A DNA stretch of 64,000 bases from the human T2T-CHM13v2.0 reference genome, Homo sapiens (GCF_009914755.1 NC_060936.1), one strand, 5' to 3'; shown: positions 1 to 64,000, counted from the stretch's first letter. Numbers and translations are program-made. The notes: generated from the sequence alone by a model not told the origin.

Positions 1-306
<306 letters not shown>

Positions 307-415
307 TTATACCCAATGCTACCATCTTTGTGTCTACCTTTCCAGACTTTTCTGTGCTTACATATACATAAAGATATAGAAATATACATTTTCAATAAAA
401 ATAGCATCATGCTTT

Positions 416-660
416 ATTTTAATTTTTATTATTATACTTTAAGTTCTAGGGTACATGTGCACAACGTGCAGGTTTGATACATAGGCATACATGTGCCATG
501 TTGGTGTGCTGCACCCATCAACTTGTCATTTACATTAGGTATTTCTCCTAATGCTATCACTCCCCCCTCCCCCCACGCCCCCGACAGGCCCCGGTGTGTG
601 ATGTTCCCCGCCCTGTGCCCAAGTGATGTCATTGTTCAATTCCCACCTATGAGTGAGAAC
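416..660 (-). mobile_element. 5'-truncated L1PA 3' end with target-site duplication
   Basis: TTATTATACTTTAAGTTCTAGGGTACATGTGCACAACGTGCAGG...CCCACCTATGAGTGAGAAC is the antisense L1PA 3' UTR; GCATCATGCTTT is duplicated at 404-415 and 661-672. Confidence 0.9.
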
Positions 661-1115
661 GCATCATGCTTTTTTTAATGCAACAGTATACCATGGGCAT
701 ATTCCCCACAGGTAGTTGGAGCCATATCATCGGTGTACAGACTGCAGAGTATTCTGTAGCATGGTGGAATATGATAATTTCATCCATTCCCCATGGCCTC
801 CCTCACAATAGAGCTTGTGCACCTACAGAACCTCACAGTGAGAAGTCACCACAGCGCACCACACTGTCCCTTTCCTTATCCCCTTTAACCCTGCCAGATT
901 CTCGTTTGAGACACTGCTAATGGGCCCTCAGGGAGCCAAGGGTGGGCAGAATGAAGTAACTTAATGTGTGCTGGGTCTGGGCCCCCTTGCTGCCTGGTGA
1001 CTCAGCCCACTCCCAGCTGTTCTCTCTTTTCTTTCCTTTGTGAGTGGGGAATCCCAGGGTGGGCGTGGGCATAGGATCCTGCCCTAAGTCCTGATGTCCC
1101 GTCTGGTCCCTACAG

Positions 1116-1280
1116 GAGTTGACAGAGCTGCAGTCCCAGATCTCCGACACATCTGTGGTGCTGTCCATGGACAACAGTCGCTCCCTGGACCTGGACGGCA
1201 TCATCGCTGAGGTCAAGGCACAGTATGAGGAGATGGCCAAATGCAGCCGGGCTGAGGCTGAAGCCTGGTACCAGACCAAG
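1116..1280 (+). CDS. KRT7: KRT7 exon 5 (linker L12 / coil 2 start)
   Basis: tacag|GAGTTG...ACCAAG|gtgtga, 165 bp, [55 protein letters not shown]. Confidence 0.95.
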
Positions 1281-4200
1281 GTGTGAGGCCACCAGGGGCG
1301 TACTTCCTCCTGCCAGGGTCCTTGGTGGCAGCTTCCCTTACTCCTCAACTTGTCTCAAGCCTTCAGGGCCTGGGTCCCACTGTTCTGGCAGGCACCAGTG
1401 GTTTAAGTCTGTGGTGCTCTGCCCTGGAGAAAATCCCAAGATGGGAGGACAGGGCAGAGGAAATAGATATGGATTAATCATTATAATAGCTAAAATATGG
1501 CAAGTACTTACACAGTACTAGGCTCATGTAATTATTGACTCATGTAATCCACAGAACAGCCCTATTAGATAGGCATCATTATTACCCCCATTTTGTTTTA
1601 TTTAATTTAATTTATTTTATTTCTATTTTTTGAGATGGAGTCTTGCTCTGTCACCCAGGCTGAAGTGCAGTGGTGCGATCTTGGCTCACTGCAACCTTTG
1701 CCTCCCTGGTTCATGTGATCCTCGTGCCTCAGCCTCCTGAGTAGCTGGGACTACAGGTGTGCACCACCATGCCTGGCTAATTTTTTTTGTATTTTGAGTA
1801 GAGACGAGGTTTCACCATGCTGGCCAGGCTGGTCTCAACCTCCTGACCTCAGGTGATCCACCTGCCTCGGCCTCCCAAAGTGCTGGGATTATAGGCGTGA
1901 GACACCGCACCCAGCCTATTACCCCCATTTAAAGATGAGGAAATTGAGGCACAGAGAGGTTAAGTAATTTGCCTAACTGCATACAGCTAGTAGATGGAAG
2001 AGCAGGGACTAAATCCTGAATGTGAGGGCCCTAGACCTGGGAGGCTTAATCATCACATCTACTTCATGGTGGCAGGACAGTTGATGGTGCAGGGGCTGAG
2101 GGAGCAGGAGTGGGTGCTGGGGTGAACCAGTGTTCCTGAAGAAGGGATCCCGAGGCAAGGATTGAGAGGTCTGCCCCTGCAGAGATAGAGAGTCATTCAT
2201 GGTGCCTGGGTGAGAACACAAGTATGCCAACAAGAAGACCTGGGTTCAGGCCCTCGTTCCATCACTGATTGGCTGTGTGATCCCTGGGTGGTGCTTTCTC
2301 TTCTCCGAGACTCACTCTCCTCACCTGTGAAATGGGTGTTCTGGGTGTTGAATGGGTGCGAATCTCAAACTCTCAGTGATTCTCCAGCAGAAGGGCATGG
2401 TGGGAGTGGAAGAGCCCTGGGGTCCATGGGGATGGGACTGCGGAGCCTTGTCTGTCCTCCCTGCCTGGCTTGGAGGAGAATGAATCCCTTCCTCACACTG
2501 CTGTCTGGTCTCCTGGCATCGGGCAAAGGTTGATGGGAGTCAGACTGTCCTTCCCTGAAAATATAAGTTGGGAGGGGCCTTGGGTGGGGAGAGGGATGAG
2601 TTACCTGTACTCACTGCCCATCTCTCTGCCATAACTCTCTGTATGGCCCCTCCAGTTTGAGACCCTCCAGGCCCAGGCTGGGAAGCATGGGGACGACCTC
2701 CGGAATACCCGGAATGAGATTTCAGAGATGAACCGGGCCATCCAGAGGCTGCAGGCTGAGATCGACAACATCAAGAACCAGGTGGGACAAGTCCTCCTGG
2801 CTTCCCCTGCTACTTGGGGCATGCAGGGGTGGCCAGCTGAGGCCAAACTCAGGATGTGGAGCAGGAGGTTCCCATCTCCCGGCCAAAGCTGGTGCCACTG
2901 TCTCAGACCCCCTTGTGAGATCTCCAGCACAGAATGTTCTTGGCCAGGTCCTGGCATGGGCTGATGGGAGAAAGGTCCTGGATGTGCACAGAGCCTGTGG
3001 AGGGAGACTCAGGCTGGCTGGCCAGAAGAAAGCCACCACTGGTTCCACATTGATACTGAGCACTCTGCTTGCACCTGGTTCTGGCTGCAGGGCGCTGTCC
3101 CTGGGAGCTCATCATTCATTGCAGGGACAGAGGACAGCAGAAGACCTTATAATGACTCACATGGCCCTTTCCCACCCACTCCAACCTCACTTTCCACGAT
3201 TCCCCTCACTCTGCTCTGGCCATGCTAACCTGCTTCCTGCATCTTGCATTTGCCAAGAATGGTCATGCTTCAGGGCCTTTGCACTTGGCGTTGCCTCCCC
3301 CTGGAATGTGGTTCTCCCAGCTCTGTCCATGGTTGTTGTTTTCTCCTCCCTGGGGTTTAGGAAAAGACCCCTTCTCAGAGACGGCACTCTCAAACACCAG
3401 CCCCTCTATCGGCAGCCTGTCTGAAGTTCTTTGAAGCCCCTGTCACTCTCTGAAATGTTCTGTCTTATTCATTAAGTGATTGATGGTCCCTACCTCCACT
3501 GGAATATAACAGATGCCTGGAGAGCAGGGACCCTGTCTGTCTGGTTCACTGCTCCTCTCTTCCAGCACCTGGCACATGGCAGGGGCACGGGTCTCAGATG
3601 AGAGACTGCCTGGGAGGATGAGCTTTGCTGGAAGCTGGGGTTGGAGGTGTTGATGGGGGAAGGGCCCCCAGCCCTGGCTGAGTAGTGTGTGGCCAGGGCA
3701 GCTCAGCCTGTGCAGGTGTCTGCAGTGGAGAGAGGGGGAGGGCACACATGTGGAAGCTTCGGAAAGCTGATTTCCAGATGAGCTGTGGGTGGTGGGGGGA
3801 TGTGAGGGTGATTTACCCACAAATGTCCTCCCCTTGGAGCCCTGTGGGCCTGTTTACAGGAGGGCGGAGGCTGCCTTGGGGCACAGAGGCAGGGCCGTGA
3901 GTCACCCCATGAAGTGGGCCAGCTTCCAGGCCAGGAGGGGAAGCACAGAATAACAAATGGTGGTTTCCCAAACCCTGCAGCCTCTACTACATCCGGTTCT
4001 CCTCTCACACAACAGGGCGGATCCAGGCCTATAGCCAGGTGTCTACCACCACTGAGGGGCGTCATGGGGAGCTACAAGGGGTCTCCAGAGGCAGCGGGGA
4101 TGGCGTTGGCTCTGGGGGCACCAGTGTGACAGGGCAGGGCACCGAGCTGTGGCCGAGGGGCAGAGTGTCAGAGGGCCTCCTGGGGAATGCTGTCTCTGGC

Positions 4201-7200
4201 AGAGAGGCAGACTGCCTCCACTGAGGGAAGAGGATCTGAGGATAGAGAATGGCCGGTAAGAAGGGAGAGAAGTCCTTGCCCAGGGGACAGGGATGGTGGT
4301 TTTCTGAGCTAAACAAGATGAGGCCTGGGACTATTCAGGCTCCTGGCAGTGGGGGCTGAGCCTAAAGCAGAGGGCACTCTAAGGCCAGGGAGAAAGTGGC
4401 AGCTGCTCCAGGCAGGCACAGGTCTGGAACCAGAGCATCCCTGACCAAACCCGGGGACTGTGAGTCATGCATCTCATGGCATCTGGGGGCATCTAGGAGG
4501 GTCTCTCTGCTCCAGGCCCTCCTATTCTGCGCCTGCTCTCAACTGGTTCCTATTTTATAGGTGGTTTCTGGTCTTTGTCAGCTGCCTGACATCTGGAGAC
4601 TCAATTAAGATCCCATGGTCTTCGAGCTCCTGCAGCTGGGGGCTGGGGCTGGGGGACTGGGGGTTTGAAAATCATAATAGCATTCATTAAAAATGATCAC
4701 AATAGCATTTATTAAGCACTTGCTGTGTGCTAGACATTGTGCCACGGACATCTTGTATATTATCTCATTTCATCCTCAAAATCTCCTGATGTTCTCTTAG
4801 AAAAGAGGGGACTTTGGCTTAGCAGGGTTGATTCATCCATGGTCACATAGCTAGTAAGTGGCAGAGCCAGAACTGGAACATAGGCGTTGGATATCCAAAC
4901 CTATGTGTTTAACCCTTAGGATTCTCTGGTACTTGGGGGAGTAGGTGGTGCCAATGAAGCCACCTTAAGCAAGTTGCCCGGGTGCTCACTGCAGGATGGG
5001 CAGGCAGGAAGGCAGACTGGTGAGCCCCAGCTTACAGCTGCACTGCTGCCCACAGCGTGCCAAGTTGGAGGCCGCCATTGCCGAGGCTGAGGAGCGTGGG
5101 GAGCTGGCGCTCAAGGATGCTCGTGCCAAGCAGGAGGAGCTGGAAGCCGCCCTGCAGCGGGCCAAGCAGGATATGGCACGGCAGCTGCGTGAGTACCAGG
5201 AACTCATGAGCGTGAAGCTGGCCCTGGACATCGAGATCGCCACCTACCGCAAGCTGCTGGAGGGCGAGGAGAGCCGGTGAGGACAAGGAACCTGGAAAGG
5301 GGATGCTTCTAGGGCTCCGTGGGGTTTGGGGCTTGACATTCATCCATTTACAAGCATTTCCTGTATGCCCCTCCTCTGCAGGGCACTGGGTGTGGGGATG
5401 CAGGGAACACAGAGCTGATGCTTGCCTCTTTGCCTTCAATGAGATGACCTTCTAGAAGGAAAGACCATGGAGTGTGAAGCTCAGTGGGCAGGTTGAAATG
5501 ATAACAGTCCCTTTGTGTGTGCGGCTTCTTAGGGTTATCATATTTGATCCTCAGCACACATTCAGGTAGTCAGGTCAGAGACGATTGATTCCTTAGTCTC
5601 CAGAGGGGAAAGCTGTGGTTGAGTTTCATTAATTGAGGGAATAGGGCCAGAGTGCAGTCAGGGTGTGCTGATTCCTGCTCCAAGGATCTTCCAGGACGCC
5701 AGGCTGCTTCTCACTACAGAACTAAGTGCTACATCATGTGGGGCTAACTGACTGTGGTGGAGGGGGATCGTTTTGTTTGTCCCCAGAGATATTTGCAGAC
5801 TCACTTGCAGTCAGAGAGGAGGCTGGAATGGGGGAGTCTGATAGCACATTCTTCATGAACCGCATGCCACCTCTGTCTATGCAGCTGGGCCTTCATGGGC
5901 ATATTGTTGGGTTCGAACTCAACCTCTTCATTCTTGGCTTGTTATAAGACACCATGGCAACAGAGAATACGTAGGACATGTTTCTGCCCTCAGGGAGGTT
6001 GCAGAGGGTGGAGGAGACAAAACATCCACAGAGGAAACCCCCAGAGACCAGTAACTTACATTTGTAAAATGCTGAGTGTATACAAGAACTTATTCTTTTC
6101 TGAGTATTATTCCTAAGGGGCCAGAGAGAGACATGATGGAGGATGAATGGAGCAGCAGGGAAGGGAATGGGGAGTGAAGGGGTGCTAGGGCCGAGGGCCT
6201 GGGTGCTGGGAGGAGAAGAGGAGACACAGGGCCGCAGGGTATGAGTAGGAGGCGGAGAGGAGGAGGAAGGGGCTTTGCCCCTGCTGCTGACCCGCCTTCT
6301 CCCTGGGTTAGCACCCAGTCTTCTTTGTGGGAAGAAGAATTAACACCAAAAGTCTCTGGGAACACAGAAGCTGATCTGGGCACAGGGAGCTCCAGCCAAG
6401 ATGCCTCTCTCTGCTTTCGCCTCTCCCACAGGCACAGGGCCCCCAAATTCTCTACAACCCATACCCTGGGCCTTCTGTTGTCATAGAAGTCAGAGTTGGG
6501 GGACTCTTAGAGTGGTACCTGATCTGGCTTCCTCCCATGGGAAGAAAAGGGGACTGAAGCTCAGAAATGGTCAGTAGTGTGCCCAAGGTCACACAGCACG
6601 CAGAGACATCCTCTTCTGAAAGCTTAATCTCAGTCTGAGCTGCTGTAACCAGGCTTAGATCCGGGTACTCTGAGAGGATATGGTTCCCCCAACCCTGGGG
6701 GGATATGGAGGTAGATACCTTGCTTTTATCTCTTAACTTATCAGAGTTGTGGTCCAGAAACTCATTCAAACTGGGAGGCCTACTTTAAGAATACAAAGTT
6801 ACCAAAAAAACCCCACTTACTTAGAATGAGAAAAGTCACACAGATCACTAGAGCCTTGGACATTCAGGCCTCTTCCGTCTGAGTTCCTTAGGCATCGTAC
6901 CAGAAATTCTTCGAGTTGCTGCCTGACTGCAACCTGGCTCCCTCTCCCCACCCACAAGTGCCAGCAACTCCCAGCACCAGCAGGGGCAATTTAAGCAAGC
7001 CCCCTGGAAGCTTTCAGCAAACCTCTCTCTTTCCCTCAGCCTTTGCTCTGCCTGCTTCCTGGGCTTGGGGCCGCAGAGGCCAGCGAGGCTCCCTTCATTC
7101 CCTCCACCAAAGTGAGGTCTTCCCTGCCCCCACAGAGCAAACTGATCCCCAAGGCCAAGGCCTTGGTGACAATGGGACTGTGAGTCACAAAACAAACATA

Positions 7201-8404
7201 GCCAGCTGTCCCGAATGGATTTTTAATTTCTACTGCAAGACCTGTTTCAGCCCCACTGGCTGCTTAAAGCCACCCCCACTCCCTGCTCCTTCCTTAGTCC
7301 TGGCTGGAGCCCCATTCAATCAGTCAACGATTCACGAATTATTTTGACATATATTAAGCAATGACTTCTCCAGGCCTCATACTGGGGATAAAAGTATCAA
7401 TAGGCCACAGACACCTTTAGGATTTTATGATACGGTGAGGAAAGGCAGCCATCTACATAAATAACACATACAGCTACCATTCACCGAATCCCAGGTGCTC
7501 AGGGCTTTAGACAGATTATGTCATTTAACCCTCACAGGCCCATGAATTTGGTCCTGTAGTTGGGCCCAAGGCATAGGTGGGAAATGGAGGCCCTGAGACA
7601 TTGCCTGGGGTCAGGTGGCCAGTGGATAGAAGGGCCAAGGTGAACACTCCCTTCCTGCATGCCTCCTCGCTCCTTTTACAAGGCTGAAGGCAGGCTGGAA
7701 GTGTGGGGCAAGAAGGAAAAATCAATGATCCTGCTTGGGGCCTGGAAGGAGAGAGGGCTGAGAGCGCTTCCCTCCCACGCTAGGAAAGAGCCGTCCTCAC
7801 TGTCTGTCCTCTGCCCCCAGGTTGGCTGGAGATGGAGTGGGAGCCGTGAATATCTGTAAGTCCTTGGCTGCGGCCCATGGGAAGCATCCCTTGTGCTGTT
7901 TAGATGGGGCTGGGTCTAGAGAATGGCAGACTGGCCCAGGGCCCTGCTGGAGGGGCCAGGAGACTCCTTCCTTTCTACAGGGATTGACAGGTCCCCTGGA
8001 GCACATACTGCCAGGCTCAATGGCCTGGGAAGCACTACAAGAGGGCAGGGTGGGGCCAGGAGCACCTGGGGAGCAGCCCTACCCCTGTCAGATGCTCCTT
8101 CTGGGTTGGCCCATGGAGGGGGGCAGGGGTGAGGGAGAGGGGCAGCTGGGGCAGGAGGGTGGGGTGCAGTGAAGGGATGGGGTCCCTGGTAGGGAGCCTC
8201 ACGCTGAAGAGAGCCCTCCTCTTTTCTCTCCCAGCTGTGATGAATTCCACTGGTGGCAGTAGCAGTGGCGGTGGCATTGGGCTGACCCTCGGGGGAACCA
8301 TGGGCAGCAATGCCCTGAGCTTCTCCAGCAGTGCGGGTCCTGGGCTCCTGAAGGCTTATTCCATCCGGACCGCATCCGCCAGTCGCAGGAGTGCCCGCGA
8401 CTGA
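1116..8404 (+). CDS. KRT7: Keratin 7 (type II), 3' part of gene: exons 5-9; exons 1-4 lie upstream of the window
   Basis: Exons 1116-1280, 2656-2781, 5056-5276, 7821-7855, 8235-8404, all AG/GT bounded, sizes 165/126/221/35; helix termination motif [15 protein letters not shown]; tail [56 protein letters not shown] recognised as K7. Confidence 0.96.
1594..1916 (-). mobile_element. Alu inserted into a MIR element
   Basis: Antisense Alu; TATTACCCCCATTT duplicated at 1580-1593 and 1917-1930; flanks carry the MIR core (GATGAGGAAATTGAGGCACAGAGAGGTTAAGTAATTTGCC). Confidence 0.92.
2656..2781 (+). CDS. KRT7: KRT7 exon 6
   Basis: tccag|TTTGAG...AACCAG|gtggga, 126 bp, [42 protein letters not shown]. 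Confidence 0.95.
3180..3600. mobile_element. Degraded L2-like element
   Basis: L2-typical motifs CAGGGCCTTTGCACTTG...CCCCTGGAATG and GAGAGCAGGGACCCTGTCTGTCTGGTTCACTGCT...CCAGCACCTGGCAC; boundaries approximate. Confidence 0.55.
4690..4920. mobile_element. MIR element
   Basis: AGCATTTATTAAGCACTTGCTGTGTGC...ATCTCATTTCATCCTCA...GGTCACATAGCTAGTAAGTGGCAGAGCC; boundaries approximate. Confidence 0.6.
5056..5276 (+). CDS. KRT7: KRT7 exon 7 (coil 2B end, helix termination motif)
   Basis: cacag|CGTGCC...AGCCG|gtgagg, 221 bp, ends [21 protein letters not shown]. Confidence 0.96.
7821..7855 (+). CDS. KRT7: KRT7 exon 8
   Basis: cccag|GTTGGCTGGAGATGGAGTGGGAGCCGTGAATATCT|gtaagt, 35 bp, [11 protein letters not shown]. 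Confidence 0.93.
8235..8404 (+). CDS. KRT7: KRT7 exon 9 coding part (tail domain, stop TGA)
   Basis: cccag|CTGTGATGAAT...GACTGA; frame continues from exon 8. Confidence 0.95.
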
Positions 8405-8529
8405 GCCGCCTCCCACCACTCCACTCCTCCAGCCACCACCCACAATCACAAGAAGATTCCCACCCCTGCCTCCCATGCCTGGTCCCAAGACAGTGAGACA
8501 GTCTGGAAAGTGATGTCAGAATAGCTTCC

Positions 8530-8535
8530 AATAAA
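8530..8535 (+). terminator. KRT7 polyadenylation signal AATAAA
   Basis: AATAAA about 125 bp after the stop codon. Confidence 0.88.
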
Positions 8536-9666
8536 GCAGCCTCATTCTGAGGCCTGAGTGATCCACGTGCCTGGTATCCTGGCTTCATGAGGCTGGGCAG
8601 GGGAAAAGACGGGACTAGAGAAGGCAGGGTCTCCCTGGTGACTAGGAAGCCTTTTGTGCAGGAGACTGAGAAGGCACATGGTGGGATGGGGTGCTGCTCT
8701 AAGGAGCAGGACGCTTACCTAGGGTGAGCCTTGGCCTCCAGGTCTGGGGCTGATCCCAAAGATTCTCCTGAGGAAGCCCAGAAGAGCCACGGGGAAATGC
8801 AGGCTCTGCCAGCAATTGGGCCTTGGAGGGCTGCCCTGCTAAGGGGGTGGAAAGGCTGTTTGCCTCCCTCCCCCCATGCCCAGAGCTGCCAGAGCACATT
8901 CCTTTTGTGAGGAGGCCACAGACGTTCAGCTGCCCCAGCTTCCAGTTTCGGGTGGCCCAGCCAACTTTCATGCCAGCCGTCCTCAGCCCTTCCTGGTGCT
9001 GGGTCTGCCAGGCTCATGGTCAGCCAGGCCTGGGGCCCTGGAGAGGTCCTCTGCATCTTGAATTCTGTGGAGGTAGTGGTTGTGGGGGGGAGGTGTGTGT
9101 GTGCATGGGAGGAGGGTCCTAGAGTCTAGATCCCCGGTAACAGGTCTGTGCCTAGGACCTTAGTGGAGGGATGGGTTTGTATCTGGATCCATGGGAGTGG
9201 GGAAGGACATCTGTGTTAAGTCAGTGCTTGATGGGGGCTTCTATGTCAGAGTCCCCGACACACAGGTCTGTGTGTCTGTGAGTGTGGCAGGTGTTCTGTG
9301 GCAGGGCCTATGCATGGGGAAATGTGTCCCTGATGGGCAGCAGCACATATGATGGGTACTGTGGAGCCACAGGGAGGTCTCTGTGTCTGGGACCCCAGGG
9401 GTGATGGTGGTGGTGTGGATGGGGGAGCTATGTGGGATGTGTTGGCTTCTGGGAGGAAGTCTGTATATTTGACCCTATGGTCAGGGAACTTTCAAATGCT
9501 GAGGTGGGGGCTGGGGTGGAGAGTGGAAAAAGTGGACCAGCAGCCACAGTGATGGGGTTCCCACCCAAGGTGTCAGGAGATCCAGGCCCTCTCCCTCCCG
9601 ACTAAGAAGACCAAGTGGGCAAGAGGAAGGAGAGACTCTCAGGGCACAATGCATATGATCAGGAGC

Positions 9667-9672
9667 TTTACT
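9667..9672 (-). terminator. Candidate variant polyA signal (AGTAAA) of KRT87P
   Basis: CAGTAAAGC on the minus strand about 440 bp past the KRT87P stop; I saw no canonical AATAAA between KRT87P and KRT7. Confidence 0.35.
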
Positions 9673-10466
9673 GGAAATGCTGAGACAAGCACAGGGGAGA
9701 GGGAGGGAGCCAGGCAGCCAGGCAGGAGAGGTGGCCTGTCCTGCACGTGTATTAGAAGACATTGGATTAGAAGGCACAGCAAGTCCACACCAAGGGGCTC
9801 CAGGCCCATCTGTCCCTCAGAAGCCACAGGCATCCAGGCCTCCGGACCGGGGTCTTTACCTAGGGCTGCGAGGACAGTCCTTTAGATTCGGGGGTTGGGA
9901 GAGCTGCGGGCTAGGAGCCCTGTGCTCTCGGAAGCAGTGAAGGGACTAGCGGGCGGGGATGCGAGACAGGAAGGCGCGGCGTGGGGGCCGATGGGGAGGC
10001 TGGGCCCCGAAGCCCTCCTTCCCCACGTCTGGGGACCGTGGGAGCTCCGGGCTGCCTCTGGAGGCAGAGGCTGCTGCTGGTGAGGCGGCGTCGGTACAAA
10101 GTGGGGCGCTCAGGCGAAGCGCACGGAGCGGCCGCTGCCGCTGCTCTGGCCGCAGGGCGCACACAGGCCGGTGCTCACCGCCACGTTCCCGCTGCAGGGG
10201 GCACTGCAGACGCTGCCCGTCACCGGCCGGGAGCCCGACACGCACAGGTCCCCGCATAAGACCCCGCCGCGGGAGCTGCTGACACCTGCCAGAGGGGGAG
10301 GACAGGGCCCAGTCTCCTGGCGGCCAGAGACCCCTTCTGCTCAGAGCTTCTCCCCTCTGTTTCTATGCGCGCCCCTCAAACCCTCACATGGGCACTCCTT
10401 CCTGCAGTCTTAGCCTCAGGCGTCCTTGATACACTGTTAGCCCAGGTCCTCTCTATAGGCAGACAT

Positions 10467-11368
<902 letters not shown>

Positions 11369-11419
11369 GCTAATTAAGTTACTATAAGCACTCACTGCCC
11401 CACTCCATCTTTCCTTTTA

Positions 11420-11620
11420 GAGTCTGCAAACTACGGCCACATGCAGGCTTCCTGTTTGTCAATCAAGTTTTCTTGGAACCCAGTCATACCGCTTCCTTCA
11501 AGTATTGCCTTTGGCTGTGGCTGCTTTACATGACAACGGAGTGGAGCAGTTGAGGCAGAGACTACATGGCCCACGAGCCTAAAGTTTTTACTATCTGAAG
11601 CTCTAAGAAAAAGTTTGCCT
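11420..11620. mobile_element. MER58-like hAT-Charlie fossil
   Basis: GCAAACTACGGCC...GAGACTACATGGCCCACGAGCCTAAAG...AAAAAGTTTGCC. Confidence 0.55.
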
Positions 11621-12811
11621 GCCCAGAACCCCAAGCTGTTATTTCAGGACCCACAAAATGGATTACTTACAGACATTTACAGCACCAACGCCCTCACACA
11701 ACCTTATAGGGAAAGCAAAGAGACAGAAATTAGTTGTGGGGAGCAAAGCTGGTGAAATCTGTTTAACCTGCAAATTCTCTCCTCCAATTAGCGTTGATGC
11801 ACATTCCAAGTAAATAATATGCAGACATGCTCCTGGGTGTTGAAGCACTGCAGCACTGCCTGGGGGAAACTGAGGGGACACCCTCCCCACAGCTGTGGTC
11901 CTCACCTCTGCTCCTCGCCCTCCAGCAGGCGCCTGTAGGTGGCGATCTCAAAGTCCAGGCCAGCTTGGAGTTCATCACCTCCTGGTACTCCCTGATCAGG
12001 CAGGCCATGTCCTGCTTGGCCTTCTGCAGGGCACCCTCCAGCTCGGCCAGCTTGCAGCGGGCATCACTGAGGGCCGCCTCACCCTGCTGCTCAGACTGGG
12101 CCACCGCGGCCTCCAGCTTGGAGTTCTGGGAGGCAAGGGAGGGTTATTAAGGATCTCTGTTCTGGCTTCAGGGTCAGAGGCCAGGTAACCACTGACCACT
12201 GACTAGCAGAAGAAAAAGAGGCCTTGTCTATTTGTTAGGCCAGGGGTTGCAAATTAGTGCTCCCAGGCATGTTTGCACAGTGTCTTCAATTTTGGAAATT
12301 TAACACAATAATTGAAATTCTTGGCTTCTTTCAAAAGATCAGAGGATCTGGCCACACTGGACCTGCATTTCTGCATGGCCTGCCTCAGTTGGATCTGCCT
12401 AGCCCTGCCTTTTGTGCTTTCCAGTTTACCATAGTCCCTATCATACCCAAGTGCCTTGGGAACAGCTTGCTTGCTTCGCTCATTTACTAACCCCATTGAT
12501 GTCTGAATGTGTGATCACTGATCTAGAACAACAGGCCAGAGAGGTTAAATGCCTTTCCCAAGTCTCATGGCAAACTAGTGGCAGAGCTTGTTTGAGAGCC
12601 CAGGTTTCCTGCCCCTTAGACTGGTGCTATTTCCTCTGCCCCACTCTGCCCTTGGAAGCACCTCATTCCCTCCATATTGCCCCAATGCCTCCATTCAGCG
12701 AGAATGGAGAACGTTTTCCATGGAGGAGGCTGTCTGTCCTCATGCTGGGTGTTTGCCCTTGTCCCCACACACTGGCAAGGGGTCTAACCCAAATCCCTCT
12801 GCTGAGGGCTA

Positions 12812-13000
<189 letters not shown>

Positions 13001-13834
13001 TTATGAGGCTCAGGGTGGGACCTCCCATCCATTCAGGACACCACGGATGATTGTGCTGGTTGTGCAGTGCTCAGCCTGTGCAACCACACATGGCAGTCCT
13101 GCCCTGCTACCCCAACCTCAGAGAGGCAGCCCTTATCTTCCCATCCGTAGGGACCAGAATCCCCAGAAAAGGAAGCCTATTTAATAGGTACCTTGCATCC
13201 CTCCAACTGCCATGTCTAGCAGGCAGGTGTCCTGTGCCACTCACCTTGCTGCGGTACCAGGACTCGGCCTCGGCCCGGCTGCGGGTGGCAATGTCATCGT
13301 ACTGAGCTTTGATCTCAGTGATGACACAGTGCATGTTCAGGTCCCGACTGTTGTCCATCTTGACGACCACTGAGGTGTCTGAGATGTGCGACTGGAGAAC
13401 GCGGATCTCCTGCAGGAGATGGGGAGTGGCAAGAGCTTCTTAGACCAGAGCCCTACTCTTGGTAGCCCACCCTCATCATCATCCCTTGTCCCCTTTCCCT
13501 GCTTCTTCGATGTCTGAAGCCCCACCCTCCCAGTTACAGTCTTCCACCTCAACCCTGGGACCCCCTCAGGACTCCTCAAGCCCAGAGTCCTGAGCCTAGA
13601 GGACTTGGAGGTAGAGAGTCCATGTCTGAGGCCCAGTGCCTGATTTTAATCAGGACCTTCCAGCTTGAACCTTTGGGTCTAGGACCAGAGTTTACCACCT
13701 TGTGGCAATTGTCACTTTAGTAACCAGGAACACCAGGTTGCCTGGGGCATGGCAGTGGGAGGTCAAGCCACACTTCTTCACCTGCTCATGGTGAACCTGC
13801 CTGGGGTTTCTCCCCTTGTCCCACCATAGGGTCA

Positions 13835-14008
<174 letters not shown>

Positions 14009-15681
14009 CTAAAGGGGAGAAGGTGGCACAGGAATTGCACTGGGAGACAATTCAGAACCCTTGTTTTTTTCCTACCAGGGAGGGGCACCCCATCAGGCTG
14101 AGCAGCTTCCCTGGAAACCCTCTGTACGTGCTCATCCCAGTGCCTGGTATCATGCCTTGGTGAAGCCCCTTATACAGTTAGTAGTGGCGTCAAGAGCAGG
14201 TTTGGGTAAGGGAGGGGGACACTGAGGTTTGCAGGTACTTCCTCTGGCACCCACTGGGATGATTTCTCTAGAATCCATGTCATGCACTATCACCAAAACT
14301 TAAGATCTGGTGTACAGTGGGTAAATTCTAATGATGCCCCACCCCTCTCCGCTCTGGAATCTCATGGAAGATAATCTAGATCTGTGGTCAGAAGAGGGCT
14401 CAGGGCTCAACTCTGTCCCTTCCAAGTCAGTGTCACTCTGAGCAGCCCCCTTAACCTCTGCACCTCATTTTCTCACAATAACCGCTGCTTTCCTCATATG
14501 GAGGTGGCTGGAAGGGCCTAATGAGAGTCCAGGCACTTGTACAGAGTCAAGTCTAAGAGGCAAGGAATGACGGTCACTGCCCCTGCCTGTGGTTCTGAGC
14601 TGTTGCTGGCCTGAGGATGCAGCCATTGTCTATAATTCACCTGCTCTTTCACTCGCAAATATTTACAGGGTGCCTACTCTATGCCAGGCGCAGGGCCGAA
14701 GGAGGTGAAAATCTGGTGGCTATATGGCAGCAACCTCAGATGGGGGAGAATATTGCCCTGCCTGAAGCAGGCAGTGTATTCTGCTGCCAGAGGCACCCAG
14801 GGAGCACTGGAGCACTGGGGAAAGGAACAGAAAGAAGCTGGGCCGTGTGATTCTAAGGGAGTCCCTCCACCTCTCCGAACTACAGAGAGCCTGATGTTAG
14901 TCAAGGTCTCCCAGCTCAAACCTTTGGGTCTAGGACCCTTCTGTCTCTGGCCTCCATTCTGAGTTAGGGGACAAGGATTCTGGGGTCACTCACCTTCTTC
15001 AAGGCCACAAATTCATTCTCAGCAGTGGCCCTTAGTGCCACCTCTTCTTCATACCTGGGGACAAAACACACAAGGCTCAGATCTGGGGAGGAAAAAAAAT
15101 GGGAATGAAGGCACAGGCAAACACATTCCGGGAACTGGATCTTTTGGAGGTGGTCACAAGAATCAAAAAAGTGTTGGACTGAAGGGAACTTGTCCATCCC
15201 TTTCTTCTGGGCATTCAAACCAACCCATGTTACTCAAAGCTCTTTCTATTTCAGGGACTTTCATTCCTGATGTGGGTCAGGGTGGGGGCCCTGCACATTT
15301 TCGAAGACCTCCTCTCTGTTTCTGGGCTGTAACTCCTTTGGGGCAGGAACCCTGCCCAGTTCTGGTACCTCTCCTTTCTCCTCCTTCTTACTTCCTTACT
15401 CCTTTCCCACTCAGAGCCCAACATAGCACCTACAACATTGAGTAGATGCTCAATAAAATGTTTGATGAATTAATGAAATAAACATAATGATGAAGTAGCT
15501 GGAGCAGTTCAGAATCTCCAATGTTTAAACTCCCAGTCTAGAAAAGAAATTCCCCCCACCCCACAGGATTATTGTACTATTTTCTTCCTGTTGGGAAGTT
15601 CCTCTTATGGTCGAACCCAAATCTATCATACTTTGACTTAATCCCATTTAATTTCTCCAAACCCTCCTCCCACTGCACTTA

Positions 15682-16059
<378 letters not shown>

Positions 16060-17717
16060 TCATAATTGCTTATTCAGGGCTAAGTGAGGGTCTGTCCAGG
16101 TGGGCCTGGATGGGATGAGCGACAGACTGAGAGGCCTGTGGGCTGTGCTGGGTTACTGTCAGGCTAGCGGCGGACAGATGGGGGTAGGGGGTAGTGACAA
16201 TTAGGGAAGACTTCCTGGAGGAAAGGAATGTAGAGCAGTGTTGGGAGGGATAGAGTAGGGAGAATGCCTCTCACTATAAGCTCCCTCAGGGCAGGGCCTA
16301 TGGCTTATTTATTGATGTCCTCATAGCCAGCCCTTGGCTTGGTGAACATTTGATTGAACAGATGGTCAAGGTGGGAAGGGCTTCCTAGCTGGGGAGGTCA
16401 TAGAGGCTAGGCTCTTACCAAGCAGGACGCCTGGGGCCTGAAGAGGCATTGGGGAGTGTGGGGCATGGTCCTAGGTGGCCTAAATTCTTATGTTGGACAC
16501 TGTGTCATATGTCTCTGGGGGCCAGACATATGTAATGTGAATGGGGGGAGGTTTTGGAAAACAGAGAGGGTGAGGACCCTAGGGAAGTGAGGCTTGTACG
16601 CTTTTCCTGGATTTCACTGAAACTGGAGGAACACATGGCAACAATACATTGTGCTGGCCAGAAAGGATGTCAGCAAACAAACTAGGGCCCTTGGCTTCCA
16701 GTTTTCCACTTCTCGTACATTTGAGCTGGAGCTGAGATGTCTCCTTGCCTTTAAGCCCTGGGGTCCTTTTCATCCAACTCCATGAGTGCAGCTGGGAATT
16801 CCCAGGTTGGAACTTGCAGACATGGGGAGTGGGGACTGCTGATATTACATGGCATAATTTCAGGTGGTCTTGGCTATGGGGTCTCATGGCTGCCTTGGGC
16901 CCCATTTTCCCTTTCAGAGTCATGGCCAGCTCACACACTGCACCACACACAGCCCTGGTGAGGAAGCCACTGGGGTGGAGAAGGGAAGCCTCTGCCCAGT
17001 GCCACACAATGCGTCAGTAGAGGAACTTAACTGAGCATGGAGGCCAGGTGGCCTGCTCCTGGGCCAGTGTCCATTCCACGAGCCGCTCCTGGGTCACCTC
17101 TCCAGCGTGCAGTGCCTGTTGAGGTGAACCAGCCCCTTCTAGAGGGAGTGGGGCAGCTGGGATCCCAAGCTGTGGACCTTCTAGCCCAGGGGCTGGAGAG
17201 TTGGAGAGGGCCTGGGCTTGGAACCCTGTTCTGGCACCCACTCTCTGTGGGCCCTTGGGCCAGCCCCTCACCCTCTCTCTGCCTCCTTTCTCTTCTGTGT
17301 ACACCCAAGGCTGACTTCAGGATTTTGCCATCCCATATACTATTTTACTCCTAATTTATCTATAAGTGGATTCAATTAACATTTACACGTATGGGGTTAA
17401 AAGAGTAACTTCATATGGCCACCAGAGATGCAAAACCATCATTACTAGGCATACATAAAGGGAAATTACAGAACATTAAATTCTAGTAGAAACAGTTGTC
17501 CTAGACAGTTCTGAAGCCGGGGCTTGCTCTCTTTATTAGAAGCAGGAGGGAAGCAAGTATTAGAGAGATGCTAAAAACATTAGCATCCAGTGATATTTTT
17601 TTCCCACCTAATCTTAAGGATTGAAACAGACATTAAAGAAGATGTATTTTCTTACCACGTGTTTCAATGTTATTTAATATTATGGGCCGGCACCGCCTAA
17701 CATTATATAAAATATCA

Positions 17718-18600
<883 letters not shown>

Positions 18601-19780
18601 TCGAGAGTGTGGGGCCTCTGAAGTCAGTCCCGCAGGTTCATGTCATGACCTTGGGCAGCTGAATAACCTTTCTGAGCCTCAGTTTTCTCACAGGCAAAAT
18701 AGCGATAATAATAGTAAGCACTGAGAGCCGTTGCCAGGATCTAATGAGATAATGACCAGAAAGCATTTAGGGCCCTACCTATCACTTAATAAGAACTGTG
18801 TAAATGTTTATTTATTCATTATTTGTTCTATTTATTCTATTGTTAATTTATCATTCATCCTGTGTCCCTTTGGGCAAAAACTTTCTCTTCTCTTCTATCT
18901 CAGGACTCAGCTCATACCTCCTCTTCTCGTAAGCGTCCCTCCTTCCTGTACCCCTCTCCACTCTGCTTGGGCGAGGGGAAGGGAGTTTTATTCATGGAGT
19001 GCCCGCAATGTGCCTAGTACTGTGCTGAGGCCTTTTTATACCATATTATTTCCTCTAGCTCCCAGGGCGTCCTTCTGAGTTTGGTATTATTGTGCCCATT
19101 TACCTGATTGGGAAGGTGAGCTCAGGGTGGTCCAGTGACTTGTTTAAGGTCATGCATAGAAGGATCCATAGAGGGGCAGAGTTGGAATCTGAAAGGCCAC
19201 CCCTCCTCCAAGCCCTCCTCCACAATGGTCTCACCCAGGGTCTGAATCTTTGGGGGCTGAGTGAGGGTTGAGTTCTTGTTGGCGGCAGGAGCACAGACTG
19301 CTGCTGGGCTTTGGGCCCTTGGAGAAATCGGCCTGATCCAAGGCCTTCCCCTCAACTGAGGCTTGGTCATGGCCACCAACTCTAGAAGGCCATAATCCAT
19401 TATAAAGGAAGTTAATTATGTGTCCAATTATTGGCAGAGGAAACCAGGAGTGTGCACTCAGCAGCCAGCATTAAAGAGAAGCATGCAAATCACCCTCGGC
19501 TTCCTTTGCTTTTAAATATGAGTTATTATTGTGAAAGCAGTAATTAAATCTTAGAACTCCAGAGGTCACCACAGCCAGTCCTGGCTTTGAGCTGCCTGGC
19601 ATCGCATTTCCTCTTACCCCTTTTCCTGTCTTTTCTGCACTCTCATGGGCTTGGATTCCTTTGGCCCAGCCTTGGTCTGTTTTGTAGCAGTTTAAGGCCA
19701 ACCTTCATTCAGTCCTCTGTAGAAGTTGGAGCCCAACCCCACAGGCTTGTGCCCCTGCCCCGGCTTCAGCTGGGAGTCAG

Positions 19781-20346
19781 TGTAAGAATTAAAGAAAGAC
19801 GAAAGAAACATGAAAGGTGGCTTGCCAGTCAAGACAGGTTTATTTTAGAGAAAACAAACCTAAGAGGGGTGTCTGGCCGAGTTAGGTCAGAGGCACATCT
19901 CTTACAGACTAAGAGTTTTTTTTTAAGGATTCAGGGTGGGAGAGTTTAGAAGAGGCTTGGACTGCTTCTGTGTCTTTGTTGTGCTTATCTGGGAGGGAGA
20001 AGTGTGTGTCTGTTCCCATACATCTTTCTGCAGCTTCAGGCATATCCCCCGAGTCTGCTTTTAGCTTCTCTATCTTAGTGCACCTGAAGGGAAAGGAACG
20101 TGCTTATTAAGGCCCACTGTTTTACTGGGGCCCATTGTATGAGGGTGAAGTTTGGCGGTTACCCACAAGACTTTCCTCCTACTTCCCTCTGTGCCCAAGC
20201 TGTCTTATCTGTGTTTTACTGCCCGCTCTTTCTGTCTGCTTGTAGTTAGAAGAGAAGTGATTTCCTTGAAATGCATGAGGCTAGAAAGGGAGCTGGAACT
20301 TAAAGTGGTGGTGTTTGTCCGAGATGACAGTGCTCCTGCTGTGTCA
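19781..20346 (-). mobile_element. Solo ERV1-class LTR (MER61-like)
   Basis: TG...CA termini; minus strand begins TGACACAGCAGGAGCACTGTCATCTCGGACAAACACC and has AATAAA near its 3' end; subfamily from memory. Confidence 0.65.
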
Positions 20347-22328
20347 GTCACCAGCTGTGTGACTAATGCTTGGCTTCAGGATTATGTATTTCGATTCCAA
20401 TTTTCTTTTGAGAATAAGTAGTATTGGAGGAGTGTTCCCTTGGTGTCTCCTGGACGAGAGGATTTGGACTTACCCTGGAGCATGGAAGATTTAAATTAGA
20501 CTTGTGGAGGCACTTACATGATTCTTGCTTGGACCCCTTTCTGGGTTCTGGTGGGTGGATAGACTGGACTTTCTATGCTATTACAATCAATGAGGATGTT
20601 AATAATCAGCCTTTGTCCACACAGATAATTATGTGCATTTAAAATCCAGAGAAACAGAAGATCTGCAGGCTGCATTGTTCCCGCTAAGAAAACAATGTGA
20701 AGGGGCTGGAATGGAGAGGTTTGACATCTGGATCACAGTGGTCTTCCACAATGTTAATGCTAATCCCTGGCCCAGCCTCAGGGAAACATGATCCCTCGTG
20801 GTCTGTTTATTATTCTTGGAACTCAGGGGAGAGAAACAGGCTGAAACCTGAGAAATTTCAGAAACAATTAAGGACATACTTCTTCATAGAGAGGGTTGGT
20901 TGTCACAAGTGCCAGGGAAGAGGAGGGCTTCTTCATCATCAGCCAGATCTTCTAGAAAACATCCCCCCGCCCCTTTTATCACCAATATACCAGTCTATCA
21001 GTGAAAACCTAATGTCCTGTTTGGGTTATCATGCCTCTTCTTTAACCTCCCAGTGGGTCCCAGGGGCTAGTTCAAGGCAGGAAGCAAACATCTACTGAAT
21101 ACCATCAGGAACCAGGCTCAGAGCATGAAGGAGAGACTGGAGTCCTCAGGCAGTGCAGGCATGCATACAGAGGACCCTAGTGCAAAGCTGAAGGGGGTCT
21201 GGCTATAGTGGAGCAACACCATGCCATGGGAGCTTGGGACCAAGGGTCAGAGCAGGGTTCTTGGAGATGACACTTTGGTTTGGCCTGAAGAAGGTGAGGA
21301 CTTGGAAATGCTGAGATGAGAGAGGGGAGGATTCAGGCAGAGTGAATGGTGTAAGCAAAGACACAAAGCAAGGGAGGCCAGAGGATGTGAAGGGAATAGT
21401 GGGTCATCTGCTTTGGCTGAAAAATAGGGTTTGATGAGAGCAGGGGGAAGGAGGCTGGCTGAGGCCACATGGTGAATATGGTGGATGGGCAGGATAGGCT
21501 CAGAATATCAAGCGAAGTGCTGGAGGTGCTTGACCTGCAGAGGGCCATGCTCAGAGGTGTGTGAGTGAACGGAACATGGGGATAGTACACAGAGAGTGTA
21601 TATGTGTAAAAGTGTGTGTGTGTGCGCACGAGCATGTGTGTTCTTCTGGTAACTTTGTTTTGAAACATCTTGAACACCAGTGTGTCCATTTCAGAAATAC
21701 ATTTCTTCCTTCTTTATGGTATAGTGATCAAAAGTGTCTCTGGAATCAGACACGCCTGGGCTCTGCCACTTACAATGTGGGTGAAAACTTGCACATAACC
21801 CCGTTGAGTCTCTGTTTCTTTTGTGTCTAGAATTGAGGTAATATAACTTGCCAGGGACATGGCAAGGATCAGGTGAGGTGTATGTAAAGCACTAGCATGC
21901 TGCCTGCTGTATAGTAAGTGGTCTGTACATTCTAGCCACTGTTGAGTGCTGTTGTTATTTCACTGTCCTGGTCACCATCCAGAGCCCCCCAGCCCCCTGC
22001 CCTGCTCTTTCAGGTCTGGGGGCTGTGGCCTCCTCCACGCTGTTGCTCTCCTGGCTGGGGACCCCCACTCCCATGCCTCAGTTAGGCTCCTGTGGACCTG
22101 TCTCAAAGCTGATGGGACAGGCTTTCTTGAAGGGTATCTCTGATAAAGAGGGAGCCTTTGCAAGAGACTGGAGAGTGTGGCCCTGTGCTTCTGGTGGAGT
22201 TGTGGGAGACACCGTTGGGTGGGGGTGAGGAATCTTAAAGGCACATGGGAAGGAAGGGAGGTGGGTGGGCAGGCAGAGGGATCCAGATACTTCGAACCCT
22301 CAACCAGATGCTTACACACATCCACCCA

Positions 22329-22820
22329 TGCGGGGGTCTGTCTGGCAGACCCTGACCCAATGATGGATGAATAACATGCACCAACGCAGATATTATGCTT
22401 GTCAGTCCAGCTGAGAGTCCGGGCCACTTACAGACTCCCTGGAGAGTGCGGTAAACAGTTGTGACCATGGCCTCGACTAGCCAGTGAGACTCGCATTTAT
22501 TCAGTAAAGATTAATTGACAAAGTCTTGAGTCAATGCCACTAGAGGGTAATTGACCTTGTGGACCTCCCGAGTAGAAAGTAATTAAGCACCCACTGTAGA
22601 TCAAAGGTTAGTCTTAGGACTACATGAGTAAACAAGCTAGTTAGATAAACTCTCCCACATTCCTTTGTATCTACTTTTAATCTATTTAACTGAAGGAAAA
22701 GGGACTAGGCTGCCTTCAGCCAGATCTATTACTGAAGTTATGCCAACTGTCAGGCCTTCCAAGAGGCTTTGTGGCTATTATAACTAAAATTTTTCCCATC
22801 AGCCTGACTGAACCCCCACA
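22329..22820 (-). mobile_element. Solo LTR, LTR22-like (HERV-K22/HML-5)
   Basis: Minus strand TGTGGGGGTTCAGTCAGGCTGATGGGAAAAATTTTAG...CAGACCCCCGCA; 6-bp near-TSD CACCCA/TACCCA; internal AATAAA. Confidence 0.72.
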
Positions 22821-23415
22821 TACCCACTTCATGGCTCCTATGGCAAGAAGAGCTGAACAAAACTGTTTTGGTTGTATGGTTGACTCTTCCATGTCTTGGT
22901 AGAGGTAGACACAATCTCCTACTGGCCATGCCAGGAGTCAGGTGTCACAGGCTGCCTTTAGGACTCAGCCCTAGGGCCCTTCCTGGGGAGCCCCTGGAAG
23001 TCTCTTCCACTTGAAGGAGCCAGGGCTTACCACCCGGAGTGAGGATGGCCTGTCCTTTGTCCCTGGTTGCAGCTCATCTGATGGCCCAAACTGAAAAACT
23101 GTGAGGTTGTGAGCTCAGCTAACCACCTGAAAGGAAGTGTCCCAACCTGGCTTCCCCCTGGCTCCACAATTACTTCACAAAGTGTGGAGTCCACAGGTTT
23201 TGGCTGACCTTGACTCCTGGACACCATCAGCCCTCAGCTGTGGAAGAAATGCTGCCAACGTTTCAGAATTGCCTGAGTGTAGGATTTTCCAAAGCCCCAT
23301 ATTGATGATGTTACCCCAGGAGGGAGGAGAAATGACTGTGAAATTTCCCAAGCTCATAAAAGTGACAATATGGCCTCTCCACATGGGGAGGCAGACAGAC
23401 CCAGGTGCCTGGGTT

Positions 23416-23422
23416 TATAAAA
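23416..23422 (+). promoter_or_regulatory. TATA box of KRT88P
   Basis: TATAAAA 79 bp upstream of GCCATG at 23495. Confidence 0.65.
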
Positions 23423-23996
23423 GGTGCTAGCAGTGAGGGAAAGGTCAGAGTCCTCTTCTTCCTCTGGCTTCATGTCCTCCAGCAGAGAGTCGCCATGACT
23501 TGTAGATTGTCTTGCCTAGGCTCCCGAGCGGAGTCTGCAAATCCAGGTCCTGTGCAGCCACTCAGAGATATGGTTATGACCCCACCCTCAGCTGCATCTT
23601 GCCCTCCGGGCCCTGGTCTGGTGGCTGCTGCATCACGGCAAGCCCCTGCTACCATGGCCTCACTGGGGGCTTTGGCACTGGTTCCTGTGGACACAGATTC
23701 AGCTACCACTCTGGCAGCACATGCGGGCCCAGCACTGCCTGTAACACCATTGTGTTGATCAATGAGAGCCTCCTCATGCCCCTCAACCTGGAGATTGCAC
23801 AGTGCATAAAGCAGGAGGAGGAGAAGATCAAGTGCCTCAACAGCAGGTTTACTGCCTTCCTCCACAAGGTGGGTGTCCTGGATCACACCCTTCCTGAACC
23901 CCCACCATGTGCACAACCAGGACTGGGCACTGAGGAAAGAATCAGAGGCAGGCAAGACCCTGCGTGCCTGAGGTCCCAGTCTGATGGGAGAGGCAC

Positions 23997-24036
<40 letters not shown>
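23997..24036 (+). repeat. (ACAG)10 tetranucleotide microsatellite in KRT88P intron 1
   Basis: Perfect ACAG run; the paralogous site in KRT86 (about 62334-62382) and KRT81 is an interrupted AC/ACAG tract. Confidence 0.9.
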
Positions 24037-24037
<1 letters not shown>

Positions 24038-24624
24038 GGCACCCAAGGCCCAGAAATACTCTGACAGTTCAGATACGGAGAGCTTGTGGAGGAAAGATGC
24101 CAAATTTCAAAATTTCAATGAATTTAGTTTAAAGATCTTAGTTGGATTTTATATGCAATTTTAGAATTGGGCAGCCCTTAGAACTGATCAGAGGAACTCT
24201 GGCTGCACTGCGGTCCCACAATACTTATGGACAGAAAGCAGAAAGTGACACATGGAAAACAGAAGTAACAGCTGGATTGTTTGCAGCTGGTGTTTGTGAA
24301 CATTTGGCTGCCTGTGATTGACTGAAGCTCAGTTACTGTGATTGGCTGAGACTCAGCTATTTGTTACAAAGGAAAATTCTGAAGTTAGGTTTGTAAGGGA
24401 TAATTGGAAGGACAGCCGAGAAAGGAATAAGGCCAATAGACCCAAGTTCAGGCAAGCTGATTTACTGTCAGTCCTGCCGGGCTACCTCCTGACAAAAGCA
24501 GAGGAGGCAGCCCTGCTTATAGGCTATTGCAAGGTTTTATAGGGCATGTATTCCTAATTCCAACTAGGAATGTTGGAATTAGCAGTTTCTGGCCAAGGAT
24601 CTGAGGTACAGTTATTATAGGTTA

Positions 24625-25175
<551 letters not shown>

Positions 25176-25717
25176 TCATTTATTTTCTACTCCCCTAAAC
25201 TCTGACATAACTAAATGCTGCAAGGTTTTAATGCATTATGCCAAAGTATATTTTCACCAGGTAAAGGAAGCTTTTCAAGATCTATCAACTGAGGACAATC
25301 AAACCCTTCACAATCTAGAATGCAGAGATCAGGTCATCTGGAGACGATATCTGAGAAAGACTGCCATTGAGCCCCATTGGAGGGGGCCATATCAAGTTCT
25401 TCTCATCACCCACTCTTCAGCAAAACTTCAGGGCCTTGGACCTTCGGTCTACATCTCGCAACTCAAAAGGGTCCATTCAGACTCTTAGAACTGCACATCC
25501 ATTGGAGACCTTAAGATAAAGCCAAGCAGAGAAGTTTCTTCCCAGAAACAGACAGTATTCTAGATGTGGACAGCTTTCCCAAGACCATGGATCAAGACTT
25601 CTCTGCCGTCATGCAACTCTTACCTCTCTTAATTTTTTCCTTGCTTACGCCTTCCTCATTCACTTGGCAGGATAATGCTGTAATTCGAATTTCATAATCA
25701 GTAGCTTCTGAGAGTAA

Positions 25718-26024
25718 TTTTTTTTTTCTTTTTGAGACAGAGTCTCTATTGCCCAGGTTGGGGTGCAGTGGTGTGATCTTGGCTCACTGCAAACCTCTGT
25801 CTCCTGGGTTCAAGCAATTCTCATGCCTCAGCCTCCCAAGTAGCTGGGATTACTGGCATGCGCCAACACACTGGCTAATTTTTGTATTTTTTTTTTTTTT
25901 TTTTTGGTAGAGATGGGATTTCACCATGTTGGCCATGCTGGTCACAAACTCCTCACTGCAGGTGATCTGCCTGCCTCAGCCTCCCAAAGTGCTAAGATTA
26001 CAGGAGTAGGCCGCCATGCCCAAC
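25718..26024 (-). mobile_element. Alu SINE
   Basis: Antisense Alu; TSD CTTCTGAGAGTAA at 25705-25717 and 26025-26037. Confidence 0.94.
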
Positions 26025-28304
26025 CTTCTGAGAGTAACTTGACGGAGTGTTGTATCTGTCATGTCAAACTCAAATCTTTACATTACCTACAAAGTCCACC
26101 TATTGGCCAACTTCAGCAACATCCCTAATGCAACTATTTGTTCAAATTATAGCTATGTTCTCAACTTAAGTCACTGCCCCCACCTCTTGCAGGAGATCCA
26201 TGTTCTCCAATCCCACATCTCAGACACCTCTGTGGTTGTCAAGCTGGACAACAGCCAGGACCTGAACATGGACTGCATCATTGCCGAGATCAAGGCACAG
26301 TATGACGACATTGTCACCTGCAGCTGGGCCAAGGCTGAGTCTTGGTACCATGGCTGCCTGCCAGATGTGGCACCTGCCTGCTAGATGTGGCAGTTGGGAG
26401 GGCAGGATGTGAGATACCTATTAGATAGACTTATTTTGCCTGGGGATTCTGGATAGTAGGCCAATAGCTCTCAGGTTGGGGTGGCAGGGCAGGACTGCCA
26501 TGTGTGGTTGCACAGGCTGAGCACTGCACAACCTGCACAATCATCCCTAAAGGAAGGGATATCCCACACTGAGCCTCAGGAGCATCTCTGCTTCCCCCAT
26601 TTCGGGGAGATGAAGGCCACGGTGATCTGGCACGGGGAGACTGTGGGCTGCACCAAGGAGGAGATCAAGGAGCTGACCCACATGATCCAGAGGCTGATGG
26701 CCAAGGTGGAGAATGCCAAGTGCCAGGTATGGGGCATCTGTGCCCAAGGCCAGAGAGACTTATGGCTTAACCTTTGTCACACAGCCTATGTGTGCCCTAC
26801 GTGGATCTCAGCATTCATTCTCCAGTCCCTTTGTCCATGTAGAGTCCCTGGTTGTGGTCAGTCAGGGAGTGCCAGGATGATGAAGGCAAGAGGCCTGTTT
26901 CTGAGGTGCTCCCAGCTGAATGGCAGACTGGACATATCCAGGTAATGGACAGAGAGACCGTAACCTATCTTGTTCTCTTCTGGTCCCCCAGAACTCCAAG
27001 CTGGAGGTGGAGGTGACCCAGTCTGAGCAGCAGGGTGAGGTGGCCCTTAGCGATGACCGCTGCAAGCTGGTCGAGCTGGAGGGCACCATGCAGAAGGCCA
27101 GGCAGTACCAGGAGGTGATGAACTCCAAGCTGGGCCTCAATGTGAAGGCTGCCTCTTCTTGCCAACTTCTAGATGGTGAGGAGCAGAGGTGGGTGCAGCC
27201 TGCAGAGCTGGGCCCAGAGCTCATCTGCATAGACCTGCCCCACTTTTTAGCACCATCACTTACCCAGCCCTCACTACTACTTCTGTTTTCATCTTGGAAC
27301 CCTTTTAGGACCTCTACTGGTATTGAGCACAGTCCAAGGAGCGGAGTCTTAGTTGAGTCCACAGGCCGATTTCCAATAGGCTCCTTGCATGATCTATTAG
27401 GGACAATGGTTTGTCTCAGAGAACTTGTTCTCTGAGATAAACAATGCCCTAATTTATAACACTTACCGATTTCAGAGTTGTATATACTTCTGTCATGGCT
27501 GATTTCAGGCTGTTGCTGTGACTTCATGTAGAATTGGCTAGAAATGTGCACAATAGGCTCTTGTGAGCTGGTGGGAACTGGTTCAAGAACAACATTGGTT
27601 GGGGCTAGGATGGAATGGTGTCTCACACTGAAAGACAAATAGGAAGATATTTGTCTCTTCTCTTAGATGAAAAACCTGAGGCTTAGGGAGACTGTGGGGG
27701 TTGGGGAGTCCGCCTGGTGTGGAGTTATTGGGACAGTTGGAGAGTTCTTTTGTGTCCTGCTGCATTTTCACAGGCTCCACTTCCTGGGGGGATCTGGGAG
27801 AGCCTGGCACTTGTGTTGTTTTGGGACAGGGTTGGGACGATGCTGGGCCTTTGAGGGTGCTAGACCCAGGTCTTCCCTCCTCTCACTTTCTGGGAAGGGC
27901 TTGGGTGACCTCTTGGTTGACTGAGTTCAGAGCTGGTGACCACATGGTCTCTGGTGTCATTGTCAGGAATTAATGCCCAGTGCTAAAGCTGACCTTTTCT
28001 CTCCTGCACCAGGCTGTGTGATGGCATCAGTGCTGTGAATATCTGTGAGTAATTCTGGCCCTGAAGGGAGACTCTGAGGTTTGCCAGTGGGACGAATTTT
28101 TTAGCTCTGAGGGTGGAAATACCAAGGAAGTGGTTCCATTCATTTACAGCTGCACAGCTACAAAGAGGGAGCCAATTGACAAGTCTTGAGTGGAATCATT
28201 CCTTACGCCAGACTTGTCAGAGTGGCAGTCTTATTATCCTCACCATAGTGAAGGAACCAGAATGTGTCACCTCAAAATATGTATCTTTGACATAAATATA
28301 TATC

Positions 28305-28983
28305 TTTTCTTTGAGACAGGGTCTCACTCTGTCACCCAGGCTAGAGTGCAGTGGTGTGATCATGGCTCACTGCAGCCTTGACCTCCTGGGCTCAAGCCAT
28401 CCTCCCACCTCAGCCTCCTGAGTAGCTAGGTCTACAGGTGTGTACCACCACACCTGGCTAATTTTTTTCTATTTTTTTTCGTAGTGATAGTGTATTAGTC
28501 CGTTCTCTTGCTACTCTAAAGACATACGTAAGAGTAGGTAATTTATAAAGGAAAGAGGTTTAATCAACTCATAGTTCATCATGGCTGGGGAGGCCTCAGG
28601 AAACTTACAATCATGACAGAACGTGAAGGGGAAGCAAGGCACCTTTTTCACAAGGTGGCAGGAAGTAGAAGTGTCAGCAGGGGAGATGCCAGATGCTTAT
28701 AAAACCATCAGATCTCATGAGAACTCACTCATCTTCACGAGATCAGCATGTGGGAAACTGCCCCAGTGATCCAATCACTTCTCACCAGGTCCCTCCCATG
28801 ACATATAGAGATTATAGGAACTACAATTCAAGATGAGATTTGGGTGGGGACACAACCAAACCATATCAGATGGGGTTTTGCCATGTTGCCCAAGCTGGTC
28901 TTGAACTCCTGAGCTCAAGTGGCCCACCTGCCTTGGCCTTCGAAAGTGTTGAGATTACTGGTGTGAGCCACCGTGCCCAGCCT
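28305..28983 (-). mobile_element. Old Alu (AluJ-like) split by a MaLR LTR
   Basis: Antisense Alu arms at 28305-28490 and 28869-28983; GACATAAATAT on both flanks. Confidence 0.85.
28491..28868 (-). mobile_element. MaLR solo LTR (MST/THE1 type)
   Basis: TGTATTAGTCCGTTCTC...GAGATTTGGGTGGGGACACAACCAAACCATATCA; 5-bp near-TSD GATAG/GATGG. Confidence 0.88.
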
Positions 28984-29313
28984 GACATAAATATTTTATC
29001 AAGCTAAAGGCAATTAAGAAGATGCAGGGGAGTTCTCTGCTTTCCCTGTGTTTGCCTAAAAGCAGAACAGAGAATTACAAAGACAAAGGTCTTTCTATCC
29101 TCTCCGCTTTCCTGCCTAAAGCCAAGATGTAAATTCTCCTTACAACCATTATGAGCTTAGAGGTGGCGCCAGAGGAATGTGGGTAGACTTTACTCCATTA
29201 GTTTATCCATAAATTTACCTTCCCACCTTTTCTCACTTTTGGAAGCCTTAAACTGCTTTTCTTTGTCTTGTCATTTCTCTAAAATTGATTATTCCTTGTC
29301 GAAGATGAATATA

Positions 29314-29619
29314 CAGTTGGCCCTCTGAATCTGTGGATTCAACCAACTGCAGGTTGAAAATATTTGGAAAAAAACTGTACTGAACACGCACAGACTTTTT
29401 TTCTTTTCATGACTCCCTAAACAATACAACTATTCACATAGCATTTACATTGTATTAGATATTATAAGTAATCTAGAGATGATTTAAAGTATATGGGAGG
29501 ATGTGTATAGGTTAAATGCAAATACTATGCCATTTTATATAAGAGACATGAACATCTTCAGATTTTGATATTTGCAGGTGTCCTGGAACCAGTCCCCCAT
29601 GAGTATCGATGAATGACTA
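29314..29619 (-). mobile_element. MER2 (Tigger-family) DNA transposon fossil
   Basis: TA|CAGTTGGCCCTC...GCATTTACATTGTATTAG.TATTATAAGTAATCTAGAGATGATTTAAAGTATA...GGAACCAGTCCCCCATG...GACT. Confidence 0.8.
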
Positions 29620-30036
29620 CATAAGCCACAGAGCCTGTGTGTGCCCTTCCTGGATCTCAGCATTCATTCTCCAGTCCGTTTGTTCATGTAGAGTCCCTGG
29701 TTGTTACTTTTCTCCTTCCATGACGTGCACTGCTCCTGTTGGTAAACTTGCTTGTTTTTCTCTTGTTAATCTGTCTGTTGTTGCAGGAGTCTGTCTCAAC
29801 TACGAATTTATGTGGGTTGAGGAAAATTATAATTTCTCCCCTTCAGTAGGAAGCTCTTATTCTCTCCCTGTCCAAACATACTTGTCCATGTTCAAGATGT
29901 CAGTCACTTTACTGGATTAAAACATGCATTTAATCTTCTTTAAATACATGTGGATTGAATGAGCTGTAATCAAATCCACATGTTGTGGATCCTAAGGTCA
30001 TCCTGATTTTTTTTTTTTCTTTTGAGACAGGGTCTC

Positions 30037-30508
<472 letters not shown>

Positions 30509-31199
30509 TCAGGGTGTCAGTCCCTCGCACAGACTACAGGGAAGCAATGCCATCTTCACCCCTGGAGATGGAGGTGAGAAGAAGCCATCCTCCTGGCTGC
30601 TCCCAGCTGGTAGGAAGCCAGTGCTGATTGGAGGTGGGGCTTTTTGGGACCAGCTCCCACCCCGACCAAAGGGTTTAACTTCTTATGGCTGTCTCTGTGC
30701 AGGTGTGAGCAGCTCCTTGGTGGGGTTGCCTGTGGGGGCCTCTTGGCCACCTGCACCTGCGGCATCAGCTCCTGTGGGATGGGGCCTGTGGCAGCAGCTA
30801 CAGGAAGTGTTAAGTTGGCAGAGCTTGAGGATGCACCCAGCCCAGCCTCTCACCCTTGCGAGGGTCCCAGCTGGCCCTACCTGACCTTGTGCAGCCTGGT
30901 GGCAGGGCGCCACTGCTTGACCCACCCTGATCCACGTTGTCTGCTTCCCACTTCTTACTTCTTGTTGTGTGGGAATCTCTCTTCCTTGGCCCCTGCTGCC
31001 CTCAAGCTGAGAAAGGCTATTGAGAGGAGTGGCACGTAGCCCATGGGCATGTTCTGTTTGAGGATTCTGACCTGACTGAACCCACGAAGAGGATAGCCTC
31101 TCACCAACCATCTTTCAACCTTCCGCTTCCCTTGCTGTCTTGCTCTTCCCTTCCCTTCTCTGGTCTTCTTTTCCTCCTTGCTTCTTGCCTCCTTTAGAA

Positions 31200-34110
31200 G
31201 GCTAAAATTTAATAGACTGACAATACCAAGTGTGAATCAGCTGAAACTTTTGTGGAGTGTAAAATGATTGAGCAACTTTGGAAAACAGTTTGGCAATTTC
31301 TTATGAAGTTAAACATGCACTTATCAAATGATGCAGCAATTCCACTCCTGGGTATTTGCTCAAAAGAAATAAAAGCAGATCTATACAGAGACTTGTACAT
31401 GAATTTTATAGAAGCTTTATTTATAATAGCCCTAAATTGGAAACAACCCAAATGTGTACCAGCAGATGAATGGATAAACAAATTGAGATATAGTCATACA
31501 ATAAAATATAATTCAGCAACAAAAAATAATGAACTAGATTCATTCAGTGGTGATTAGATTGGAGCATACATCTGTCAAAATTTGTTGAACTGTACTTTTA
31601 GAATGTGTGCGCTTTATTGAGATACAATTGTATGCAAATTATATGTCAATTAAGTTGATAAAATAATGATTTAAAATGCATAAGATACTTAGAAATAAAT
31701 CTAACACATATGTGAAAGACTTACACCTAGAGAAATATAAGCGTTACACAAAATGTTATAGGAAAGAAAAGATAAAGAAGACATAATTAAATGAAGAGCT
31801 ATACCATGTTCTTAGATAGGAAGCTTTACTATCATGAATATGTTAATTATCCTTAGAGTGATCTACAGAGTTGACGCAACTACACTCAAATTCCAAATGA
31901 AGATTTACATAATTCTTGACAAGTTGATTCTAAAATTTATGGGGAAGAACAAAGGTCAAGAACAGCTAAGGAATGATGAGAAGGAAGAAATAGGTACTCT
32001 CTCTTTCAGGGATTATAATGTATTATAGAGTTATAGTAATTGAGAAAGTATAGTACCCACACAAAAATAGACAAACTGACCAATGGAACAAAATAGCCCC
32101 TAAATTTATTTATAAATAAGTAAATGATTTTGTTGTAAAATAGAAGTGGTATGGCAGATCAGTAGTGAAAAGGACTATGCATTGGTTAACCACATGTAAA
32201 AAATAAAATTAGATCCCTGTTTTCTCTTATACACAAAATCAGTTTCAAATTAATTTAAATTACAAATGTCAAAAGCAAAACTTTAAGAATTTTAGAAGAA
32301 AATATTGGAGAATATTTTTCTGACCTTGGTGTAGAGAAGGATTTTTAAACATGTCACATAAAATGCTCAACATAAAAGATTGATAAATTAGATTACATTA
32401 AAACTAACAACTTTATTTTTCAAAATAGGTGATAAAGTGAAAAGATAAGCTGTAAACTTGATAATATTTGTGATATATGTAAGTGATATAATAGTAATAC
32501 TCGGAAATATAAAGAACACTTATAATCCTTTAGAATACAGCAAAAACCCAATAGAAAAAAATGGACAAAAGAAAAGGAAATACACATGTAATAGACATTT
32601 AAAGAGATATTAAACTTTAACAGTAATCATGAAAATACAAAGCAAGACCAAAAATGAGATTGCATTATTTAATTGTTGAAAATTAAGACACATTAAAGAG
32701 GATACGAATCTTTTTCACATTGCTGAGCAAAGTGTGAATTGTTATAACAACTTTGGAAAATAATTTTATATTATCTTATAAAGTTAACACCTTTATAAGA
32801 TTCTGACCATCCTATGAGTCAGAAGTTCTGTTTGTAGTTGTATACAAATCCTCACATATGTGCATCGGAGGACATGTAGAAAAATGTTCATGGCACCACC
32901 TTTGTAAGAGAAAGAAACAAAACAAAACAGTAATAGAATTACCTAAAGTGTGGTATAGTTACACAATGGAATACTATAAGAATGGAATATTAATATTATA
33001 ATGGAGGAATACTAGCAACATAATGTTGAATAAAACAAGACCCTGTGTGACACGCTTTTTATAAAAAAAGAACAAAAAAACTGAAACAAATATATATTGA
33101 GGCATATGCATGTATTTGATAAAGCTAAGAAAAAACAAAGGAATTATATCAACTTTAGGGAAGTGGTTACCTCTGGGGTGGTTAGGAGAGGACAGGGTAG
33201 GGAAGGAGCATGGAGCTAAATGTAAATTACTAGTAAGATTTTAGTTTTGGGATCAGTAAGTAGGTTCATGAGTATTTCATTTTCATTATATTATAATAAT
33301 AAAGTAATATGCTAGTTATAAGAAATAAACTTAAAACATGAGGACATAAGTTGAAAGTAAAAGAATGTGTTAAGGTGATTGGTTAGATCAGATTGCTTAC
33401 ACATAGTAGAAGTAAATGATTTTTCCATGAAACTTATTTCAGTAGATGTGGTGTATTTGTACGTAGGTAGTGATTCATGATACAACATATATTTCTTATT
33501 TAGAGTTGAGGTTAAAAAACAGTTTGACAACTAGTACCCCAAAGAACCTCTTGTTGAGGTCCACCAGCAGATATGTACAAGAAAGTTCATGGCAGCATTG
33601 TTTGTTACAACAAAAACAAAAAACACATGTGCTACCTATAGGAAAATAGAGATATATGTATATGTGTGTGTCTATATCTGTATCTATCTATATATATGTA
33701 GTCATACTTTGGAATACTATACAACACTGAGAAATAAAACTACATGCATCAAAAAGATGAATCTCAAAACTAGTATGTTGAGGAGGAAAAAGCAAGTCAT
33801 AGAAATGTACAAGGTGTAATTCTATTTATATAAAACTTAAAGGTAGGCAAAACTCAACACTAGTTTATGGATACACGTATGACATAGCAATAAAGAAAAG
33901 CAAGGGAATGACCAATATAAAAACTCAGGACAGTGGTTACTTTGGGGATCAGATGGGGTTAGAGATGGATCAGCAAAAATCCCGCAGGGGGCTTTGAAGG
34001 TACTGGTGGGTACACAAGGATTTGTTTTATTATTGTTGCTATTGAAATCAATAAATGTAGGTTTTGCATACTCTTTTGCATATATGAGAAATTTATAAAA
34101 CAAAAAGAAA
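31200..34110 (+). mobile_element. Block of old, fragmented L1 (L1M-type) sequence
   Basis: A-rich with decayed ORF2 C-terminal translations (LWKTVWQFLMKLNMHLSNDAAIPLLGI; ILDKLILKF); boundaries approximate. Confidence 0.75.
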
Positions 34111-34635
34111 ATGCTGACCACAGCTTGTGCTCTCTAGCCCCTACTCATTCCTACAGGTTAAAGTCATTGCCCTACCCAAGATTTCCTACCAAGTCTTGGG
34201 ACTGGCATCCCCAGTCCCAATTTCTTGCCCTCCTGTCAATCTTCTGCACTGCTTCTAGACAATCACATCTCATGTCAGGCCACTGTCCTGCTCAGACACC
34301 CTCTGTGGCTCCCCAGTGCCCATCCATAAGCCTAAGCTCCTCAGCTCCACACATTTCCTCCACCTGAGGTAGCCTTCCCCTCCTCCACTTTCCTTTAAGT
34401 TCCACTTCAGCCCAGAAACTTCCATTTTCCCACCTGGGGTCAGAGTATGGCCCTCTTCTACCCTATGCCCCTGAGGCCTCCTGGGCAGAACTCTGTGATT
34501 GTAATGAGATGAGGTCACAGAGCCCCCAGGAAGAAGAGGCCCTAGTCCTCAGTGGCAAGGATTCTGGTAGCTCTTGGGCTGAAGCTGGGCTTTGGTGCTC
34601 AAGAGAGGCTTGGAGGAGACCACAGTTCTTTCTCC

Positions 34636-37600
34636 ATGGTGAGACTCATACACGTGGCTCCCTGGTCACACAGGGATGAGGTGTCTTGGACTTCACCCAG
34701 ATCTGTTGGGCATACAGCTTTTGGGAACAGGAGCAGAAAAGTTGGGGGCAGTGGGAACACAGCAGAAATTGAGATGATGTTTTGAGGTCTGTTCCCCCAC
34801 ACTCCATCTGCCCTAGAAGAAAGTTTGCAATGGGCTGGTGTGAACAGTTCTTGCTCTCTGGGTTGAGGGGGTGTGTATAACCTTGGTGGAGAGCAAAGAG
34901 CATGGGCTTAAAATGTAGTCTGGCTCAACTGTCGGCTGGCAGGGTCACTCACTCCCCTCTTGCACGTGGTGGATGGAATGAGCCCCAGTTTGCCTGAGGA
35001 AAGACAATGGGAAAAGTCACATCCATCTGGCCAACTTCATGGGTGGTTGTGAGGCCCCAGTGAGATCGTGGAGTAAAAGCTTGTGAAAAGCATCAGGCAC
35101 TGTGCAAGTGTGAGTTATTGTTCCCTGGCTATTCGTGTATTGAATGCACATGGGGGCGAGGTGCAAGAAGGGAAGTGGTCCCCTGATTTCATAGACAGCA
35201 CTTCCCATAGCAGCCTTGGGTTTGGGGAAGAAGCTGGAATCTAGATCACTGTCCCTGGTTTCTGATTAATGGCATTCAAATTAAGGACATTTCTTCCTAA
35301 TCCTAGATTTTAAAATGTGTTTTTTAAATTAGGAAATATTGAATTTCATTAATTTTTTTGTACTAATTTAAATGGTTAGATGTTGTAAACTACAATAATC
35401 AGTTTCCTAGAGTTTAACTCTCCCTGTTCCTGGGATAAACCCTATGTGATCTTGGTCCCAAAGCTCCCCTCAACAGATCACTGCCCTGTGTTGCTGCCCT
35501 TCCTGCCTGAGTTCAGGCTTCCTTTGGCATCTTCTGGCCCCATGGGCACAAGGCAAGCTCACTGTGTTCTTTCAACAACCTTTGGAGATAGGAAAAATGA
35601 TCACTCCCATTTCACAGATGGAGAAAGGGATGCCCAGAGAAGCTAGGTGACCACTGGTGACAGCAGGTGGATGGGCAGCCCTGTCTGGCCTCCTCACCTC
35701 CTGACTACAGCTCCCCTCTGCCGTCTGCTCCACAGTGTGAGGAATTAAAGGCAACTGTGCAGAAACACACGCAGAGCCTGAAGCCCAGCAAGGAGGATCT
35801 GAACAGGCTTAATCAGGCCATCCAGTGGCTGACGGTGGAGGTGGGCAGTGCTGAGAGTCAGGTGAGAGGTGGGAGTGGGGGGCAACAGAGTGGCCATGGT
35901 GGGATGGTGACCATTATTTATGACAACTGCCCCTCCCCACCTACCCTTTGGATTAGATGGCTACACTTTCTCTTAGTGAATGTCTAAGCATACAGCAGTG
36001 CAGCTGCATGCATATATCATGCTTACCTCTGCCTAGGACATTGTGTATTTTATGTAAGTAATGAACATGTAGGTAAATCTGTATGAAGATATATGCTTGT
36101 TTGTACATTATTATCTTTTTACTTGTGTATGTTCATTTTTATGTCTGTGTTTTGTTTTTCTCGCTCAGTATTACATTTGAGCCCATCTTCAGAAATTGCA
36201 AGATATTACCTAGAAACCCAGTTTTCTGGGTTCTATTTCAAAATGTGAAGATCTGGCAATGTTAAATTATGATTCTCAAATGGCAACATTTGGCTAGAGG
36301 AGAGAGGCCTCTATCATCTCTCTCTTCTTCACATGCGGTATAGGCTGCCTGGTGTGCCGCAGTCCCCACCACTCCCAATCCCATCCTTTGGATGTGAGGC
36401 AGAGGGTCCCTTGCCATTTATCACTGTCCTGGCTGCAAGTTATTATCCTTGTAGAAGAGAAAAGGTGCTGAGTCAATGTCGCTAGAGAAATGCAAGTCTG
36501 AAAATATAAAAGAGGTGCTGGTGATTTCAGGAAATGGGAGAGGGCAGATGTATTTGTGGAACTGGGTACTCCTGATGTATATTTAGCCTTCACCTTTTGA
36601 TGCTTCCAGCTAGGCCTCTGCAAGCACTTGCATTTGTGAGCCTTAGAAAGGAGCTAGTCCTCCAGGATGTTTTCTTTCTCCCATTCTCTCTTAGCCTCCT
36701 CTCTTAACCCACCCACCTCCCAGCCCTCTCACACCCCCGCTGGCTCAAGTCTCACTCCATGGAGGGAAGGGCTTCTGTTCCCGGTCTTTTCTTGCTTTCT
36801 GCAGATGCAAGTGTCTCAGGCTTGGAAGGGTATTCATGGAGAGAGATCTCCCTTGTACAGGAATGGGTGACTCTGAGAAGGGATAAGCTGCTGAGGTTCT
36901 GAGGGGGCAGAGTGAGTGGGTGGGCCATCATGGTCAGGGTCCCACCAGCCACAGCTGTTCTGGTTCCCCAAGCAGCAAATACACTTCACCAAGGTCTTAT
37001 TATTTTTCCTCCTGAAGAGTATAAACTCTAGGTTCCCGTGAGGAATGGATATTCTTCTTGCTAGTTTTCCTTAGGAAACAATAACCACAGCATTACATGC
37101 CAAAGAGCATTGGATGCTTCTGGGATCCTGGCTCATATTAGGAGTTTCTCCATACTAGACGTAAAAGGCTCTCTCTCAGCCATCCTAGATAGCCGGTTTC
37201 AAATCTTCACCCTGAAGGTAGACAGGTGGGCAGGTTCTTTTCATCTTGCCATACAGACAAACAAACACAAGTTTTGGAACAGGTGTGCTCACTCCTTGCA
37301 ACCATGGACAATCTCCAATCCCTCATTGGCTCTGCAGCCTCAGAGCAAGGTCTGGATCCTTAAGGGGGAAGGAGTGAGGGCCAATAATGTCCTTCTGTCC
37401 TTGGTCTACCCTTCGCTCCCTACGCCCTGTGAACTAGAGGAAGTCAAGGACCCGCCAGCTCTGCAGGAGGAGGGTGGCTCTGGCAGCACCAAGGGCAAGC
37501 TGGCTTGGCTGGAGGCTGCCCTGCAGCGAGCTAAGCAGGATGTGATGTAGCAGCTGTGTGAGTACTGAGAGCTGTGATCGTCAAGTGGGGCCTGGACTTT

Positions 37601-39443
37601 GAGATTGCTGCCTGCCACAAGCTGCTGGAGGGTGAAGAGAGTGGATGATGGGTCAGCTGGGAAGTGCTTCAGATGTGGCTGCAGTGAGGAGTGCAGGGGC
37701 ACAGGGCAGCACCACGCTCATCAGCCAGGGAAGGGTGGAGAGAGATGACCTAGGTATCCAGGAACTCGTTCCTCTAGAGCTAGGTTTCTCTCACCATCTT
37801 ACAGCCCTTTGAACAAAAAGTTCTAGCTGATGTGTACTTTTGGCACCTGGGACGGGGTGACCCATAGTCATCCACCCCAGTATCAGAGACCAGGGGCCGG
37901 TTTGTCCATGGAGACAGCTGCAGGGACCAAGGCCTAGCCAGTGGGAATAAGGTCTCTGTGTGAAGTGCCTTCTTCTCAACTCTGCCCCTCTCCCCAGGCC
38001 TGGGGAAGGTGGGGTTACATGACCAGGTGGGGCTTGGCTTTCAACTCAGTAGACAACAGTAGGAGACAAGGGCTGTCACCAGGCTAGGGGAGGGAGGGGG
38101 AACTGATCACCCATGCCACAGGCATATTGCATTGATCACCTCCTTTAACACCTCACAAAACCCTGGCAGGGAGGTCCTATTATCCCCATTTTACAGATGA
38201 GGGGTAAGTTTCAGAGAGGTTAAGTGACAGCTTTAGGGACACACACTAGTCTTCAGATTATGGAGCTACCTGCTCTGGGGTCTCCTGTAGAGGTTTAAAA
38301 TGTTCCCTCACGGTCTCACCTTCCAAGATCAAGTCAGGCCAAAGAAAGTGTAGTTTTTTTTTTTTTTTTTTTTTGGTCTTCTCTTTCCTCCAAAAAGTCA
38401 TCAACAAAAGTGAGTTATATGAATTTAAGGCAGGAGTGATCAGAGAGCGCCAGGGAGCTTGCAGGGTGGAAGGACTGCTGTCTGGGAGGGTCAGGAGTGT
38501 GTGTCCTGGGGAATGCAGAATACCAAACCTAGTAGACAGATGGACTCACCTGCTTCCTTCTTTCCGCTGGCTTGGTCTGGGATTTGGGGCAAGGAGCATC
38601 AGTAAGTAAACAGTAGGCTGGCATGGTCGGATCTTATCTTATTATCTTATTCTCCTTATTCCCTCCTTCCCCGTCCACACCTTGGCGTGCCTCCTCTTGA
38701 GAAGGCAGAAGGGCTGTGTTTCTGTTCCTGTGTCTGTGACAGCTCCCTCTGTGCCTCTCCTTTTGTCGCGGGCTATTTCTTCTCTCGGGAGTGACTGCGT
38801 TTGCGTGTGTGGGGAAGGGGGTCCTGTGGTCTGTTCTCTGGGGAGAGGTCTGTTTACCTGTTCCTTTCGGGGAGTTTGTACATCTGTCTCCTGGTGGGGA
38901 GGAGGGTCTGTGTATCTGGAGGAGATGTCTGCAAGTCTGTCTTCTGGGGCTTGGGGTGGGGGGAGGAAGGGCTTTCCTCCCTCGGACAGTCGTCCTCCGT
39001 TCAGCCGGGCTCCGCCTGCCTGCTCCAGCCCCGAGCAGGCTCCGGCGCCCTGGAGACGAGCGCCCCTGGCGGCGGCTACGCGCTCTGCGGCTCTCCCGGC
39101 TGTGTCCGTGGGCTTTAGCTACACAGCTCCCGCAGATGTTGAACCCTTCCCGCCTCCCTCCGGAGAAGACAAGGAACCCTCAGCTTCTGCCCTAAAGACT
39201 TAGCCCTCTTGTGTCAGATGCCCCCTCCCATAGAGCTGACCCCACATCATCTTTCCTTTTTGCCTCCCACACCGGGACGTGAGGCGTTGGAGCACAGCTT
39301 ACAGGACTATGACTGACCATCCCCAGTGCAGATGGCCTGGACGCTGGTGCCATTGGGTAGAGGTGGCCAGCTTACCTGGACCAAGAACCCTGACCCTCTG
39401 AACTGTTCCCACCCCTTCTTTCCAGGGACTTCTCTGCAATAAA
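34636..39443 (+). pseudogene. Orphan 3'-half type II keratin remnant (exons 6-9 plus a candidate ATG-ending first exon)
   Basis: ATG|gtgaga at 34636-34644; intact exon 6 homologue 35736-35861 (CEELKATVQKHTQSLKPSKEDLNRLNQAIQWLTVEVGSAESQ); exon 7 homologue about 37424-37643 ([16 protein letters not shown], stops at 37548 and 37566, degenerate GLDFEIAACHKLLEGEE); 32-bp exon 8 homologue 38570-38601|gtaagt; GC-rich tail-like segment about 38990-39120; AATAAA 39438-39443. Confidence 0.72.
39438..39443 (+). terminator. PolyA signal of the orphan keratin remnant
   Basis: AATAAA followed by GT-rich sequence (GTTGTGGAGTGGTCT) about 320 bp after the tail-like segment. Confidence 0.5.
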
Positions 39444-41628
39444 AAGTTGTGGAGTGGTCTGAGCTGCCAGGAGTTTAAACCCGGATTCTCCAGGCCATTC
39501 CCAGAGCACAGACAAACCTGGCTGCGGTGGAGGGGTCAGGGCGAGAACAGTACCAGGAAGCAACCTCCTCCCCTCCTGCTGTGAGGGTCTATGTGACTTA
39601 AGTATATGATGATTCGATATTATAGAACCAGAGTCTTTAGGATGGGGAGCCCGGAGTCCATGGGGAAAGCGAGAGAAAGGGTTCATTCATGCAGAAGAGT
39701 CTAGCCTGGGGCCCATAGCTTCTGGGCAGCAGAGCTGAGAATTCCATTCTCCATCCATCCATTCACTCTACACATACTTACTGAATGGCCTCATAGTGCT
39801 TGGTTCAGGGGACAGGATGGTGAGGAAGACACTCTAGGATTCCTGGAGATGAGGTTCTGGGTAGGGAGGTGGGCCATAGACGAGGAAACCGAGCAGAAAC
39901 AGAAAAGGGTGAGATGGGGATTGGGCCAGTGCCTTCTATCACCCTGATGGGGCATTTGAAGACAGGTGGCCCTTGCAGATGGGGGCTGGAGAGAGATGAA
40001 CACAATTGGGTGGCCCAAGCTTGGGTTCTGGTTTAACACACAATTGGGCCACCGAGTTGTGTTAATATGATCTGGTGGCGGGCAGAGGAACAACACACTA
40101 TGGTGGAGGAAATTGTGGGCTGTGAAATCAGACGGAGGCTCCAGCTCTGTCTCTACTTCAGATCCAGGGTGTAAGTTGGTCCGAGTTTTTACAAGGCATT
40201 GGACTTTGGTGGTCGGAAGATAGAGTGGGGTGGCTAGATAAAGGCTGGATTTCTGGGTTCTTTCCCTGCCACACAGACCCAAGAGAAGCTTCTGTACAGT
40301 GAGCCCACATTCCTTTCTATTGCATGAAATTACATCATCAATGCAACAATAGTTTCTGCTTTCTATGTCCCTGGGTGGGGCTGAAGTGCGTCATTGGCCA
40401 GAGGCTTGGGCTTTACTTTTTAAGGCACTCTAGTGCCAGAGTGTCTGCTGTGTTCTTCTGGGTGCCTGCCCAGAGGACAGGTATCCAAAAGGCCCTCTTC
40501 TTGTGTAAACAGAAAAGTCTCATGCAAGAGGAATGGGACTGAAACTTGGCTAGCCGGATGCCACCCTCCTGAGGGGTAGGGGGCATGACCCCACTGGGCT
40601 CACACATCAGCCCTGGTTGATAAATACTGACCTGCCAACACTCGCAAATGCAAACAAGCTGCCTGAAGATTCTTTCAAGATTCTTTAGTCCAGCTCTGTG
40701 CTCCTTGCATTTTGCTAGGGGATCATGAGATTCTCTGCTATTCAAGCCCAATTTTCTCCAGCTCCTGCTATGATGATCATGTCAACAAGGGAACTTTGTG
40801 GGAATTGTAGGCAGGATCTAGGATGTACATTCTGCAACCTGCGTCACTCAGGACTGTTGCTCACATTTTCCCTTTTCAAATACCGAACCTGGACTTGCCT
40901 GATGTCAATCCAGAAGATCCCCAGGGCTTTGGGGTCAGGTTTGAGTTTCTTCCTGGGCCAGGGCCCTGTGGATCACAAGCAATGTTTGTGGTTTGGAGAC
41001 TAATTCCCTGAGAGGCTCCCCTGGCCATGGGCCACATTCCAGACTGGGGTGGGAGGAAACTGCCCAGTGCATTTATGGAGAGTCATTCCCCAGCCCATTT
41101 ATAAGCTTTGTGAGTCGGGTGGCTTCTGAAGGGAGGAGGGCTGTCCTCAGTTCAGTCATTGCTTCTCAGCAGAAGGGCACTATAAGGTGTGAGTCCTCTG
41201 TTGGCTCTGCATGCCTGCCTCACACTCCGTTGTATTTAAACATGTCAGATGCTAACTTGGCTGTGGTCATGTCTCTATCTGAGCCCCAGGAGGGCAGTGA
41301 AGGTCTCATCCATCCTCAGGGTCTGCCACAGAGTAGATGTGATGGGGTTGAGGCTGCATGGTCCTGGTTGGTGTGTCCTGTCCTGAGATGTATTGGGCCC
41401 TGTTTTTGACCATTGGCATGTGGCATTCTGCATAACCCCTTGGAAGTCTCTTGTGGAGTCTAAATGCAGTCCTTCCTGCTGTGATTTCAGCTGTAAGAGA
41501 TCAACCAGACCAGCCTGGAGTAAGGAAGGAAGGGCCTTGATCCTGTTCCCAGTCTTATTCTTACCTTGTCCAAACTCTTCACCTGTTTCTGGGCCTCAGT
41601 CCTGCCCTCCTCTAGATCTAAATTGTGA

Positions 41629-41956
<328 letters not shown>

Positions 41957-42102
41957 TTTCTTTTTCCTTGTTTTCTTCCCTACTTAGTCCCTCTGAGCCA
42001 AAGGTTAGCTGCAAAATAGAATAGTAACTATCAGAGGGTTGTTTGAGAAAAGATATTGCTGCATGTAAAGTGCTTAAAGCATAGGAAGTTATGTAAGTGT
42101 AA

Positions 42103-42456
<354 letters not shown>

Positions 42457-43034
42457 AAGTTTTGAGCCCCTTTAAAGAAAGCTCTCCAAAGTCCAAGGGT
42501 GGCTGAACTCCATCTGCCCCACCTGGAGTGAGAGTGACCATAGGGCAGGAGGAATAAGTAGGCAAGCCTAGGGGTTAGAGCAAGGGCTCCTTGGCCAGAG
42601 GGCACCTCCCTAGTATGACCCCCAGCAGCATCTGCCCATCACTACGCCCACTTTAGCCCCACTCCCCATCGGTGACCCCTACCTCACCAGCACACATGGG
42701 TCTACCCATGTACCCACACTGCACTCACATCCACATGTACCCACAAATCTCCCTTTTTCAGCACATAGATGCACACATGTCCACCATGTATAATCACACA
42801 TTTAGAAACCCTCACCATCTCTCTCACACACACGTTTCCACACAGGTGCCTGGAATGTGCATGTACCTGGATGCAATCATATTGCTCCACTCGCAGTTAC
42901 CTCTAGGCATTGAGCAATGCAGAATGAATATACAAACAACATGCGCATACACTGCACAGTTGCATGAAACCTGGACTCCCCATTTCCCTCTAGCCCCTAA
43001 TCCTGTCCCACCTCTCCCAAAGAATAACAGAGTT

Positions 43035-43338
<304 letters not shown>

Positions 43339-43347
43339 GAATAATAG

Positions 43348-43699
<352 letters not shown>

Positions 43700-44088
43700 C
43701 CAAACATTGTATTTCATTAGCAGATACACTAAGGCCCAGAGATGGGAGGTGACTTGCTAAAGGTCACACAGTGAGATGTTCCATTTTCTTCACCATTCTG
43801 CACCCGGGGCATTATGTGTTTGATTCCTTCCCGCCTTGCTCCTCTGTCTGAGCCTGTGCAGGAATGGGAACCTAGAGGGAGGTGAGGATTGTGGGGCCGG
43901 AGTAGGAAGGAAGAGAGGGTCAGAGCTAGAGGGAGAGTGAGGGAGTGAAATACGGCAGGTCACTAAGGCCCAGCTAGGCTGAAGTTGGAATAGGTGAGAA
44001 GTCCATCAGGACTGGAGTTGTAGTTGGCTTCTGAACTAGGGAGGGATGGAGCTGGTGCTTGAGTCTCAGGTCTGGACTCCTGACAGGG

Positions 44089-44109
44089 GCTGCTGCTGCT
44101 GCTGCTGCT
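44089..44109 (+). repeat. (GCT)7 trinucleotide repeat at an Alu tail
   Basis: GCTGCTGCTGCTGCTGCTGCT directly visible. Confidence 0.85.
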
Positions 44110-44409
44110 TCTTGTTTTTTTATTTTTTTGAAACAGGGTCTTGCTGTGTCGCCCACGCTGGAGGCAGTGGCACAAACATGGCTCACTGTGCGGCTTCAAC
44201 TTCCTGGGCTCAAGCTGTCCTGCTTCGGCCCCCTAAGTAGCTGGGACTATAGGTGCACACCACGTCGCCCAGCTAATATTTTTATATTTTATAGAGATAG
44301 AGTCTCACTGTATTGTCTGGGCTGATCTCTAACTCTGGGGCTCAAGCCATCTTTTCACCTTGGCCTCCTAAAGTGTTGAGATTATAGGTGTGAGCCACTG
44401 CACCTGGCC
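44110..44409 (-). mobile_element. Alu SINE (old, AluJ-like)
   Basis: Diverged antisense Alu dimer. Confidence 0.88.
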
Positions 44410-45844
44410 TAGGGCCAGCTTCTGAGCTGTGTGACGTCACAGCATACAGGGCTGGTTGGAATGATTGATCACAAATTCTGGAACTTTCTAGGATTGTGTC
44501 CCTCTCAGAATTCCATCAGGGGTGGCTGAGAGACCTTGGTTTGATTCTAGCTTTTACAGGAGAATTTGTTCTTTTCAGTCCACTCACTTCTGGTCTCTTA
44601 ATATTCTTAATAATTTCTAGTGCCCAGAAGGGTAGGGGTGGGGGACTCCCATTTCTGCTGTATTTTCTGGGCCTTGGACTGGAAGTTTAGAGATTCACTC
44701 CGGCTTAAAGATGTATGTTCAGGGAGTCACCTTGGCCCATAGTGGGGCTGAGCTGTCATCTTCCCCTTCCCCTACCTCGTCAGTGTCAAGTTAATACTTC
44801 CATGCATGAAGGAGCTGAATGGCCCTGGTAACCACGGAGGTTTCTCTCTGTACTTGCAATCTCTGATCACAGATATCAATGTAATAAGAGGTTGGCCATA
44901 AGAGGCCCTGATCCCTAGAGGGACTTCTACTTTACATTCTGCAAAAGAATAACACTAATGATAAAAAATAGAGTGATAATTTTGTGGCATGCACCATCTA
45001 AACCTTTTACGTATATGAAATCCTTTAACTCATCAACTTATGAGGTGGTTGCCCTTTCTATCATCCTCATTTTGGAGGTGTGGAAACAGGCACAGAGAGG
45101 GTAAATACATTGCCCAACCCACTCACCTAGGAAGGACCAGGGCCCAGCTTGGGGCCCAGACAGTCTGGCTGGAGTCCGTGTCCCCCCTCTATGCCACATC
45201 ATCTTGCTATGTGCTGTTTTCTGTCTTTGAGGAAAATGTATCAGCTGTGGCAGGTCTCCAAAACCCCAGAGTGATGCCATTTAAAAAAAAAAAAAGAAAG
45301 CCAACATCAAAGGCTTTTTGAAACTTTAAATCATATTCATGTATTCACCTCTTAAAGAATTCCAATAAATTACTCAGGCATGAGTCTTCCCTACCAAAGC
45401 AATGGGTGATGTTGCCTCAAGCTTTGAGTGATTGGTGAATCTGATTTTCATGATCCATCAGTTTGCAGATATGCATGAGATGTTTTCTGAGAGACAGCTG
45501 CAGTTTAGTGAAATGAGCACTAGCGACACACACAGGGCTTAAACCCCAGATGAACCACCCAACTAAGTGGGTGACCCTGCCCCAATTATTGAGTGCCTCT
45601 GAGTTCTGGCTTCTTCATCTGCAAGGTGTATCATTAGGGTTGTGTGGATAAAGTTACATCAAATAGGGGCCTAGCACAACTCTTGGCTAAATCTGAACCT
45701 TCTATGAGGCGAGGGATAGAAAACTGTACTGGAGACCCTTGGCTTGGCCTTTTGCTGCTCCATGTGACTTTGGGGACCCTCCCTAACCCCGACCCCTGAG
45801 GAGGGTAATAGAGACACACACAAGACCCAGGTTGGCTACATTAA

Positions 45845-45850
45845 TTTATT
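45845..45850 (-). terminator. KRT81 polyadenylation signal AATAAA
   Basis: TTTATT on the plus strand about 325 bp beyond the stop codon. Confidence 0.88.
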
Positions 45851-46173
45851 GAAACACAGATCAAGAGCAGAGGAGGAAGGGGAGAGGCAGGAAGGCAGTT
45901 GCCGTGGGCAAGGTTCTGGTCCTGGCCCTTCCTGCTCCTGAGGCCCCTTCCTATGGGTGCCAGCGGACTTCTTTCTAGGGTGGCCTTTCCCACTGTGGGG
46001 TGGCAGAGCCCAGAAGTGGGGGATCACACAGAGAAATGTGAGGCCAGGAGTGGGAGGGGTCTTTCAAAGTGGAGGAGAAGTAGCTGAGCACTTGCTCCAG
46101 GCGCCTGGACTGGATGGGCCAAGCAAGGCAGGGCAGGAAAGACGCCTGGGGCCTGGGACTTGAGTTGGGGTGC

Positions 46174-51463
<5,290 letters not shown>

Positions 51464-51480
51464 TCAGGGCACCGCAGCCC

Positions 51481-51676
51481 TATTTATGCGCAGATTCTGA
51501 AGGGGCTTGGCTGTGAAGATGATGTTGGGGCAATTTGCGCTTTATGGGCTTGGGTGGTTAGCCGGGTCTAAGGCCTCTCCAGAATGTGCTTTAATGGGGG
51601 AGTGGCCTGCACCCTCTTCTTTGTAAAAGATGTCAGTCTTGGGCTCTGGGGGAGTCAGCATGTTTCATCTTCAAAG
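51481..51676 (-). promoter_or_regulatory. KRT81 proximal promoter: TATA-like CATAAATA (51481-51488), CCCAAGCCCATAAAGC (51539-51554), LEF/TCF site CTTTGAAG (51669-51676)
   Basis: Motifs read directly; same order and similar spacing in the KRT86 promoter; LEF1 and HOXC13 are established hair-keratin regulators. Confidence 0.7.
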
Positions 51677-52409
51677 TGTCTTGTCAGCAGGGCATTCCTT
51701 CATCTGCAGGCATTGGGGAGGGAAGGGGAAGGCAGAGGAGAGGACGAGAAGGAGGAGTAGAGCCTGGCGAGGGGAAGAGAAGGGAGGCCAGGTGCTGGGA
51801 GAAACTGGGAGGAGGAGACCTGTGTGTTAAGTGTGATGTGGGGAGAGGGGTTTCAGGAAAGGCTGAGGCATTAATAAATACCATCTCTCATTTCCATCAC
51901 AGCTGTGGCTAAAGTGCTCCTGAAACACAAATCTGGATTTCCCCATCTCCAGATTTTTCAGTTGGCAGCTGAAAACCATCTCACTTTTCCTACCATGGGA
52001 ACAGTCAGCAGATTATTAAATATTTGTCTTTTATCTTTTTTATGATGAAAGCTTTCAAATATTGAGGAAAATTGGAATAATACAACACACATGCATTGAT
52101 GCTCCACCTGTTTACCCCGATTCAACAGTTAACATTATACCATATTTGCTTTCACAGTTGCCCAATTATTTGAGTGGCAGAAAGCATGGCATGTCACCCT
52201 TAAATACATCAGCAGGAATTTCTTAAGAATAAGGAGAGTACTATTTTCTTATTCAGGAAAATTAACAATAATTCCAAAGCACCACTTACTATTCATCTCA
52301 GATTCAATTTTCCTAACTGTCCTAAGGATTTTAAAACTACATTTTACATAATTTAATTTGTGGCTCTAGCCCTTGTATTTTCTATAAATTAGAAAGTAAA
52401 TCTTGAGCT

Positions 52410-52650
52410 GGGATGTCCAATTTGGTAGACAATAGGCAGATGTGGCTACTTAAATTTAAGTTAGTAAAAACTAAATAAGTTAAAAATCTAGTTATTCAGT
52501 TGCACTATCCACATTTTGAGTCCTCAGCAGCTACCTGTAAGTAGTGCCTACCTTATTAGACAGTGCATATAAAGAACACTTCTTTATTATTTATTTTTAT
52601 TTTATTTATTGTTTATTTTCACATAAAATTCTGTTGGACAGCACTGGGCT
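52410..52650. mobile_element. MER3/MER33-like hAT fossil
   Basis: TGTCCAAT...TGTGGCTACTTAAATTTAA...CAGTTGCACTA.CCACATTT...TTAGACAGTGCA...TTGGACAGCACTG. Confidence 0.55.
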
Positions 52651-52778
52651 AGAGGCTGGATTAGGTTTAAATTAAACATTGTTGGGACAGAATACTTCAT
52701 AAAATATGCTGTGTAACTCTTATTATATCACCCCAGGAAGCATAAAATGTCAGATTGGTGATGCTAAATTGAATCACA

Positions 52779-53020
52779 GCTGGGCGCAGTGGCTCATACC
52801 TGTAATCCCAGCACTTTGGGAGTCTGAGGGGGGTGGATCACCTGAGGTCAGGAGTTCAAGACCAGCCTCAGTGGAGGAGTTTAAGACCAGAGATGGTGAA
52901 ACCCCGTCTCTACTACAAATACAAAAATTAGCCCGTTATGGTGGCACGTGCCTGTATTCCCAGCTACATGGGAGGCTAAGGCAGGAGAATTGCTTGAACC
53001 CAGGAGATGGAGGTTGGATC
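52779..53020 (+). mobile_element. 3'-truncated Alu with a short internal duplication
   Basis: Alu start GCTGGGCGCAGTGGCTCA; AGGAGTT(C/T)AAGACCAG occurs twice (about 52850 and 52875); no A tail. Confidence 0.85.
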
Positions 53021-56000
53021 ACTTCAGTACATTTCCCCCTGTATTAGGAAAAACTGTATAGAGAATTAGAATTAGAAAGAACTGTGTAGAGAAACATGGA
53101 TCTTAGTTTGATAAGAATATGTTTCTTTTTAATTGGTCACCTACTATGTGATCATCATTATATATCGTAAATGATCTCTAATTCTCACATCAATCATATG
53201 AAGTATGTACCATTATCCCCATTTTACTGATGAGGAAACCAAGGGTCAGGGAGGTTAAATAACTTGCCCGAAGTCTCCCAGCTGGTAAGTGATGGAGCCA
53301 GGAGTTGCATTGCCTTCTCACTTATAAGCTGTGACAACCCCTTGACTTCCTAATCTTTGGATAAGTTCAAGAGGGTAGTGAAAGTTGTTTACAGGGGAGT
53401 ATCTGTGAATTTAGGGTGTGAGAGAGTCCATCTAAGGAAGACGGGCAGAGTCAGAGTGGATTGGGATGGTTAGAACCATGAGGGGTCATTTAGGGACACA
53501 CGGCGATGTGAGGCTACTTGGGGGCTGGGAAGGAGTATGAGTTAGATGTGCAGCACCCCGTGGCTAAGAATTGAAGGACGGGGTGGAAAACATCAGTTTT
53601 AGTTATTTGCATACCTCTGGTATATGGCAATACTTTGATAGACTGTACTATGTTCTACTTACCCAGTGAACCACCCCCCACTCCAATAGAGCAGGTCCTA
53701 GAAAAATTAGCTCGTAAAGTACAGAGGTTTGCATTAAATTGAGGAGAAGAAAAGAGAAGTGAAATGGCCTGGCTTATAGCCCCCTGGAGCTGCTATGCTT
53801 CAAGGGCAAAGGCAGGCAGAGTAGACTTAGGGAATGAGAACAGAAGCAGGATTGATGGGAAAAGAGAGGAGAGGAAAAAAATAGAAGAGAATAGGGCTCT
53901 CAGGGTATCTGTGCAAAACATTCAGAGTGTGGCCTTGTGCAGGACAAATGTGGGAGGTCACAGACTGTGTTGAGCTATCTGGTCACCCCAGAGAAGAGTA
54001 TGGCACCTGCTGTCCCTTTGTGAGTTCAGGGCTGCTGGGCCAGCACTTCTGAAGCTCTTTGTACCCTCATCTGGAATTTGGGGCACTGCTCACAATTGAG
54101 CAGTGATGTCCCCAGTAAACCAGCGGTTGGGTGTCCTGAGGAGCACTGTGAGTCAAAGTACATCTCATCCACACTTCACCTTTTCTACCAGTATAACTCC
54201 TTATAAAAACAACATGTATAAACACAAGCTAATTACTAATGGCTGGTCCTTACTAAGCAATTTTAAAGATGTAAGAATATGAAAAATTCAAATGTGACAC
54301 CATTTCATTAAACTTCAGGAATTAATTGCTGCTAATTTTTGAAGACCTAAAAGGACATTCAACTTGTTTTCTTCAGAGTGAAAAAACCTTGTCATGGGGA
54401 AGGGAGGAGGGGAGGGAAGGTGGCAGGGAGGAGGGGAGGGAAGATGGCAGAATCTCCACTCTATGGTCTTGGCTCTGGCAAGGTAAAGAGGATAGATTTT
54501 AACTTTGTGGAGATAACAATTATTTTTATTGTGAAATATTTCAACACAAAAAATGCATAGGTGGTTAGATCTGTAGCAATACCTACCACTTATAGGAAAA
54601 AATAGAACATGTGTGTATTTCAGGAGCTTCCTATGTACCTTGTTCTGATTGTACCCTACTCCTTCCTGGCCTAGGGTGACTCCTCTCTTGCATTTTGTGT
54701 TTAATTATTCCTTTGCTTTTCTTACAGTTTTAGAACCAATGCACCCATCTTGCAATGACATATTGTTTCTTTTTCCAGCTTTTGAACTTCACATAAATGG
54801 ACTCATGTTGCATGGATCCTTGTGCATCTGGTTTCTTTCATTAAATGTTGCTTCCTGTAGCTGTCCTGTGTTCATTTTCACTGTGGATTGCACTCATTGC
54901 ATGGCTATACCACAGTTTATTTGCCTTTCTACCTCGATAGCCACAAGGTTGTTTCCAGAGTTCTGTAGATTGAACAGAGCTGCTATGAACATCCTTTCTC
55001 ATGTCTTCTGGTGCATTTATGCAAGAGTTTTTCTGGGGTATGTGGCTATTTTTTTTAAAGTTATGTCAGTAGTAGATGTTTCATGTAGAAAGCTATTTTA
55101 TGACTATTCTTCCAAACTTAATAATAAAATCTTTTGATGTTCATCTTATACCACACTAGATACTATTTTAAGAGTCCAACATGCATTAACTCATTTAATT
55201 TTTACAGTTGCCCTCTGAGGTTGGTGTTATTATTCTCGTTTTATAGATGAGGACACTGAGGTCTAGGGAGGTTAAGGCTCAGGTTGCATGTTAGTAGCAG
55301 AACTGGCACCCAGAGCCTGTGTGTCTGATCCCAAAGGAAGGGATGCGTTTGTCCCATTGCACTCCCTTCTGTACACCATCGGCCATCAGTAATAAGTATC
55401 ACACAGTAGCTGGTGTTTGTACATAACATAAAAACACAAACACTCATCTTGCCCCATGCCCTCTGCAGGGCCCTGCAGGTTGCTCTCAGGGTTCAGGGCC
55501 AGAGAGTATAGGAGAGCTCACCCTTGTTCTTGGCAAGCTTCCAGTATTAAGAGAAAAGCAGAGACACATACCCAGATAATGAACAAAAATGGAAACCCTG
55601 CAGCACATCAGTGTGTACAAATGTTTTCTTCGTGGATATATTCCAAGGGCTTGTCACATAGTAGGTGCTCAATAAATATTTTTTGAATGAATGAAAAGAA
55701 TACCAGCTGCATATTAAGTGCTGAGTAATGGAGCCATCAAAGCTTGGTGGTTTATTGTGCAAAGCTTTGTGGTAGGATAGGGTGGGGACACATGAAGCAG
55801 ATGATGTGGCTATTCCTGGGGGTGGGGGTGGAGAGGGGTGACCTTCCTTGCTGGGGCCTGAAGGATGAATGAAGTGAGTGAGATGTGTCCTTCAACCAAG
55901 CAAAGTCCTTGGCTTGGGCTATAAGGGGGTGGTGGGGAAAGTCAGCCAATGAGAACAAGGATCTTGAAGGCCTTGGGGCAGAGTAGAGACCAGGTGTCGG

Positions 56001-58417
56001 ATTGGAGAAGGAAAGAGAGAAGCAAATCAGAGGAGATTTCTAGGAAAAGAGGGAGAAAGAAATACTTGGTCTTAGACTATTATTCTCAGGGTGACTTAGA
56101 AGAAGAGAAGGAGAGTGCTGCATGGGTGGAGAAGAAAATGAGGGAGAGATCTTAGGAGATAGTCAGGAAGAGGAGGAAACTGGAGGACAGTGGAGGAAAA
56201 ATGGGAGAAGATCTGGGAAGTATGGTGGAAGGGTCACTCCAGGGATGAAAGAGCAGAGGAGGAGGAGGTGGATGGGGGAAGCAGCACAGCACCAAGGGAA
56301 AGTGTGTGTAGGCCCACTGGAAGAGGTGGGCACTGTAGTTCCAGATTTATAGTAATGAACCCTCACAGGGCAGGGACATGGGGCGAGGGAGGTGCAGGCA
56401 CCCAGCTGGTTAGTGGGATGAATGTTACCAGGGTGGAGCTTTTGAGTCAGGCTCCAGCCCCACCCAGGCATCTTACAGGGGCCTTCTGGCCCTTTGTCCA
56501 GTGGGACTCCTCTCTGGTGAGTTCTGATGGATAATTGGCCAGCGTCCTGGGCTCTCTTGGCTGAGAAGGCAGGGCTCTGACTTGGGCTCTCCCCAATCAC
56601 CCACCCAACTGGCCTGAGGTCAATTCCATTATCAACATCTCAACATCCCAGGTGTTGTGTAAGCAGCCACTCCACTACCTCTCAACTTCCTTCACTGGAC
56701 CCTGGCCTGCACCTGCTTTCTATGAGTAGAAAGCATGAGCCAGCTGCAAGGTTAGTAAGGGCATGGCCCTCTGGAGACCTGTAAGCCCAGCATGCAGATG
56801 CTCCAGATGTAGAGCCTACAGGCTGCCTTCCAGCCCACAGCTGTGTAGCAGAGTCTCAGGGACGACACTGTCCCTGCTTATGAGGGCTGTGCCTCAACCG
56901 GCATTCTCCCTCTCTCTCCGCTGTCACAGTATCTCATGATCCTCTCCACTCCTGCAAGGGCCCACAGGATCACCTGTTGTCCACCCACTAGCCCTGTCTC
57001 ATTGTCTGTCACTGTGTGAAATGCTTCCATGCACATCTTCTCATCAACACTGTCCTGCCCGCCTTTTGCCTAAAGCTTGTCCTCACCCTTTCCAGGGAGC
57101 CTTTCTTGCCTTTCCCATCAGACTAGCTGCAATTGCACATTGTCCCAGAAAGGACACTGTCAGCAGTCATTGCATGCCTCAGTATCTGACAGTATGTATG
57201 AAAAGTAGCCCTCTTTAGACTTCTGGCCTTTCTCATGAATTCGGATATGCTCTACCAGACTGGGAGCTCCAGAACCCATGTTTCCTTCCTCCTCTTAATG
57301 CCTCCTTCCCTCCAAAATTAAGACAGGATTGAGCATAGAGCTAGGAAATATCAGTCACAAAATCCCCGAGTCCCCCATCTGGAAAATGTTGTCTAGTCTA
57401 AGCGATCAACTATCTTGAGGAGTCTGCCTTATAATACCCTCCAGGGAGCAGAATGAACCGAACGGAGCACTGAACAAGAACTTTCTAATGTTAAAACCAC
57501 CTAATTTGCCCATTCTTTACAAGTGCCCCTTGAAATAAAGGTCCACTTGGGCTAAAAGAAGAGATTCTGATCTCCAGATCTGAAGGTCTTTTGGTTCACC
57601 TTGTCTCCACAAAAATGGTGGCCACTGCAGAATAAGAAGTGTCTTTCTTTTACTTAAAGCCTCCCTAAATGGAAGAGATAATGCAAGCTCCTTTAGAAAG
57701 TAATGACTACTTGTCTTCTGGCAAGTTCTTCCTCAACTCCAACTTCCATTTGTCCATCTGCAATGAAAGCTTGCCTTCTCTTGCTCTCATTGGAGCACCA
57801 TTATACTTGGATGAATTATCAAGTCCATATCCCCCATCCTCAACCTCATGAAATCCTCTGGCTACTGACCAATCAGGAGGTTTTAGGATCAGGCAAAAAT
57901 AAAGATGAGTGAGTGTGCCATCATTTAATTTATGACTGAGGATTTCTGATGGTCTGTTAAGTCCAAATAATAAATACACACTTATGAATTATTCACAGAT
58001 TACAGAATTTTTAGATTATCCAAGCCTCTCTTCTCATCCAGTAGTATGGTTACCCAAGGATTGGTGGTGTGTTCCTTTGCCAAAGAGAAGAGATTCTCTT
58101 TGGACCTTCTCTGAGGCAATCAGGCTGGAGCAGAGATTGAAGGAGGGGCATGTGTTTTGGGGTTCTTTTCGAGGACAAATGGAGTAACCATGGCCAAACT
58201 TCTCAGATCCTCTGCCCCTTGGACTGGCTCCCACTGTAGAATATAGTAGATAACATTTATTGAGCATTTTCTATGTGCCAGCTGCTGTTAAACATTGTCC
58301 ATGCATTATTTCATTTAATCCTTCTACAAGTTCTTTAAGATAAGGCGGTTAATGAAAACTGGACACAGATGGCTTAGGCATGTGGATGAGTATATCCCAT
58401 CAATGCTGTTGATACGT

Positions 58418-58454
58418 CTGCAGCAGCAGCATCAGCAGCAACAACAACAACAAC
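58418..58454 (+). repeat. Compound (CAG)n(CAA)n low-complexity repeat next to a MIR
   Basis: CTGCAGCAGCAGCATCAGCAGCAACAACAACAACAAC. Confidence 0.75.
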
Positions 58455-58704
58455 TAATATGATTACACACTTAGAGTGTGCCAGGCTTAGTTCTCAGTGA
58501 TTTACATGGATTAACTCTTTTAATCTTTACAACTTTATGAGGTGGGTACTATTATTATCTTCATTTTAGAAATCATGAAATGAGGTACATAGAGGCTAAG
58601 TAATTGCCTGAGTTTACACAGCTAGAGAGTGGCAGAGCTAGAATTCGAAACGAGGCAGTTTGGAATCTGAGTCTGTGTGCTTAACTAATATGCCATGTAT
58701 TCAA

Positions 58705-60060
58705 ACTTTTTATTTATTTATTTATTTATTTTTATGTTTTCTTTTTATGGGTACATAATAGTTATACATGTTTATGGGCTACATAAGATATTTTGAGATA
58801 AGCATAAAGTGTGTACTGATCAAATCAGAGTACTTGGAATATCCATCACCTCAAACATTTATTATTTCTTTGTGTTGGGATCATTCCAAGCCTACTCCTT
58901 TAGTTATTTTGAAATACACAATAAATGATTAACTATAGTCATTCTATTGTGCTACTGAACACTAGATCTCATTTCTGTTATCTAACTGTATTTTTGTACT
59001 CATTAACACGTCTTTATCTTCCCCTCCCCATTACCCTTCCCAGCCTCTGGTAACCATCATTCTACTCTCTATCTGATGAGATCAATTTTTTTAGCTCTCG
59101 CATATGTGTAAGAACATCTGAAATTTGTCTTTCTGTACCTCAATTATTTTCCCTAACATAATGTCCTCCAGTTCCATCCATGTTGTTGCAAATGACAGGA
59201 TTTCATTCCTTTTTATGGCTGAATAATATTCCATTGTGTATCTGTAACATACTTTCTTTATTCATCCATTGATGGACACTTAGTTTGATTCCAAATCTTG
59301 GCTATTGTGAATAGCGCTGCAATAAACGTGGGAGTGCAGACATCTCTTTGATATAAGAATTTTCTTTCTTTTGGATGTATACCTAGTAGTGGGATTGCTG
59401 GATCACCTGGTGGTTCTATTTTTAGCTTTTGGAGGACACTCCATACTGTTTTCCATAGTGGCTGTAGTAATTTACATCCCACTAGCAGTGTACAAGTGTT
59501 CCCCTTTCTCCACATCCTTGCCAGCATCCATAATTTTTTTGTCTTTTTGATAAAAGTCATTTTAATTGGGTTGAGATGATAATCTTATTGTGGTATTGAT
59601 TTGTATTTCTTTGATGATATGTTGAGCATTTTCAATATACCTGTTGGTCATGTATATGTCTTCTTTTGAGAAATGTCTATTCAGATCTTTTGCCCATTTT
59701 AAAATCAGATTATTTGGTTTACTTGCTATTGAGTTGTTTGAGTTCCTTATATATTGCAGCTACGAATTCCTTGTCAGTTGAATAGTTTGCAAATATTTCT
59801 TCCATTCTGTAGGTCATTTCTTCAACTTGTTGATTGTTTCCTTTGGTGTGCAGAAGTTCTTTTAGCTCGATGTGATCCCATTTGCCCATTTTTTGCTTTG
59901 GTTGCCTTTGGTTTTGAGGTCTCAATCAAGAAATCTTTGTCCAGGTCAATGCCCTAAGCATTTCCTCAATGTTTTCTTCTAGTAGTTTCATAGTCTGAGG
60001 TCTTATATTTAAGTCTTTAATCCATTTTAATTTGGTTTTTGTATACAGTGAGAAATAGAT
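58705..60060 (-). mobile_element. L1 3' fragment (L1MA/L1PB-type): ORF2 C-terminus and 3' UTR
   Basis: Minus-strand translation QPLWKTVWSVLQKLKIEPPGDPAIPLLGIHPKE...CTPTFIAALFTIAKIWNQTKCPS; T-rich tail at 58705. Confidence 0.9.
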
Positions 60061-61004
60061 ATTTCAACTTTTCTGCTGCAACTATAATAAGAAATAATTT
60101 TACATGGTGACTGAGTATGCACATACATATACATATGCCATACAACTGAAACAAAAAGGGCATGTAACAAGTTATTCCCATGACATAAGGTGCAATCTGC
60201 TATTTTCTGGTCTATTCTACTCTATTTGATTTTCTCATAATCAATTTCATTAAAATAAAATTCTGGTTGGTTCAATTAGTGGGTCAGAACATGAATTCTG
60301 AATAAACACTGCCCCTGAGCCCACCGCTTCCTAATGATTGTAATGAAGCCCATCTGCTCTGTGCTCTGGAGTCCACTGAGCATGTACACATTTCTGTAAC
60401 TCTAAGGCAGTAGTAGGAGGGAAAGCCTTAACCTATTTCCCAGGAGAGTCAAGTGCCTTCCCCTAGATCACACAGGGGTACTCAGGGCAGAGCCTTGGTT
60501 CCTACCCAGCCTTTGTGAGTTTAAGACCCACACTATTCACACTGGATGGATGGCACATACAAATATAGATCTGTTCTCTGGCACCTGCCAAGGGTACTGA
60601 CAAACTTCTGTGCAGGAGTTTCAAGGAGTATAGTGCAGAAAGCAGCAGGGACTCAGGGGATGATGGCAGGGGCTGGATGCTCTCCTCATGTGGCTCTATT
60701 TGATCTCATATTCTGAGCCAGATACTGTATAGATGCATAACAGTGGTGCTCATCCCAGACCTTCTAGGCCCTGGAGGTTACACAGAGGCCTGAGAGGACA
60801 TCCAGACATTCAATCCTTGTCTAGGGCCTTGTGGGAGGTAATTGTGCTTTCCTGGGGCCAGTGGGCTAGTGTGTGCTCCTGAGGCCGCATGGGACACTCT
60901 GAGGGAGGGAATGCCTCCTCTCAGCCGAGGCTGGCCAATATGACCTAATAAGGTGGCCTGAGGACTAGTCTACATGCTAGTTGAATGTGCAGGTGAGGAC
61001 CTGT

Positions 61005-61188
61005 GAGTGTGTGTGTGTGTGTGAGATGGTGGGTAGAAAGGCCAGCATGTGAAAGCATTGTGTGTGTGAGTGTGTATGTGAAAGAGAGAGGGGGGGTTGT
61101 GAGTAGGAAGGCCAGCATGTGAGTGCATTGTGTGTGAGTTTGTGTGTGTATGTGTGTGTGCACCAGAGAGTGGGAGAGAGAGAGAGAA
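61005..61188 (+). repeat. Interrupted (GT)n/(GA)n microsatellite cluster upstream of KRT86
   Basis: Several TG runs, a GA run, and a repeated AAGGCCAGCATGTGA unit. Confidence 0.75.
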
Positions 61189-61479
61189 AAAAACATGTTG
61201 ATAGGTATAGATAAGGGATTTGGGAGTAGGTGTGGAGGAACTGGGTCCCTGAGAAGGTGACTAAGTTAGAGATTCTGTAAACGTGGGTCTTTTGGGGTGC
61301 AGAAACAGGTCATCTAGTTCGGAGAAACCACCAAGCGCCCCCCAAGTTCCACATCAAGGGATTCCCCCTCCCAACATTCCTGGCTAGTCCTATGAGCACC
61401 GCGGACAGCGGCATTGACCATGTCAAACCCCGCAGGACAGAAAGAGCAGCAGCCCCGCCCCTTCCCTTCCATTCCAACC

Positions 61480-64000
<2,521 letters not shown>

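What the first reader, a model, noticed from the sequence alone, without database searches (positions are those of the whole stretch)
34636..39443. Orphan half-keratin gene: exons 6-9 only, with a candidate first exon ending exactly in ATG
Seen: a 126-bp exon 6 homologue with perfect cacag|...|gtgaga ends and an open frame, a dead exon 7 homologue, a 32-bp exon 8 homologue with a gtaagt donor, a tail-like segment and AATAAA. I found no exon 1-5 homologues between KRT88P exon 9 and this unit. About 1.1 kb upstream, ATG|GTGAGA (34636-34644) would place a Met in phase 0 on the exon (MCEELKATVQKHTQSL...). Inference: this was not a broken full keratin but a deliberately short coil-2-plus-tail keratin gene. 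It is far more diverged from KRT81/86 than KRT87P or KRT88P are, so it is old. I recall that mouse has a short testis-expressed keratin-like gene (Krt88) at a similar position; unverified.
Basis: partly seen in the sequence, partly recalled or inferred. Interest (0 to 1): 0.75.

Follow-up and report, generated by a model that had tools for sequence, protein, structure and literature searches.

The report
Dead human copy of mini-keratin Krt88
This stretch is the decayed human copy of a short keratin gene (called Krt88 in mouse) that other placental mammals keep intact, and its first two exons now serve as the untranslated leader of the hair keratin gene KRT86.

Summary
Its main inference also holds.

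- **A gene built short:** the unit is a five-exon gene. Exon 1 ends exactly in ATG, followed by homologues of keratin exons 6-9.
- **Intact relatives:** database searches returned predicted proteins of about 150-225 aa from many placental mammals. They include horse, elephant, manatee, tamandua, bats, carnivores, ruminants and rodents. 57 of the 121 examined start MCE.
- **The mouse name:** one source labels the mouse-type member "Keratin 88".
- **Dog model:** the curated dog KRT88 model has the same odd layout, with only 3 coding bases in exon 1.
- **Dead in human:** the human copy has two stops and a 1-bp deletion in the exon-7 homologue. It has also lost three splice dinucleotides and carries a frameshift and an early stop in the tail exon.
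- **When it decayed:** substitutions at conserved positions shared with colobus, marmoset and squirrel monkey place the relaxation in the anthropoid stem.
- **Reuse:** exons 1-2 survive as the 5'UTR of KRT86 NM_001320198.2. There the old start codon is the first AUG and opens a 199-codon ORF out of frame with KRT86.
- **Not KRT88P:** the annotated human KRT88P is a different, full-type pseudogene upstream.

Expression, dN/dS and any function were not tested.

The parts
34561..34638 (+). Exon 1 of the short-keratin relic. It is non-coding except for its last three bases, ATG at 34636-34638, and has a GTGAGA donor. RefSeq annotates it as exon 1 of KRT86 NM_001320198.2, and a longer form 34211-34638 occurs in another transcript.
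   Evidence: and the hub's RefSeq table. The dog curated model has 3 coding bases in exon 1. 57 of 121 listed relatives start MCE.
35736..35861 (+). Exon 2, a homologue of type II keratin exon 6. It is 126 bp with an AG acceptor and a GTGAGA donor, and is open for 42 codons. A second donor, GAG|GTGGGC, lies after 105 nt and matches the 105-nt form seen in mouse-type, dog and tamandua proteins. RefSeq annotates it as exon 2 of the KRT86 5'UTR.
   Evidence: Identity to the short keratins is 88% (colobus), 81% (horse) and 66% (Mus-type Keratin 88), against 52-62% for these three proteins at the KRT81 exon 6. Pfam PF00038 positions 199-238.
37425..37644 (+). Exon 3 relic, a homologue of keratin exon 7. 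It is 220 bp where relatives have 221. Lesions are acceptor CG, TAG at 37548, TGA at 37566, a 1-bp deletion near 37574-37576, and donor AT. The rod-end motif is degraded (EIAACHKLLEGEE, where relatives have [13 protein letters not shown]).
   Evidence: comparison with the relatives.
38570..38601 (+). Exon 4 relic, a homologue of keratin exon 8. It is 32 bp with a GTAAGT donor. The acceptor is TG instead of AG. It encodes GLGFGARSIS, against a consensus of LGLGFGAGS.
38990..39460 (+). Exon 5 relic, the tail plus 3'UTR. It has an AG acceptor and a second acceptor 15 nt downstream. The conserved tail motif lies in a different frame from the exon's start, so there is a frameshift at about 39020-39040. 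TAG at 39116 falls eight codons before the position of the ancestral stop (39140-39142). AATAAA is at 39438-39443. The 3' end at about 39460 is inferred. The coding part is CpG-rich, and the first exon of KRT86-AS2 (38858-39073, minus strand) starts inside it.
   Evidence: and the hub's table for KRT86-AS2.
61836..62208 (+). KRT86 coding exon 1 as entered from the relic. The acceptor ...ccccaaaaag|CACC lies 4 nt before the KRT86 ATG at 61840. The relic's ATG therefore reads this exon out of frame.
   Evidence: and the hub's RefSeq table.

Best explanation
Positions 34561 to about 39460 (+) hold the human orthologue of a short type II keratin gene that is conserved across placental mammals. It is called Krt88 in mouse, KRT88 (LOC608165) in dog and RGD1305207 in the hamster record (Phodopus roborovskii).

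**The gene in other mammals.** It has five exons. A leader exon contributes only its terminal ATG. Then come homologues of keratin exons 6, 7, 8 and 9. The protein is about 155-195 aa and corresponds to the last third of the keratin rod plus a Gly/Pro/Cys-rich tail. It lacks the head, coil 1 and the start of coil 2.

**The human copy.** It is a unitary pseudogene. The exon-7, exon-8 and exon-9 homologues carry stops, frameshifts and lost splice sites. Shared substitutions at otherwise conserved positions in colobus, marmoset and squirrel monkey show that constraint was already relaxed in the anthropoid stem.

**Reuse of the 5' end.** Exons 1 and 2 are intact as spliced exons. In RefSeq they splice from 35861 across the whole of KRT81 to an acceptor 4 nt before the KRT86 start codon. 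They form the 5'UTR of NM_001320198.2.

**Consequence (inferred).** In that mRNA the ancestral start codon is the first AUG. It sits in a weak context (T at -3, T at +4) and opens a 199-codon ORF that overlaps the KRT86 AUG out of frame. KRT86 translation from this isoform should therefore depend on leaky scanning.

**Shown versus inferred.**
- Shown here: the anatomy, the lesions, the family relationship, and the separateness from the annotated KRT88P.
- Inferred: that the live orthologues are translated and pair through their C-terminal helix with keratin partners, and that the uORF affects KRT86 output.
For: **Relatives**
- The exon-6 peptide search gave 9 proteins at E<=0.001 among 12 candidates. 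Most are short models starting MCEE.
- The profile search gave 620 hits, of which the best 120 were listed. They are named from all four placental superorders and include "Keratin 88" of Mus spicilegus at 171 aa.
- 57 of 121 start MCE and 64 of 121 share the Cys-rich C-terminal end.
- The alignment of 38 clean members shows a near-invariant second helix and rod-end motif.

**Placement in the window**
- tblastn of six members against the window puts their best matches for exon 6 and the tail at the relic. The conserved tail motif matches nowhere else.
- In the tree the short-keratin clade of 19 rows has 100/100 support. Human relic, colobus and marmoset group at 100/99. KRT88P exon 6 falls in the KRT81/KRT87P clade, together with the sheep full-length protein and the upstream part of the walrus model.

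**Gene structure**
- Dog curated model: exon 1 CDS of 3 bp, exons of 105/221/32 bp and a 101-bp terminal CDS, with introns of 1559/1494/950/447 bp. The human introns are 1097/1563/925/388 bp.
- The horse has a separate nine-exon KRT88 of 483 aa as well as the short gene (P0007).

**Lesions and relaxation**
- Lesions.
- At 65 columns conserved in at least 90% of 34 non-primate rows, mismatches are human 12, colobus 11, marmoset 14, Saimiri 15 and Otolemur 4. Non-primates score 0-8 in leave-one-out.

**Protein anatomy**
- Pfam PF00038 matches profile positions 199-313 of 313 only.
- The horse protein aligns without gaps to the crystallised K5 2B fragment 3TNU_B, E 6.9e-27.
- AlphaFold2 gives helix 3-41, a low-confidence linker at 42-64, helix 65-118 (pLDDT 95-98 over residues 71-110) and a disordered tail.

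**Leader**
- In the NM_001320198.2 leader the only ATG before the KRT86 start is this one. Its context is TTCTCCATGT, against AGCACCATGA for KRT86, and its ORF runs 199 codons.
Against: - **Only models:** the orthologues are gene models, not proteins seen by experiment.
- **Dog caveat:** Balmer et al. flagged the dog model as low RNA-seq coverage, possibly wrong or a pseudogene.
- **Mouse expression:** one mouse study reports no Krt88 expression in ear skin (PMC12941220, passage).
- **No dN/dS:** I had no orthologous DNA, so selection is inferred only from retained ORFs and the conservation pattern.
- **Varied starts:** 64 of the 121 proteins do not start MCE. Many have other predicted first exons or are fused models, such as sheep P0124, walrus P0123 and ferret P0131.
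- **Marmoset and colobus:** these models already look damaged or oddly spliced, so their "intact" state is doubtful.
- **Parent unresolved:** the tree does not show which full-length keratin was the parent.
- **Weak chance argument:** preservation of the exon-2 frame in human is not significant (P about 0.08).
- **Leader untested:** no RNA-seq, CAGE or ribosome data were available. Use of the distal leader rests on the RefSeq table alone, and the uORF effect is inference.
Confidence: 0.85

Rival explanations
1. The unit is the detached 3' half of the annotated KRT88P. On this view one full-length hair keratin pseudogene was split by insertions or a rearrangement.
For: It has the same strand as KRT88P and lies directly downstream of it. 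KRT88P exon 1 is about as diverged from KRT81 (69-75%) as the relic is (69-70%). The Saimiri model P0008 joins a KRT88P-like exon 1 to the relic's exons.
Against: KRT88P has its own homologues of exons 5, 6, 7, 8 and 9, at 26190-28046 and 30731-30810. KRT88P exon 6 falls in the KRT81/KRT87P clade, far from the short-keratin clade. The horse has both a nine-exon KRT88 and the short gene. Many relatives start at the ATG-terminal exon.
Confidence: 0.04
2. The "short keratin" is not a real protein-coding gene in any species. On this view the models are annotation artefacts on conserved non-coding exons, for example leader exons of Krt86 or a lncRNA.
For: All the evidence is predicted models. Dog RNA-seq coverage was low and its curators doubted the model. 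No expression was seen in mouse ear skin. I found no functional paper. The middle of the retained coil has lost its helical character.
Against: An ORF of about 170-190 codons with the same start, exon phases and C-terminal Cys motif is retained from Afrotheria and Xenarthra to rodents. Conservation is highest in the second helix and the rod-end motif. That is a protein-level pattern, and it relaxes only in anthropoids, where stops also appear. Balmer et al.'s supplementary file 9 lists a mouse RefSeq mRNA, NM_025487.3, as Krt88.
Confidence: 0.08
3. The human unit still makes a functional short protein. One route would be the 43 ancestral codons read from the KRT86 leader. Another would be alternative splicing around the lesions.
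For: Exons 1-2 are intact and spliced. The ATG is the first AUG of NM_001320198.2.
Against: After 43 codons the ORF runs into KRT86 out of frame. Exon 7 has two stops, a frameshift and no canonical splice sites. The exon 8 acceptor is lost, and the tail is frameshifted and truncated. The start context is weak.
Confidence: 0.03

Closest known systems
Mouse Krt88 and its orthologues (dog KRT88/LOC608165, RGD1305207 in the hamster record)
   Same: It has the same five-exon plan, with an ATG-terminal exon followed by homologues of keratin exons 6-9. The MCEE start, tail motif and clade match. The position relative to KRT87P and KRT86 matches that in dog.
   Different: The human copy has at least eight disabling lesions, and its exons 1-2 are annotated as KRT86 5'UTR. 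The mouse gene's position and expression were not checked here.
Human KRT88P (formerly KRT122P; listed with phi-hHbC/Kb30P in Schweizer et al. 2006, PMC2064177, passages)
   Same: Both are type II hair-type keratin pseudogenes on the same strand, about 7.6 kb apart between KRT88P's annotated end and the relic's exon 2. Balmer et al.'s supplementary file 9 lists the mouse symbol Krt88 beside KRT88P.
   Different: KRT88P is a separate, full-type relic with homologues of exons 1, 5, 6, 7, 8 and 9. Its exons 5-6 are about 91-92% identical to KRT81, and it sits in another clade. Its horse counterpart is a nine-exon gene of 483 aa.
Crystallised keratin 2B fragments (K5/K14 3TNU, K1/K10 4ZRY)
   Same: The live orthologues align colinearly and without gaps to exactly this stretch of the rod, including the rod-end motif. 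The second helix is predicted with pLDDT of 95-98 over residues 71-110.
   Different: About 20 residues in the middle are Pro/Gly-rich and predicted non-helical. No type I partner was tested.
Pseudogene exons reused as the 5'UTR of a neighbouring gene, carrying an overlapping upstream ORF
   Same: The relic's promoter-proximal exons form the leader of KRT86 NM_001320198.2. The old start codon is an upstream AUG that overlaps the main AUG out of frame.
   Different: That the leader or its uAUG has any regulatory effect is not shown. The proximal KRT86 promoter, with its TATA box near 61729, also exists (and the hub's table).

Membership tests
Krt88-type short keratin orthogroup | The first exon contributes only its terminal ATG, and the protein starts M-C-E-E | tested here: met
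   Human ATG 34636-34638|GTGAGA joins TGT GAG GAA at 35736. The dog exon 1 CDS is 3 bp. 57 of 121 relatives start MCE.
Krt88-type short keratin orthogroup | Exon sizes of 126 (or 105), 221 and 32 nt plus a tail exon, with keratin exon phases | tested here: met
   Human sizes are 126 (alternative donor at 105), 220 (1-bp deletion), 32 and a tail exon. Dog sizes are 105/221/32/101+330.
Krt88-type short keratin orthogroup | A conserved tail motif (..SAPGGGCALCGS..) and a Cys-rich C-terminus | tested here: met
   The human tail reads ..LETSAPGGGYALCGSPGC.. at about 39059-39103. It matches only this place in the window. It is cut short by TAG at 39116.
Krt88-type short keratin orthogroup | Groups with the short keratins rather than with full-length keratins in a tree | tested here: met
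   The clade of 19 rows has 100/100 support. The human relic groups with colobus and marmoset at 100/99.
Krt88-type short keratin orthogroup | Syntenic position downstream of the KRT88-type gene and upstream of KRT81/KRT86 | tested here: inconclusive
   Dog coordinates place LOC608165 between KRT87P and KRT86, in KRT86's orientation. The sheep and walrus fused models imply adjacency to a full-length gene. No mouse or other genomic DNA was available.
Type II keratin / intermediate filament protein (Pfam PF00038) | A complete central rod (coils 1A, 1B and 2) with conserved motifs at both ends | tested here: not met
   Only profile positions 199-313 of 313 are matched in horse, elephant and Mus-type proteins. 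No exon 1-5 homologue lies upstream in human. The family is a fragment-type derivative, not a full IF protein.
Type II keratin / intermediate filament protein (Pfam PF00038) | The rod-end consensus ([13 protein letters not shown]) | tested here: met
   It is nearly invariant in the live orthologues. In human it is degraded to EIAACHKLLEGEE.
Unitary pseudogene | Disabling lesions in the species, intact orthologues elsewhere, and no intact copy of the same gene in the species | tested here: inconclusive
   The lesions are shown. The intact orthologues are models. Only this 64-kb window was searched for a second human copy, not the whole genome.
HGNC KRT88P locus | Lies within the annotated KRT88P span and is derived from the same gene | tested here: not met
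   The KRT88P span is 23425-28144 (hub's table). It has its own exon 5-9 homologues and falls in a different clade.
Regulatory upstream ORF of KRT86 | The uAUG is translated and changes output from the main ORF | not testable with these tools
   Only the sequence facts are shown: it is the first AUG, has a weak context, and opens a 199-codon out-of-frame overlap.

The most novel reading that the evidence does not exclude
Krt88 encodes a real "mini-keratin" made of the rod end plus a tail. It docks onto the coil-2B ends of partner keratins and tunes or caps filament assembly in a specialised tissue. The anthropoid lineage lost it. The human relic was then retained as a distal promoter and leader whose ancestral start codon acts as an overlapping uORF that throttles KRT86 translation.
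Probability: 0.12. Interest if true: 0.7.

Novelty: new member of a known kind. Interest (0 to 1): 0.5.

Why it matters
- **Origin of an unexplained annotation:** the first two exons of the selected KRT86 transcript, which carry its only upstream AUG, turn out to be the remains of a lost keratin gene.
- **A naming problem:** one number covers two different genes. The mouse and dog "Krt88/KRT88" are the short gene. The horse "KRT88" and human "KRT88P" are a full-type gene. Orthology tables and comparative expression work in the type II keratin cluster can therefore be misled.
- **An unstudied gene:** the analysis points to a conserved, essentially uncharacterised truncated keratin that can be tested in mouse.
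- **Variant interpretation:** KRT86 is a monilethrix gene according to a passage of PMC8733776. Variants in 34561-35861 lie in its annotated 5'UTR and uORF.

Tried and rejected
**Readings tested and rejected**
- **Detached 3' half of KRT88P.** Rejected, because KRT88P has its own exon 5-9 homologues, including a C-terminal relic at 30731-30810, and falls in a different clade.
- **Epithelial-keratin relic.** At DNA level KRT7 is closer to KRT81 than the relic is, which suggested this origin. Rejected, because by my own hand count over the 42 exon-6 residues the relic shares 22 with KRT81 and 13 with KRT7, using the translations printed. The CEE.KATV start is also the one seen in KRT81 and in the Hb5-like hair keratins printed.

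**Searches that gave less than hoped**
- **A full-length ancestor.** The profile search restricted to longer proteins returned only fused gene models (sheep, walrus, ferret) and ordinary keratins at 44-62% identity. No full-length orthologue and no marsupial member appeared. Only the best 120 of 1546 hits were listed, so this is weak evidence.
- **The parent keratin.** The tree left the attachment point of the short clade unresolved.
- **Literature on Krt88.** The search for "Krt88" found 6 papers, 5 of them listed. I saw passages from all 5, and none describes function or the short structure. The search for 1700011A15Rik, RGD1305207, "keratin 88" and NM_025487 found 2 papers. I read a passage of one of them. 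They mention only 1700011A15Rik, an alias I recalled from memory and could not tie to Krt88, so I make no use of them.
- **Other paper checks.** The two supplementary files held for PMC8733776 do not mention Krt88. The search for "unitary pseudogene" with keratin and mouse found nothing about this locus. Only one of its papers was opened.

**Not attempted**
- dN/dS, synteny in mouse, and the dating of lesions in apes, because no mammalian DNA other than this window was available.
- A complex prediction. None was run.


Full report
**Observation**

- ATG at 34636-34638 is followed by GTGAGA.
- The 126-bp exon at 35736-35861 has an AG acceptor and a GTGAGA donor. It is open for 42 codons in phase 0.
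- AATAAA is at 39438-39443.
- blastn with the nine KRT81 exons finds the exon-6 and exon-7 homologues at 68.8% and 69.8% identity. KRT87P scores 98% on the same two exons, and KRT88P scores 79-92%.
- Neither that search nor a permissive tblastn with the KRT81 protein (E up to 10) finds any exon 1-5 homologue between 30810 and 35733.
- The hub's RefSeq table shows that 34561-34638 and 35736-35861 are exons 1 and 2 of KRT86 NM_001320198.2.

**What it is**

The exon-6 peptide was searched against the large protein collection, restricted to longer proteins.
- It gave 9 proteins at E<=0.001 among 12 candidates.
- They include short models of 156-195 aa in horse, chinchilla and marmoset that begin MCEE.
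- One hit, P0002, is the window's own ORF.

A profile of four of these proteins found 620 proteins at E<=1e-5. The best 120 were listed.
- They are almost all 120-250 aa and carry only the filament domain.
- Their sources name elephant, manatee, tamandua, bats, carnivores, ruminants, pig, rabbit, many rodents, tree shrew and bushbaby.
- UniRef calls the Mus spicilegus (171 aa) and Nannospalax members "Keratin 88". The record from the hamster Phodopus roborovskii is named RGD1305207.
- Of the 121 proteins in hand (all but P0002), 57 start MCE and 64 end in the same Cys-rich C-terminus.

Independent support comes from Balmer et al. 2017 (PMC5573215). I saw passages, supplementary search rows and supplementary file 8 part 18.
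- Their curated dog KRT88 (LOC608165) has exon 1 with 79 nt of UTR and 3 nt of CDS. Exons of 105, 221 and 32 nt follow, and the last exon has 101 nt of CDS. The protein is 153 aa.
- It lies between KRT87P and KRT86, in KRT86's orientation.
- Human intron sizes of 1097/1563/925/388 bp resemble the dog's 1559/1494/950/447 bp.
- The authors themselves flagged the dog model as low-coverage and possibly wrong or a pseudogene.

**Placement of the human sequence**

- tblastn of six family members against the window puts their best exon-6 match at the relic: colobus 88%, horse 81%, Mus-type 66%. It also puts their only tail match there.
- In a maximum-likelihood tree of the exon 6-7 region, 41 rows were built and 116 columns kept. 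The 19 short-keratin rows form a clade with 100/100 support.
- In that tree the human relic groups with colobus and marmoset at 100/99.
- Human KRT88P exon 6 falls elsewhere. It sits in the KRT81/KRT87P clade, together with a sheep full-length protein and the upstream part of a walrus fused model.
- KRT88P also has its own exon 5, 6, 7, 8 and 9 homologues. The last is at 30731-30810, beyond its annotated end.
- Balmer et al. list the horse KRT88 as a nine-exon gene of 483 aa. The horse also has the short gene (P0007).

Two different genes therefore share the number 88. The human relic is the orthologue of the short one, and it has no name of its own. Schweizer et al. 2006 list eight type II pseudogenes, four of them hair keratin pseudogenes, and give no separate entry for a short or partial relic (PMC2064177, passages). 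VGNC says its keratin curation largely followed Balmer et al. (PMC10176861, passage).

**State of the human copy**

- **Exon-7 homologue (37425-37644):** 220 bp. It has TAG at 37548, TGA at 37566 and a 1-bp deletion near 37574-37576. CG and AT stand where the acceptor AG and donor GT should be.
- **Exon-8 homologue (38570-38601):** it keeps its GTAAGT donor but has TG at the acceptor.
- **Tail exon (from 38990):** the conserved tail motif lies in a different frame from the exon's start. TAG at 39116 comes eight codons before the ancestral stop position.
- **Relaxed constraint:** 65 rod columns are conserved in at least 90% of 34 non-primate members. Mismatches there are human 12, colobus 11, marmoset 14, squirrel monkey 15 and bushbaby 4. 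Non-primates score 0-8 in leave-one-out.
- **Timing:** several changes are shared by all four anthropoids (H>P, A>G, M>V, R>C, R>H). Relaxation therefore began before the catarrhine-platyrrhine split. This rests on predicted proteins, not on DNA.

**The protein in other mammals**

- Pfam matches only positions 199-313 of the 313-position filament profile.
- The horse protein aligns without gaps to the crystallised K5 2B fragment of 3TNU, E 6.9e-27.
- AlphaFold2 was run with 35 aligned members. Mean pLDDT is 66. It gives helix 3-41, a low-confidence linker at 42-64, a confident helix at 65-118 and a disordered tail.
- The linker is Pro/Gly-rich yet conserved, so the retained coil is interrupted.
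- I infer that the second helix, with its near-invariant rod-end motif, is the working part and pairs with other keratin coils. A protein lacking the head and coil 1 cannot build filaments alone, so a modulating or capping role is the most likely one. None of this was tested.

**What the relic does now in human**

- RefSeq splices exon 2 (donor at 35861) to an acceptor at 61836. That acceptor lies 4 nt before the KRT86 ATG and behind a pyrimidine tract. The splice skips KRT81 on the other strand.
- In that mRNA the only ATG upstream of the KRT86 start is the ancestral one. Its context is TTCTCCATGT, against AGCACCATGA for KRT86.
- It opens a 199-codon ORF: the Met, then 42 ancestral codons, then KRT86 read out of frame.
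- I infer leaky scanning with some cost to KRT86 translation from this isoform.
- The alternative exon form 35665-35861 instead gives short upstream ORFs of 28 and 25 codons.
- That exon 2 escaped lesions is not significant (P about 0.08). Only its splice sites need to have been kept.

**Limits**

- No mammalian DNA other than this window was available. There is no dN/dS, no direct synteny for mouse, and no dating of lesions in apes.
- No expression data were available.
- One mouse paper reports no Krt88 expression in ear skin (PMC12941220, passage).
- The search for longer relatives found only fused models and ordinary keratins. The parent gene and the presence or absence of the family in marsupials stay open.

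**Verdict**

- the human unit is dead;
- it is distinct from KRT88P;
- its 5' end is reused by KRT86.

It is a new, unnamed member of a known kind (a unitary pseudogene with reused exons), and it belongs to a conserved but unstudied short-keratin family.

Noticed in passing
window 47903-48067 (KRT81 exon 5, minus strand): In this assembly the KRT81 reading frame stops after 281 codons (..IAEIKAQ*), within exon 5 by position in the spliced mRNA (located by my arithmetic, not by a call). KRT88P and other keratins have a Tyr at this position. This fits the table's "transcribed_pseudogene" label for KRT81 here.
   Followed up: partly
window 30662-30810 (+): A relic of the KRT88P tail exon lies about 2.6 kb beyond the annotated end of KRT88P (28144), behind repeat-masked DNA. 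Its C-terminus reads GACGSSYRKC, against [10 protein letters not shown] in KRT81. No homologues of exons 2-4 of KRT88P were detected.
   Followed up: partly
window 38858-39073 (-) and 38990-39142 (+): The first exon of the lncRNA KRT86-AS2 starts inside the CpG-rich tail exon of the relic (GC 0.71, 17 CpG in 153 bp, observed/expected 0.89). Its second exon (32655-34993) overlaps the relic's exon 1 on the other strand.
   Followed up: no
P0124 (sheep hybrid), P0123 (walrus), P0131 (ferret), P0008 (Saimiri): Public gene models fuse the short keratin to neighbouring genes: to a full-length hair keratin, to the last exons of one, to KRT7, or to a KRT88P-like exon 1. This is either read-through splicing into the strong exon-2 acceptor or a prediction artefact.
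   Followed up: partly
PMC5573215 supplementary files 4 and 10: The dog "KRT88" mRNA in file 4 begins with an epithelial-type head sequence. File 10 lists KRT88 as 525 aa and 92% identical to KRT71. Neither agrees with the 153-aa, five-exon model in file 8, so the label looks misapplied in those files.
   Followed up: no
window 38354-38376: A run of about 23 T lies in the intron between the exon-7 and exon-8 homologues.
   Followed up: no
PMC13429804: A 2026 hepatocellular carcinoma paper treats "KRT88" as a human prognostic gene and docks a drug to its "protein product". No intact human KRT88 protein is supported by this window (passages only).
   Followed up: no
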